Source: Trichosphaerium sp. ATCC 40318 (Eukaryota; Protista; Tubulinea). Taken from it: a stretch of DNA of 64,000 bases. Each line of letters opens with the position of its first letter. The first letter of the stretch is position 1. Shown in pieces: positions 1 to 64,000 of this stretch. Location: positions 62,001-126,000 of the forward strand of contig JALMLS010000027.1 of assembly GCA_038496445.1 (NCBI GenBank), read 5' to 3'. Below the pieces are notes generated by a model, which was not told where the DNA came from, made no database searches, and saw nothing but the letters and a program-made list of their open reading frames with translations. A program made the translations under genes and the position numbers.

Positions 1-3000
1 TTGTTGATTTGCGTGGCAACTCTCTTCGAGCTTACAACTTAGCCTTTACAAACATTGATGTTGTGAGTCCAACTGCCCTTACACCAACTGTAAACACCAC
101 AGTCCACCCTGGTGCTTCTCTCGCAACCACGTTTGGTAAAACGATTGTACTTGCCGTTAGTTTCTCTGAGAATGTAACGTACGTTATTTTTTCGTAAAGT
201 AATTCTATTGGTTTAGTATTTGTTAACAAACCATTTAGTGGAGCTGAAGCAGTAGATGTTTCGTCATCCTTTGACGGGTTTGGTAGTAACGGAATTGTGA
301 GTTACGACGTAACACCTGTTGGCATGTCTAAACAAGACTACGTCATCACTATTGAAGTGGCAGATGGCTTGGAACTTACTGGTACTTTTGATTTTACAGA
401 CAGCAGTAGTGCTGCCGTTCAAGATGAAGGTACGTTGGAATCAAAAAAACCCTTAATTTTTCTTTTTCTGATAATACTATTTAGCTGTACCTTCCAACTC
501 TCTTCTTCCTTTTGAAGCAATCTCTTTGACAGTTGATACTGTAAAACCTACACTTGTGGGAGCATCACCTGCTAGCGGTAGCCCCGCTTTCCGTGTTGTA
601 CGTAGTTTATCTATTTCAACAAAGAAATACGCATTTGTTCTCACACAACTTAGGGCGGTAGTGGCATTACGTTCGAGTTCGAATTGGAATTCAGTGAGCC
701 TGTTACTGGAGTAAATGCTACCTCTATCGAAATTATGGACTCTAACTTTGCTATCACTAAAGTTGGTAAGTTGATTTTACCTTGTTTTTTAACCGTTCTT
801 ACACTTTGTAGCTACTGTTGGTGCTAGTACAGTACACCAATTCGAAATTGAAAATCTTGATCCTAATTTGCTTCGTCCAACAAGCACCTTTACCATTGTA
901 TTCAATTCTGAAGCCGTTATTTTGGTATGGAGCTTAAACACTGTCTCTTTGTTTACGTATTTCCTTAGGATACTGCTAATCCACCCAACCAATTGGATAT
1001 TTCCGGTATATCCAGCACATTCTCTTATGAATATGATACATTCGGTCCTGCTATAACCGATGTTGATGTTTCTAGCGCTGTTAGTGAGTTTGCGTCTACA
1101 ATAGGAAACTTTGTTCGTGCTACTAGCAACGGTGCTATAAGAGTCGTATGGACTTTTGACGAGCGTGTTGGCGCAGGAGCTAGCCAAGACGGCAGATTAA
1201 CCTCTAATCATGTTGTATTGAAAGACAGTACTTCTAATCCAGTTCTAACAAGCTCAGTTGGTACTTTTATTGTTTCCGCAAATGGTGAGGGTGATGTGTG
1301 GACAACCGCCATATTTTTGAACCCAGATCCTATGAATGATGGTGTACAATTCTCTCTTGGATTTTCCACCACATCGCCAACTGTAGTTACTGATGAACCA
1401 TCTCCGGCTGCTACAAACTTTGTTGTAAATGATGCCTCTCAAATGGAATTTGATGCGAGCAGTTTTATTTTCACAGTTGATATCACGGTATGTAATCGCT
1501 CTCTTTTTTTTTATTCCAAATATTTTGTTTGTTCAAATACTCATGTTTTTCAGAAACCGCAAGTGGATACATTTGCCCCGGTAAACAAAAGCACACAAAG
1601 ACCACCACTCAATGCTGCTGAAAAACGACCAAGATCGTTTATTTTGACTGTTGAGTTCAGCGAGAATGTTTATATTAGAGATCAAACAGCTCTTGATGAA
1701 TTCATTACTTGTGAACTGCAAGGTGGAGGTGTTTGCCCTGGGTTCACGGTAGAGTGTGATGGTACAAACATGGGTTGCCAATTCGGCTCCACAGGAACTA
1801 TGCAATACAACTTCACTGTATCATTTACTGATGTGAGTCTACTTTCAAATTCCTCAAAACTTGTAATTAATGGTATTAGGATGCTGCTGTTGTTTTGGGC
1901 TGTAACGAAAACAGCGCTCTCGATAGAGCAAACAATGTCCCTGATTCAACCTGCTCTTATGCTGTTGTTATCGATGGAGCAGAACCAAATGCTACTTTTA
2001 CGCCAGATATTAATGCACCACTACCTGGTATCGTTCCACTAGAATTCCAAGTTACCTTCAACGAGCCTGTGCAAGGTGTTGAAGAGAGCGATTTGATAGT
2101 CATGTCTCCTGCAGGAGTAACGCAAAGTGCTTCAATTAGTTTGGCACCTCCTACTGCCATGTCTGATGGAACAGTGTACACATGGACTGTTTCGAATTTC
2201 CCAGCTGGTGGTAATTACACCTTCATGCTGCAAGGCGACGCTGGTGATGATATCACTGATTTTACCAACGAAATGCCAAATCTTTTTGCTGGGTTAACTG
2301 TGGTGTATGAGATTGATCTCAGTAATCCATCTATTCTCGTTGACGCCTCTACCCCTACTCCTATTCTTGATCGTACCAATTCGTTCATCTCGGAAAATAG
2401 CCAGGATGGTAGTTTTGTTATCAGGATAGAATTCAGCGAAGAAGTTGAAAATGTTAAAGCCACTGTACGTAACTTTGCTTTTAGTACCCCTCCCCTTTCT
2501 TTCTAACCTTTTTTTTTTTTTTCCAGAACTTCCTTATTACTTCTGAGATTTCAGCTGCCAATCCTTCTGCTGTTCCTAGTAACCCAGTAAATGTATCAAA
2601 GTTTTCAGCTACTGAATACGATTTGACTGTCAATATCAGTTGTCTAGCTTTCAACCTTGTTGAATGCGACAGAGTGTACGTTAAGCTTTTATAATTCAAT
2701 ACCAAAAGGGAAAAGTCGCTTACGTTTTGTTACTAGTTGGCAAATTCAGTACATTGGATTCGACCCTATTGTAGATCTTCAAGGTAACGAGTTGAATACA
2801 CCTAGCGTGTTCAGATACAATATCGATTTGCTCCGCCCTACATACCTTTCTACGATTGATTCAGATCCATCTACTTCCACTATCATTGGTGCTTCCTTCA
2901 ACTTTATTGCTAAGTTTGATGAACCTGTTGCAAATGTATCTACGGATTTATTCACTTTTGCATTTGACGATGCTTTGTTGAATACTGGTATTGCGGTAGT

Positions 3001-6000
3001 GAGTCCTTTCCAAAAACAATTAGATGAAACATGGGTATCAAATATTGTCATCAATGACGCAGTTGCTGATAACTACACCATCTGTTTGATAAAAGACTTG
3101 GCAGAATTTGCTATCCACGATGTCATGGAGCCTGGTGTACGTCTATTGAACCATTAGGAAAACCTATAAACTTTGTTTTGTGTTACACACTAACAACTCC
3201 TCAGTCTGAGCTCAATTACTTGAACATTCCATCTGACGCTTGTGTCACATACTCTATTGATACTATAGAGCCAACAGTTGTTTCTCACCAACCTGAAAAC
3301 AATACAGTTGAAAAATATAACGGGTTTACCTTTGACATTGTGTACGTTATCAGTACCTTTGCGACTTTCTTGTACTGACAACTTTGTAGCTTTGATGAGA
3401 ACGTTATTGTTCCACCTAGTGCTTTTACAATTGAGCCAGCTTCTGGAAGTCTTAGAATGTGTAGTGCTCCTTTGAGCATAAACACTGTCCCAAGTTGTAA
3501 GTACCGTTTTCAACGATAGCCTTTACTACAGGTTCATTATCTAACAGGTTCTTTAGCTGTTAGCAATGTTTATAATACTACACTTACGTTTACTCAAGAA
3601 GAAAGCGATAACTGTGAATACATCATCACTTACACTACTGCTGTTAAAGATATTGCAATTCCGGCTAATACATTGGTAAGATTTGTTGTTGAAACTTCAA
3701 AAAAAAAAAATTCTACAGGGTTTAATAGCTTATCGTTAAACTAGGATATGGAATTTTCTCAAAGATTCACAGTAGACACTTTGAAACCTACGTTGCTCAC
3801 CTTTGACAGAAGCCCATCAGGCCTAGTATCTGGTTCTGTAGTAACTCTCGTTTACACCTTCAGTGAGGATATCAACAATATTTCTACTTCAGACATCACA
3901 GTTTTCCCTTCGGCCAATGAAGTTACTGATGTAACTGTCGACCTTAACGAACTCAGAGTTGAACTTAATAACACTGTTTCTGCTTCTACTACTGTAACCC
4001 TCGCTGCTGGAGGTACCACCATCATTTTCTAAGTAATGCTAACCTTTTTCTTTAGTTATCAAAGATTTGACTATACCAGCTAATACCAACCTTGAAATAT
4101 CTCATACCTTTGATGTTGATGTTACAAAACCTGTCATCTCAATGCCTGTGCCAGCACCAGGCTCCCACCAAGCTTCTGGATTTACACTTAGTGTTACAAT
4201 TTCCGAAGCGTTTATGGTACCTGTTACCGTAGACCCAACTTCTGTGGGTTTGACGTTTGGTACGATATTTACTTCTAACGGAGTCGAATGGTCCGATATT
4301 AAACCTGAAGCTGGGACTAACGACACATACACGCTCACTATCCCTGCTGGTGCAATAAAAGATTTGGCCACACCTCCAAATGTCAATGATGAATTTAATG
4401 TTACATACACTATTGATGACGAGCGACCAACATTTATTGAGTTCCAACCACAATATTTGATTCAGCCAGATACCTTCACATTTTCTGCTGAATTCAGCGA
4501 GCCAGTTCAAAATCTTGGTACGTAACCTACTTTCTTCTAGAAAGCAGAGTTTTTAGAATTACTGTCGACTAACTGTAACTTAGTCACCAACGGCACTAGG
4601 TGTCTTAACATTCAATATCCTGGTGATCAATTTACAATTTTAAGTGGACCAACTCCTGATGCAACCAGAACTATTTTCTCTTGGGAACTCTCTTTTGTTG
4701 TAAACCCATCAACTCCTCTCGAAGCGCAGATAACCTTAGACCAGAGCTGTGCACAAACTATTCATGACGATGCTGAGCCAGGTATTACTAAATTGTTTTT
4801 ACCAGCAATGATGTTGTTCTCACACTTTTACAGCTGAATCAAACAAATTGGATAAACTTAATGAAATTGGTACTCTAACATATTTGATTGATACAGTTGC
4901 ACCACGCATATTGACTGTCACCAACAATGGTATTATCAAACCAGACAATCTTGACAAAGAACAACCAGAAACAGTTATCTTTTCGATTGAGTTTAACGAA
5001 CTTGTAAATGGCGTCAAAGACAATTCCATCAGCAAGTTTAACGGAACAGCTGACATTCTGTCAACTACCTTGCTCACTACTATGGAAAACGCTACAGTAT
5101 TCGAGTGGGAGATTACGTTTAGTACATCTGGAACTATAGAGCTTTATGTACGTGGAAGAGTTCTCTGGCAAACTGGATTTATTCGTTAGTGTTGTTGCTA
5201 GTACTTACTGTTTTTTGCAGGTATCAGATGAGGATATAGCTGATTTATCTGCAACACCAAACAACTACAATGCCACAAACGCTCCAACATTCTCTTTTAC
5301 TGTCGATTTCTATCCTCCAGTCGTTGTTTCGTTCTCCCCACCAGGCTTTGGTGTGGACAAGGTGATTGGTGACAGTATTCAGTTTGTAGTAACTTTTGAT
5401 GAGCCTGTTGAAGGCGTTAAAACTGAATCTCTTATTGTTACCTTCCCTGGTGGTGTTGCTGCTGGTTCCATTGGCGGTGCCCCAACTTCTGATGATGGCA
5501 TCTCTTATACATGGGATCTCATCTTCACCAGAGGCGGACCAATAGAACTTGAAATTGCAGTTGGTACTATTTTCGATGATGCTCTTGTAGCAAACAACTA
5601 CACAGACGTACGTTTTTGCTTCTGATACAAAAACTAACATAAACAAGGGTGATGTCACTACTTATCTTATTGATGATATTATTACACCAGTTATCTCTTC
5701 TGTCACGCCTGCACCTGGCTCTTCAGCTCCAGGAATTCGCATTCCTCCTACTTTGGACTTTGTAGTCCAATTTTCCGAGAATGTTATCAATGTTGACAGA
5801 ACTGATTTTATTATCGAAGGCACCAGAGATGAAACAATCGACTCTGTGTCACCATCAACGCCTCCTGTGGAAGGAGTCACAAATTACACCTTTAGTGCCT
5901 CTAATCTGGCTGATGGAGTACTCATTCTTCGTATGCTTGAAGGTGGTATTGTTGATACTGCTCCTGCCCTTCCCGATAAAAATAGATTTGAAACCTCAGC

Positions 6001-9000
6001 TCAATTCTTCTACACCGTCGATAGCGCTGCTCCAGTATGTAGTTTCGCTCCTAACGAAGGTGTGGATCAACCAAGCACCCTTGTATGGCGTGTAACTTGT
6101 GATGAACCTATTGTGGTGCGTACAAAATTGCAAAACGAATTGTCATTTTTACTTACTCTTCATAGAATACTGCTGGTAGTGCTCCAGATGAAAACAGTGT
6201 TGATACAGTTGGTACTAGTCCTGATACCACTACATTTACAGCCTCAACTGCTGGTGGAGTTTTCGTGTACGAATGGACATTCACTTTCACCAATCCTGGC
6301 AGTTTTGACGTTACACTTGGTGGTTCTGGAAAAGAGTTATTTGATACCACTATCATAACGCCTAATCCTCTCACCGCTCTCAACGCAGTTTATACTATTG
6401 ATACCTCGCTTCCTACCGTAGCAGGTAAGTTATCTCTCCCCTCATAATCAATGTTTTTATTTTTTCTTACGACCTTCTTAGATTTCGCACCTTTGGAAAC
6501 TCTTAATGGACAAAATGTGAAATATCCTAATACATTCACTTTCAATTTCACCTTTAACGAAGCTGTAAGCGGTGTTTCTGAGTCATCTTTGTCCCTATCA
6601 TTCAATGGAGCTATAGCTGGTACATTTCCTTTTCTTCTCATTTTGTATTTTTACTCCCGTTTAACTGTTTCCTAAGGCAACGTAAGAGTTGGTAGTTTCC
6701 TCCGTCCAGCTGCTGCTTCTTCTGTTGGCCCATATACTTGGGAGTTGGATTTCACTGCCTCTACCCTTGTTGCTGTTGAGCTTCTCAAAGATGGTATTAC
6801 TGATGAAAATGGAAATGATTTCCTTGGATCACGTCAATTTAACTATGTTGTCGATTTGGATGCTCCTGTAGCTACTTTCTCACCTGCTGGCGTTGGTCTT
6901 GGTATTAGAATCAATGAAGACACTGCTGGAGAGTTTGTATTCAATGTTCAATTTGACGAAGAAGTAAGAGACGCTGTTGGCAATACAATTTTTTAACTTC
7001 TTCAACTAGGTTGTTGGTGTAACCGAAACCTCCCTTGCGTTCACCCCAGCTCTTGCAATAGAAGGCAACACGTTTAATGAAATCAGTGCAGGTTCCGAAT
7101 ACGAATGGACTCTCACTTTCAGCGAAGATATTGAGCAAATTATTTCTATTGCCATTCCAGTTGCTAACGGTGTCACTGATACTACTGTGGTACGCTTGTA
7201 GTCTGTTTATTCTTTTTTGAGATATTTTCTCCTTTTGTATACAACTTGTTGCTAAAGTCAATTACAGGTTTCGCCAAACGGCCTTGCAGCTGATGGAGAT
7301 TTCGCTTCTTACTTCATTGATACAAGAAACCCAACTTTGAACAGTTTCACCCCAGCTGCTTCTAGACAACCGAGAACGTTCATTGTAGAGATGGTATTCT
7401 CTGAGGCTGTAACAGGAGTGCAATCAAACGATATGTTTGTTAACGTACGTCTTTTGTTGTTACATTTTTAGAAGCTGAATGCTCACCTATATTGTTAGCC
7501 AGCAACACCAGGCGCTACTATTGAATTGATTGATGCGTCTAGCGTTGCCCCAAGAACAACGTACCAATGGCAAGTAACGTACCCTATGGACGTTTCTGTT
7601 GCATCTACATTCACATTCTCGTCTACTTCTACTGTCGACACCTCCACGCCTCCAAATCCTTTCGATTCAGCCTCTATTGCTCCTGTTGTATACATTATTG
7701 ACTCAAAGGCTCCTGCTGTTTCTGACAAGCAAGTAACACCATCTTTGACTGGTAATGCTGCTGGTACAACGTTCTCGTTCGTAGCTACCTTCGATGAAGA
7801 TGTTTCTGGTGTTGTAGATAGTACGTACACTATGTAACATTGTTGTTTACTTACTCGGGTTTTAGGTGATTTGGAGCTCACACAAACCTCCGCTGTTTGT
7901 GTTGCAGGTGCTGTTCAACCAGCTGCTGGTCCTGCCAGTGTATACACTTGGCCTATCACATGTACCGCTGAGGCAACAAACAATCACGATCTCGAATTTA
8001 CTATTAGTACACTTGGTTCGATTGTTGATCAAACACTAGTCACTCCAAACAGTTTCGTTGGTGACCAAAACACTTTCAGCGTAGTTGTTGATACAACCAA
8101 GCCTGCAGTCGATGAGAGTCAAACTATGCCTCCTACAACTCAACGCTTGGGACTCAACACAGATATGTTCTGTTTCTCATTCAACGAAGAAGTTGCTCCA
8201 TTCACACAAGATCTTGATATTACTGGACAACTTAACTCCGGTGCTATTTCCCTTGGTAACGGGTGTTGGAATCCACAATTAGGTGCTGGCGACCAAAACG
8301 TATGTCATTGTCTTCTTTATTTTATTTTTTTCAATTCGTATCTTGCCTACGCAAAAAACTGACCTTCTTGTTCAGGGCACTGTAACCTTTAGACTTGGTG
8401 TTGATGTTTCTGATCTTGCTACACCTCCAAACACTGTCCTTGGTTCTGAAGTAACATTCACATACCTTGTTGATCTTGCAGTACCTACTGTAAGCTCTCA
8501 CACTTCTGCTCCTTCTAGCGCAGAGCAAGGAGCTGACTTTAAGATTGAGCTCACCTTCAGCGAAGTAGTTTCCGGTGTTTCTACAAGCAACCTTATGATT
8601 TCTGGTACCTCAGGTATGTGAATTCTTGCCATTCCTTTTTTTTTGTTGTCTAGTATGTATTCAAGATTAATTATGTTTTAGTTACCACTGTTGGTCAACC
8701 TACCACTACAGGTGGTGATATTTGGACTTTCGAGCTCACTAGTACTGCTTCTGGCACCTTAGATGTTTCATTCGCTGGTGCTGGTGTTACTGACATTGTT
8801 GGAAATGTTGCTACTGACTATACTGTCGGTTCATTCACAATTGATGTTGACCAACCTACTGTTACTAGCATTGTTACTGATCCTACACCTTCTGGTTCTG
8901 AAGGTCTTCCTCAAACAAAGTCATTCACTGTCACTTTCAGCGAGGATGTAGTAGGTGTTGATGCAAGCTCCCTTGTTGCTACCAACAATGCGTTTACAGT

Positions 9001-12000
9001 TGACAATTACGCTCAAGGATGTACGTTTAGTAGCTTACTCACAATTCTGTACAAATACTTATTTACATCTAGTACTCCCATCTATCCACACATTCGACGT
9101 TACCTTCAACGGTGCTACTCCAGCTACTCTAACAATTGCAGTTGGTTCTATCACTGATGTAGTCGGCAATGCCCTAGATATCTCAGACGAACTCAATACT
9201 GTTGACTTTAACATTGATTTCACACGTCCAACCATCTCTAGAGATAACGTTCTACCAACTGCTACCCAGCAAGGAAAGAATTTCGTGTTTGTTGCTGTAT
9301 TTGACGAACCTGTATTTGGTCTTCGTTCAATCGATCTTGTAATCGCATCAACATCCCCAGCTCAGTGTACTATCGACACTTCTGGTTTCGAAGCCAGAAC
9401 TACCACAGAGTACGCTTGGCCTATTGTCTGTACTGTTGGCGGAGCTCCTATTGCTATTACCCTTCCACCTACCTCAAGTACGACTCTTTGTGTGCTTTTT
9501 CCTGTACTCATATTTTTCAATAGCTATTGTTGATGGTGCTCTTGTCCCTAACTCATATAACGCTGATCAAACTTTCTCATACAGTATCGAGGATATTACT
9601 CCACCTACTCTTGCAGTTCAAACACCTTTGGCATCAGTCACACAAGGCCCTAATGTGGAAATTAGCATAACTTTCTCTGAAGCTGTTGAAAATGTTGTTG
9701 CTGGCTCTTTGAGTGTTGCTGCACAATCTAGCAACGGTATGGTTTTGGGAACCGTTAACTACCAGCCTCCAGCTATTAGCCCAAGTGCTGGTCCATACGT
9801 CTGGACATTGCCATTCTCTGCCGGTTCTGGTACAGCTGATGTTCGCGTTCTCGCTAGTGCTGGCGGTGCTACTATTTCCGATGCTGCTGGCAATCTTTTC
9901 GTCAGTTCTTCTCTTGTACGTTATGATGTAGACGCAGCAGCTCCATTGCTTGTTTCGTTCTCTCCATCTGCAGGTCAAACGCAACCAAAACAGGTACACA
10001 GCAACGTTCTCGAAAAAAGATTTTTGTTAACCGCGTTTCGCTTAGATGACTGTTACCACTACCTTCAACGAAAACGTTCAAGGTGTAAGCCAAGACGACC
10101 TCGTACTTACAAACATCAATGGTACTGTCACTGGATTCCAGGACGCAGCTATCGTTCCTGGTGTTGGACCATACACATGGCAAATCACATTTTTCGAATC
10201 TGGAACTGCTCGTATTGCTCTTAATAACGGTGGTTTCGAAGATGTTTTCGGAAATCCTTATGCTGAACCTGCTGGTGTTGATCGTACCTTCCCTGTTGAC
10301 ATCAACCGTCCATTCGTAACAACGTCTGTTCCTTCCGTTGATAACACTATTGTTGCTGCAACCACCAACCTCACCCTCTCCTACGCGTACGTTACTTTTT
10401 ACTATTATGAAGCAAAGCCCGTCAATGACGCTTGCTGCAATCAATAGTGTCTAACACTTTCTTTATAGACCTGCTGTACGCGGTGTTAACGCTTCCGCTG
10501 TGAGATTTGAAGGTGGTTCTGGTTCCGTTACAAGAGTACTTGCTCCTGACACCTCAGCCGAGGCAAATGGACCTTATACTTTCGAATTGGCCTTCACCTC
10601 AAATGGTTTGGTCAAGGTTGTTGTTGAATCTTTGGACATTGTCAATGCCGAAAATACACCTGCCGCTGCTTTCGAGAGAGTATTCGATGTTGATATCGTT
10701 CGCCCTCAAGTATCAGCTTTCTCTCCAGTTAACTCTGGTCTACTTAATGCTGACGCTCAACAGTTTACCATCACGTTTACTGAAGCTATGCAACAAGTAT
10801 TTGATGCTTCTGATATTTCATGCAACAGTACGTCAACGACTCAAGTAGTAAGATTTTCGATATTAACTCATTTTTTTTAATAGTTGCATACAACTTTGGT
10901 AGTGCCACTTTTACTTCACCAACATCTGTGAGTCTTACTGTCACCTTCACTGAATCTAGTGACAGTGCTGTATTCTCTATTGGTGGTAACCTAAAGGACG
11001 AGCATGGTAACCTTGTGGAATCTTCCAACTCGACAACTTTTGCTGTTGATGTTGTTGCTCCACAACTCGTCTCTACCATACCAAATCCATTCGATTCCTC
11101 TATCAGCATAGCTGACAGAAAACTTGCAGGTCCAAAAGATTCTGTAACCTTCGTGTTCTCTGAGCCTGTCACATTCAACTTTGACATGTTGACTATTCTT
11201 GGTGGTTCAATCTCTCTTTCTGAGAGCCAAGTTCAATTCAACACATCCGACAACGGAAGAACATGGTTAATTTCTCTTGACTTTACTGGTGAAGATAAAT
11301 TGGAGGCTCAAGTAGAATTCGATCTGACAGCCAAACCAGATCGTATCAGAGATTTGGCTGGTAACGAACTTGCTACCTCCCAACCTCGTACCTTCACAGT
11401 TGATACACGTGATATTACCATCACAACAAATCCTGACTTGAATGATCCTAACTACAAAATGGGACAAGATCTACCAGTCACTTTGGGAACAGGAACTATT
11501 CAACCGGCACCTACAGTACGTACTCAAACAAACCATCACCACTTTAGTTCGTTTCTTTATTGTTTCGTTATACTCATACTTTTTACTAGGTTGTTGCTAT
11601 TGTTGGAGGTTCTAAGCGTTCAGTAGAACAGACGGTTAACCTTGTTGTTACACCATCCACACCATCTGATTCCTTCGAGTTTAATACTCCTGGAGCAGGT
11701 GATATTCCAGCTGGACCTGTTCAACTAAGGATTGAATACGGTTTCAATGGCGCAAGACAAACTATTCTTGTTCCAGCTACACCAACCACTTTCGATCCTA
11801 CAGCTCCTCAAGTTACTAGCATCGTATCTAACCAACCAAACGGAATCACCAACTCTACTGTTGATGTAACTGTTGTATTTACAGAAGCTGTAACTGGATT
11901 TACTGCTACCTCAATCGCATTGACACGTACGCTTTTTTAGTTACTGGCATTTTGTTGATGAAAGTATTCAAAAAACTAATTCTTTAATTTAGCAAGTACC

Positions 12001-12726
12001 GCAACCGTAACCTCTGTCACATCTTCTGATGGCATTACATTCAGTGTAATCCTCAATGTGCCAAATCCAGCATCTGCTACAGCAAACAAAACACTTACAT
12101 TTGCTATTGATGCCACTGGAATTACAGATACTGCTGCCAATGCTCTTGTAGCTGGTAACACCAACACCAACTTTGATGTTGAGATTCTTCTCCCATCTCC
12201 TGTTGTTGTACGTGAATGTTTCTAGCTTTGTTTTTTTTTTTCACCAATCAACGACTTCTGATAAACTTTTTACTTATACTTTCTTAAGGCTACCCCAACT
12301 GAAAGCAGCAACGCTGGACTCATCGCTGGTATTGCCATTGCGGTGATTATTATCATTGTCATTATTGTCGTCGTATTGGTATACTTCTTTGTAATCAGAG
12401 GAGGTGACAGCGATCGCCATAAACACACAGAAATGGACGACAGAAGGCAATCACCTCCTGTTGCTCCTGCTGGTCCACGTGATGACGATGACGTTGAATC
12501 CGATGATGACTCTGGTATGCCTGCCTTTGGCGCTGGCCATGATCTAGAATCATCAAGCGGATCAAGTGTAGATAATTCAGATGATGACGAAATTAGCTCA
12601 TCTGAACAAGAAGAGGAATACTCTTCTGATGAGGGTTCATCAGGCTCTGAATCTGACATCGCTTCCGATGAGGATAGCGAAGATGAAGAATCTGATTACA
12701 GTAGTGAAGAGGAAGCATCTCAATAA
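1..12726 (+). CDS. Giant multi-exon type I membrane protein with ~30 tandem bacterial-type Ig-like (Big) repeats; 5' end lies outside the window
   Basis: The + strand exons repeat a ~105-120 aa beta-rich unit with D-x-x-x-P-[TV]-[VL] at the boundaries (DVVSPT, DTVKPT, DTFGPA, DTLKPT, DTVAPR, DSAAPV, DLDAPV, DSKAPA, DVVAPQ, DPTAPQ...) followed by F-[SDN]-E-x-V-x-G. Exons are joined by short GT-AG introns. The last exon has a TM helix (AGLIAGIAIAVIIIIVIIVVVLVYFFVI, ~12312-12396) and an Asp/Glu/Ser-rich tail ending in TAA at 12726. Confidence 0.88.
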
Positions 12727-12872
12727 TTATTTTGAGACTTACCTCTAGTTTTGTTTAAATAAAACTGTACCTCATTAAAAATGTTTTTGTTTTTTTTTGG
12801 TTATGTGTTGGTCCACGTCGGTTTTTCGTCCTTGAAAATTGTCTGTGTAAGCGTTGAGAAGGCTGGAGTTAA

Positions 12873-13760
12873 ATGAGTGACTTGGAGACATTGATAAACC
12901 CTGGAACAAAGGCTCACGTGACTGTCAAAGTTAACACCCCACAAGAAGTAGTTGAAACGCTTCTGGCTACCTTTGAAAAACGCGGTGAGTTGCCATAACG
13001 TAAAATAAAAATGCTGTATTTAAACTTACTCTAACAGGGTTTGAGGCTTATTTTGAAGATGTAACGCTTGCGCAGCACTCTCTACAATGCGCTACACTTG
13101 CGGAGAGTAACGGGGAAACGCCACAGTTGATTTGTACGTTTTTTATTTTGATTCTATTCATCAACTGTGATATTTGTTTCAGCTGCATGCTTGCTACACG
13201 ACTATGCACACATGCTTTACACAGAAGCAGATTGGAAAAAAGCTGACATGCTTCACGAAAAAATTGGGCATGATTTCCTATCTCGGTACAAAGTCAATTT
13301 GTCAAAGACGTGACCAGTTTCTAGATGGTTTACAGACGATGTTACCAAACCAGTTCTTCTACACGTGCCAGCGAAGAGGTAAGTTGACTTGTTTGGATGG
13401 TAAAGCATTTACTTTAGTTACACTCAGTTTAACTTTGTACTTTGCTGAGCAACTTTAATAGGTGTTTGGTGACTGTGGATAGTAAGTACTTTGATCTACT
13501 TTCTAAGGCGTCAGTGTACTCTTTGGAGATGCAAGGTGGGCCATTCTCTAAAAGAGAAGCCGAGGAGTTTCAAAAGAAACCATTTGCTGCTGATGCAATG
13601 AAGTTGAGACGATACGACGACATGGTAACGATAAAAATTATATTGAGTTGTATTAACAACTAATGTATAGGCAAAAATGCCAAACTACAAGACGCCACCA
13701 CTTGAACACTTTAAAGTTTACATGTTGCAAAGTATTTCTACAACAAGTTTTAACCAATGA
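12873..13760 (+). CDS. HD-domain diiron oxygenase, PhnZ/TmpB-like (phosphonate-degradation-associated HDIG family)
   Basis: Spliced reading MSDLETL...EAYFEDVTLAQHSLQCATLA...ACLLHDYAH...HEKIG...VLLHVPAKR...LSKASVYSLEMQGGPF...AMKLRRYDDMAK. It matches the PhnZ motif series (YxxE, H, HD, H, H, RxxDD). ATG at 12873, TGA at 13758-13760. Confidence 0.85.
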
Positions 13761-13877
13761 TACCTAGAAAAGCCATATAGTTGCATTGTTGCTTAAATAT
13801 CCGCGTTGAACATAAATAAAGCTTTGCTTACAGCTTTATCAATAATAACACGCATGTGATGTTGGGTTTTTTTTGAC

Positions 13878-16800
13878 ATGTGGCATTCAACTCTCGTTTT
13901 GTTAATCAAGGTCTTGATGAGACATGTTTACTTACGATTGACTTGCTACAATGTCACAACGCGCTGTCAATATGTCATAGGTACTTTGCACGCTCCTTCC
14001 TGTTTACATACGCTTTTTAGTTATCTGATGTTTAAAAAGGTTACATAAACGCTTGGTTACTTGTAGAAACGTAGCTTAAGCTGTTTTAATGTATATACAT
14101 GCGCGTACAGCTTAAATATCAAAATAAACCATCAGGCTACTGGAAAGATATCAAAAACCAGCGTTATGCGCTTGGCCGTGTCGCTGCTACTCTTAAAATT
14201 TTTCACACCAGAAACTGGTATAATGTAACAAAGGATACGCTAGTACGTACAGGAGCAGCGTCAGTTTTAAAATAGTACGTTTTTTAACGTTTAATGTGAA
14301 CTGCTTAACCGCCTAATGCTGTAGCTACAACTACTCAGTTTCTAGATGCCTGCAAGCAGTATACCCAGATGTCACATGGAACATAGAGAACTTCAGGTGC
14401 GTAAACGCCCAAAGCAAGCTTTCAAAACTTTTTGTTTTTTTCATAATTTCTGTTGTTATTGTTGTGGGTTTTACGCTTCTAATATGCTCACAAATAGGCA
14501 CACACCACGTAAATACCTTCATAGTAAATACAACCAACGAAAGACATTCGATTTTATTGCTCAGAAGCTTAACCTTGTGGACCTTGACGCGTGGTACTCT
14601 GTGACAGTTGCAGATATTCACAAACATGGTGGTGGTGCTATTTTGCAATTGTACGCACGTGATTTCTCATGGGCACGGGTATTAATTGTTACTCGTGTAG
14701 GTATGGTAACTCCTTATCACAAGGTTTGCAGTCGCTGTACCCTGAGCGCGAATGGCACCCATGGAAGTTTAAGTAATGATGACTTGGTTTAGGCAGCTTT
14801 TCTGACCTTTTCTACAAATAGGCAATCTCCCACGGGTTATTGGCAGGACATTCGCAATCAAAGACGAGCTTTAGATGCTCTTGGTCATAAACTAAATGTA
14901 AAGGAGCTTGATGGTTGGTACAAAATATCTCATTTAGAAATGGCTTCAGGGTTAGGAGGTGTCTTAGTCCACTAGTACGTTAAGACCTCTCCCTTTGTAC
15001 TTCTTATTGGTCTTATAGTTATGACAACTCTTTATTAAAGTGTCTAAAGGCACTGTACCCGCAAAAAGAATGGAAGTATTGGCTATTCAAGTGCGTTGTT
15101 TAATTCTTGTAAAGATTTAATCTTCATGATAGAGGCACCCCCAGAGGTTATAATGGCGATCTACAAACTCAAAGAGAGACATTCAATGATATTGCGGAAC
15201 GTATGGATATAAAAGAGTTGGATGATTGGTACAGCATTAGAGCTTCAAGTTTACCCGAGTTTAGAGGTGCTGGCATTCTATCCAACTTGTACGAATAATT
15301 TTTTATCTTCCTCTTCTCACATATTCACAGATATGGTGACTCTCTTTCAGAATGTCTCGAGACTCTGTATCCCAATCATGACTGGAAACTTTGGTTTTTT
15401 GGGTGAGTGTTAGTGTTGTATTGCTTTATTTCCGATTTTTATTGTGCTCTTACTTTTGTTGTTAGACGAGCTCCTACTCAGTACTGGAATGTAAATAATT
15501 TAAAGAGGCTTGTTTTTGATATATCTAATATACTCAAAATAAAAGATGCTGGAGACTGGAGTACAATAAGCCCGGCCACTCTAAAAGATATGAATATGAC
15601 ATTTGCTTTGCATGCTTTAACAAGGTAAATGATTATCCAACATGTTGGTTTTTTCTTTGTCTCTTTGAACGACAACCAGGTTGCAATGTGTTAATTTTTT
15701 TCATTTCTAGATTTGGGTCTGTTGAAAAGACACTTGAAGTTCTGTTTCCAAATGCTATCTGGGACCAAGAATTTGATGTGCTTTGGCAAGAATCTGTATC
15801 AACAAAGAAACATACTTCATCATTCCGTTCTAAAAGACAGAAACGTGTCATACCTAATGCTAAGTTCTGGCTTAAGCAAGAAAATCCATTAAGGTTTTTG
15901 AAGAATGTTCAAAAGAGATTACGCATAACTGAACCCTCCATGTGGTACTCTTTTTTTCTTGTTTTTCAACACAAAAAATGACCATGCTGCTACTATTTTC
16001 TTTTTGTATAACTGCGGTTGATCCTTTTTTTGACTTGGAATTCATTCTTACAAGAATTCAAGGTATCATGTGTCTCTTGGCCAGCTGGAGAACTTTGTAG
16101 GTGGATCTGGTATAGTAAGATACTGTTGGCCTCATGCTCTTCGTCTAGTTGAACCAAACTTTCCTTGGGTTTGGCAACGCTTTGATAACACAATAAGTAA
16201 ACAAGCTCAACAAAGGTATGTGTTAAAAGTACATATTGGAAACTTACAGGAACGATTTTAGATTGCTTTACCGAAGAATAAAAACTATTTTCCCTGAGTC
16301 TCAAGTCCGTCAAGAAGCGACTATTGATTTATCTGAAAATCGTCAATGGATAGTATCTGTTGATATACTAGTGCCTTTCTATAATATTGCTATTGAGTAT
16401 CAAGGTAAGCACTCAAGGCACTTTTTTACAAAAATCAACCTGAATGATTTTGGACATTGTTGAGCAATTTTGAACCTGCTCTGTTGGACTTGCAGCTCTG
16501 GGTTTTTATATATTATTTAGGTCAGCAACATTACGATGATGTCTATGCTTGGCACTCTTCTGAAAAGCAGAAAATACTTGATGCTCAAAAGAGTCAACAA
16601 TGTGCTGATGTAGGAGTAAGACTTGTACCTATTCCATATTGGTGGCGTGGTGATACAGCTTCATTACTAGCAACGTTGAACTATTACTGTCCTGATCTTC
16701 AGTTATATGTACCTGTAGGTGCAAAGCCTCTTCTAGATGAACTCCAGAGTGAAAGCGAATCAGGTACGTATCATTAGGACAAGGCTTAGCCTGTTTCTGA

Positions 16801-16889
16801 ATCTCGATCTCAAAATTGCTTTTACTAAAGTCTTCCTTTTTGTAGGTGACAGCAGATTAATGAAGCCCACTGAGATCCTGCTCTGTTAG
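13878..16889 (+). CDS. Protein with ~6 tandem ~75-aa Trp-rich helical repeats and a C-terminal PD-(D/E)xK (Vsr/DUF559/RAP-like) nuclease domain; possible organellar targeting peptide
   Basis: The repeat consensus PxGYWxxxxNQRxxLDxxxxxLxIxxLDxWYxVxxxxxxxxGGxxILxxYxxSLxxxLxxLYPxxxWxxWxF can be read across successive exons. C-terminal motif: VDILVPFYNIAIEYQG/QQHYDD...DAQKSQQCADVGVRLVPIPYWW. Start and stop are tentative. Confidence 0.75.
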
Positions 16890-17051
16890 TAGTAACCTGT
16901 TACGTTTGTATCTAATGTAAATAGTCAATAAATGCATGACGTGAACATGTTAAAGACGAAGACGATAGAAGACTGTACAACACCTTGGAACTACCAGTTT
17001 ATTTTTTCTACACTTTTTTGTAGTCATACGAGATATCTCCCCGAGTATGGA

Positions 17052-17940
17052 TTATGGTTCCCAACTATCACGTGATGCTGTATCGTATATACCACTTTTA
17101 CCTACTAGATGTGAAAAAATAGGCATAACATAGTCATCCAAGTTGTTAAGAGTCCAATCTTTTTTTCTGTTTTTCTTGATTGCTTTGTAGAAAATCGACA
17201 TGCCATGCTTAATAACAGGTTGCCATATCACGGAACTAATGCAATTGTAGCAAGAGCCCGGTAGGTGGTCCGAAGCTGAATAAGTTAAGTTAGAGAGACT
17301 TTCTTCAAATTCTTTCCAATGAGCTTTTTCTTCCTCAGTTTTGCAAAAGTCATCCATTGTGTATGTATCATCATAGTCATCAGAAAATTTTTTCAAAAAT
17401 GATAGTTTATCCTCAATCGAAGAGAAAGGAGGCTTTGATAGTCCTTCGTTTATGATGGTAAACGCCCAGTCTTTTTTAAGTATAAGTGTATATATCTGTT
17501 CTATTGTTATACGAGCTTCCTTTCTATCTGGCCGTGGGCCACGCTCCATTCTCGAAGCTAAGAAAAATATCAGAAAAAAAAACCTAAAACAGGGCGTCAC
17601 ATGTTTGCAACCAAACAACCTTCGAACGAGTTTAAGAACCTGTACGAAAGTGGAAAAACAGAAAGTACGTACTTGGCTCACGTGCTTTATAAGTAAACTT
17701 GTTATCAATACAAGTGAGATATTCCGTCAAGTTGACGTGAGGGTACAATCCGAAAAAGAAGTCTGACCATAATTTTTTCTTATTGTTGATGTAGATATCA
17801 TACAGTAACTTATTGGCGCTACTGAAACGTATCACTGTTTCAATTGGCGCTGCTTCCATACATAAAAGAAGTACTTCAGGCGGTAACGTCACAATAAGGC
17901 GATTTGAGCTCATAGACTGTTTTAATTGTTCTAACGCCAT
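17052..17940 (-). CDS. F-box-like domain hypothetical protein (2 exons)
   Basis: N-terminal LIVTLPPEVLLLCME...RFSSANKLLY...LW pattern. ORFs 17632..17940 and 17052..17708 can be joined through a GTACG intron. Confidence 0.55.
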
Positions 17941-18809
17941 TAGTAAGGTTTACGACGGTTGAGATGTACCGTTACCGTTGCTAGTAGCTTTGTGTTTTAC
18001 CCTGCGCTTTATTTTTATCACTTTCCGCCCTTTTCTGTTGGAACTAGCTGTATTGCGCTTCTTCGGTGGCATTTAGTTAAATTGTGTTTAATTCGCGCCA
18101 CTAAGCGACCGTAAGGAACAAAATCATTTCCAGGAATTCTCAACGAACTGTTACTTTTTGAAATGCGCTCAGTGCCAGTAGTCGCACTAAAGGGTTGACA
18201 TTTTGACAAGTTTTCAAAGATAATAGGGTACCGTCCTCTAATTTCACTACTTAGATTTTAGCCCGTCCTCTTGTTTTACTAGTTAGACTATGCACATCCT
18301 CTTATTTTTGATTAGATCATTGGCAGCGTACTTTTCACAATCACGTGTTTTAGAAACTATTGCCATTCTGTTAACAGTAATTTAAACGCAAACAACCATA
18401 GATCCTAATCAGTGAAGGCTATTTGACCTAACTACTGTTACAACAATGCCTAGACAGTAGGCCCTTTAATTTGGGGCACTCTGAAGTGAGCCTATTTTTT
18501 TTTGCGATTTTATTGTTGCAACCCAAATTTTCAATGCCCTTAACAGGTCTTCATTGTCAGCCGCTTCATTACATAGCAGTTTTGTCTCAAAGAAACCTCA
18601 GATACCACTGTCTATATTTTGTGTAAATAGAATAGGACTTGTGTGAGTAAATCGTGGCGTAGTCTTTAAAAAAAAGAGTTGGGACGCAATTTGTTACAGC
18701 AAACGAAAAAGCACGTCAAGCACTTCTGCGGCCAAGTTATATTATTATATTACAATATGTGCGTGGTAGGTGGTATTTTTACACAAGATAAGTGAGTAAG
18801 TACATTGTA

Positions 18810-20936
18810 CTACCAACTATTCTTGCTGTCTTGTGGTATAGCATAGACATTGTCATCTAAATCTTCATGTGGAATGTACAAGTCTTCAGGAAATCCAGTT
18901 GCCATATCAGTACCTATGACGGCACCTACCATAAACTCTGCTACTATCCAGTCACCATATCGTGTATTATTTTGTCTTTTTTTCCTAGCTCTCTAAAGCA
19001 CAAACTTTTAGTATAAAGTTGCTTGAAAAGATTGATTCTAACTTACCATTGAATCACTTTCATCATCACTACTGTCTTCAGTATCACTACTATCATCACT
19101 CATATCGCTTTCATACTCACTACTATCATCACTATCATCACTGTCATCACTATCGTCTTCATCACTGCTATCTTCATTATTGCTATCGTCACTTCCATAC
19201 GAATCGCTCATTTCAACATCATTATCACTAAAGTTCTCATCTTCTCTTTCCGGTAACATTCTTGTTTTTACAGCCTGTATTATTTCTGTTGCCTTTTTTA
19301 TAACTTGTGGGTTATACTCACGAGTAGTAATCAATTGTAAAACATCGAATATATACTGATTAGGTCGAGCAAGAGAAGCTGCAATAATTTGTCTTGTAGG
19401 TAAATAAAACTTTTCTTTTGGAATAGGAAGAGCATTAACAATAAAATCTACCCAACAATGTACAAGAGAACATATATACTCTTTCTGATCTTGTTCTATA
19501 GAATCATCTGAACACGTGCCTAAACAATTTTTAATGGAAAAACGAAACAAAAAAAAACTAAACTCAACATGAACTATTCAAAAATGCAGTTGAAGCGCTT
19601 CACAGTGAGCTAACATTTGGATGAATTTGTTCCACATATTTTTAGTGGTATGAAGTGTCGTGCATCACAAGATAAAAGAATCTGCGTACGGTGTAATAAT
19701 CTTGTGAATTGCTGAAATAAAGAAGCAAAGAACATTTTCCATTTCATCCCAAAGGTTTTCAATAACGGACCCCACATGTTTGCAAGTCTATCAGGTAATC
19801 GAGAAAATACCTTTTTTGTTTGTATTAGCATTACATAGAACGAGCAACATACACTATTCTAAACATACTCTATATGCACCTCTCTTTCTTGGAAAGAGGT
19901 TATCATCGTATAAAAGTGAAGGCACTAAGAATTGATGTATGAAATGCTGACAACTGCCTACTATGACCTTGAGGGCATCCAATGATTCCTTCACCTATAG
20001 TAGTACATCAGAGAGGTATAAAAGAGGGGTGAAGTAAACAGTATGTTGATATAACGATTAAAAAGAAGCGTGCCTTTGTTTGGTACTTCTCAAATCGCTC
20101 ATCACTTAGCGCGTGGCTGTTCTTATCAGTGAGGGCCTTTTTCATTGCACGATATCGTCTTAAGAGCTGACATATTTCTGTACCTTTATCAGTAAATACA
20201 CTAGCTTGACGCTTCCAATAATGTTCTTCTAACGCATTAAGAGCATGTGGTAATGCTAAAAAGATCTAGTCAATTTTCTATTTCATTTTTTCAATCTAGT
20301 TGTTACCTTTGTCAAACATGGCTTCTGACGGCAAGTCTCCATATGCAATGGCCTGCCTACAGGATAACACGTGTACATGGGATTCAGAAAATCCATCTGG
20401 CGGTTCTTCTTGTCCAAAGGTGCTTCAAGGAGTAAGAGAAGAGTTGCGATTAGAAGGCACTAAGTTGCTTTGTTGGCAGAGTGACACTCGGCAAAACGTT
20501 TAGGTACGCGATAATACTTTAATTCTAACATGTACGCGTGCTGAACCGAAAAGCATACCAGTCTGCTCCACGCATGATTATTAATGCTTTGCTTAGAGAC
20601 GAATGGTGCATAGATGATCTCTCCATCCAACAATCTTCTTCTGTATTGGCTTCTTCACGTAGTTTCTGTTATAAATTAACAATAATTTACAATAACGCTA
20701 TATTACGTGTACTATTCTCGCTGTGTTGGATATGGCGGCGTCTAGGCGCTTTCCGGCTCTAGATTCCCATGCCTTTATCTATTGACCGTCAGATGTAATA
20801 CACGTTATTAACGTACGCGCTCAAGAGCAAATACTTGGTCTTCGCCTAATTCTGAGTATAATTTCTTGTACACTTCATTGTATTCCTGCCATGACACCCA
20901 CGGCGTGCAAGCAAGCTTGGACGTGTAGTATTGCAT
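18810..20936 (-). CDS. LAS1: Las1-like pre-rRNA ITS2 endonuclease (HEPN)
   Basis: Spliced N-terminus MQYYTSKLACTPWVSWQEYNEVYKKLYS...ALER/IKAWESRAGKRLDAAISNTARIV, later ALNALEEHYWKRQ. These match the Las1 PWxxWxEW...AWxxR and YWxxQ motifs. An acidic tract lies near the C-terminus. Confidence 0.75.
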
Positions 20937-21192
20937 CTTTTAAAAACAGGAAACAATCAATAATAAAGAATCTGAACTACCAACTTTGACTGACGTTTCT
21001 GACCGTCAACTTCGACGACAGTAATTAGCTTAACACATTACACAAGAGCATTGACGGCTAACGGAAAATCACTCATGGGTTCACGTAAAATACTCAGGAA
21101 AGCATACGCAAAAAACACAAAAGTGTAAAACTCGCATAAAAAAAACTCTTACATAATCAAAAGAGCTTGACGAGAGTAAATAGCGCACTGAT

Positions 21193-21896
21193 ATGGCATC
21201 CACACAATCTACAATTAACTTTACGCATCCGTTACCTAAAACGCGAACAAGCTTCTTAGCAATAATGTTACCGCCCGAATTATGGCCTACAGTACAACCT
21301 CTACGCGTAAACGCAGTCGCTAATCACCTTAAAAATGTACCACACATTACCTTGCTTGATCCCTTTGTAGAACACCCGTATGTACCTATAATTACCCTCT
21401 TCACATTTTTGACTGTGTTTTAGGTATTTTGAGCACGCTGCAGGATTGTTACGAGAAGAGCTAAAACAGATAAAGCCGTTCGAAATAAGACTTACAAAGT
21501 TCGGTTTCTTTAAAGCAGGGACTTACTTTCTAGCACCAAGATCGAAACCATTGAACGCCCTCGGTCAACTTCAAAAGGCTTGCCAAAACGTCTTTCCATA
21601 CTGCGACGAGGTGTCTAAGATATCACCTTCAGGATTCAAACCACATCTCACAATGGGTAGAGCAGGGTAAACTTTTGCAAACATGAAAATCTTCTAACTT
21701 TTGGCAATCTAGGAAAAATGAAGTCGCAAATACTGTAAAGCGTATGAGCGTAAGATGGAAACCAGTCAACTTTACAGTAAAAGAGATTGTAATCATAAGC
21801 AGGGTAAAACCAGGACCTTACGAAGTTAGACAAACTATTTCTTTGGGTGAAGAAGAAACAAACCCACTATTTCCAAATGTACCTGTTGTTGTTTAA
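21193..21896 (+). CDS. 2H phosphoesterase (2'-5' RNA ligase/LENG9-like superfamily)
   Basis: Two H-x-T motifs (PHITL and FKPHLTMG). Three exons; TAA at 21894-21896. Confidence 0.85.
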
Positions 21897-21996
21897 TAAT
21901 AAAAATTATACTATGTGTAGCATAAACACGCAAATGTACATCACGTGCATAAAACGTGATTCATTTATTTTATTAACAAGTTGGGTTTGAGTAATT

Positions 21997-22786
21997 TTAT
22001 ATGGTAACTGCTTCGACAGTGTTTATCTCTAGGGATGCAGGTCCGGATTGCTTTACAGGCAAGAAGACACCTCCGGCAATTCTGAAACCAAACTCTCTGA
22101 GTCTAGCAGTGTTCAATGGCGGAGCATCAGGATCAGGAACGCCTAAAGATTTAGTCAATATTTTTGTTTTTAAACCTTGCGGGAAATAGCCGGCGTACCT
22201 CGCACGATTGCTACAAATTGGTCCAATGGGAATAAAACATCCTGGAACTCTTCGTTTGGAAGGGTAAAAAATGTTTGGTAGGAGTTATCTTGGTTCTGTG
22301 CTTCTAGGACAATAGAGTATCTCTTGCTCTCTCCTTGCGCTCTTAAGTTTATTTTCAAGTGCGTATAATGTGAAAGGTTCCACCATACTTTTCTGTGTCT
22401 ACTAGCAAAAGCAGCACCGTCTAATTTATTGGTTAGTCACGTGACGCATAACGGGACAATTTCGTTGGTTTATTTTAACCAAAAAAAGTTTTTCTTTACT
22501 TACTTGGTAGAGGGTTTAGTAAAGAGAAGAACACTGCGCGCTTGGTGGTTTGCGTTTGTTGCGTTGCTATTACGGCAAAAGATTGTCCTAAACAGAGTTT
22601 AGAGCGTGTCTTTTTTACTTAAAGGTAGAAATTCTAAAGTATCGTACCTTCCTCTCTTACTGTGTCTGAAACTTCAAACCAACGGAAGCTCAATATACTG
22701 TATCTGTTAAAGTCGAGTAACATACGACTGGAGGCGTTTACGACGCATACTAGAACAAGGAGGCAAAGTATTTGACTTGCTTTCAT
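21997..22786 (-). CDS. Secreted CIA30-like domain protein
   Basis: Signal peptide MKASQILCLLVLVCVVNA, then LLDF...WFEVSDTVREEG.S...GAAFAS...NLSHYTHLKINLRAQG...YQTFF...VLFPLDQFVAIVRG...APPLNTARLREFGFRIAGG...SGPASLEINTVEA, which is the CIA30 pattern. Confidence 0.75.
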
Positions 22787-23218
22787 CTTGGTGTAGAACA
22801 AAATTATGAACTTATTCTTTAAACGAAAAACTGCGTTGCTTGCACACTCAAAGCACATTTCAGTACACAGTGTGCTTCTTAGCCTTTCCGAACTCGCAGG
22901 AAACAGTAGAAGCAAAAAATAAGATGAAATTGGAAATTTCGAAAAACTGAAAACAGCTAGCGTGTGGGAAGCAGATTTTTGGCGACGTTTCGCCATACCA
23001 ACTTTCACGTTATTAAATCCACATATCGAAAGTATTGACGTTTTGTGTCACAGTCGTTTTAGTTTTGTAGGGCTAAAATAGAAAAAAAAACGTGACAGTG
23101 CGTTTTTAGAAAATATCTAAAAAATATTGAAATTCCAAAACTAGAGTCATAAGGGTTACAACATGAGGTTGAGGAAGTTATGATATTCTGTATTTGTTTG
23201 GTATTTTTAACTTGTATT

Positions 23219-25330
23219 TTATTTTGCTATTTTACAACGATATAAATTACTACTTGTAGCAATAAAAAGATAACAACCATCACGTGTTATATCATAACAC
23301 GAGTTTTTATCATCAAAAGTAACATTAAATTTCAGCCTAGCAAGTGTGTTTGTATCCGAATACCACTTGAATACGCGGTTACAAGATGTAACAAGCAAAA
23401 TGTAGTCAATCTCACCGTTGTCACTCCCTATGATAGTAAAATTTCTGCAGTATCCCCAATAGTCGTTTGGCAACACGTGCAATAACCTAAGCCTCTTTTC
23501 ATTAAGACTACTATTACCATCATCTCCGAACCAATTAAAGATTTTTACATTCATATCCATACAATCAAATGCAACCATCTTATTTCCATAAAACTTTACA
23601 ACATCAAGGTACACTCCATCCCATTTTTTACGCCACTTAGTCTTATAATCTCCTTCGCAAACAAAATATCCACAGGTACTTTGAGAATAAAAAAATAAAC
23701 ACCCAGAAGGTGTTACACCCAAAACATTACAATACAGGGCTGAAACTAAATAAGGCTTTTTTTGCAAAAGCCTTTTTTTTGCCACCAAATACAGCCTTAT
23801 TTTTCACCAAATTGCCTTGTTTTTGCCAAAAAAAATGAGCAAATATGAGGCATTGCCTTGTAATTTTGGGCTTTGGAGCCTCATATTTGGGCCAAATAGC
23901 AAGCAACTGGTTCACTAATTAGCCTTAAAATAGCCTGCATTGTTGGTCCAATAATGCCTCATTTTTAGTGCAACAATAAGGCATTTTTGCCCTCAATTTT
24001 TGGGCATAACTCAGGCACCATATACTCATAAAACAAGGCTTTATATAGGCATACAATAGTGATTCATTTATTAAAGTACAGTACACAAAACACAAAAAAT
24101 TCAATGTCCTCCATGTGAAAAAAAACCTTTAGCTAGAAAAAAAAATTAACAAATTATTGGCATAATTTTCGCGGACTGGAAAAATGCTTCAAAGTACCTA
24201 TACTCCTTGTGTAGGTGCATTTGGGTGCTGCGGTTCGAATGGCGGTGGTTTTGTTAGAATCTATAAAATACTAAGAGCGTGGTGACGTCGTCTATATAAA
24301 ACGTCAGTAGTAAATGAAAAAAAATGTTTAGGAAGTGTTGGTGTGGTGGAGACTTACCTTAAACCAATGTATCCTTAATGTACAATGTGTACACAACCAA
24401 TGCCTAATTGGTGCCTGTAAATTTAAGGCTGGCAATGCATAAAAAAACTAGGGCAGGCATTGCCTAAAAAAAACAAGGCATTGCAACAATTAAGGCATTG
24501 CCCAACAAAGCTTTATTTCAATGCCTGATTTTTGCCTTTTCTGCCATTGCCTTTGCAAAATCAGGCATTGCCATTTTTGCATGCCTGATTTTTGCCATCA
24601 ATGCCTGATTTTAAAAAAATGCCTTCAATTTAAGGCAAAGCCTTGTTTAGTTTCACAAATTGTACAATGGGAAGCAAGATCAAGGTATCTCCATTTAGAA
24701 GGTAAAACATGAGGTAGGAAAAACTTGGTGCCATAATTCAGGAACAAAAATTCTTGGCTCTTTTGTGTCTTGATTTATTTTCAAGCTTCTATTGTGAAAG
24801 GCCAATACTTTTCAAAAAAAGAGGAGCAAAATAAGTAAGTACTGGTTTTTCACTTAGCATAACTGGACTTCATTGGCGGCTCTCACAATATTATTCTACA
24901 TAGTTGGTAGAGTTTTAGAGCGGAACATTTGCTGGGGTTTCTTTTTAGTGCTATTACAAGTGATTGGGTTAGGGTTTAGAGGTGTCGATTTTATCATTTT
25001 CGAATTCTAAAGTATACTCCTCTTTACTGAGTTGAAAGTTAAAGCAACGTTGTCAATATACTGTTTTGGTTTAAAACAGTATGAACGCACTGGAGGCGTT
25101 GCGACAAAAAAACAAGTATGCAAATATTTGAGGCGTTGACATGGTTTAGAACAAAATTTGAAAGCAACCCAAATCTGCATTGCTTCAAGTAAAGTCATTT
25201 CATACACAGAAAGCTCTTACCATGCGTATATTCAAACGCTTTAATCCAGGAACTTAAACACATTAAGATTACCATTGGCAATTTCATTTCTAAAACAGCT
25301 AGGTGGGAAGGATTTTTGGCAAGTTCCATC
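23219..25330 (-). pseudogene. Intronless gene with a possible F-box-like N-terminus, frameshifted and interrupted by a MITE
   Basis: The 3' part is open (ORF 23219..~23734). 5' fragments lie in different frames (25195..25383 KLPMVILMCLSSW; 25007..25207). An element is inserted at 23735-24662. Confidence 0.5.
23735..24662. mobile_element. Non-autonomous DNA transposon (MITE-like), ~928 bp
   Basis: TGAAACTAAATAAGGCTTT (23741-23759) matches the reverse complement of 24637-24655 at 18/19 positions. The ends are CA...TG, each flanked by TA (23733-34, 24663-64). There are many subterminal AGGCATTGCC/ATGCCTGATTTT motifs. Close similarity to the uninterrupted paralogue (ATTACAATAC at ~26021) breaks at the left end. 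Confidence 0.7.
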
Positions 25331-25359
25331 ATAACAATTACAATTGTTATTAAATATGT

Positions 25360-26110
25360 ACGAAAGTATTGACTTTTGGTCACTGTCGTTTTAGTTTTAC
25401 AGGGCTATCATAGAAAACAAAACTTACAGTGCTTTTTAGAACATACCTTGGCAGCGTTCCAAAACTTAGAGTCATAAGGGTTCACATAATTACAATTATG
25501 ATTGCACAATTTGTTTGTTATTTTTAACATGTTCTTATTTTGGTAATTTACAACATTAAGGCACTACTTGTAGCAATAAAAATAACAACCATCACGTATT
25601 AGATCAAACACGAGTTTTTATCAAAATAACCTTAAATTTCAGGGAAAAGTGGTTGGTATCAAAGACCACTTGTGATACTGGTTACAAGATGTTACAGCAA
25701 AATTAGTCAATGTCACGTTTCACTCTATGATATAAAAGTTATGCAGTAACCGGCAATAGCGTTTGGCAACTTCGTGCATTATTTTTAAGTTTTTAAGCTT
25801 ATGAGAGTGTTAATGCCTTCTCTATGCTTTCAATAACGTTTTTATATGCTTTTACGTGTATGCAGACAGTTGCAGCCTGTTGTTCCATTTAAAGGTAGAA
25901 AAAAAAATGTAACTGTATCAACTTTTTCCTACTTTCCTACCAACCCCTACCAAACAAGCGGTTTAAATGTTGTACAAAAGCGTGTTAAAAAATAAACAAT
26001 AAGAAGGTGTTAAACGTAAAATTACAATACTATTTACAGCATATAAAGTATGTGTTTAGGTATAAAAACGGTGTAAAAACGTGGTACACCAGTACTTTTA
26101 AGAAAAGTTA
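25360..26110 (-). pseudogene. Decayed tandem duplicate of 23025-23734 and the sequence beyond the MITE
   Basis: Collinear direct similarity, e.g. CGAAAGTATTGAC..TCA.TGTCGTTTTAGTTTT, AGAGTCATAAGGGTT, ACTACTTGTAGCAATAAAAA, ACACGAGTTTTTATCA, GGTTACAAGATGT, AGAAGGTGTTA, ATTACAATAC, with many indels and no long ORF. Confidence 0.75.
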
Positions 26111-26651
26111 GCTTTTGAAGTGAACAGGAAATTACAGTTTTGCTTCTATTGAATCTGTATTGACAAAAAAAGATAAAACAGGTCTAAGAACTCGGATTTT
26201 TCTTACAACTGTCACACTGACACTCTTTCCTTTAAATGCGAATATGCCGTTACAAAAACGTATCAAAGCTATAAAAATATGTTGTTTTTACAATTTCGTT
26301 TTTTTACAAGTTATGTGATTTTTCGGTTTGTTTGACACTAAACTCACTTTTATCAATTTCGCATTGTAAACAGTATATTGCTCGATTAATGAGTTATACG
26401 CCAAAGGTCGTTGTCAAATATACCCGTTAATACTTGTTTAATACAGGGAAAACTACTGCTCGCTGTAGGACGTATAATACAGTTTAAAGCGCTAGGACGT
26501 ATGACATTTTAAAGCGCAAAACTTTGTGAATAACAAAAACTCTGGGGACTGCCGCTTAACTAAGCCGTGTACTGACTAATACTATGCCGTGTACTGCTCC
26601 CTTAAACACGAAATCTTCAAACATTTTTTTGTCAAATTTTTTTTTTGATAA

Positions 26652-28952
26652 TTATTGTACAATTGCGCTTGCAATAAGCTTAAAAAGGTTGTCATATTGT
26701 GTCTTTAGCACTTTCAAGGCATGTGACATATCATCAAATGCATCAGGTTTTAAAGGGTTACAATTTGGTGCCACAACGTGGCAGACAACTGAGTCTTTAC
26801 CATCAACTTTGACTGGATATATACCACCAACACTACCAGTATTATACTCAGCTTTTGCTTTTTTGAAAGTGTCACTATCAATCCTATCAGCCATGAAACG
26901 ACTTAGACCCTTCTTCGGTTGTTTGAAACGCCTTCAATAAAATTGGATTAGACGGTTGTAAGATGCTTGATGTAACAATTACGTACCATGTAGATTCAAT
27001 AATAACAACCTGAGGTGTGAATTGTCGCATACAGGCATCAACAACAAGCTTGTCGTCATGTGAAGTCTCATCATTAAAATGTCGTTCATCAAGAAAAGTC
27101 ACATTTTTTTCTACTATTGTTTTTGGAAGTTGTCAGAGAGATGATGACATTAAGAAATTAAAATCACCACAAAAAGTAAATCGTACGTGATTCTGCTCTA
27201 TAACACCAATGCCTTTTGAATTCGTTATATGCCTTGGTGCCCGGTTTTTCAAGAAGAACCAAATTGATTATTTTGTTATTTTTTAGTGTTGATAAAAATT
27301 GCAATGCTGAGCGACAAGCTGTTTCAGCGCCAGCCTTTGGTTTTATGCCTCCAACCCTTTGAAAATGATATTAATAACTCAGTTACAAACAGACAATGAT
27401 GGTTTGATCTCACATACCTTGTACTAAGAGAAGGAAAAGCTATTGTGATAGTGCCATCATAACCAGGCTTTATTTTTAAAGGTAGTTTCTTTGTTGGTTT
27501 TGACACAACCTGGACTTTCTTATTATCTTGTGGCAGGCCATATAACTGAACAGATTGGATAGGCCCACTTTTCTTAGGAGGTGCGTTTTGAGGCTTTTTT
27601 AAAGGTTTTTTGGAAGGATACTTCCTCTTTATCTTTTTTGCTAGTTCACAGTTAGAGCAGTGATTTTCATTAAGTGTTTTGAGTTTTCTTCAGTTATAAC
27701 TTACGCACTACTGGCATCTCCTCATTTTCTTGTCCAGGCCAAGCTGTCCTTATTGCACAATGCTTTGGTTTTGGAATTGCGCTTGAAGTCGTAGATTTCT
27801 TTGGAACTAAATAAACTCATTAGCGTTGCAAATTTTTTTTTCTGTTATTTTCTTTCTTTTTTTCAAAGCTTGTCAAAGAACTTTTTGATATGTCGCTCTA
27901 AGTACCATATTGTTTAACCTTTGGATAAGAGGCCTTCTTGGTTAATCCAAGGGTAGGTTTAAGATGTCCGACGTTAACATCGACCTTTATAATTGGATCT
28001 GGAGCCTTTTTCTTTTTCGTAAAATCAGGTTTAGGCATCCAAGGAGCTTTCTGTTCTGTCTTAGGAAGCTTAAATATTTTTTTCTCTTCCTTTGCTTCAA
28101 TTTCATGCATTTGAAATGGTTTTGCTTGAGGCATTTCCTCGTCACTGTCATTGTCAACACCAAATGACATTTTAGCCTGGGGCATCTCTTCATCACTGTC
28201 AACATCGAAGGAGAGTTTAAACTGCTTTTTAACTTGAACTTGTTCCTCTTCGTAGTTTTCCTTCTTCCAAAAAAATTACATAAGCAAGTTTATCATAACG
28301 CTCCCAATGTTATGGATGTACCTCAAGCCATGGATGTGCGAATTGTTGAAAGTGAACAGGGTTCTTCCTAAAGGTGATACTTTAACGAGACATTGTTATA
28401 CTATGTATTCAAACGCACCTATAACATCCTTCGCCAAAACGACAAACCGGTTTTTTTGGTACCTTCCTTTTAACGCCAGAAAATTTTTTGACAGGTTTGA
28501 GAGGCGATAGCGACTCTTCCAGAGAGTCTTGGGATACTGGTGACGGCATATCGGGCACATTTGGTACGTATGACACGCTACACGGAAATTCTGACATAAA
28601 CAGCCTACAACAGAAACCGTTACAATGGGTTAGATAGTTTTAGCATACATACGTGAAGATGTCACCATTTTGTAGTGGCAATTTGTCTCCTTTGGTAATT
28701 GGCTTTATTACGCTTCCTCTCTTAATACCGGAAGGGTTTGAGCCCATCTATGAAGGGAAATACATAAGCACTTAGAAATTGGCGGGTGTATACCTGCTCT
28801 ATCCAAAGACTATCTCCTACGCGTGTTACGAGCACTTGACGTCTTGAACAGCGTTTATCCAACACTTTCTTTTTATCTCTACCAAAGTACTGTTCATCGC
28901 CATCCCTTATCTCCACGCGATCACCTGATGCAGTTGTAACAAAGAAGGACAT
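26652..28952 (-). CDS. APL-like DNA-damage protein: FHA + PBZ zinc finger + circularly permuted macrodomain
   Basis: FHA of the PNKP/APTX/APLF type: FGR...DKRCSRRQV...IEQ/xGLxP. PBZ: KPVCRFGEGCYR/KNPVHFQQFAHP. The macro motif TIAFPSLST comes before VIIESTW/RFKQPKKG and CHVVAPNCNPLKPD...LKTQYDNLF. Confidence 0.8.
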
Positions 28953-29323
28953 CAACGTATTAACAGAAGCGTTATAATGCCCAAGTAGCCTTTCGTCGCT
29001 GCCACGCAGCAACCTACAGCGTTTGAAAAAATTATAACTTATTGCCGCGAAAAAAAATTAACTGCTCGAAATTGTTGTCCCAAAAAACCTGTGTTCACAC
29101 TGTGACGTAAAACGGAACTCAACGAAGCAGTGAATTGAGCCACACTTATTTGCAGTACGTTTTTACCAACGCATACCTACCATAAGATATGTGGCGTAAC
29201 TGTACAAATAACGGCGTATCAATTGTAAAGGTGACGTTATATTAGCGATTTACAATCACGTGACTAATATCGAGTCCAATTTTGTTTTTTGCATTGCTTT
29301 AATCGCGCTATCGTTGATAGTGT

Positions 29324-29873
29324 CTAGTGATCACTGCACTTTACAACAGCCCTAAGTTGTCCAGAGACGTTTTCTTGAGAGATAATATCAAAGTGAATGA
29401 GCTTGGACGTCTTTTGGGTGAGACTAGTAGCCATCTAGACGAGCTCTTATTAGTAAAACGAAGCTGACGAAAAAAAACTAAACGACCAACATACTTGAAC
29501 GTTTACTTTAGGCTCCTTCGTGCTCCACGCATTATCAATTCTAACACGGAATACTCTGTTGCGATCACTAGCAGACCTGAACGCAATATCGGCTTGGCAA
29601 CCGCTTTTAAATCCTACAAAACACGTGAGGATAGCTCAATACCTCGAGAACATAATAAAAAAAAGTAGTTTAAGAAAAAAACGTACCAACGCTCTTCATG
29701 GATACTATAATCTGTTTGCCAGGCTCTATATTAGTTGGCTCCTCATACCATCTACCTTGCGTAGAATGCTTTGATTGTACTACAAGATTAGACGTAGCGT
29801 CGTTGATAAACTGCACCACAAAGCTGCGCTTTGCTTTTCCACATTCTTCTTGGATGCTTTCGATGGATGCCAT
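29324..29873 (-). CDS. Aegerolysin/actinoporin-like small beta-sandwich protein
   Basis: Spliced reading KRSFVVQFINDATSNLVVQSKHSTQGRWYEEPTNIEPGKQIIVSMKSV/GFKSGCQADIAF...FRVRIDNAWS fits the NxTxxxL...GxW...PxxIxPG...GxxGxxG pattern. No signal peptide. Confidence 0.55.
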
Positions 29874-30065
29874 TTTTATCGTGGGTTGTTTTTAGCAAAT
29901 TACGCTTACGTGATTCACAAAAATACTACAAAAAGCCGATGATGTCACTGCCCGCAGTGTCCCTTAGCATTTAGCACTCATTTTCGCGCAAAAAATCCGA
30001 GTCGTTAACTTTTAAGTCGTGATTAAGTAGGCCTGGTGAGTTATTTCGGAGTGCTGTAGCCCAAC

Positions 30066-33000
30066 ATGTCCAAAAGCGTGCCCAGCATACAGCTCAATCT
30101 TCCAGTGCCTAAGAGTAAACCTTCTAAGCGAAGTGCAGCGTCGATACGGGGACTGTCCGTCAGTACTGGTGCTGGTACAAAAAGAAAAAGTCCTCCAACG
30201 AGTCTTTTTATTAACGTACGCGTTAGTGTCATGGCACTTGTACGCTATATCAAGTTTCGTACCCAAGCTAGTAGTTGATCGCTTTCTCTCATCAAAACCA
30301 AAATTAATGCGTAAAAAGAGTTCTCTACGCGTTTTGGACAATGCAGATATGGTACATTTTAATTTTATCGCTTCGGCTAAATTATTCATCATAGACAGGT
30401 GTAGAAGAGTTTCCAGGCGCTATATTGATGGTTGACATCAGTGGTAGGTTCCTACTTGCTTATTTCGGTCGATAATAAAACACACAAAAACTGTCCAGTC
30501 GACTAATCTTTTACAACAGGTTTTACATCGTTGAACGAGAGATTTGCGAAGCTAGGCGCAGCAGGTATAGAGAAAGTTACAAAACACATCAACGGTTACT
30601 TCACACAACTCATTGAATGCATCACCAGCCACGGAGGTGATGTTCTGAAGGTACGTTACAACGAAAACCGCTTCAGCGACGATGACTGACGTTTATTACT
30701 AGTTTGCTGGAGACGCCTTGATTGTATCTTTTGGCTCACCATCAAATCAAAAAGACAGCCTTGAAACTCTAACAATACGTGCTATTCAATGCGGTACAGG
30801 TGAGGAGCATATTGAAACAAAAAGTAGCTTGCTAAAGCTGTTCTTAGACATACAAACTAATCTTCGCGAATATATGGCTGATGGGATTCAGTTAACTCTC
30901 CATATTGCTATAGGCGCAGGAAAATTGACAACATTGCACGTAGTACGTTAATAACAGAAATCTGTCAAGAAACCTTTGGTTTTGTTTTGTTTTTCATAGT
31001 GTTTTTTTTATCATGCGTCTAAAATGTTTTAGGGTGGCATTGACGGTCGCTGGGAGTTTTTTCCAACAGGGGAAGTTTTCGGGCAATTACATGACGCTCT
31101 TGATAAGAGTAAGTCTGGTGAGGTTGTAGTTTCAGCTGCAGCATGGGATATAATAAAAGAGTACTCAAAAGCAGAAGAAGATGATGGAGATTGGCGTTTA
31201 TTTAGTGTGGACAAATCAGTGCCAATGTACTCGATATCATTGTCGCCTTTATGTATATAATTAATTACCCTTTAGAGAACCACTTACAGTAGACCTTGTC
31301 GGTGACTTACAAGCATTAGAGATGAGTCTAAGACCTTACATTGGAAAAGGTATTAGATTCGCGTTTGTTTTGTTTAAATGCATTTCTGATGGAAATTATT
31401 AAGGTGTGTTGGCTCGTGTGGATGCTGGACAAGCAGACTGGCTTGCTGAGTTTCGACCTGTAACGGTTGTATTTGTAAATTACAAAGGGTTGACATGTGA
31501 AGGTAGTTAGAAAAGTGTTTTATCGTAATACATTCTGTTTCTAATATTAACTGTTTAGGAACTGTTGACTACGATAAAATAAACTCTGTCCTTCAAGCTG
31601 ATCAGAAGATACTCTTCAGTGCCGAAGGATTTTTACGTCAGTTCCTTGTTGATGATAAAGGTAAACTTCCAGTTCCTTGTTATTAATTTCAATTAACTTG
31701 CTTTCATAGGTTGTACTCTAATTGCTGTCTTTGGTGTTCCGCCATATTCTCATCAAGAAGATCCTCAAAGAGGTATTACAGCTGCTTTAAAAATTAGAGA
31801 GAGCGCCAGAGAGCTTGAGCTCGACTGTGCTATTGGAGTGACGTGAGTACTAATTTTTTTTTTGGTTTGCTTACTTTTTTATAAGTACTGGTAATTGCTT
31901 CTGTGGTGCTGTAGGATCAAGAGCACGACAGGAGTATGCTGTTGTTGGAGGTAAGTTATATTGTATTGTTTTATATATGTTGAACGTTTGTAGATACTGT
32001 TAATTTATCTGCACGCCTTATGGTAGCTGCTGGCATGGGTACGCTTTCTAGTTGTTGTACCTTTCTTACTTAAGCTCTCAAGGTAATATTTTATGCGATG
32101 AAACTACGTACATGGAATCTAAAGCTAGGTTTGAATTCAACTCACTGGATCCTATTAAAGTTAAGGTACGCAAAATTGTGACGGTGCAAGCAAATAATAT
32201 TTCTAAAAAAGGGAAAAGCGGATAAAATCAATATATTTTCACCTTTGAACTACAAACCTCTTGCGGAAGAGGGTGACTTATTGAGTGCTGCTGGTCCAAT
32301 TGTAGGGCGCGCAAGAGAGTTTCACGAATTATGTGAGGCATTATTATGCCTTGGAGAGTATCCAGCATCAGCCACACTCTGTTGGGTATGTTTTTTGGTT
32401 ATGTTGTTTTTTAATGATAGTACAGGGAGAAGCAGGTATAGGTAAGAGCACCATGGCGATTGAGTTTTTCCGAGTTGCCAATAAAAAGCATGAAGGTATT
32501 GTAATGATCGTGTAGCCCTGTGTAGGTAATAGAGTGCTAGGAAATGCTTATTATGGCATTGGTGATTATATTGATAAATCGACACCTTTTCGAAGTATTT
32601 TCCATATTCTAAACAGGTGTTTGGGTCTTAAATCTAGATCAGAAGAAGAAGAAGTTATACAAGAGAATAATAAAATAATTAAAAGTCTTGTAGATAAATT
32701 AGAGGGAGGGAAAGAAAAAGCATTCGTAAGTGTACACTTCACACTTTTTTTTTTCTTTTTTTTTTGCCCTTTTTAGCCTATGTTAACTCTTTCGTAGGTT
32801 GCCGATAATTTGGGATTTTTGAACGATATTTTACCTGTACAATTTTCTAAACCAAAGGCAGAAGGTTCGTCCTGGATCATGGCAATGTTCAAACTGTAAA
32901 AACGAAAAATTGTTCGGCTCACTGAAGTTTTAGCAAAGGATGACGATGTATTGATCACTCATGCAGTTGATATATTGGTTGTTCTACTTAGTTATATAGC

Positions 33001-34563
33001 AGATAACGAACATCCTATAATAATTGTAGTGGATGATGCACAGTGGTATGCGTGAAAAAACAAACAAAAAAAAAACCAGCTGTTCTATTCTTAACTATTC
33101 TTTCAGGTTGGATGAAGCCTCTTGGCAACTTTTTGCAAAAATTATGGATAAAGGACCAAATTGTATATATTTTATGATTGTATCTCGGGCTGTTAAGCCA
33201 GATAAGATGCCACAATATTGGGTAAGCAAACATACATTTCTTACCATCAGTTTTTCTTTTGATGAAGATTTTGTTATTAACATGTTTCTTTCATTTGTAG
33301 ATTGATTTCAAGACTTGCTCTCGTACTACAGATATGATACTAGGCGGGTTAAATAATGAAGATATTCTTGATATGATTAAACAACAGTATGAGATAGATT
33401 TTGTACCTCCTGAGGTTGCAAAAATGATCACTAAAAAAGCTGGTGGAAATCCGTTGTTTGCAAAAGAAGTTGTTACTTTTATGGTCGATGGTGGACATAT
33501 AACTATCGAAGGTGGTGTTTGTAATATAGCAGCAACAGGTGTAGATAATTTAAGCATACCTGCAAGTCTGGAAGGTGTCATAAGATCAAGGTAACAAACA
33601 ATCTACCAAGGAAAACTAGTTCCGCAACTAACTTTTCTTCAAATTAGGTTTGATAGGCTACATGCAAGCCAACAACTCATTCTTAAAGTGGTATCATGCT
33701 ACGGTATGAAAGTCACAGTACGTAACATGCATATACCCTTTTGATAACTCGCATGCACTTTGGCAAGTGTTTTAATAGCCAATTTTTTTTATTCTCATTG
33801 CTTGTATAAACTTTAGATTTCTTCTTACATTTTTAATTGAATAACCTTTTGGTTTGTTCCATATTTTTGGTGTTTATTGTTTGTGTTTCTTTAGGTTGGT
33901 GACATTAATAGTGTTTATCCAAAAACATCATTAAAAGGAAATTTAACAGATCAGATAGAAGATCTTCATACACAAGGCGTTTTACATAATCAAGATGTTG
34001 TAGCTGAACGTAGTGTATCTTTTGTATCTTTACTATTCAAAGACGTTGCTTATAAACTCATGACTGGCACACAACGAAAATCATTGCATTTATCAATAGC
34101 AGAGTACCAAGAGAAACAAGTCAAGGTTAGTAAAAAAAGAGTTTTAAAGGAGCATCCAACTTTTTTTTCGAAGTTTCAACATTTGCCTTTGAGATGCGTT
34201 TTTCCGTGCGCTCGCACCATCGTTGATGTTAATCACATGCAGTACCCTCTGTAGTGTAATGGCAAATCACGCTTGGTTGTAGCCCGAGAAATGGTGGTTC
34301 GATTCCATCCGGAGGGATTTCTTTTTTTTCTTTTTTTTTCTGTTTTTTTTATTGTTAGTTTAATTTCTTGGTTTTAGAATGAGAGTACAAGTGGTGCTCT
34401 TGTTGATGGTCAATATAGAGATATAATATATCATTATAAACATGCAGACAAGCCAGAAAAAGTTACTGAATACCAAAAGAAGTTAAAAGCACGTGTCAGG
34501 TGGAGACGTATTTCTTTGGTGATGAAGAATACTTTCTCGCTAATGCGAGCTATTTCGAAGTAA
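30066..34563 (+). CDS. Soluble class III nucleotide cyclase of the ADCY10/SgcA type (two cyclase domains + P-loop STAND domain); probably a guanylyl cyclase
   Basis: C1: ILMVDISG/FTSLNE...HGGDVLK/FAGDALI. C2: LRQFLVDDKG...FGVPPYSHQED...IGVT/TGNCFCGAVGSRARQEYAVVG/DTVNLSARLM. P-loop GEAGIGKST; VDDAQWLDEASW; AGGNPLFAKE; RFDRL. The last exon IIYHYKHA ends in TAA at 34563. Confidence 0.9.
34245..34317 (+). tRNA. tRNA with GTA anticodon (Tyr), intronless, inside the last intron of the cyclase gene
   Basis: Cloverleaf: acceptor CCCTCTG/CGGAGGG + A73; D arm GTG..CAC with GG; anticodon stem CTTGG/CCGAG with loop TTGTAGC; 4-nt variable loop; T arm GGTGG-TTCGATT-CCATC. Confidence 0.88.
34318..34350 (+). 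terminator. RNA polymerase III oligo-T terminator of the tRNA
   Basis: Several runs of 8 or more T directly after the tRNA discriminator base. Confidence 0.7.
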
Positions 34564-34754
34564 AGAAAAAAAAGAAAAATAATAAAATATTTAAACTCTC
34601 GCTTCGCGTGACACAGCATGCTGAGCAACAAACAACATAGTAAGCACACTATTTTATGGTGTTATATGCAGCTACATACTTACAAGAAGAGTAAATACAG
34701 CTGAAGAAATACAACAGCAGTTATGTGGTTGAAAGTGGTCTGAGTTTACTTTAA

Positions 34755-35006
34755 CTAGTTTACAGTACAGTCTGAACATATCTTCTCGTACTTACAAGCT
34801 TTTATTGATGCCATCCAAACCAAAGAGTCTCTACAACCAGCAGCTTTGAGGCATTGCATCTCTGTATGCCAGCAAGGGCAGAATGAAGGCTTTTTTGCGC
34901 ATTCGGCTAGTTTTTCGACGCATTTAGCTGCTTGTTTGTTGTCACAAGTTGCTGCGAATGCAATAGCTATTAGAGCGCACGCAAGAATTATAAGAGAGGT
35001 GTTCAT
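34755..35006 (-). CDS. Small secreted cysteine-rich protein (83 aa)
   Basis: Single ORF with a hydrophobic signal peptide (MNTSLIILACALIAIAFA) and 10 Cys in the ~65-aa mature part. Confidence 0.75.
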   Translation of the reverse strand: MNTSLIILACALIAIAFAATCDNKQAAKCVEKLAECAKKPSFCPCWHTEMQCLKAAGCRDSLVWMASIKACKYEKICSDCTVN

Positions 35007-35422
35007 TGTTGTTGCCTAAGTTGAACTACTTGAACTTCTATTTTTGGAAAGAAATTGCTAAGTAACTTTCTACAACTCAACTTCCAAAAGTAACCAGCCA
35101 TATTAAGAACGAAAAATAGTTCTGCGACAAGCTTAAGTTTTGCTGGTGACAGCCGGCAGTCGTACAAAGCTTGTGGAAGGATCTAATTGAAAAAAATGAT
35201 AAAATAAAAATAGTGATTGTTTTCAATCTTGCTACCTATGTGAGCGTGTACCACTTAAATTTTTCCATACTGCAAATAAATAAAAGCTGTATAGTAGCAT
35301 GGGTAACAAGTTTCATATATGTATGGCACAGGATCACTCTTGAAAGATCATCACTTACTGAGCAGTTCTGAGACTTTTTTTGAATCAACAAAAAATTTAT
35401 GAATACAAAATCTCTTTTTGGA

Positions 35423-38400
35423 TTACTCTTCATCTTGAGCCTCTGAATACATTGAATCAATAGTACGTTGATTCCTATCAGGCGCCCTCATTTTTGTAAC
35501 ACGAATAAGGTTAGATTGTGGTATTTGCCTAAGAAACCGTAACAGTCAGTACACGTGGAACAAAAAAAAAACATTGAAAAGGTTTTCACAAGAGGAATGT
35601 CTCCTTCCTTACCTTAAGTCATTTGGTGTCAAAAAGAAAAATTGTCTATGTTGCTGTATTGAAGCCATCTTGATTAATAAGTTTATACTTATACGACGAT
35701 TAACAGCATCCTAAATAACACATCAGAAATAAAGCCGTAAAAAAGAAGAAAAACAAATGTTCAAAGTACCATAAAAACATCAAATTCGTCCATTGCTCTA
35801 AAAGGGCTTTCCATAGCCTCCCATAACGCCATTAATAAAGCTACAGTAGAGAAAGACCTCTCTCCTCCAGATAGAGTTTTAGTAGTCTGCATAGACACTT
35901 CCTTATCAGCTTGTTTGTCCAAGTGAACCTAAAGCAAAAAAAGTCACAACAAAGTAATCAAAACAAACGGTTCAATCCACATACCTTAATGTCAATTTCT
36001 TCTGTTTGGTGGTTGAATTCTATTTTACCAGAATAACCCTTTTGTGATAAATAAGAGTTAAATAATGCTTGAGTCCTGAATGCTATATTTTTTCTAAAAT
36101 TACGCCATGTTACTTCTCTTTCTTTTAAGCAACTCTTTAATCTCTAGAGGAAAAAAAGCATGTTAGTACTAACTTAGGCCAACCAGCAGTGTTCTTGCAT
36201 CTCACGTTAAGAAAACCGTGTGACACGAGACCACAAATGTTTATATTGTATTTTAAAGTATGTATCAACTGTAAAGCTTTGACCTTGCAAGTGGTACAAA
36301 GGAGGTAACAATACTAAAAAAAAAGCGAAAGAAAACGTACGACTTTCATTTCCTGGAGCTTGGTGACCATAGAGTTTGTCTCTTTATACATTTTTGCTGC
36401 ATTAGAATATAATCTACCAACTTCATCAATAGATCGTTTCCTAAAATATTACAAAGTCAGTTCACCACAATCAAAACAAGAACAACAAAAAAAATTCTTT
36501 GAAAACAAAAGAAATGTACCCTCTTTGCTCCTTTGCTATGATGCGTTCAAGAGCCTCAAGTTTTTTCTGAAGTTCCTCTGGCTCTTTTTCAGCCTCATTT
36601 GCTTCTTCTCGAGGACATACACTCTCAGCTTTTTCTGTCTCATGCTAAGGAGAAGACATATGAGAAAAAAAAAAAGAAAATACCAGAAAATTAATACTCG
36701 AGTTTAAAAAGCCTCTGCCGTACAACTAAGAGTTCTTCTTCCGATTTGATATTCTCATCTAATATAGTAATTCTCTGTCCGTATTGTATCTGAAGGCGTT
36801 CAAGTTTAGCCATCGTTGTAGTTTTCATCTTTTCTCCATTTTCTTTCAATCTAAGGATTTTTGAATTAAGGTCTTCCATTTTTTCCTTCTCGTGTTGATA
36901 CTGTCCTTTAATTTCTTTAAGTTTGTCAAGTACTGGTTTGAGTTGTTTCATATTGAATGTAGATAATATATCTTCTAATTCAGCAATACGCTTATCATTC
37001 TCTTCAAGCATTCGTTTCCTTCTCTTTTTTAAGGCACAATGTTAGCTGATTAAGTCACTATAAGAAAGTGGCTGTGTACCTCAATCTCAGCCTCTTCTTC
37101 GGTAGAATCAGGTTTCTCTTCTGCCTCTTCTATTTTAGCTTGAAGCTTTTCTATGTCTCTCTCACATGTATGAATACTCTGCTCAAGTCTTTGCTCACGT
37201 TTCTAAATTATCAGAGTTAAAAACATTTCAAACTCATTTTCTTTTGTACGTCTATTCTTCCTGTTTCTGCTCTTTTGTCTTTATATGCGCGCTCTGCAGC
37301 ATGATGTTTTTTAAAAGCTTTGTTTATTCTATCATTGAATTCACCAATCCTACGTTGCTTGCGTGAAATTGCTTCATCAACATTCGGTTGAAGCATATTT
37401 TGAGTGGTAGCTTGGGTCATAATTTCAGTCCCACCCCTAGAGTACAAACACGTTAGTCACATGTGGTATGAGTAACTTAAAGTATCTCTATAATCTTACT
37501 TTACAATGTATCGCATGCCAGTAGAATCTATTACTTCTAGAATTCTCCGAGAGGACTACAAGTTGGTTTTAGTTTATTTGTTCGTGAACACAAGTTTACT
37601 AATCATCTGCGTACGTTTGGACCAAACATAAGTTGCTGTGCGGATTCTCGTGAAGACGCAAGAACTTTTGATTCAATACGAGCCTTGAAAAAGATGTCAG
37701 ACAACAAAATAATGCAAGAAAGAAAGTGATTTGCAATAAAAGGTACCTGATCAATTAAGGTATTTAAAACCATTGGATGTGATGGTTCAATTACGGAGAG
37801 CACTGTAGTTTCTCTAGGTATAGTATCTGAATTTATAGTATACACATTTGATCTATGCCTCTGTACAATCAAAGGAGGTAACCTACAATCAAAAAATCAA
37901 CAAAAAAAAATAATAAAAAAACACGTGAACATAGCAATAGCATATGTATTTCTGACGTACGTCCACCTATTCTTGGTGCAAATACTCCTTAAAATGCGCT
38001 CATGTTGCTTATTATCAACAATATAAGACCTTAACACGTTTTTCGTAGCAACTTCAACTGCTGTAGCCCAACGATGATCTCGCACAGTAAAGCAACTACC
38101 AACAGGGCCAATAGGTGGTTTGTTATTGAATTCTTTGATTACGTCTGGTCTCCTCAAGTAAGAATGTAGACGGGCAGCATCACGTCCAAAAATCCTGAAC
38201 CTATCTTTTTTCGAAGATTCAAGAGTTTTAATCTCATCTTCAATGTGTAATTTATCTCTCTTGGCGTCTCTGAGAGCGTCTTTACAAGCTGTCATTTCAG
38301 CATACAATCGACCTTCCTCTTGTTTCATTTCTTGAGCAGTAGCTCTCAACTAAACGTTTATAAGGCTTGGTCAATGAAAAATGGAAACTATAAAGGTCGT

Positions 38401-40265
38401 ACTTGCTCAATCTCTACTCTTGTATTTTTTTTCTTCTCAACAATACCAGCTAATTCATCTCTAAGATGATCCTTTGCTTCTTGTGTATTAGACATAGCTC
38501 TCTCAAGTTTTTCGTCTATTTGCTGTTGGATTCTGCGTATACGGCCATGAATACTTTGATTATCTTTCCTGAGATGTCTCAACTCATTCTACATGACAAC
38601 GATCAGTTACAAATTAAGGTAAAACCAGAAAAAAATGAGAAAGATAGTAAACAAAACCACTTACGCTTGATTCTCTCATAGACCTTTTTAAGTCATTCCG
38701 TTTTTCTTCTAATGCCTTGTATTTTCTATATACATCTTTACTCTCTCCTTGTAGACCATTCAATTCTTCTTCAAATGCTGCTGCTTTAGCTGCAGATTCT
38801 TTCAGTTTTTCCTTAACGTATACACTGAGATACTTTAATGTCTAACAATCATATGTACCTGCGCAACTGTTTTCCTGACTGTCACCTTCTCTGTTGCCGT
38901 AAGGTAGTCCTCTTTCTTTTTCATGAGGGATTTGATGTACTAACAAAAACTTATGAGCAAGGAAAGTGGAAAACCATTTTGGAACAAAAAAAAAAGTGGC
39001 AAAAGAGTTTAACAATAACTTTCAACGTACCACTTCTCTTTTAGTTACATAAGCCCAGGCAAGCGACTGTTTCAATAAAACGACCTTTTCTGTAAACTCT
39101 TTAACAGAATGTAAGTCTTTAAATTCACTTTGTAGTTCTTTAACAGCCCGTCTCATGAGTGGTAACGCCTACGAAAAAAAAATAAACAAAATAAAACCTA
39201 GTACTCATAGTGATTACCTCTAACTTTTTTTCGAGAGCCATTGACATGATTTCTAGCTGTTCATCTACGAAAGTAAAGTCATGTCTCATTTTAGATAGGT
39301 CTGTAGCACTAAGAAACAACTATAATAATCCATCAGAACAACAAGTAAACGGAAAAAAATTCCTGTAAGTTTTACTTACCTTATATTTTGTGGCTGGCTT
39401 GGCATCACGAATAAATTGTTTACTATGCTCTTGCATGAGTATATTACATGGGTTATCAACCTGTATATTAAATTGTTCCATCATACGGGTTAATTCATCA
39501 CGTTTCCGTGATACAATTTGCCCTACATTGCAATTTTAATAACAACAAGAAAAAAAAAAAAGTGTCATTACCATCTTGGCCCATCAGTTTGTATGTTGAG
39601 CCTCCTACCCTCTTTATTGTTCGCTCAATGATGATAGTATCTCCATATTCATCAGGACAATAAGCCTCAGAACCTTGGTTCTTGATGTGAATGGTTATTT
39701 CGGCTTTACTGTTGTTTGAAAGTTGCGTTAATAAAGTGACGTTCAGAAGGGTTTTTTGATAAATTACATCGTTGCATCAACCACTGTAACGTACTTTTTG
39801 CCTGTTTGAATTAAATCTCTCAATTTATCACCTCTGTCAGCATAACGCACGCGGGCGCCCAGTCCAATCGTAATAGCTACGAGGAGAGCACTTTTACCGC
39901 CTGTTATAATATTTATTATTCTTTTTACAAATTATTGTACGTACTTCCGTTTCTGCCCACCAGAAAGTTGACATTTGGACCAAAGGGTATTTCATAATGA
40001 CTTGGCGCAAATTAGTTTTCAAAAAAAAGAGTTTTGGCGCAAATGAAATAAGGACATGTTATGTTAATAATATCGCGTGTATATTGCAATTTGGTCCTTA
40101 CCTGTGGCACATGAAATTTTTCAACACCATTTTCTCTAGAATACCCATTTTTGCCACAGACTGAGCTACGTCCCCCTCACTGTCCGACACGTCGCTTTCC
40201 CAACCGTCTATGTCGTCTTGTGACCCTTGCTGCGATTCTGCAGCAGATTCACGTACGGAGGACAT
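35423..40265 (-). CDS. SMC6: Structural maintenance of chromosomes protein 6
   Basis: N-terminus LKNFMCH...[20 protein letters not shown]; hinge PPIGPVG...WATAVE; C-terminus [41 protein letters not shown]; coiled-coil exons in between. Confidence 0.93.
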
Positions 40266-40338
40266 TGTAATGCTCTTGACGAGCTTTCGCTCGTTTGCTT
40301 AGCTAATTACAGAGTATTTCAAGTAACTTAACTACAGA

Positions 40339-40774
40339 ATGGAACCACCAGGCATAGATGACACTCACTTGCTCACGAACCTTCTTAATGAATTACAGCG
40401 CTTAAACAGAGAAGTAAAACAACTCTCAGAAAATCATACTCGCGTGCTGGAGATTAACAGTGACATAGCAACAAATGTACAGTCTATTAGAAACGCTGAG
40501 ACGAACCTAAACTTTCTGAAACACATGTCAACGCCACAAGACAATTGAAAGCGGTTATTGGCGGGGAGATGAAAATACATTGACCTTAGATAGCACACTT
40601 GATAGCGGTAGCAATGTAAACCACCTGGTAGATAAAATAAACGCATTTGGCGCGCTTGACTTGTACACAACGCCAGCACTACTTGAAGCAGCTGTTATTA
40701 TCATGAGAGTTATAACTACGCACAAAACAGCGTTTAGAGCATCATCAATGCCTTGGAATCTAGTGTATGATTAA
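40339..40774 (+). CDS. Hypothetical protein with a coiled coil; may be the 5' exons of the downstream repeat gene
   Basis: ORFs 40339..40548 (heptad-like LLNELQRLNREVKQL) and 40580..40774. The ATG is only 73 nt from the SMC6 ATG, head-to-head. Confidence 0.4.
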
Positions 40775-40809
40775 AACACGTTCTGATACGAATGTAACCC
40801 CGCCAAAGT

Positions 40810-42662
40810 CAAATAGACACAATAGGAAAAGAATTAGGAGTAAAACAGCTTACAGACTGGTACAAAATAACGACCCGACAGGTAAGTGACCGCGGTGGCA
40901 GCGCGGTGATGAATACGTACGTTCATAGTGACTTTTGGGTTGACATTGACACTTCTGGGCGTTAACAAATATCAGGTGTAGCAATTCTATGCTCAACATG
41001 TTAGAAAAGGTGTTTTCTTCATACAGTTGGGATAAAAACGGGTTTACGTACACGTGTATTTCGAGTTTTCAATTGCCAAAACAAAAAAAAAGAGTGCGTT
41101 TTTGACACCACATAGTCGTGTTGGTAAAGGTTACAAGCATGATGTTTCTATTCACAAACAAGAGTTTGAAAAGGTAGCAGAGGAACTCGATATAAAGACG
41201 TTATGCACATGGGAAGAAACGCCAATAGAGTTACTGAAAAACTTTCGTGTTTTGTCCGCGTGCGTTTACTTCCAAAGAATGCTGTATTGTTGACACTAAG
41301 TGTAGTTACGGAGGTTCGTTGTACGACGCGTTGAATACAGTGTACCCGCAATATCCGTGGCTTGTCGATTGTTTTGCTTACGCTGCAAGTGGCTCTGAAA
41401 GCAGATTGAGGTTGTTGAATGATATCAGCGAATCACTGAGTATAAAAGTTCTTGATGACTGGTACAACATTTCTAACAGTCAAGTCATTCAGCACTCAGG
41501 GCAATCTGTGTTGTCATGGTACGTGTTTCTTTATGTTACCCAACGATAGTGTTAATGTGGTTATATTAAAGCTACAATAACTCACTGTATAAAGTGGTCA
41601 CCGAGTTGTACCCAAACCATAGTTGGTCAGTTCATGAATTCAAGTAAGCCAGTTGCAACAGCCTGTTAAGAGTTTAATGCCATTCCTCAGGCACAAACCC
41701 AAAGGTTATTGGGACGATATTTCGAATCAAAAGAAGCTTTTGGATAATATTGGAGTCAAACTAGGTATAGAAGAACCAAAACAATGGACAAGAATTTCAG
41801 CAACAGCATTTATTAAATATGGTGCAAATTGTGTTCTTTCTCGGTACTTAGTGTCAAGCACATTTATTTCTAAATATTGATATCATTGCTTACTTCTTGG
41901 ACACAAAGATACGGATCTATAAAAGATATGATGAAGACGGTATACTCCTCTGACGAATGGCACGAACTGGAGTTTACTATCAAGTATGTTTACTAAAAAA
42001 TAAGTCATTTGTTGATTTGGTTCACCGAAATAGTTTGGAGCCTTTTTGGTATGAGGAGACTAGACTTATTCTAGAGAACCTTGGAGAACGCCTTGATATT
42101 ATGGTATTTAATGATTGGTATAATATAAATACAAGCCATTTTATTACCATAAAGGAAAAGAGCGCGTTGGAGAGGCAAGTTGCAACTGCTTCAAAATTGT
42201 TTTACTAACAGCTTGTAAAAACAGGTTCAAATATGATTTGTCCAAAATGTTAGTAGCAATTTACCCTTCTATTCCATGGAGATTTTTCAACCGTAAATCA
42301 CGCCCATTAGAATACTGGCAAAAGCCAGAAAACGTGATCACATCTTTGAAAGAGATTGAATCGGTATTAAATCTTTCAGAGCATGAGCAATGGTTAGTTA
42401 TATAACTGTGAATCTACTAGTTTTTAAGACTTTTTCTTAAAGGTATACTGTGTCCAGAGAACAGGTGTCAATGTTGGGCGGTCCGGGAGTATTAAGGTAT
42501 TATCCATATGTACTTAGACTTGTATTCCCTACAGTGGAATGGCAATGGGATCGCTTCAAGTTTAACAAGCGAGCCAAGCAAAGGTACAGTTTTTTCAAAA
42601 AAAAGCCACTTAGCCAAAATAGGTGGATGGCTGAGTGCATTGGTAAATTAACTCATACATGA
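40810..42662 (+). CDS. Second member of the ~75-aa Trp-rich repeat family, apparently without the nuclease domain
   Basis: Same repeat: DTIGKELGVKQLTDWYKI, GGSLYDALNTVYPQYPW, LSIKVLDDWYNI, HKPKGYWDDISNQKKLLDNIGVKLGIEEPKQW, RPLEYWQKPENV, LRLVFPTVEWQW...KRAKQR. No EYQGxxHY motif follows. Confidence 0.7.
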
Positions 42663-43020
42663 TGGAAACATTCATAATTGTAAAAATAAAAATAAAGTGA
42701 TGGAAGATCAGAACTTCAACCTCTCCTTACCAGGTTAGGCTACAACTGTATTATTTGATGAACTTTTTCGCAACTGAAAACAATTAATCTAATGATCCTA
42801 TGAGATTTGAACTCACAACCTTACGTGCTTGACATGCTCTACTAATTTAGCTAAGCGATCTTTGATTTTTAGAGTATAAAAAGCTTATGCGTCCGGCCAA
42901 AAAAGAGGCCTTCTGTGCTATGGAATACAACTCAAAAAAAATAAACACAGAAGTTGGTCATGATTTTGGATTACTTTTTACTATTTGTATAAATGAATGT
43001 GTACATACTTATGATAATAT

Positions 43021-45124
43021 TTACGGATCTATTACACAATAACGATATATCATCGTTTTGCTCCTTCAAAAAAAACAGGAGTAAGAAATAAGAAAAGCGA
43101 ATGAAAAAAAAAATTGTCCACATACCTGAAGTGCGAATGTTGATTGTCAATGCATAATCTATATGTTCCTGGTTTATCTACTTTGAGTCTTTTCATCACA
43201 AAATCTTGACTCTTTTTCGCTTGAGTAGCTTCACGTATTGTTTCCCTGGTAAAAAAAATAAATCAACCAATGATAAAAAACATTACAAGAACAAAATAAG
43301 AAAACGTTGTTTTTCAAATCACGTACCATTTAGCCTTCTTTTGGCTACCATCATTATAGAGGATACTTAATGCTAATTGAGGATTCCTTGTGGTATATTC
43401 CCAAAACAAGGTAGACCCTGGTTTATCAACTTTAATGTCCTTATGGAAAACACCTAAAACAACTGTCACAAAAACCAGCCGACACTCCTTTTGTGATTGT
43501 AACAGCAAAAGGCCAGTTAACTTTATCATAGGTTAAATACGTACCTTTGGCTTTGATTGTAACTGTTTCTCTTTGATCTTCTATATCATCTTGGCTACAC
43601 AACTGTCAGCAATGGCGCAAGAAAAAACTGGTTTAAATCTTTTGGAGTGCCCGGACATACGCATCTCTTCCAAGTGATTTAGGGGCTACATCTATTTCGC
43701 CACCTGTTCCAATCCATTTTGATGCTATTTAGGTCTTTAGAATAGGCAATGATGGTAGTAATAGTGAGTGTACAATCATTCTCTCCACCAAGGAAATCTG
43801 GTAAGTCCTTTTTATGAAAAACTTGTTCCAAGTCTTTTTGCCATCCAGTGTGCCCATAAATGCGTACCTTCTCGCAGTTAGTCGTATGAAAAAATAGTAC
43901 GGAATTTGTTCTATACCTTCTTTAGGGTGTTCTTGTCAACAGCAGGTTTCAGTATCGCCCATACCGCAGTGAAAACTTTTGGAGCGTTTACAATAAACAT
44001 ACCCCTAACAAACTCTGGGTAGTTATCAGCGTCAAGCGCTGCAATCCTTTTTACTGCGTCTAACGCTAATATTACAGTGAGAAATACATTAACAATGAAT
44101 GTAATAGTTACCTGGTGTGTACGCATGAGACCAATTTAAACCTGACAGATCCTAAAACAATGTTACTTTTTGTTAGGTATTTGCTTCTCACTTACATGTA
44201 CTACAATAACACCAGCTGAGTACCCTTTCTCTTTCCTTAAAGCCTCACGCCTAGCATCATTATTAAACATTTTAGTGAAATAAAAGGTGCGTCAAACCTT
44301 CTTTCAACAGTCTCCATTTCATAAAGGTGATAATCTAGAATATACTCCATAGGAAAGAAATTCAAAACGCTCTTTGGAACCAATGAACCCACTCTTGTAA
44401 ATGCTGCTAAAAATCCATCTTTCGTTCTTACATCCCAGTCAGGTGTAGCTACAAAAACAGAATGTCACAACCAAAAAATATGGGGAAGGGTCTTTGGGGT
44501 GTAAGGTTTTTTTTTGGGTTTTTTTTTTTCCGTACTTGTGAAAACGTCACGTGTTACGTTGTAGTATTTTCGTTTAAGAATCCTTTCAACAACGTGATCA
44601 ATATCTCTGTCTTTGCGCCATTCCTAGAGTTAAGGTATCAGTAAAGAACCCTCTGTCAAACAAATAAAAACCACAACAATATTCGTCAAATGACGTCTAG
44701 GCGTAACACCACGTAAGTGAGAGTTACCGACGGTTTGTTTTACGGAAAAATGAGATACCATCGATTTAGCAAACATAGCTGTTGAGTTTTTGAGATCGAG
44801 GTCCCTACACGCTGTTTAGAAGCCATTCTTTTGTAAAACTGTAATTTGCGTGCCTTGCTCGTAAGAATCTCAGTAGATATTCATCTGAGTGCTTCTCTTG
44901 TATCCATGGTGCTGCTGTGGGGTGCTTTCTGAACTGCTTGATGGCCTACATTAAATTTTACTACAAATAGCGTTAATTTACATGACGCGTACGGATTTCT
45001 CCTTGTCTGTCCATGTTATGTTATCAACGGGCGCGAGAATGTTTCCGGTTGCTGGCGCACTGGTAATAACCTCAATATCTTCTAAAGAACTAGAATCAAC
45101 TGTGTTGCCCGTGCTTTCAGCCAT
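43021..45124 (-). CDS. Sec14/CRAL-TRIO lipid-binding protein with a C-terminal GOLD domain
   Basis: DEYLLRFLRAR/DLDL; DADNYPEFVRGMFIVNAPKVFTAVWAILKP; LPDFLGG; GOLD motifs STLFWEY and PGTYRLCIDNQHSHF/RSKT. Confidence 0.88.
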
Positions 45125-45321
45125 TGCTTCAGATGTTAGTTAGCTGTTTATTTGCACAAGTTCGAAAAATGTCAAATTTCTGTACCTTTTTGTGGTAACT
45201 TTGGGAGGCTTTCGCAAACTTAATTTTAGCGATGAATAGGCAAAACCGTTCACACGGAGAAATCAAACTAGCAAACGTTGTTAAGCCAGTTATTGTTGAA
45301 TAGACCTAAAAACGGCCGCAA

Positions 45322-48240
45322 ATGGACCAAGATAACTCAGTGGATACCACAGTGTTGATTTCTAGTACGAAACAGATCAGTTCATATACTTTTCATTTAT
45401 GAACCTCAAGGTAGCGACAGAGCGCGAGAGCCTATTAATCTAACGTGGTCTGATCTTTCTTACACAGTTCAAGTGGGGAAAAAGGGTGGCTGTTGCTCCA
45501 GGGGTACGCACATAGCGTTGAGATCGTTTTAAGATTCCTTTTCTCATTGCTCGCATTTGACTAGGCAAAACCTCAAAAACTATTGTCCGAAACTTGTCGG
45601 GATACGTAGAACATGGCCAATTGCTCGCTATCATTGGTTCCTCAGGGTACAGTACTGTTTTCAATCGTTTTGTTTGACATACTTTCAATAGTGCAGGTAA
45701 AACAACTTTTCTTGATATTCTCGCGGGTAGAGATAAGACAGGACACGTTCAAGGTACATTTTTGTTAAAATAGTACACATGCGTCAAACGTACTAAAAAT
45801 CCTGTAAGGATCTGTGCTCGTTAATGGAAAGAAGCAAACAAGCAACTTTAAATACTTGGCGGGATACGTAACCCAAGTAAGGCATAGTTTGTTTCATGAT
45901 TTTGTTTACTGACTTGCGCAAAGGATGACGTACTTATGGGCACTCAAACAGTTGCCGAGACGTTGCGATTCTATGCTAAGTTAAAACTACCTAAATCCAC
46001 GCCAAGAAGGAAGCGCGAGACACGTGTCAAAGAGGTGAAATACAGCGAAGGTGGTTTTTTTTTGACAGTTTAAAGGTAATTGAAGAACTTGGTCTGTCGA
46101 AAGTAAGAGACACATACGTTGGATCCCAGTTTAAGAGGGGTGTATCAGGAGGCGAAAAGAAGCGTGTTGGTGTTGGCGCTGAACTCATCACTGATCCATC
46201 CATACTCTTCTTAGACGAGCCTACAACTGGTTTGGACAGTTACAACTCATTGGCAGTAAGTGTTGTTTTTGGATACGTAAATCACGTGCTAAATATGTTT
46301 AGGTCATGGAAGTATTAGCAGATCTAGCAAAGGCTGGTCGTACAATCATCACTACAATACATCAGGTATGACACCTCGTCATAAGCAGAAAAAGTTTGCT
46401 TGATACTGATTTGTTGCTAGCCAAGAACGAACATTTTCGACTTGTTTGACAGATTACTTATTTTATCGGAAGGCGAAGCAGTATGCATAACTATAAAGGT
46501 GTCATTGTTTTACTCAATTCTAATAGGTTTATTTTGGTCCTGCTCAAGATGCTAGAGCGTATTTTAACGCATTACATTATGATATAAAACCAACAGCTAA
46601 CCCTGCAGATGCAATTCGTATGTGATATCAAAAAATTAATGTAATTTGACATTTGACAATTACTTATGTTTTATTCTTAGTTGACATTGTTGTACAAAAT
46701 GAGAGAGATAGACAAAATGAGAATACCACTTTTGAAGATGAAGGTACTACAAATAACTCAAGATCATCATACAAAGATTTAGCGGGCACATATAAAGTAA
46801 GTACTAGAGTCAACAAGCGAACTAAACTTAACACTAATTTTGTTTTCAAGAGCTCAAACGTTTTCCAAAAGGTAAGAACCAAAGTTTCTCAACTAAACGA
46901 ATACGCTAGTGGTATAAACGTAAGTATAGTGTACAATAGATTTATACATATTAAATACGTAATAGACTAAGAGAGAGCCAACACCAAACTGGTTTGTTAA
47001 GACAGCACTGCTTATTTACAGAAACTTTGTAAACGTTGCAAGAACTCCACAAACATCTTTCGTACAACTTTTCCAGACTGTCTTTATGGCTTTGTTGGTA
47101 GGAACAGTATTCTTTAAAATCAAGGTACATACCTGAACTGCAGTCGAGTAACGTTCGCTAACATATAGCTAGGATAACCAAGGATCAATCCAAGATCGTG
47201 TTGGATGTCTTTTTTTCATTATAACAAACACTGCTTTCAGTCAATTTTCAGCTCTAGCTCTATGTCCGTAGTCGTATACTGTACCAGTACGTAATTTTTG
47301 TATAGTTCTTGAGGAGCGGAATGTATTCAATAGAGAACGTGCTAGTGGTATGTATGGCACTACAGCGTACTTCTTCGCGTAAGTTTTTTACCAAGTCAGT
47401 CATTGTGGTCTGTTTTGTTGACACAGCTGTTTAGAAAGAACGTTCTAGACTTGACATGGGTAGTAATTTTTCCTGTTGTATTTGCAGCAATAGCATACTA
47501 TATGGTACAAAGCTTTGTAGATTTTTATTAACAAGTTTATAGATTGGACTTCAACCGAGTGTTGAGAAGTTCGGGATATTTTTAGCTATTCTTGAAATGT
47601 TCACGTGCGTGCAATTTTGGCTTTTTTTAAGATGACGTTATTCTAATTCACAATTTACTAGGCTTGTTGCTACTTCTATTTTTTTGACTATTGGTTCGCT
47701 ATCACCAAATTTAAAGTCAGCGCAAATTATAACGCCAATATCTTTGGTTCTGCTACTTCTCTTTGGCGGTTTCTATCTTACAAATGACAATGTTCCTATA
47801 TACTATAGATGGTTACATGTAATAAGTCCATTTAGATATGCATATGAAGGTAAATAATCTATCTAAACAAACTCTGAGTGACACCTGTGTACTCTGTTGA
47901 TGGGTTAAAAAATCTATAACATGACTTTTTTTGGTAACTAACTGTTGATACTTAGCGCTAATGTACAACGAGTTTGTTGGTTTAAAATTTGCACCTGACT
48001 TAGATGCCAATGGCACAATCATTATAGATAACTACATACCTACTGGAGAAGGTAAGCAGTCAAAATAAAGTGCATCTGTATCTTCTTCTGTTAACCTTTT
48101 CACCTTAAGCTCAACTTGCACGTATGGGTATGGCAGACATTAATATTGGTACGCACCTGGCAATATTAGCAGGTTCTGTAGTGGTATTACGTATATTTGC
48201 ATTCATAGGTCTTTGTACACTATACAAAGAAAAGAGATAA
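45322..48240 (+). CDS. ABCG-family half transporter
   Basis: Walker [19 protein letters not shown]; [11 protein letters not shown]; [12 protein letters not shown]; TTIHQ/P; ANPAD. The TMD has [14 protein letters not shown] and [11 protein letters not shown] at 48240. Confidence 0.93.
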
Positions 48241-48334
48241 AGAAGCACTGCAAATCTCAACCAATCACTGTAAAAAAATAAGACTTTTTGTTTATTAGTT
48301 GCTTGAAGTTTGAAAAGCTCTGTGGCGCAACACT

Positions 48335-49476
48335 AATGCTTACCCTTACTTACTGTGTTATATTGTATAAGTCACAAAAGGAGACAACAAGTGTCCGTGA
48401 GCTTCCTCCTGAGCTACAGCTTGATATGATGGATTTGGATGTTAACATTTATCAATTGTAACCTGTGCTTGCAGTGGTTGATATGATTGATTTGGATGTT
48501 AACATTTATACTGTGACCTTTAAAAAAACAAGTGCTTTACAGTGGTCGTGCTGAGGCAGCATTTTTGTGTTCAAGAATAAGATTCAACAATCGAAAAGTT
48601 GCACAAAGATTTTATGTTCACGGCCTAAAAGAAGGAATCCTAAATACATGGCGTAGGCGAGGTACTCATATAAAAGAATGCTATTATGTTAATGATAAAC
48701 TCAATGGTGAGTTAAAGATATGGCGTTTGAGAGGTCTTTTGAGGGAAGTCATTAATTACAAAAAAGGAAAGAAAGACGGAATGTTCAAGTCTTTTTATGA
48801 ATAAAGTGGGAATACAAAAGAAAGGAGTTTATGTTAATTGTAAATTAAATGGAGATTTCGCTGTTCTGTATGATAATGGAAAAAAGGAGATACAATGCCT
48901 TTTGTCTTCAGGAAAGAGACACGGCATAGAAAAAACATGGCATAGAAATGGCAGACTGGAATCTCAGTGTAGTTATGTCAACGGTGTTAGACTAGGAGAG
49001 ACAAAGTTAGGGATAAAAACGGTAAGCTTATTAAACTGTTAAGCTATGTTAATGATGATGATATTGAAGATGGTAATAATGATAGTGGGAGGGAAGAAGG
49101 GTATGTAGGTAAAGTACTAGAAAAGAAATGGAGAAAAAACGGGACTTTGGAGTGTCATACATTTTATAGCAAGATAACTATGGATACATATGGATCACCA
49201 AAGGATATCAATGATGTGATTCTCAAAGGGAACGGTATCAAGACAGAGAGCAAAGATATGGTTTAAATGTGGACAAAAGCTAAAAATACATGCTCATTTT
49301 GCCAACAATAAACTTGAGGGAGATTTCAAGGAGTGGGGGGAATAGAAGTCTTGGTTTGAACAAATGGACAATTGTATCAACAGATTATTTTCGGAAATGA
49401 GTGTGTAGATTACACAAGTTGGAATGATGACGGTCAGTTGAACAAACAAAGATTCTTTGATACCAGTACTGATTGA
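48335..49476 (+). pseudogene. Intronless, frameshifted F-box-like + MORN-variant (MORN_2/YwqK-type) repeat gene
   Basis: RELPPELQLDM near 48400, then repeated Y/F-x-x-G-K-x-x-G-x-x-x-x-W/Y-x-x-N-G units spread over several frames (48532..48804, 48797..49042 and beyond) with no splice signals at the breaks. There is a small internal duplication of GATTTGGATGTTAACATTT. Confidence 0.7.
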
Positions 49477-49827
49477 AACATAATTATTTCAAGATAATAA
49501 AGCTGAAGTATTCATATATCATCAAAATCATCGAAAATAAACTATGTTGCTGTTGGTACTATTGTTTAAAAGTTTTATGGAAAGGTCTCGTATCTGTTTG
49601 CCATCATTACATAACACGCGCTAACTTCTATTTATTTATGGAGTTGCACGTGACATTGTATGGAACACGTGTATTTAGCAAAACAGTACACCTGATGACC
49701 ACTCGGACCGATAAACAATTTCAAAGACCAAACCGTTGTATTTATTTGACAAAAATACCATGACAGCGCCTCAGAACGTGCCAACTGGGCTAAATAGTGA
49801 CATATACCTAAAAACGTATGTCTAGTT

Positions 49828-51160
49828 CTACCAACCGGTGCTTTCAGTTCGTGAAACTAACAAGTCATCAAAATACTTGTGTGTCTCTGTACGCTCTGTA
49901 GGTACTACTATCTCCACTATGTCTTCGGCTCTATCAGTCATTGCAAAGAAATGATACTCATTATTTCCTGGAGGTAGTTTGAATCGTGCTATAACAAAAT
50001 CTTAGTTTTTTTTGTAGCCACTTAGCAGTAGAACACCATGCATACATAGTATTCGTTTGATATTGCAAAAAACGTCAAGTTTAACATATTGATGTTTCAG
50101 AAAGAATAGAGTGTGATAGATAAAGTTGTGTTCAAGGAAATAATAGCAGTACCTTGCTCTTTACTATTATGAAAAAATGCAATATTTTTTTCAGCCACGT
50201 TTAGTAATATACCAACACGTGATCCAGTATGATAACCTTCTACTTTAAAAGATGGATCTGTTGGGCTAGCACCACATATTTGAACACCATTTGGGTTTCC
50301 ATAGCGGGTGGTTCGATTAAGGTTATATTTTCTACAAAACAAAAAAAATTAGTTAATAAGTATTTTTAGAGTTTGTTGGTGTACCCGCAATAGTACGCGA
50401 GCATATAATCATCAGATCCTCTTACAAAAGTAATTTCTCTTGTATCAGACTTATTATTTGTTACACCTAGCCACATTTCATCTTGTAGACAAGTCACCTT
50501 TAACCCATTTAAAAAAAACCTCCAATACACAAAAGGTCATTGAAAAATAGTAACAATAGTAAACACAGGCAAGTTTTCTTATAATTTACTCATTTTTTAC
50601 GTACTTTGAACTCGCAATAATGTACGCCACTTTTTATCGCTGGTTTTAATATCGCTATGGACGCATCTGGCCGATCGTGGAGTTTCCTTATTTTTCGAGG
50701 AGTTATCTCCAACTGGTCTGCGTTGACTGTCTCATCAAATGCCAGTTCATTCTAAAGAGTCTCATGTGAGTACTTTAAACACGAAGATAGAAATTGTGTT
50801 CTACTTCTTTGAAACAGGCAAGAAGGGTCTAAAAGATGTTCTACGCACCAAACTTCTGTACCAATCCTTCCAAGAACCGTCACCGGCTTTTTTAGCTACA
50901 AATAAGGTTATTATGAAGAAATGTCAATGTTTTTGGTCTTACAACGGCACCTAGGCTTCCAAATGTCATCGGAGCACGAAACTGTGTTCCAATACGTACA
51001 TACTGCCGAAACGCCTAAAAGTAGCGCCTTATCGCCAATTTGCTCGAAAACATGGAATAGAAGCTCTGGTGGTAAGCCTAGAACGTAAATCAATACAAAC
51101 ACAAAGAAACTATTTGATACCAAGTGTAAACGATTGAAAATAAGACTGCTGCGCTTGCAT
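49828..51160 (-). CDS. F-box protein with a SPRY/B30.2-like C-terminal domain
   Basis: GLPPELLFHVF...VSAVCTYWNTVSCSDDIWK; later DEMWLGV and GYHTGSRVGILLNVAEKNIAFFHNSKEQG (SPRY pattern). Confidence 0.75.
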
Positions 51161-51331
51161 GGTAGCTAACGATAAGAATAGAGAATAACTGTACAGAACT
51201 TAACACTTTCACACCTTAATCTCATTACCAAGGTATGAAAAACAAAAGCTGACGGTGTCACATACATGAATTCAAGACTCTCTTTATATTGTAGCGTTTT
51301 GATGGAATAACAGTACGTTTACAAATAAATG

Positions 51332-53746
51332 CTATTTTTTTTTACTGTTTTCAATTTCACTTAAGATATTCCCGACAGGACCTGCTTGTCCATATTGAGA
51401 TGCGTATGACTCTAAAAAGTTCTTTACCAAGTTGAGATTAATCTCAACACCCTCTTGATCGCCACCAGCAACATTTGAGTCAACACTACCTTCATTTCCA
51501 GCAACATCTGGTTTCGATAATTTTTCAAAACTCTTTGCAATGTTTGTGCTTGATAACTCGTAATCCATTTGAGCCATAACGCGTTGCATCTCTTTTACGT
51601 CATCCTCATCCTCTTGATCAACATCTTGCTGCATATCATAAAAAGATTCATCTTCTTCAGATGACGAGCCAGCTTCATAGTTATTTCCTTCTTGTTCCAT
51701 TTTCTTCAGACCCAAAGCTCTCTTTATCACTTCCTCCATACGTGATGGTTTGAATGACATATTACCTTCTTTAATACCTTGCTCACTAACATATCTTTAA
51801 GCAAACAAAGTACACTCAAAAGGAAAAAGACGTACTCGAAATCTACGCCTTCAAAGTTTGATGCAGAGTCAATAAAACCTTTCATGTCTGTAACCATTGA
51901 ATCAAATATATTGCTCTCGGGCGCTTTCTCACTCTAAAGAAAGAATTAAGGAAACAATGTGGGTAATTTTTTTTGTGTCAGAAAAAAAAACCAAAACATA
52001 AAAAGATGAAAACTTACACTTGTGTTGGACATATCGAATGTGTCAAACTCTTTTTGGCGTTCTGCTATAAGCTTATCAACTTCTTGAGGCGATATGTTCA
52101 TCCAATCTTCCGGTGAATTCTGGAAAAGTGCACATTCTTTGAATTGATTTTTATCAATAGGTTTTTGTAATTCCTTGTCAATAGTTTGTAAAACAGCAAC
52201 TTGCTTATCATCAAAATTGTTAGATCTAATAGTAAAGAATAGTTAGCTTAAATATAATGAAAAACATTGAAAAGACATCACTCACGTGTCCTTCAACCTT
52301 GACAAGTATTTTTCTTTTGCTTTTTTGTCGAGCTCCTTGTACAACTGGGAGCCTTCAATTTCATCCTATATTAGTTTATAAGCACAAACGGTTATATTTG
52401 GTTACCTTTACAACACTGCAATATAGAAAAATAACTATAACATGTTGTGCGTACCCTATAAAAGTTGAGATTTTGTAACTTTGTTTTAAATGTCATCCAC
52501 TTTTTATCGCTCGTAAAATCATGAGTGTCAATACTCACATTCTTTGACACTAGTAGCTTCTTTCCTTGCTGATATAACATTTCAAACCCGCAAGCCTAAT
52601 GAAGTGCATAAGCATTAAACACAAAAAGACCTAGAGAGCAAACCGTACCAACTTTGTTCCCAAATCAATTGCTTTAAAATTAACATTACTAGAAGCTGGA
52701 GCATCAAACACCGCTGGTGCTCGGAATGTTTGTCTATCTACCATAGCATACAAACAACGAGTAAAGCGAACCATTGTCATTACTCTTGTAGAAGGAGCAA
52801 ATGCTTCCATTTTTCTGCAGACCTATCACGTGACAGTTAAAAAAAATAAATTATACAACTAAGTAGTTCACCTTTAGAGTTATTGGATCCCTGTAGTAGA
52901 ATGCCCTCACTGCTGCTGAAATAAGTTGAGGATCTTTCTTTAAAATCTGTGCAACATGGCAAGGTACTTGACATTTCACCCAATGCGTTGAGGCTTCCCA
53001 TGCAGACTGAGGGAAGCTAAACAAAATAAGTCAAAAATCATAAGAAAAAAATAATAAATCGTACTCTTCTATTTTCTTATCAATAGCACTCTCGATACGC
53101 TTGCTTCTTGATGTCTTTCCTGACGTCACCAAGCGTATCGCTTCGTCTATTTTAATATCTACAGGACCCATAATGAGTTCTGTAGGCGTTTGAGGAAGAG
53201 GAATGAGATGGATGTTGCCTTGGTAAATCCAAACCTGTTACACGCGTAAGTACCGATTCTAAAACGCTTGAAACGTACGCGATGAGCGCTATTCGATGGT
53301 TTGATCCACTGAGGCAAGACCAAAGCTGCTTCGATCAGTAGAAATTGACCGTCGCTGTCAGTTATGCTAATAACGACGTCCTTGTATTTTTTTGATATCT
53401 GTAGCAATAAAAAAACTATGTACCATTCATCTTCAATGTTGTCACCAAACTTTGTAGACCCATAAATATGCGTTATGTCGCCTACATAGTATGTTAGATA
53501 CCTCCAAACTACGATGGCATTGCCTTTTCTGTTTTTATTGCTCAAACGCTGTGAATCCCATATTTTGAGTTCGAATGGCTCTTGCTGCCATATATAATCG
53601 CGTATAAACTCGGTTTTAAGGTATTTTAGTACGTCAGAAATGAATTCGTTATATTGAGACGCTGGAAGCGTTGTAGGGTATATATGATAATCAACAACGT
53701 CATTTTGTTGAGGTAGTGGACCAAGAGCAGCGAAGAGGGAAGCCAT
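51332..53746 (-). CDS. ECD: Ecdysoneless / hSGT1 family protein
   Basis: YIWQQEPF, GSTKFGDNIEDEWYIVFLL, DSDGQFLLIEAALVLPQWIKP..S..R, AFYYRDP; C-terminus INLNLVKNFLESYASQYGQAGPVGNIL. Confidence 0.92.
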
Positions 53747-53892
53747 TACAATTTGTTGAAATAACTAAGCCATCTCCAATTAAGCACGTGAAACTTGCAA
53801 CTAGTTTCATCGTTTACTTTGAACTTCTATATCTGTAAAAACGAATCGAGTTACGAAGAACTGTGTTAATCGGGTTAAAGGTAAGGTAAAGT

Positions 53893-55266
53893 TTATTTTT
53901 TGGCTTCCCACTCAACATTGTTCATCTTTGCCAAAGCAAGTTGTAACGCTTGAGTTCCTTTCTTTTCGCAACCCATATCTACAAGGTTTTGATAAAGCGA
54001 TCTAGCAAGTTTCAAACCAGGTAAATTTAAGTCCATGCGTTCAGCTTCTTCAAGAGCAATTGACATATCTTTTACAAAATGTTCAACAAAAAATCCAGGT
54101 TCCTTGTTTTTTAATTAGTCGCAACCAGTGATAAACAAACACATACAAAATCTCCCCTGAGAACACGTGGGCCAAGGTTACTAATAGACCAACTCCCAGC
54201 AGCGCCAGTACTCACCTATACGCCCGAATAAACAAGCAAACATTGAATTAAAGGATTGGACATACGACTTTTATAACCTGCTCTAAATCTAAACCGGCCT
54301 TATAACCATACAACAACCCCTCAGCCATTCCTAAAAGAAAGGTTTACTCGTACATAGTCAATTTAAAATCAAGTTACCTATCATTATGGAACTGATTAGA
54401 ATCTGGTTCACCATCTTTGTATCTTGTCCAGCGCCTATTTAACAAATTATATTTTGCCACACGTGATATTCGCTACCAGCTTTTCCTAGGTGTTCGATAT
54501 TCTTGCCCATAATCTTGAATAAGGGATCGACTGTATCAACAGCTTCTTTATCGCCGCCTACCATTATAGCAAGTGCTGCGTTTCTTGCACCAATGTCACC
54601 TACAACTCAATAGTAAAAATGGCGCTTTGCAGCACGTTTTTTTAACCAATTCGCTTTACCTCCAGAAACTGGTGCATCTATTGCCCACTTGTTCTGTTTA
54701 CGAGCTTCATCGTTTATTTCGCGAGCCAGAGAAGGTTTGGAAGTGGTCATATCGACAATAATACCACCAGAACGGAGGGACTTGGAAAAAAATAAACATT
54801 TAATTACTACACGCTAAGGTGAGCGAGTACGTACTGAGAGGACACCACCCTCGCCCAGAATAACATTTGAAACGTCCTTTGGGTATCCAACTATCGTAAA
54901 CACGATATCACTCTGATCATTAAATAAACCGATACAAATAAGGACAATACCTTTTTGGCAACGCTTGCAGGCGAATCACACCATTTTGCGCCTTTTGCTA
55001 GCAAGTTTTCTGCTTTTGATTTCGTACGGCTGTATACATTACATTCATAGCCAGAAGCAAGTCTAAATGAAATTTAACGGTATTTCTAACGCTAAAACGT
55101 ACAAATGCCCACACATTGATTTTCCCATCACACCCGTACCGATCCAGCCGATTTTAGTGGTTTTAGGATCAGCACGAACTGTGTATTTACGCGACACTTC
55201 ACGCGCCTTTGCTTGAGTACAATACACTCTAGAAATAGCTCTTACTTTAGATATAGCAGTCAACAT
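53893..55266 (-). CDS. 3-hydroxyisobutyrate dehydrogenase-like NAD(P)-dependent beta-hydroxyacid dehydrogenase, probably mitochondrial
   Basis: [77 protein letters not shown]. The N-terminus is basic and presequence-like. Confidence 0.9.
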
Positions 55267-55681
55267 CGCAATTTAACGAAATGTCAAATATTGACTCTAA
55301 AACAGATGACATGGAATCACACGTGTTTAAAAATGTAGAATAAATCTGTTGTTGTGGCTACGCTACAGGCACCGAATACTGAACCTCGTTCCTATCATAG
55401 CGCTTCGATTGTGTCTGTCAATGTCAGTCCATGTTACAATACAGGAATTGGAATATTCTTTCTCAACAATACAGCTTAACAACCAAAAACAAATACTATG
55501 CTAGACAAGCTGTCTAAGCTCTTCACCTTGCGCTCAGGCTCCTACAATCTTAGCTACATCATTTACTCTTACTGATGTGTTGCCCGAGTTTCCGATGCTT
55601 GCACCAGAAAAACTGTAGGTAGAGGTTGTGGGATGATCCTGACTACAAATATTCGATAAGCGTGGTTTTATTAAAGTACAA

Positions 55682-56900
55682 TTAGTCTCTAGGTGGTGGT
55701 GGCCAGGCCAATAGTTCATCAGGTTCCCAGAAAGTACATACATCAAACTTGGTGTAATTCGGCATAGTGAAGCCCTTTGAGGAAACAGTTAGCAATAAGA
55801 AGTGTTTAGAACAAAAATCAATACCATTAAACTTTGAACCCATGCGTTAACAGTCATGATGCCAGCGCTACCACATACCAGTACATTCGATCCAATGTGC
55901 CTATTTGTGTTACTAAATAAAATGAAAACGTATAATAAGCACCTTGTTTCAGGGTTGGCATCACTTTCTATGAAAGACAAGGATTTATGAGTCAGTATAA
56001 GTTCTGGTGTCAATTTCTTGTATATGTCAGCCTTTCCACTTTGGTTCGCATAACTACAATCCAGTAAGACAATCTTTCAAACAAAAAAATGTACCTAAAC
56101 GAGGATTCTTTTTCCTTGCCACTAAAATACTCAACTATCCACGTTCTAGCATAACTAGAAAAAAATGTCAACAATCTTTTTTGTTTTAACTTAGTACCTG
56201 CTGCCAGCACCATAAGGTAATCCTAGCTTGAAGCACATAGCTAACACAGCAACATCAAAGCTCTCTCCAACATCCACATTATTAAATACGACTGTAGAAC
56301 GCTTTGCAAATCCTACAACTTTATCCCAGTTTTCAACAACGTCCATATGATATTTCTCTACTTTAGTGTCTCCAGCAAGGTGGTTCTTGGAGAAAAATTA
56401 CTTTAACACAATACATGGATTTTAGCTACCTTTATATTCTCTGCAGCAGCGTCAACTTTACGTTTACCAACGTCAGCCTTCGAAAAAAGCAGCTGTCTAT
56501 TTAAATTGCTTGTTTCAACTGTGTCGTTGTCTATTAATATTATCGTGTCGATACCTGCACCGAAGTGAGCGTCTTTAAACGAATAAGATGGTTGTACCGA
56601 GACGAGCTAAAGTTAGAGAAACAGAGCAGCCTATTTTTGAGCGTTAATGTCGTCTACACATTGAGGTCGTACCCAAACCGCCCACACCGAGTACAAGTGC
56701 GACTTGTTTGCCGAGTTTCCTTGTAACTTATTTAATTTTACTCTCACAACGTCATGTATACGCACTCTTGGTTCCATTGCTCAATACAGCGTTGCCTATC
56801 GAAAGGGTCCGCCTTGTCCTTGTAATGTCGTCAAAAACAATCCTACAGCGTATCGTACTTCTTTAGGGAGTGGTTTAGTAAAGCTTTTACTTTCTGCCAT
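55682..56900 (-). CDS. ThiF/MoeB/E1-like adenylyltransferase
   Basis: DPFDRQRCIEQWNQ, VALVLGVGGLG, ILIDNDTVETSNLNRQLLF...DVGKRKV; the last exon reads FDVCTFWEPDELLAWPPPPRD*. Confidence 0.82.
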
Positions 56901-57508
56901 ACTATCAACGTAACGCTGTGATTTTTTCTATAATTATGCACAGTGGGTGTCTTTTACGACAAAGAGAGTAATTAACTCTTCTGTTCAATGAAATTTTTTT
57001 TACGTTTTATGTTTGGTTTTACATTTTACAGCTCAACTACGCTTTTCAGTGAGCGAGCAACTTCTTTACACAAACCCAAGTATAGCGCGAATTAGCTTAG
57101 ATCATGTAAGCATGTGAGTCCACCAGCAGTAGGAAAAGGTTGAGAAATTGCGTAAGAGACTAATAAGTAAAGTGCACTGATTTTTCCTATGTATATCCTA
57201 AGAAGTGGAGGACATTGTACACGCTCAATGAATTTCTGCAGAAATTCAAGCATTTTTTCTAAATAATTTAGCAGAGTTGACTTTTCATTATACTCCAGAA
57301 TCCCACGTTCAACAACAACTGTTCAAGTAGCTGTCGCTTTGTTCTCTCTAGACCAACAGCAACAAACACTTGCCACTAAGAGTCGTAAACAGACTCTTTG
57401 TGGGTTGGTGGTACGGAGGTTTAAAACAGAGTCGGCACAATGTAACTGCAACCCCACTATAACCCCTCATTATTTCGAAAGCATTCGAGAGGGTGTTACC
57501 TAAATACC

Positions 57509-58837
57509 ATGGCGCAAACTAGTACTTATGCAAGACTACCTTTTCGCCAATGGCAAACCGCTTTATCCCCTGAAAGAACCTCTTTGGACCTTTCAAACAA
57601 TTATCACGTTCCTGGTACGCCTACGAATTTTTTGTTGCTTCCTCAAGGGCTTACACCACTAGACAACCAGTTTGGACAGATCGCTAATAAATGCCCACAA
57701 TTAACTGAACTTAACCTCGCCTATTGCTCGCAATTATCGCTTGGAACTTTCCAAAAACTTGGTACAGGTGCGTGGCTTTGTTCGAAAAAAAAAAAAACTG
57801 TTTATTTGTTTTGGAATTCAAGAAACTCACCCCAAAATCTTTAGGATGCAAAAATCTTGAAACCCTCGACTTACGTGGGTGTTACCAACTCAGCATGTCT
57901 GAATTTAAAGTAATTGGTGCTTCGTACCCTCATTTGCGCAGTGTGAATTTATCCTACTGTGCTTACACGGACGACTCAGCCTTACAAGTACGTGGTGGTT
58001 AAAACATTTATTGAAAAAAACTTTGCTACAAACTGCACTTTTGTTCCGGCTAAAATAACCGTTCGCTTTGTAAATTTTACTTATGTAATATTAGTACCTA
58101 TACAGCAATCATCTCGAAGAAATATCTCTTGACTATTGCCTACGCATTACCGACGAAACCATCATAAACTTGGCCAAAAAATGTAGTGGTCTGAAGCGCA
58201 TATCTCTTCAAGGCTGCTCACAATTGACTGACAGGGCTCTATTGGGCCTGGCCATGTATAGACCTAAACTCGAAGTTATTAATCTACAAGAGTGTACTGG
58301 CATTTCTGACGCTGCTGTTGAAGCTATCGCATCGCGTTGTCATGCTACGTTAAAATGGTTAAATTTGTCTGATTGCGAACAACTCAAAAACAAATCTATT
58401 GGCGTCTTAGGACACTACTGCAAACGCCTAGAGGTACGTAGTTTTTATTTTCGAAAACCCAAAAGCGGTTATTTATTGTTGTTCTCCTCTCGCTAAACTA
58501 TTATCAGGTACTATTATTGAAGCAAACTAGCTTTACACCTGGCGCAGTACCCTACCTGGTTAAACATTTACCTCGCTTACGAGAACTAAGCCTGGAAGGC
58601 ATGTACCGCTTAGACGATAATGCCATCCAGTCACTTGTTGGTGTGAAAGGATTAGAACGACTTGATCTTTCTTTCCTTCCTGCCCTCAAGTTTACAACCG
58701 TTGCTGGCCTTATGAGGGCCCTACCTAGATTGAACGAAGTCCGCCTATTTGGCAACGATTTTAGTGCCCAGCAACTATACGACCTTCGCGCTCGATTCAA
58801 AAGAACACGCGTAGAACACTTTTATCCAACCGTGTAG
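57509..58837 (+). CDS. Cysteine-containing leucine-rich-repeat protein (AMN1/FBXL-like LRRs, no evident F-box)
   Basis: Repeated LxxLxLxxCxxLTDxxL units (CPQLTELNLAYCSQL, LETLDLRGCYQL, LKRISLQGCSQLTD, LEVINLQECTGISD). Confidence 0.85.
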
Positions 58838-58999
58838 ATTATTTTCACCTCATTAAAAACTGTTACATATTATACCCGCTTGTTATTAGTTTATCAACCA
58901 CTGCCTATTCTTTGTACAAATTTTTTTAACATGTCTTGACGTAGTTTTGTTAAGTGCGACATAAGACGAGCTAGTTTTGTTTAATCAAGTATACTCGCA

Positions 59000-59503
59000 A
59001 TGCTACGCACTATTATTCGCCCACGCGTCGCTGCTGTACAAGCAAAAAGGACCACAGCTAAACAACACGTCCGTTTGTACGCTGAGGAGGTCAAAGAAGA
59101 AGAAGGCTTGAAACTCACTCTCGCCACTCCATACAACCATTTATATAATGAAAAGGTCGTAGAGCGCGTTGTAGCTCCTGGTCGCGATGGTGTATTTGGT
59201 ATTTTGCGCAAACACGTACCTACAATGGAGGCTCTAGTACCTGGGCCAGTAAAGGTTATGGAAAAAGACGGCACTGAAAAGAGGTTCTTTATTGCTGGTG
59301 GCTTTGGCATTGTTCACAAGGACTCCTCGCTTACTATTAGTACCGCAGAGAGCTATGCCGTAGAAGATTTCGACCGCGACAAGGCTGCAGCTCTTCTTTC
59401 ACAATATCAAGACACTTTGTCTAGAGCTCCAACAGACGAAGCCAAAGCAGTAGCACGAGTTCAAGTCAACACATTGCAATCCCTCGTTAACGCTTTGGGT
59501 TAA
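59000..59503 (+). CDS. ATP16: Mitochondrial F1F0 ATP synthase subunit delta
   Basis: Presequence followed by LKLTLATP...V..VVAPGRDGVFGILRKHVPTMEALVPG...FFIAGGF; C-terminal helical hairpin. Single exon. Confidence 0.93.
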   Translation: MLRTIIRPRVAAVQAKRTTAKQHVRLYAEEVKEEEGLKLTLATPYNHLYNEKVVERVVAPGRDGVFGILRKHVPTMEALVPGPVKVMEKDGTEKRFFIAGGFGIVHKDSSLTISTAESYAVEDFDRDKAAALLSQYQDTLSRAPTDEAKAVARVQVNTLQSLVNALG

Positions 59504-59822
59504 ATACACACTGCACAAACGAAAAAAAAAAAACTCGCTATTCAACAAAACCTTCTTTGTAGTCTATACAGAATAGTACGGTTGTATTGTTCACTGACGT
59601 AAGCAAACCTTTGTACCACTTGCTTGCCTCTTAATAAAATGTACGAAACAGAAAAAAGTATGTTATTTCTCAACTAGCGCACCTGAAACAGCAATGGCAT
59701 GTGCTACTGAATGACATGTAGTGCAACTTCAGCGGCCACTTAAGCTTCTGTAATTATCCGCACTTGTAACGAATTACGCCAGAATTTTCGCAACGATTTT
59801 TCATACTAACTTTAAAATACAC

Positions 59823-61857
59823 ATGTTAAAGCTCGTGGTAGTGATACTCTCTGTACTGAGTACGTTGACACTGTACTCCCAAGCTAACAGTGTAAGGTGT
59901 AATATTTAGCGCTCCATCAGCCCCTGTGGCACCCACGGCGCCTATCGCTCCTGTGGCTCCTGTGGCGCCTACGGCACCTATCGCTCCTATGGCGCCCACT
60001 GACGCCCCAAAAGCACCAGTTGCTGTACCTCCTACAACAATGCCTACAACAGAAACGCCTACAACAATAGCCCCAACAATGTCGCCAACAATGGCTCCAA
60101 CTAATAGCACACCTACAACAACATCTCCAACAATGGCCCCAACAGCTCCAACAATGGCACCAACCAATAGCACACCAACAGCACCTACAGTATCGCCTGT
60201 AGCTCCAAAAGCGCCAGTGGCACCAAGTAATAACACCCCAATAGCGCCAAGTGTACCTGTTGGCCCATACGTCATTTCTGGCGTTGACTTTAAACTATGG
60301 TAAGAAAGTAATCATGTGACGGTATTATTTCTCAAAAAAAAATTAGGGATAACGTTTTACGCAAAAATGTAAGACCTGGCAACTCAAAAACTGATTTGGG
60401 TATGTACATAAATTATTAAAGAATTAATGCGTAACAACCAATATAGGCGCTAAAAAATCAATTGAGCTTAATGTTGTAAACTATACGGGCATCAGAGACC
60501 ACCCAGACTTCCCAAAACTTATTGAGGGATTGAAAAACGCAATAGATCCTACAAAACTTGAAGCTCACGGTAAACGTACTGAGTTTTATGCGTTCTGGAT
60601 TAATGTGTACAATATTTTTGCCATTAACATGGTACGTCAAACAGTTCCTACGAATTCGCTTTTCTGCTCTTTCCTTTTTTGCTCTTTTTTTTTTTTGGAT
60701 TGTTGGGGTATTAATTTTGTATTTTAGATTATAAGTCATCCTTGCAAAGAGGATTTATTTGGTTCTTGTGGTCCTCTTGGTTCTATTCGTCAAGTTGGAG
60801 AGCAACAACCTGCTGCGTTCGCAAAAGTTTGGGGCCTCAATGCTGGTAATGTAGGTGGTTCTGATCACACTTTGGATGGTATTGAGGTATTTAGTTTGCA
60901 CAAACTTTGGTTATTGTACTTCTTTAAGAGATGGCTCATTAACATTTAGGGTATGCTCCGTAGTCCACCGGCGGCTCTTAATGCTACAGAAGACTCACGT
61001 CTTCACTCATGCATCGTATGTGCTTCCATCTCTTGTCCTAATTTGAGGTATGTTAGATCTTTTTTTTTTTTGTCAATTTGTCTAACCGTTTTTCTTTCAG
61101 AAACGAAGCCTTTATTCCTTCCACATTGGACGCACAAATGCATGACCAAATGGTTGATTTCTTCAATAATACTGGTAAAGGTTTGGCCTTGGACACGTGC
61201 GTACTTGAAGTTGTTATGTGGCTTTTTCTCGCTGTTATTGTTTAACGCTTACGCAACTACATAGAGGCGCTAATAAAGTCCAATTGTCATCTATTTTCGA
61301 TTGGTTTAAAAACGATTTTAACGACGGCAACGTAGTACGTAATACAGAGTGTATCTAAGCATAGAGTTTTGCGTTTTAAACGATTTTTTTCTTTTCAATT
61401 GAAACGCAATCTAAGATGTTGTAGTTGGGTTGGATTAACGCTGGTGACTTGCTTTTCAACAATGCTACCTTTGTGTGTACGTAACAAAAGACCTAAACGA
61501 AAGAAAACCCAAAAAAGCTTACCCTTTGTTAAGCAAACTCCACAGAACAGTTCTTGCTTAAAAATACAAATATTAAGTATTTCTCATACGACTGGGATGT
61601 CAATGGCAAAACTGACGTACGTGTGTTGATAAAAAAGCATCTTTGAACGTGCAAGAGAAGTTTAAAACCAGCCGGCTGTTCTAATTTTGAGTTCGTAGGA
61701 TCTTTGTGGTAAAAAGAGCAGACCTTGTTTCCCTTGGTGGGCACTATTGATTATCATTGTTCTACTTCTTGCTATCGGATTAACCATAGTTTGTATCGTT
61801 CGCAGACGTAAAAAGAAACAAAAGTATGAGCGTATCAACGATAACGAAGATTATTGA
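59823..61857 (+). CDS. DUF547-domain membrane protein with a signal peptide, a Pro/Thr/Ala-rich stalk and a C-terminal TM helix
   Basis: MLKLVVVILSVL; PTA-rich exon 59926..60303; VVNYTGI, AFWINVYNIFAI, TLDGIE, DSRLHSCIVCASISCPNL, LSSIFDWFKNDF, YFSYDWDVN; TM WWALLIIIVLLLAIGLTIVCIV followed by RRRKK. Confidence 0.85.
59911..60262 (+). repeat. Low-complexity coding repeats (APVAPTAPIAP / PTMAPTNSTPT)
   Basis: Imperfect tandem repeats such as CCTATCGCTCCT and CCAACAATGGC, encoding a mucin-like stalk. Confidence 0.8.
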
Positions 61858-62765
61858 AACTAAAGTAATTAACCTATCCAAAAATTTTCACCAATCATCT
61901 TTTTTTTCCAATAAATAACTATTGATTTTAAACTGGACTACTGCTATTGTTTTTGATTCTTATGGTTACAAATAAGTTTGTTCACGTGGCTCAATACTTT
62001 TTCTGATCGTTGCTCAGCTAATGCAATGCAAGGAAAGCGATAAAATACAGAGTAAAGTTGAAACAAATATTGACAGAACTTGCAAGAGTAAGAAGCAAGA
62101 GATTGTTACTTAGCACAATAGTGAATAATTGCAATTCACTAATTGTTCTTACATTTTTGTGAAAGAGTGTCACCAAAGTACTAGAACCAAAAGGCAAGCG
62201 ATGGGTAAGTGTGTAAAAGCTTCAAGTAACTTTAAGATAATTTTTGTTTTTTTGCTTTTATTTGAAAAAGTGTTCAAAAACTTAACGTGTTTGTAAGAAA
62301 ACGTTGCAAACAGGTTGACAATGGCAGAGCAGGATAAATTAGCAGCATTTGTATTCACTATCCATGACAATAAAGCAACACCACTCTGTGAAGCCTTCAA
62401 CGTTTCAAGTGTAAATTTTTTTTCCACAAATAGCGTAAAGGAGTCCCTGCGATTCTTTGGTAATGATTCCAGGCGTAAACTAAATTCTTAACGATATATT
62501 TAGCAAAAACAGTTGCTGATCGTCTAACAACCAAACCAGATCAACACAAAACAACACTGACACATGAAGGCTATTTTATTAATGTTCTAGTGTCATCAGG
62601 GCTTATACTCATTCTGGTAACCAAAAATGGACTAACACGCTTGGATTTTGGGTGCTTAAGTAAAATTGAACAGGCAGTGAAAACATCGTACGGTGTTACG
62701 CGTAACACATGAGTCTAATTTTCATGACACTATCCAGCGGATACAAAAGTGATCCTACGCAACCC

Positions 62766-64000
62766 ATGGCACAACTGGAGTCCTCTTTGACAGCTATTCT
62801 TACGATGTCGGACGCAGCAGATGATAAAATTACAAAGGTAAACTTCGTTTTTCTTCAATCTGTTTTTTTGCTTGGCACGTGATATTTTGTACTTTTAAAC
62901 AACTAAGTGTGCCCTGGACACTATTTTCAAGAAATAATCGTCTAAGTGATGGAATATCTTGTTCTTTGTCATGAAGAAAACTAACTACTTCAAGCTGCAA
63001 CAACAGATTGACTCAAATAAGGAGATATTAATTCAGAACATTGATTCAGTTCTTGAAAGAGGAGAACGTATCGACAACCTTGTATGTCTTGCGCTGTTTT
63101 TTTAGTTTCATCCTTGTTTTACCGCGTATGAGACACGTGTAACATCATTGTAGGTGTGTCAAAGCGCGGACTTGAGTGTTTCAGCGAAGTCTTTTTATAA
63201 GAAATCTTCAAGCTTGAATTCCATTGGATTAGGCTTTTCTGGGTTTAATTGGGGATCTTCTACACCTAATATTAACGCACTTCTACCTGGTGTTGCCAAT
63301 ATAGATGGTAGCGTATTCGCACAGGAAAAATCAGCAAACCAAGATGCTGTAGATGGACTCATTACAGAGGTATACTTCCAATGTAGAATCTGTTGTTAAC
63401 CGATGATGTAGGGAGGTGATGTTGTTCGTGTAAAGGAAGTTAAAGTAGATGCGAATGTATTGGATATGGCTTCTTCAGTAAACGTCACACAAACTTACAT
63501 TAATCAATATGACACAGCCATAGAGACAAAGTATGTTTTGTTGGGTTTTTTTTGTAAGTACTTCATGTTTATATTCGCTAGATTTTCGTTCCCTCTTAAT
63601 GCTCTCGCTGCTGTATGTAAATTTACAGCAACGATCGATGGCCACGATATTGTCGGTGTTGTTCAAACTAAAGAGGAAGCAGAGGAGACTTATGATGATG
63701 CTCTTGCTGAAGGAAGAACAGCAGCTTTGATGCAAGAAGGTAAAAAAAACTTCACTCGAGAATCTTACATTTCTAATTGTTCTTTTAGAGGAGCCTGATG
63801 TTTTTGTCACATCTCTTGGCAATATACCACCTGGTGCTGAGGTTATTATAAAGATCACATATGTATCAGAGTTAGAGGTTGATGGAAAGGACATTAAATT
63901 CGTTCTACCTACAAGTGTAGCGCCAAGATATGCTCCTCCGGCTGATTTACAAACTCAGACATTGCCAAGTATTTCGAATGTTTTCTTTTCTATTGGCCTT
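62766..64000 (+). CDS. R-SNARE (synaptobrevin/VAMP7-like) motif fused to a VIT domain (VWA5A/PARP4-like); runs off the window
   Basis: DDKITK/LQQQIDSNKEILIQNIDSVLERGERIDNL/VCQSADLSVSAKSFYKKS is spliced in frame to GLITE/GGDVVRVKEVKVDANVLDMASSVNVTQTYIN...FSFPL...AAVCKFTATIDG...EAEETYDDALAEG...DVFVTSLGNIPPG...FVLPTSVAPRY. Confidence 0.85.

Follow-up and report, generated by a model that had tools for sequence, protein, structure and literature searches.

A Trichosphaerium gene joining DUF4046-related 75-residue helical repeats to a Vsr-like nuclease domain

The window, a 64,000-nucleotide stretch of contig JALMLS010000027.1 from Trichosphaerium sp. ATCC 40318, contains a forward-strand gene that extends from about 13945 to 17000 and includes a coding sequence at 14099–16889, which begins with the ATG at 14099 and specifies a product of 633 amino acids. 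RNA contigs and the genomic sequence define 14 coding exons and 13 coding introns, all of them spliceosomal GT..AG introns in a regular phase-2 pattern (Table 1), and each repeat of the protein corresponds to a phase-2 exon pair of 153 nt and 72 nt. As the earlier note had supposed, the protein spliced from RNA carries the repeats and the nuclease in this one 633-residue product: a 1337-nt RNA-derived contig of run X1, which runs from 15143 to 17000 with seven introns removed, joins the repeat exons to the nuclease exons. In run X3 only, a joint between 16884 and 16925 marks an optional extra intron (16885–16924) that alters the last residues. The locus is a nuclear, intron-rich, transcribed gene; ordinary genes flank it, and within the window no intron, intein or other recognisable element encloses it.

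Table 1. Features of the repeat-nuclease gene, in positions of the window
Feature	Position	Strand	Basis
5′UTR exon (at least)	13945..13980	+	run X3 contig joins 13980 to 14040
9-codon uORF in 5′UTR exon	ATG 13951 to TAG 13978-13980	+	ORFs of spliced 5′ end
5′UTR intron, 59 nt, GT..AG	13981..14039	+	joint in run X3 contig
Coding exon 1: start codon, ten residues, first half of repeat 1	14099..14274	+	joint 14274/14325; upstream in-frame stops
Exon 2, 72 nt, phase 2: second half of repeat 1	14325..14396	+	RNA
Exons 3 (14498-14650) and 4 (14701-14772), 50-nt intron between: repeat 2	14498..14772	+	RNA, repeat HMM
Exons 5 (14822-14974) and 6 (15019-15090): repeat 3	14822..15090	+	RNA, repeat HMM
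Exons 7 (15133-15288) and 8 (15331-15402): repeat 4	15133..15402	+	RNA, repeat HMM
Exon 9 (15466-15624) and start of exon 10 (15711-15768): repeat 5, degenerate (30 bits)	15466..15768	+	RNA, repeat HMM
Basic linker inside exon 10 (…STKKHTSSFRSKRQKRVI)	15769..15849	+	coordinates computed, motif read by eye
Repeat 6: end of exon 10 (to 15944) and most of exon 11 (16063-16215)	15850..16189	+	RNA, repeat HMM
Putative Vsr/DUF2726-like PD-(D/E)xK nuclease domain, exons 11, 12 (16262-16404) and 13 (16521-16763)	16190..16708	+	family nuclease HMM
Intron, 46 nt	16216-16261	+	RNA
Predicted catalytic residues	D525 16362-16364; E536 16395-16397; H542 16529-16531; D559 16580-16582; K562 16589-16591	+	gene model coordinates
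Last coding exon (…GDSRLMKPTEILLC, stop 16887-16889)	16846..16889	+	joints 16763/16846 in runs X1, X2, X3

The 5′ end of the gene departs from what had been read earlier. An acid-free, Arg-containing N-terminus had been placed from position 13878 onward, but that segment is not coding and belongs to the 5′UTR, as seen from the 13980/14040 RNA joint and the in-frame stops; the open reading frame concerned is located in the 5′UTR exon or further upstream. Three routes for splicing it onto the repeats were ruled out by reading phase, stops and the same joint. In the spliced 5′ end, in-frame stops at 14072–14074 (TAG) and 14087–14089 (TAA) precede the ATG at 14099, and the protein therefore begins ten residues before repeat 1, without a separate presequence in the spliced gene model. 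The open reading frames that start at upstream ATGs of the spliced mRNA all end before the coding sequence or are out of frame with it.

The six tandem units of about 75 residues that had been proposed for this protein are present, and a repeat HMM made mostly from proteins other than the window protein places them at residues 10–84, 85–159, 160–234, 235–309, 311–381 and 409–482, with scores for units 1 to 6 of 77.9, 90.2, 84.5, 73.7, 30.1 and 43.9 bits. The unit consensus likewise bears out the fixed Trp, Tyr, Pro and Gly positions noticed at first reading, the constant positions being P1, W5, N10-Q11-R12, D29-W30-Y31, G42-G43, Y50, S53, Y62-P63, W67 and F72. AF2 models and the repeat HMM give a unit of 75 residues with four to five helices, and a two-unit model is confident and rigid (pLDDT 94.7, pTM 0.77). 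The repeat accordingly falls, as was suggested, outside the PPR (35), HPR (37), OPR (38) and TALE (34) families, which have a two-helix unit of 34–38 residues and are absent from the Pfam scans. In scans of window exon pieces, homologues and two-repeat fragments no Pfam family reached its cut-off for the repeat, and single window exon pieces gave no Pfam match. PDB sequence profiles, Foldseek and VIA of a single unit found no solved structure for it; an annexin fold (best Foldseek E value of 0.38, single repeat against the PDB) and the TetR HTH, Slx4 CCD and SAM folds (VIA Z below 4) were considered and are not matches. In the window protein the pI is 9.6 for the repeat region and 5.6 for the C-terminal part; for repeat units across the family the median net charge is +1. 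Any repeat protein can be expected to vary at some surface positions, and a discrete recognition 'code' was not seen in those of this repeat.

On the combined evidence of sequence comparisons and models, the 75-residue repeat is a remote relative of Pfam DUF4046. AFDB entries for DUF4046 match the family repeat at E values of 1e-4 to 2e-3, five of 74 two-repeat fragments match DUF4046 at E<=1, and DUF4046 and family two-unit models superpose with a TM score of 0.77 (rmsd 3.0, 150 residues) and, in a second comparison, 0.69 (about 150 residues). A chain of sequence matches, with tblastn E values down to 3e-12, connects DUF4046 with the eukaryotic repeats via a bacterial protein encoded on contig L103, and this protein finds 170 Bacillus/Priestia plasmid records, nine of 12 among the matches listed being annotated as DUF4046. 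A B. cereus DUF4046 protein has four units in register with the 75-residue HMM and scores 30 bits on the Pfam model, and the fragment P0034:94-245 from our family stays below the gathering score (14.6 versus 22.8 bits).

The repeats are followed by VSVD-x10-EYQGQQHY...LDAQK...GVRLVPIPYWW, so that the motif described earlier at the C-terminus is there in all but one respect, its first spacing being D-x10-E and not D-x9-E. The signature D … E-x-x-G-x-x-H … D-x-x-K is complete in the window protein, with D525, E536, G539, H542, D559 and K562. A family nuclease HMM scores the domain at 108 bits (E value of 1.7e-35); the predicted catalytic D, E, H and D..K vary little or not at all over 50 family domains, and 13 of 13 near-invariant family residues, these included, are kept in the window protein. 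The structure was modelled on the homologue P0034, which is 30% identical to the window protein and about 36% identical in the nuclease domain. In its AF2 model (pLDDT 85.8), with strands at 557–564, 571–578, 583–588 and 624–629 and flanking helices, the domain models as a Vsr / I-Bth0305I fold, in keeping with the Vsr/DUF559-type PD-(D/E)xK fold that had been proposed. Foldseek matches it to 3r3p (I-Bth0305I catalytic domain) and to Vsr (1vsr/1cw0) with a probability of 1.0 and target-normalised TM scores of 0.53–0.63, and of the solved structures it is the I-Bth0305I catalytic domain, from a homing endonuclease (PMC3239194), that matches best. PDB sequence profiles gave no meaningful match for the nuclease domain or the repeats. 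In Pfam, DUF2726 is matched by 27 of 52 family nuclease domains at E<=0.1 (best 5e-6), with full-length homologues at 15–17 bits, below the 24.7-bit cut-off, and DUF559 gave one match only among the family homologues and domains, with an E value of 0.094, below its gathering score.

The near-invariance of the catalytic residues argues against a non-enzymatic scaffold, in which the nuclease-like domain would have a structural or regulatory role only and the ligand of the repeats would be a protein or something else. Such a scaffold, which we regard as very improbable, would fit the repeat-only proteins that occur among the Bacillus DUF4046 proteins, in planctomycetes and dictyostelids and as a second paralogue within the window, and the weak single-unit fold matches include SAM and TetR-type helical bundles; against it, the repeat is recurrently fused to nucleases and to a ligase, which points to nucleic-acid chemistry.

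The family is very large and unevenly spread. With the repeat profile, 5127 cluster representatives score at E<1e-3, 327 score at E<1e-30, and 88 of the best 150 representatives carry the same nuclease domain, nearly always C-terminal. Relatives come from Amoebozoa, Heterolobosea, marine protist transcriptomes, giant-virus-rich clusters and one genuine deltaproteobacterial contig; this last, L103, encodes the full repeat and nuclease architecture next to sigma-54 regulators, so the basic function needs no organelle. In prokaryotes the same repeat fold is also found beside other nucleases, in entries named DUF559, 'Restriction endonuclease' and 'HNH endonuclease'. An ATP-dependent DNA ligase is fused in the relatives P0119, P0044 and P0107, which pass the Pfam PF01068 cut-off; P0119 aligns with positions 23–281 of the 283 of the NCBIfam 'DNA ligase' model PRK09125 at an E value of 1.6e-45, with 155 bits and thus under the curated 200, and the only other NCBIfam result for the family was one sub-threshold chance match. 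Literature searches on RAP, amoebae and giant viruses returned nothing on the family of the window protein, and in the library searched DUF4046, the only named relative of the repeat, is mentioned in no paper; those on DUF2726 returned incidental mentions and two comparative sequence analyses, one classifying PD-(D/E)XK proteins and the other surveying the HEPN superfamily. The family, suggested earlier to be a candidate new one, is already present in databases with more than 5000 cluster representatives, and its repeat is a distant branch of DUF4046.

The window protein is a member of this family in which DUF4046-related repeats are followed by a Vsr / I-Bth0305I / DUF2726-type endonuclease domain with a complete predicted active site. 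The explanation that we prefer, and to which we would give about an even chance, is an endonuclease that acts on nucleic acid and is guided to it by the repeat array. The rigid, mildly basic array would bind nucleic acid and position the C-terminal metal-dependent nuclease there, with the N-Q-R and K/R positions that are conserved in each unit making repeated backbone contacts and the variable positions at about 35, 36, 39, 40, 44 and 45, on the following helices, setting the target of each paralogue. As substrate, DNA is slightly favoured over organellar RNA because of the bacterial and giant-virus members, the ATP-dependent DNA ligase fusions and the nearest solved relatives, which are DNA endonucleases. 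On the other side, RAP and FASTK proteins, with the same nuclease fold, work with RNA, and it would be hazardous for a nucleus to contain a large family of active DNA endonucleases.

The organellar alternative, tentative and clearly less probable than the preferred one, is that of an RNA-binding or RNA-processing factor, probably mitochondrial and analogous to FASTK, OPR-RAP and HPR-RAP proteins, in which the array would read RNA and the RAP-like fold would cut or anchor it. The architecture is alike, a helical array with a C-terminal Vsr-like domain; UniProt automatically names several members 'RAP domain-containing protein'; the whole P0034 model is weakly similar to helical proteins of the Toxoplasma mitoribosome (E value of 0.02, probability 0.75–0.85); and many paralogues per genome is a pattern of organellar RNA-binding repeat families. 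A mitochondrial site is suggested by presequence-like N-termini on about a fifth of the relatives: by a crude composition test, residues 1 to 20 include no acidic one in 42 of 143 relatives, where about 8% would be expected, and in 31 of the 42 there are also at least three basic residues. Many of these N-termini read as classic presequences, for example MLRATFLFVRP… and MLLSRLSARRL…. FASTKD4 is described as Vsr-like and as a protein that acts on mitochondrial mRNA (PMC11879112). The window copy itself, with its ten residues before repeat 1, fits less well, and its basic linker contains a K-R-x-K-R patch that looks like a nuclear localisation signal and may be one. The bacterial and giant-virus-associated members, the complete DNA ligase of some relatives and the DNA endonucleases among the solved relatives also count against it, and FASTKD4 and RAP chains are absent among the sequence and fold matches of the nuclease domain. 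At the profile level the frequent DUF2726 matches compare with a single weak match to RAP (PF08373) in eight full-length homologues (E value of 0.089, 13.2 bits versus 24.2) and none in the 52 family nuclease domains at E<=0.1. The mitochondrial RNA processing proposed in the earlier note is one of two readings with evidence behind them, the other being action on DNA.

That a homing endonuclease should give the best solved match raises a further alternative, namely a domesticated or still selfish homing-type DNA endonuclease that spread horizontally among amoebae, giant viruses and bacteria, with the repeats as a long-target DNA binder, a role that NUMOD or treble-clef modules have in the nucleases of phages and giant viruses. 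The nuclease domain is often found in proteins of phages and giant viruses, which in some cases bear the name homing endonuclease, group I intron protein or treble-clef zinc finger protein, the distribution over domains of life is patchy and includes Nucleocytoviricota-rich clusters, and the plasmid location of the DUF4046 proteins would fit as well. We nonetheless consider this unlikely, given the 13 regularly phased introns, the ordinary neighbours and the lack of an intron, intein or element around the window gene; none of 80 viral loci retrieved via the nuclease domain carries the 75-residue repeat, and PADLOC-DB defence models matched neither the bacterial homologue, four other homologues nor the window exon.

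Helical-repeat arrays joined to nucleases, as in PPR-SMR, OPR-RAP, FASTK and engineered TALENs, have a central place both in the expression of organelle genes and in genome engineering. The family described here follows the same plan with a repeat that is different and larger, without a solved structure, a passing Pfam model or a literature, in thousands of members from amoebae, other protists, giant-virus-rich clusters and bacteria, some with a complete DNA ligase. Should the array read sequence, it would be a new recognition scaffold, and if the family serves mitochondria, it would be a missing class of organellar factor in Amoebozoa and Heterolobosea; under either reading its size merits a name. 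A bolder idea, which we think improbable, is that the unit, coupled to a nuclease alone or to a nuclease and a DNA ligase, is a new programmable module for nucleic-acid recognition, in which a few variable residues of each unit would read a set number of bases, and that the ligase-bearing forms are single-polypeptide enzymes of amoebae that recognise, cut and rejoin (mitochondrial) DNA.

Among known systems, the RAP proteins (FASTK, OPR-RAP and HPR-RAP) share with the window family N-terminal helical repeats, a C-terminal Vsr-like PD-(D/E)xK domain and many paralogues per genome, and they resemble the part of the family with presequence-like N-termini, though not the window copy, which is without one. 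They differ in a repeat hairpin of 35–38 residues, against 75 residues and four to five helices, the Pfam RAP threshold is not reached, and the window family, unlike them, also occurs in bacteria and giant-virus-rich clusters and includes members with a DNA ligase. I-Bth0305I, of the EDxHD homing endonucleases, and Vsr have the D…E-x-x-G-x-x-H core in common with the window domain, and I-Bth0305I, with a separate DNA-binding region joined to its Vsr-like catalytic domain, is comparable in layout; these are, however, short prokaryotic or phage proteins without the 75-residue repeat. I-Bth0305I is located in a group I intron, and EDxHD homing endonucleases lie in a mobile intron or intein or stand free in phage or organelle, whereas the window gene is a nuclear-type, multi-intron host gene. 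At the sequence level the C-terminal domain is matched best by DUF2726 (PF10881), which Steczkiewicz et al. 2012 (PMC3424549) placed in one group with VSR/DUF559; most of the matches are under the gathering score, and DUF2726 proteins are short, bacterial or phage, and without 75-residue repeats. Phage and giant-virus nucleases (treble-clef DUF4379 with DUF559, HNH_repeat and NUMOD) follow a like logic, a tandem small DNA-binding module with a nuclease; the nuclease fold of the DUF4379 and DUF559 group is the same as that of the window domain, and the HNH_repeat fold is unlike the 75-residue repeat (TM 0.38). DUF4046 (PF13255), plasmid-borne in the Bacillus cereus group, has the same 75-residue period and shares the motifs P-x-x-F-W … G-S-x4-L/I-x2-L-Y-P-x3-W-x2-F with the window repeat, the Bacillus proteins having four units and no nuclease, and the window protein six units and a nuclease.

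The repeat gene of the window belongs to a distinct family of repeat-plus-nuclease proteins, none of which has been characterised, and this part of the earlier note's interpretation stands; its suggestion of a new family needs amending, as the family is already abundant in databases and is remotely tied to DUF4046 (PF13255) and DUF2726 (PF10881). The DNA is eukaryotic (G+C ~38%, with numerous short GT..AG introns), the gene is real, and what the earlier note had observed at 13878-16889 was largely right. Transcript evidence came from contigs of three public sequencing runs over 13700-17000, which are probably or possibly RNA (X1 and X2 are marked "RNA?" and X3 is unlabelled). These contigs confirm all 13 coding introns, and a single contig of 1337 nt spans repeats 4-6, the nuclease exons, and the 3' end, showing that the nuclease exons are indeed spliced to the repeats. 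The proposed "acid-free" N-terminal presequence, read from an ORF at 13878, lies outside the protein: this ORF meets a stop in the spliced mRNA and the repeat frame has stops at 14072 and 14087, immediately upstream of the ATG at 14099, so that the protein starts there with MRVQLKYQNK, and repeat 1 begins at residue 10-11.

Features of the repeat gene and its surroundings
Feature	Position	Strand	Evidence or remark
Last exons of upstream gene (…RRYDDM / AKMPNYKTPPLEHFKVYMLQSISTTSFNQ*)	13442-13762	+	same strand as repeat gene
uORF, 9 codons	13951-13980		ends at 5'UTR exon boundary
5'UTR intron	13981-14039	+	run X3
uORF, 8 codons (MYIHARTA)	14085-14111		out of frame, overlaps main ATG
Coding sequence	14099-16889	+	14 exons, 1902 nt, 633 aa
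Coding introns 1-5	14275-14324, 14397-14497, 14651-14700, 14773-14821, 14975-15018	+	RNA-derived contigs
Coding introns 6-10	15091-15132, 15289-15330, 15403-15465, 15625-15710, 15945-16062	+	RNA-derived contigs
Coding introns 11-13	16216-16261 (46 nt), 16405-16520, 16764-16845	+	RNA-derived contigs
Optional GT..AG intron, 40 nt	16885-16924		present in run X3, absent in X1
Repeat units 1-6	residues 10-84, 85-159, 160-234, 235-309, 311-381, 409-482		~75 aa each
ORFs of 218 and 102 aa	17052-17940	-	just 3' of repeat gene
Second paralogue of repeat family	~40798-42660	+	~25 kb downstream of repeat gene

The two uORFs in the 5'UTR may exert translational control of the repeat gene. Splicing of the optional 3' intron would swap the last residue and append a few (…ILLFNKCMT); the X3 contigs carry several base differences from the window, and X3 may be another strain or species. 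RNA depth over the last exons of the upstream gene is 46-133 versus about 5-18 for the repeat gene, and with an AATAAA at ~13815 following these exons, the gap to the repeat gene's 5'UTR is less than 200 nt. The ORFs on the opposite strand appear to be parts of a convergent, exon-split gene, with no family assigned. The second paralogue has at least six repeat-like exon pairs, e.g., HKPKGYWDDISNQKKLLDNIGVKLGIEEPKQW… and YNNSLYKVVTELYPNHSWSVHEFK; no nuclease domain is detectable in it, nor elsewhere in the window beyond the repeat gene, and this paralogue could be truncated or could consist of repeats only.

Repeat units 1-4 are each encoded by a 153- or 156-nt exon plus a 72-nt exon, in phase 2 throughout, so the array expanded through tandem duplication of the exon pair. 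Five of the 13 coding introns begin with GTAC (14275, 14651, 14975, 15289, and 15945; four of them GTACG) rather than GTAAG or GTGAG, and each of the five comes right after the exon for the first half of a repeat, so intron sequence was duplicated together with the exons. The consensus from 917 units in 151 proteins is PkGYWkdieNQRkFlDwLakKLgIksleDWYkVskkdIienGGsgLLkyYggSLskaLqsiYPEhpWdpWKF, in which positions 35, 36, 39, 44, 45, and 55 are the least conserved and positions 2, 12, 21, 25, and 71 show an excess of K/R. The pI of the window protein is 9.6 in the repeat region and 5.6 in the C-terminal part.

In a full AF2 model of the homologue P0034 (pLDDT 85.8), the C-terminus forms a four-stranded sheet flanked by helices, and Foldseek matches this domain to the I-Bth0305I catalytic domain (3r3p) and E. 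coli Vsr (1vsr, 1cw0), all with probability 1.0, in agreement with the restriction-like fold that had been anticipated. I-Bth0305I has been described as a multidomain enzyme whose catalytic domain is Vsr-like (PMC3239194). DUF2726 is weakly matched by 27 of 52 family nuclease domains (best E 5e-6), and RAP (PF08373) and DUF559 have one match each with E near 0.09; VSR, DUF559, and DUF2726 have been placed in one group (Steczkiewicz et al. 2012, PMC3424549). The window protein has lost none of the 13 near-invariant family columns, among them D525, E536-Y-Q-G, H542, D559-x-x-K562, and the P-x-x-W-W tail, and its nuclease is therefore predicted to be active.

A 50-column profile from the window's own first-half repeat exons, searched against 1.84 billion cluster representatives, matched 5127 proteins at E<1e-3, of which 2164 were below 1e-10 and 327 below 1e-30. 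Among the best 150 of the 5127 there are 4 to 22 repeats per protein, and 88 of these 150 share the nuclease domain, which nearly always forms the extreme C-terminus; P0034 is the closest among the matches listed, with 30% identity to the window protein, for which no entry of its own came up. Where a source is named, it is a marine protist transcriptome (MMETSP), Heterolobosea sp. BB2, or Cavostelium, an amoebozoan with many paralogues, and one member of 2124 aa lies on a eukaryote-like 1.37-Mb contig. ESM-Atlas clusters indicate Tubulinea, Discosea, and Nucleocytoviricota, and AlphaFold DB clusters contain two planctomycete repeat-only proteins, two entries that we take to be dictyostelid, and entries from prokaryotes whose models share the repeat fold, with the names "DUF559," "Restriction endonuclease," and "HNH endonuclease." Contig L103 of the Deltaproteobacteria MAG CSMAG_2928 encodes (1789-3519, + strand) six 75-aa repeats and the nuclease, exactly the eukaryotic architecture, in a protein that matches the window protein at E 2e-60. 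The adjacent genes, one for a Schlafen/AlbA_2-HATPase_c_4 protein and one for a sigma-54 response regulator, mark the contig as genuinely bacterial, which shows that the family crosses domains of life.

Our preferred reading, at about even odds, is a nucleic-acid endonuclease aimed by its repeats, with DNA slightly favoured as the substrate. In some relatives the nuclease is followed by an ATP-dependent DNA ligase, which scores above the PF01068 cut-off in the homologues P0119, P0044, and P0107, and P0119 matches the NCBIfam "DNA ligase" PRK09125 over near full length (E 1.6e-45, under the model's curated cut-off); these fusions point to DNA ends. Together with P0086, these three combine repeats, Vsr-like nuclease, and a complete minimal ligase in a single chain, and two of the four come from Cavostelium. 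The main rival, a RAP-like organellar RNA factor, is in keeping with the mitochondrial RNA processing suggested earlier, and we consider it possible but rather doubtful. The first 20 residues lack an acidic residue in 42 of 143 relatives (expected ~8%), and 31 of these 42 also have at least three basic residues, many resembling classic mitochondrial presequences; UniProt auto-labels some members RAP, and the whole P0034 model is weakly similar to helical mitoribosomal proteins of Toxoplasma (E 0.02). The family also has a bacterial member, and some of its clusters have recorded members largely from giant viruses, so the basic activity does not depend on an organelle. The window protein has no presequence, and the K-R-Q-K-R linker between its repeats 5 and 6 may, as a basic motif, be a nuclear signal. 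PADLOC defence models gave no match.

A Pfam scan of the repeats found no family at its cut-off, and a PDB sequence-profile search was blank. The AF2 model of two repeat units, taken from a homologue, is very confident (pLDDT 94.7, pTM 0.77), and no solved structure matches it (Foldseek best E 0.38; VIA-align Z<4 over 48,161 chains). The model matches ESM-Atlas clusters annotated DUF4046 (TM 0.77, rmsd 3.0, 150 residues), tblastn with the L103 protein retrieved 170 Bacillus/Priestia plasmid records (E down to 3e-12), with 9 of 12 listed rows annotated "DUF4046 domain-containing protein," and one B. cereus DUF4046 protein has four units in register with the 75-aa HMM, with P-x-x-F-W and G-S…L-Y-P…W-x-F as motifs common to both. 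On this chain of sequence and model matches, the repeat is a divergent branch of DUF4046, itself without assigned function and with no paper in the literature searched; the repeat does not trace back to a Pfam family whose characterised role lies outside nucleic acids. Phage and giant-virus proteins commonly have the family's nuclease domain behind other N-terminal modules, and the 75-aa repeats are in none of the 80 viral loci retrieved through that domain.

Follow-up and report, generated by a model that had tools for sequence, protein, structure and literature searches.

The final part of a 64,000-nucleotide stretch of Trichosphaerium sp. ATCC 40318 DNA (the window; contig JALMLS010000027.1, positions 62,001 to 126,000) carries the 5' part of an expressed gene whose product is an 852-residue cytosolic protein made of a longin domain, an R-SNARE motif, a linker, a VIT domain and a vWA domain. 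Judged by alignment and by a predicted structure, the N-terminal part is a complete Ykt6 from which the lipid anchor is missing, rather than the bare VAMP7-like helix that a previous, sequence-only reading of this DNA had described. Among R-SNAREs, only Ykt6 moves back and forth between the cytosol and membranes by means of a lipid switch. In the gene described here that switch has been removed and a large protein-binding module added, a natural test of an anchorless Ykt6. With a probability of roughly one half, the protein would be a fusion-incompetent R-SNARE that is derived from a diverged Ykt6 paralogue and controlled by its longin domain; its role would be to dock the VIT-vWA module on Q-SNARE complexes or to block such complexes.

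Results

Gene structure and transcript

Reading positions 62200-64000 of the window in three frames reveals a spliced gene on the + strand that begins at ATG 62321 and continues past the end of the window (Table 1). An in-frame stop codon lies eight codons upstream of this ATG. The start had previously been placed at 62766, which is in fact the internal Met118, since the longin exons 1 and 2 precede it in the same mRNA. The seven introns are 42-157 nt long and every one is GT..AG; joined in a script, the exons give 405 codons with no stop. Canonical phase-0 introns had been said to connect the SNARE motif with the VIT domain. This is true of the two introns on the path from one to the other, 63082-63153 and 63370-63411, whose joints are present in transcript contigs; it is not true of the later introns within the VIT region, which have phases 2 and 1. 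The vWA domain and the C-terminus are encoded beyond the window, in about 1344 nt.

Table 1. Exons and splice joints of the gene (window positions) and domains of its product (residues of the 852-aa protein P0001)
Feature	Position	Strand	Content and evidence
Exon 1	62321..62459	+	Start codon and first longin part, aa 1-47; Ykt6-like around aa 26-45; from reading frame and Ykt6 alignment; matches nt 1-146 of transcript contig L001
Exon 1 joint	62459/62504	+	Present in X1 and X2 contigs
Exon 2	62504..62687	+	Longin core, aa 47-108; Pfam Longin E 1.8e-5
Exon 2 joint	62687/62738	+	Seen in X1; loose end of X2 contig equals exon 3 start
Exon 3	62738..62837	+	Longin-to-SNARE connector and SNARE layer -7, aa 108-141
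Exon 4	62995..63081	+	SNARE layers -6 to +2; Pfam Synaptobrevin E 8.7e-7; matches R-SNARE structures
Exon 5	63154..63369	+	Single open exon: SNARE layers +3 to +8 (aa 171-192) followed by linker aa 193-242
Exon 6	63412..63530	+	VIT domain start; Pfam VIT/VIT_2; joint 63369/63412 in X1 and X2
Exon 7	63582..63739	+	VIT core; Pfam VIT E 4.4e-15; joint in X1 and X2
Exon 8	63789..64000, continuing past window	+	VIT end and stretch after it; Pfam VIT; L001 nt 1009-1222 map here
Longin	aa 47-103		Pfam 23.2 bits, just below cut-off 26.2
Synaptobrevin (PF00957)	aa 136-192		Pfam 51.7 bits, cut-off 26.4
VIT	aa 250-359		Pfam 121.2 bits, above cut-off
vWA	aa 494-652		Pfam; VWA_3 85.3 bits at aa 494-643, above cut-off

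Transcript contigs from three public studies were placed on 62000-64000. All seven splice joints are present in them, and overlapping contigs give a continuous path from exon 1 to exon 8: exons 1-2 are joined in one contig, exons 2-3-4 in another, exons 3-4-5 in two, and exons 4 through 8 in one of 2093 nt that extends about 1350 nt past the window. A separate JGI transcript contig, L001 (2614 nt), contains the entire coding sequence in one piece, with the stop at nt 2566, and its first 1222 nt align with the successive exons of the window at 98-100% identity. L001 was retrieved via P0004, a cluster mate of P0001; an exact look-up of P0001 on contigs gave no match. Given that SNARE and VIT exons share contigs and that L001 spans them all, they belong to one transcript, as the sequence-only reading had supposed. 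In run X1 the word depth of the contig over exons 2-4 (62503-63032) is 6.2, compared with 36.9 for that over exons 4-8 (63043-64000), a gap that may reflect 3' bias or an extra downstream transcript start, between which contig depths cannot decide.

Database queries were single exons or proteins returned by the searches. Exon 5, searched against a representative protein set, returned P0001, an 852-residue protein from the MMETSP marine protist transcriptomes. The match covers aa 171-242 of P0001 at 99% identity, exactly where the gene model places exon 5, and over the window part of the model 403 of 405 residues are identical. The bacterial protein P0002, returned by the same search, was discarded as a spurious low-complexity match. 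Between the assembly and other strains or runs the amino-acid differences are A9V, T91P (in the longin domain) and Y185S (between SNARE layers +6 and +7), at sites 62346, 62635 and 63197-63198. Of six differences in coding sequence seen in other strains or runs, four are synonymous, which gives weak support for constraint.

A complete Ykt6 without its lipid anchor

The sequence-only reading had stated that no longin domain precedes the SNARE helix. Exons 1 and 2 do encode one, detected by Pfam on exon 2 and spliced into the same transcript. When aa 1-200 were compared with solved structures, aa 10-193 aligned with residues 8-194 of rat Ykt6 (E 1.3e-14, 57.7 bits), the best match; the same query gave 1.9e-9 against VAMP7 and 0.06 against Sec22b. 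The SNARE motif alone shows the same preference, scoring 43 bits for Ykt6, 35.5 for VAMP4, 34 for VAMP8 and 29.5 for VAMP7, and the VAMP7-like assignment made earlier is therefore replaced. The ESM Atlas model of aa 1-197 matches a Ykt6 cluster with a TM score of 0.83. AlphaFold, run on aa 1-250 as a single sequence, gave a poor model (pLDDT 46.5), and a PDB search with exon 2 alone returned nothing useful.

The helix itself is complete, as had been claimed: it scores 51.7 bits against a cut-off of 26.4, and the zero-layer arginine is Arg163 (codon 63058-63060). From layer -7 to layer +8 the residues read I L I N L N V R I L S L A F S L; all 16 positions are plausible, follow the canonical R-SNARE pattern and are close to those of the canonical relative P0003. 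The polar layers are Asn at -4 and Ser at +3 and +7, where Ykt6 also reads Thr or Ser in an alignment read by eye. Because the Ykt6 alignment runs from end to end, the SNARE motif alone also prefers Ykt6, the Atlas model matches the Ykt6 cluster and the 16 layers are kept, we infer that the N-terminus is a whole Ykt6 without the anchor.

The Ykt6 alignment stops at aa 193, just before the position of the CCAIM lipidation box. Neither this box nor the Ykt6 stop codon is found in the frame of exon 5, and there is no Cys between aa 172 and 294. In place of the box, a short Gly/Ser/Phe/Trp-rich stretch follows directly on the SNARE helix (aa 194-206 of P0001), as the beginning of a linker of about 57 residues (aa 193-249) that leads into the VIT domain; the linker of some 50 residues into a clear VIT domain (121.2 bits) that had been reported is thus confirmed. 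Another form of anchor was not detected. The best 19-residue hydropathy window in the whole protein scores 1.72 and lies within a longin strand, whereas the transmembrane helix of the canonical relative scores 3.29, in agreement with the earlier statement that no transmembrane helix follows the SNARE motif. The C-terminus has no CAAX box, the protein ending in FFRN, and the 852-residue product has no signal peptide.

The Ykt6 part is strongly diverged. In a word search with aa 1-200, almost no 5-residue words are common with any longin SNARE; the single match was the VAMP7-like protein P0003, and no Ykt6 was returned. Because of this divergence we consider the Ykt6 part to be probably a diverged paralogue, as judged from its sequence, and not the housekeeping Ykt6, and its SNARE partners may have changed. 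P0003 was considered as a paralogue and rejected; its source organism has a G+C content of 51%, different from that of the window's. The central 15 residues of the SNARE motif are nevertheless identical to those of P0003. That these residues are identical despite the different G+C content, and that all 16 layers are kept, points to continued selection on SNARE pairing.

An intracellular VIT-vWA module

A vWA domain downstream of the VIT domain had been anticipated, and it is present beyond the window (aa 494-652 of P0001). Compared with solved structures, aa 243-852 match best the VIT-vWA region of PARP4 (E 4.3e-68). By sequence the module is of the intracellular VWA5A/PARP4 kind, which upholds the previous classification. 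The DxSxS start of the MIDAS motif is intact at aa 501-505; the later Thr and Asp were read by eye only. The intracellular VIT-vWA clade is spread across eukaryotes, and for one of its members, the cytoplasmic Dictyostelium protein Vwa1, autoinhibition and joint action with an F-box protein have been proposed (PMC10539598).

A word search with the VIT-vWA part yielded 574 relatives. Among the 120 of these that were listed, the closest by identity are bacterial (40-42%), one of them confirmed as bacterial by its gene neighbourhood. A recent bacterial origin of the module was rejected despite the top identity of 42%, as two trees both place it outside the bacterial clade (support 100), beside protist VWA5A-like proteins (support 85-90). 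Since the module sits on a long branch in the trees, its closest sister is uncertain. P0001 ends 56 residues after the start of the TSFVAVD motif, whereas its relatives go on for 150-300 residues; it has neither their long disordered linker nor their helical C-terminal domain. Pfam finds neither WD40 propellers nor a PH-like domain on P0001, and no TPR or DUF2135 either. With NCBIfam the only match, to a VIT-vWA sortase-target family, falls below threshold, and the PADLOC defence models, a prokaryotic library, give no match for the product.

Other VIT-vWA proteins that carry an R-SNARE motif

Among the 120 relatives listed out of 574, a Synaptobrevin match occurs in only two other groups. In the sponge Ephydatia muelleri, the near-identical tandem VIT-vWA paralogues P0102 and P0124-P0127 (Em0001g2773a to 2788a), annotated as hypothetical, each have a brevin-like R-SNARE motif with no anchor around aa 600-650. 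The ENA protein P0109, a eukaryotic VWA5A-like protein of 1106 residues encoded on contig L004 (66% G+C), has a Ykt6-like SNARE helix at aa 844-913, deep in a low-complexity linker. In both groups the helix follows the vWA domain, lies in a disordered linker and is not accompanied by a longin domain. Like P0001, the proteins Em0001g2773a, 2777a, 2780a, 2788a and P0109 combine Synaptobrevin, VIT and vWA without an anchor; they differ from it in domain order, in the lack of a longin and in belonging to other subclades, and all are uncharacterised. Because the three kinds of bearer sit in three different subclades of the tree, R-SNARE motifs seem, on sequence grounds, to have joined the VIT-vWA module more than once, in separate acquisitions.

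A further likeness concerns the residues directly after the SNARE helix, where each SNARE-bearing protein has Lys-Lys and a Gly/Ser/Phe/Trp-rich stretch. Basic residues followed by a Gly/Ser/Phe/Leu/Trp-rich motif also occur in the linkers after TSFVAVD of many eukaryotic VWA5A-like proteins (for example P0092, P0067, P0045, P0070, P0107 and P0101), and SNARE-less relatives have similar stretches. By analogy this may be a membrane-binding amphipathic motif, as its composition recalls that of curvature-sensing ones. We found no prior description of such a basic and Gly/Ser/Phe/Leu/Trp-rich linker motif.

The order longin-SNARE-VIT-vWA was not found in other proteins, either by the representative query with one exon or by word-based search. 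Likewise, no orthologue from another species was recovered in the representative search with exon 5, in the word search of long proteins with aa 1-250, where P0001 itself was the only match, or in a scan of JGI metagenomes with aa 1-250. In the literature searched, no paper combines "R-SNARE" and "VIT domain", and searches for VWA5A with SNARE and for Ykt6 fusions gave nothing relevant. The architecture had been described as without a characterised precedent. We too found no characterised protein that has it, yet uncharacterised proteins of Ephydatia muelleri and from ENA hold the same kinds of domain in another order. As far as these searches reach, what is new is the longin-SNARE-VIT-vWA layout, and proteins with Synaptobrevin, VIT and vWA in a different order were already in the databases.

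Discussion

The protein described here resembles three known systems, each in part. With Ykt6 it shares a longin domain followed by an R-SNARE motif with the zero-layer Arg and the lack of a transmembrane helix. Where Ykt6 has the CCAIM box for palmitoylation and farnesylation, P0001 has a linker and about 600 residues of VIT-vWA, and it is far more diverged than Ykt6 orthologues usually are. As in VWA5A/BCSC-1, PARP4 and Dictyostelium Vwa1, a VIT domain precedes a vWA domain whose MIDAS motif starts with DxSxS, and a signal peptide is lacking; P0001 differs from these in its N-terminal Ykt6, its shortened C-terminus and the lack of a PARP domain. Tomosyn and amisyn also present an anchorless R-SNARE motif on a larger soluble protein, and because of this common feature the expected mode of action, entry into Q-SNARE complexes without fusion, is shared with them. 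The resemblance is functional only, as there is no homology outside the SNARE motif: the WD40 propellers of tomosyn and the N-terminal PH-like domain of amisyn are both missing from P0001, and its SNARE motif is Ykt6-derived, located near the N-terminus and equipped with its own longin.

Plugging into Q-SNARE complexes, as the sequence-only reading proposed, is a reasonable expectation for an R-SNARE motif that appears intact and has no anchor. The motif would still zipper with Qa, Qb and Qc SNAREs; because the anchor is absent, the protein would be unable to pull two membranes together. From retained pairing and an absent anchor would follow a role in docking or in blocking. On the one hand, the VIT-vWA binding module could be brought to membranes that display free Q-SNARE acceptor complexes, whereas on the other hand Q-SNARE complexes could be held in a non-fusogenic state, as by tomosyn and amisyn. 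As in Ykt6, pairing is probably gated by the longin domain, which would fold back on the SNARE helix. As to origin, a diverged Ykt6 paralogue probably lost its last codons together with the stop, and splicing would then have joined the truncated gene to a VWA5A-like neighbour at the first coding exon of the latter.

A question remains, are there other explanations for a Ykt6 joined to a VIT-vWA module? That two neighbouring genes, one for Ykt6 and one for a VIT-vWA protein, are merely connected by read-through or by chimeric assembly is close to refuted. The separate 5' and 3' contigs of run X1, with their depths of 6.2 and 36.9, could hint in this direction, as a sign of an extra downstream start. 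However, SNARE layers +3 to +8 and the linker are encoded by a single open exon that has neither CCAIM nor a stop, the same joints appear in contigs of three studies and an independent contig of 2614 nt covers the entire coding sequence. As the fusion lies in the DNA itself, within exon 5, read-through or a chimera is very unlikely. A different possibility, which we regard as improbable, is that the Ykt6 part no longer pairs with other SNAREs and has become a regulatory cap, its longin domain and helix autoinhibiting or dimerising the VIT-vWA module or recruiting it through longin partners. Longin domains bind many non-SNARE partners, and the strong divergence of the Ykt6 part would fit such a change of function. 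Dictyostelium Vwa1, for which autoinhibition has been proposed, would be a precedent for control of this kind (PMC10539598). Against it, all 16 SNARE layers have been kept, the zero-layer Arg included, the central 15 residues are identical to those of P0003, and two other lineages carry a SNARE helix alone, with no longin.

The Ykt6 copy might also serve as bait or decoy, mimicking the real SNARE on a VIT-vWA scaffold and thereby catching or sensing pathogen factors that attack R-SNAREs; we think this doubtful. Many intracellular bacteria live in amoebae, and Ykt6 is a substrate of some clostridial neurotoxins. In the sponge, the genes are near-identical paralogues in tandem, an arrangement often seen among immune-type genes, and R-SNARE motifs were apparently captured more than once and at different places. 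Yet a decoy should stay near its model, whereas this copy is far diverged from canonical Ykt6; in the tree the module of P0001 has ordinary eukaryotic VWA5A-like proteins around it, the protein bears no signalling or effector domain, and known defence-system models, from a prokaryotic library, gave no match. If the copy does act as bait, it would be a case, in a eukaryote, of defence by displaying a copied fusion protein. We prefer the simpler reading, a fusion-incompetent R-SNARE that would dock its module on Q-SNARE complexes or block them.

VWA5A-type proteins are widespread and their function is poorly known. The joining of R-SNARE motifs to them in three lineages provides a testable lead, pointing to SNARE complexes or membranes as the site where they act. 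It is conceivable, though on balance unlikely, that VIT-vWA proteins of the VWA5A family, the poorly understood human tumour suppressor VWA5A/BCSC-1 included, act at SNARE complexes or membranes generally, and that three lineages independently hard-wired this link by capturing an R-SNARE motif. The protist would then have taken a whole Ykt6, another eukaryote a Ykt6-like helix and the sponge a brevin-like helix.

The gene immediately upstream in the window (59926-61857, + strand) seemingly begins with a Pro/Thr/Ala-rich, mucin-like stretch (59926-60300). This is followed by pieces of DUF547, with weak Pfam matches in 60530-60724 and 60953-61261, and the 3' end (61747-61857) encodes a hydrophobic helix and a basic tail. 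A DUF547 protein with a C-terminal membrane span looks unusual.
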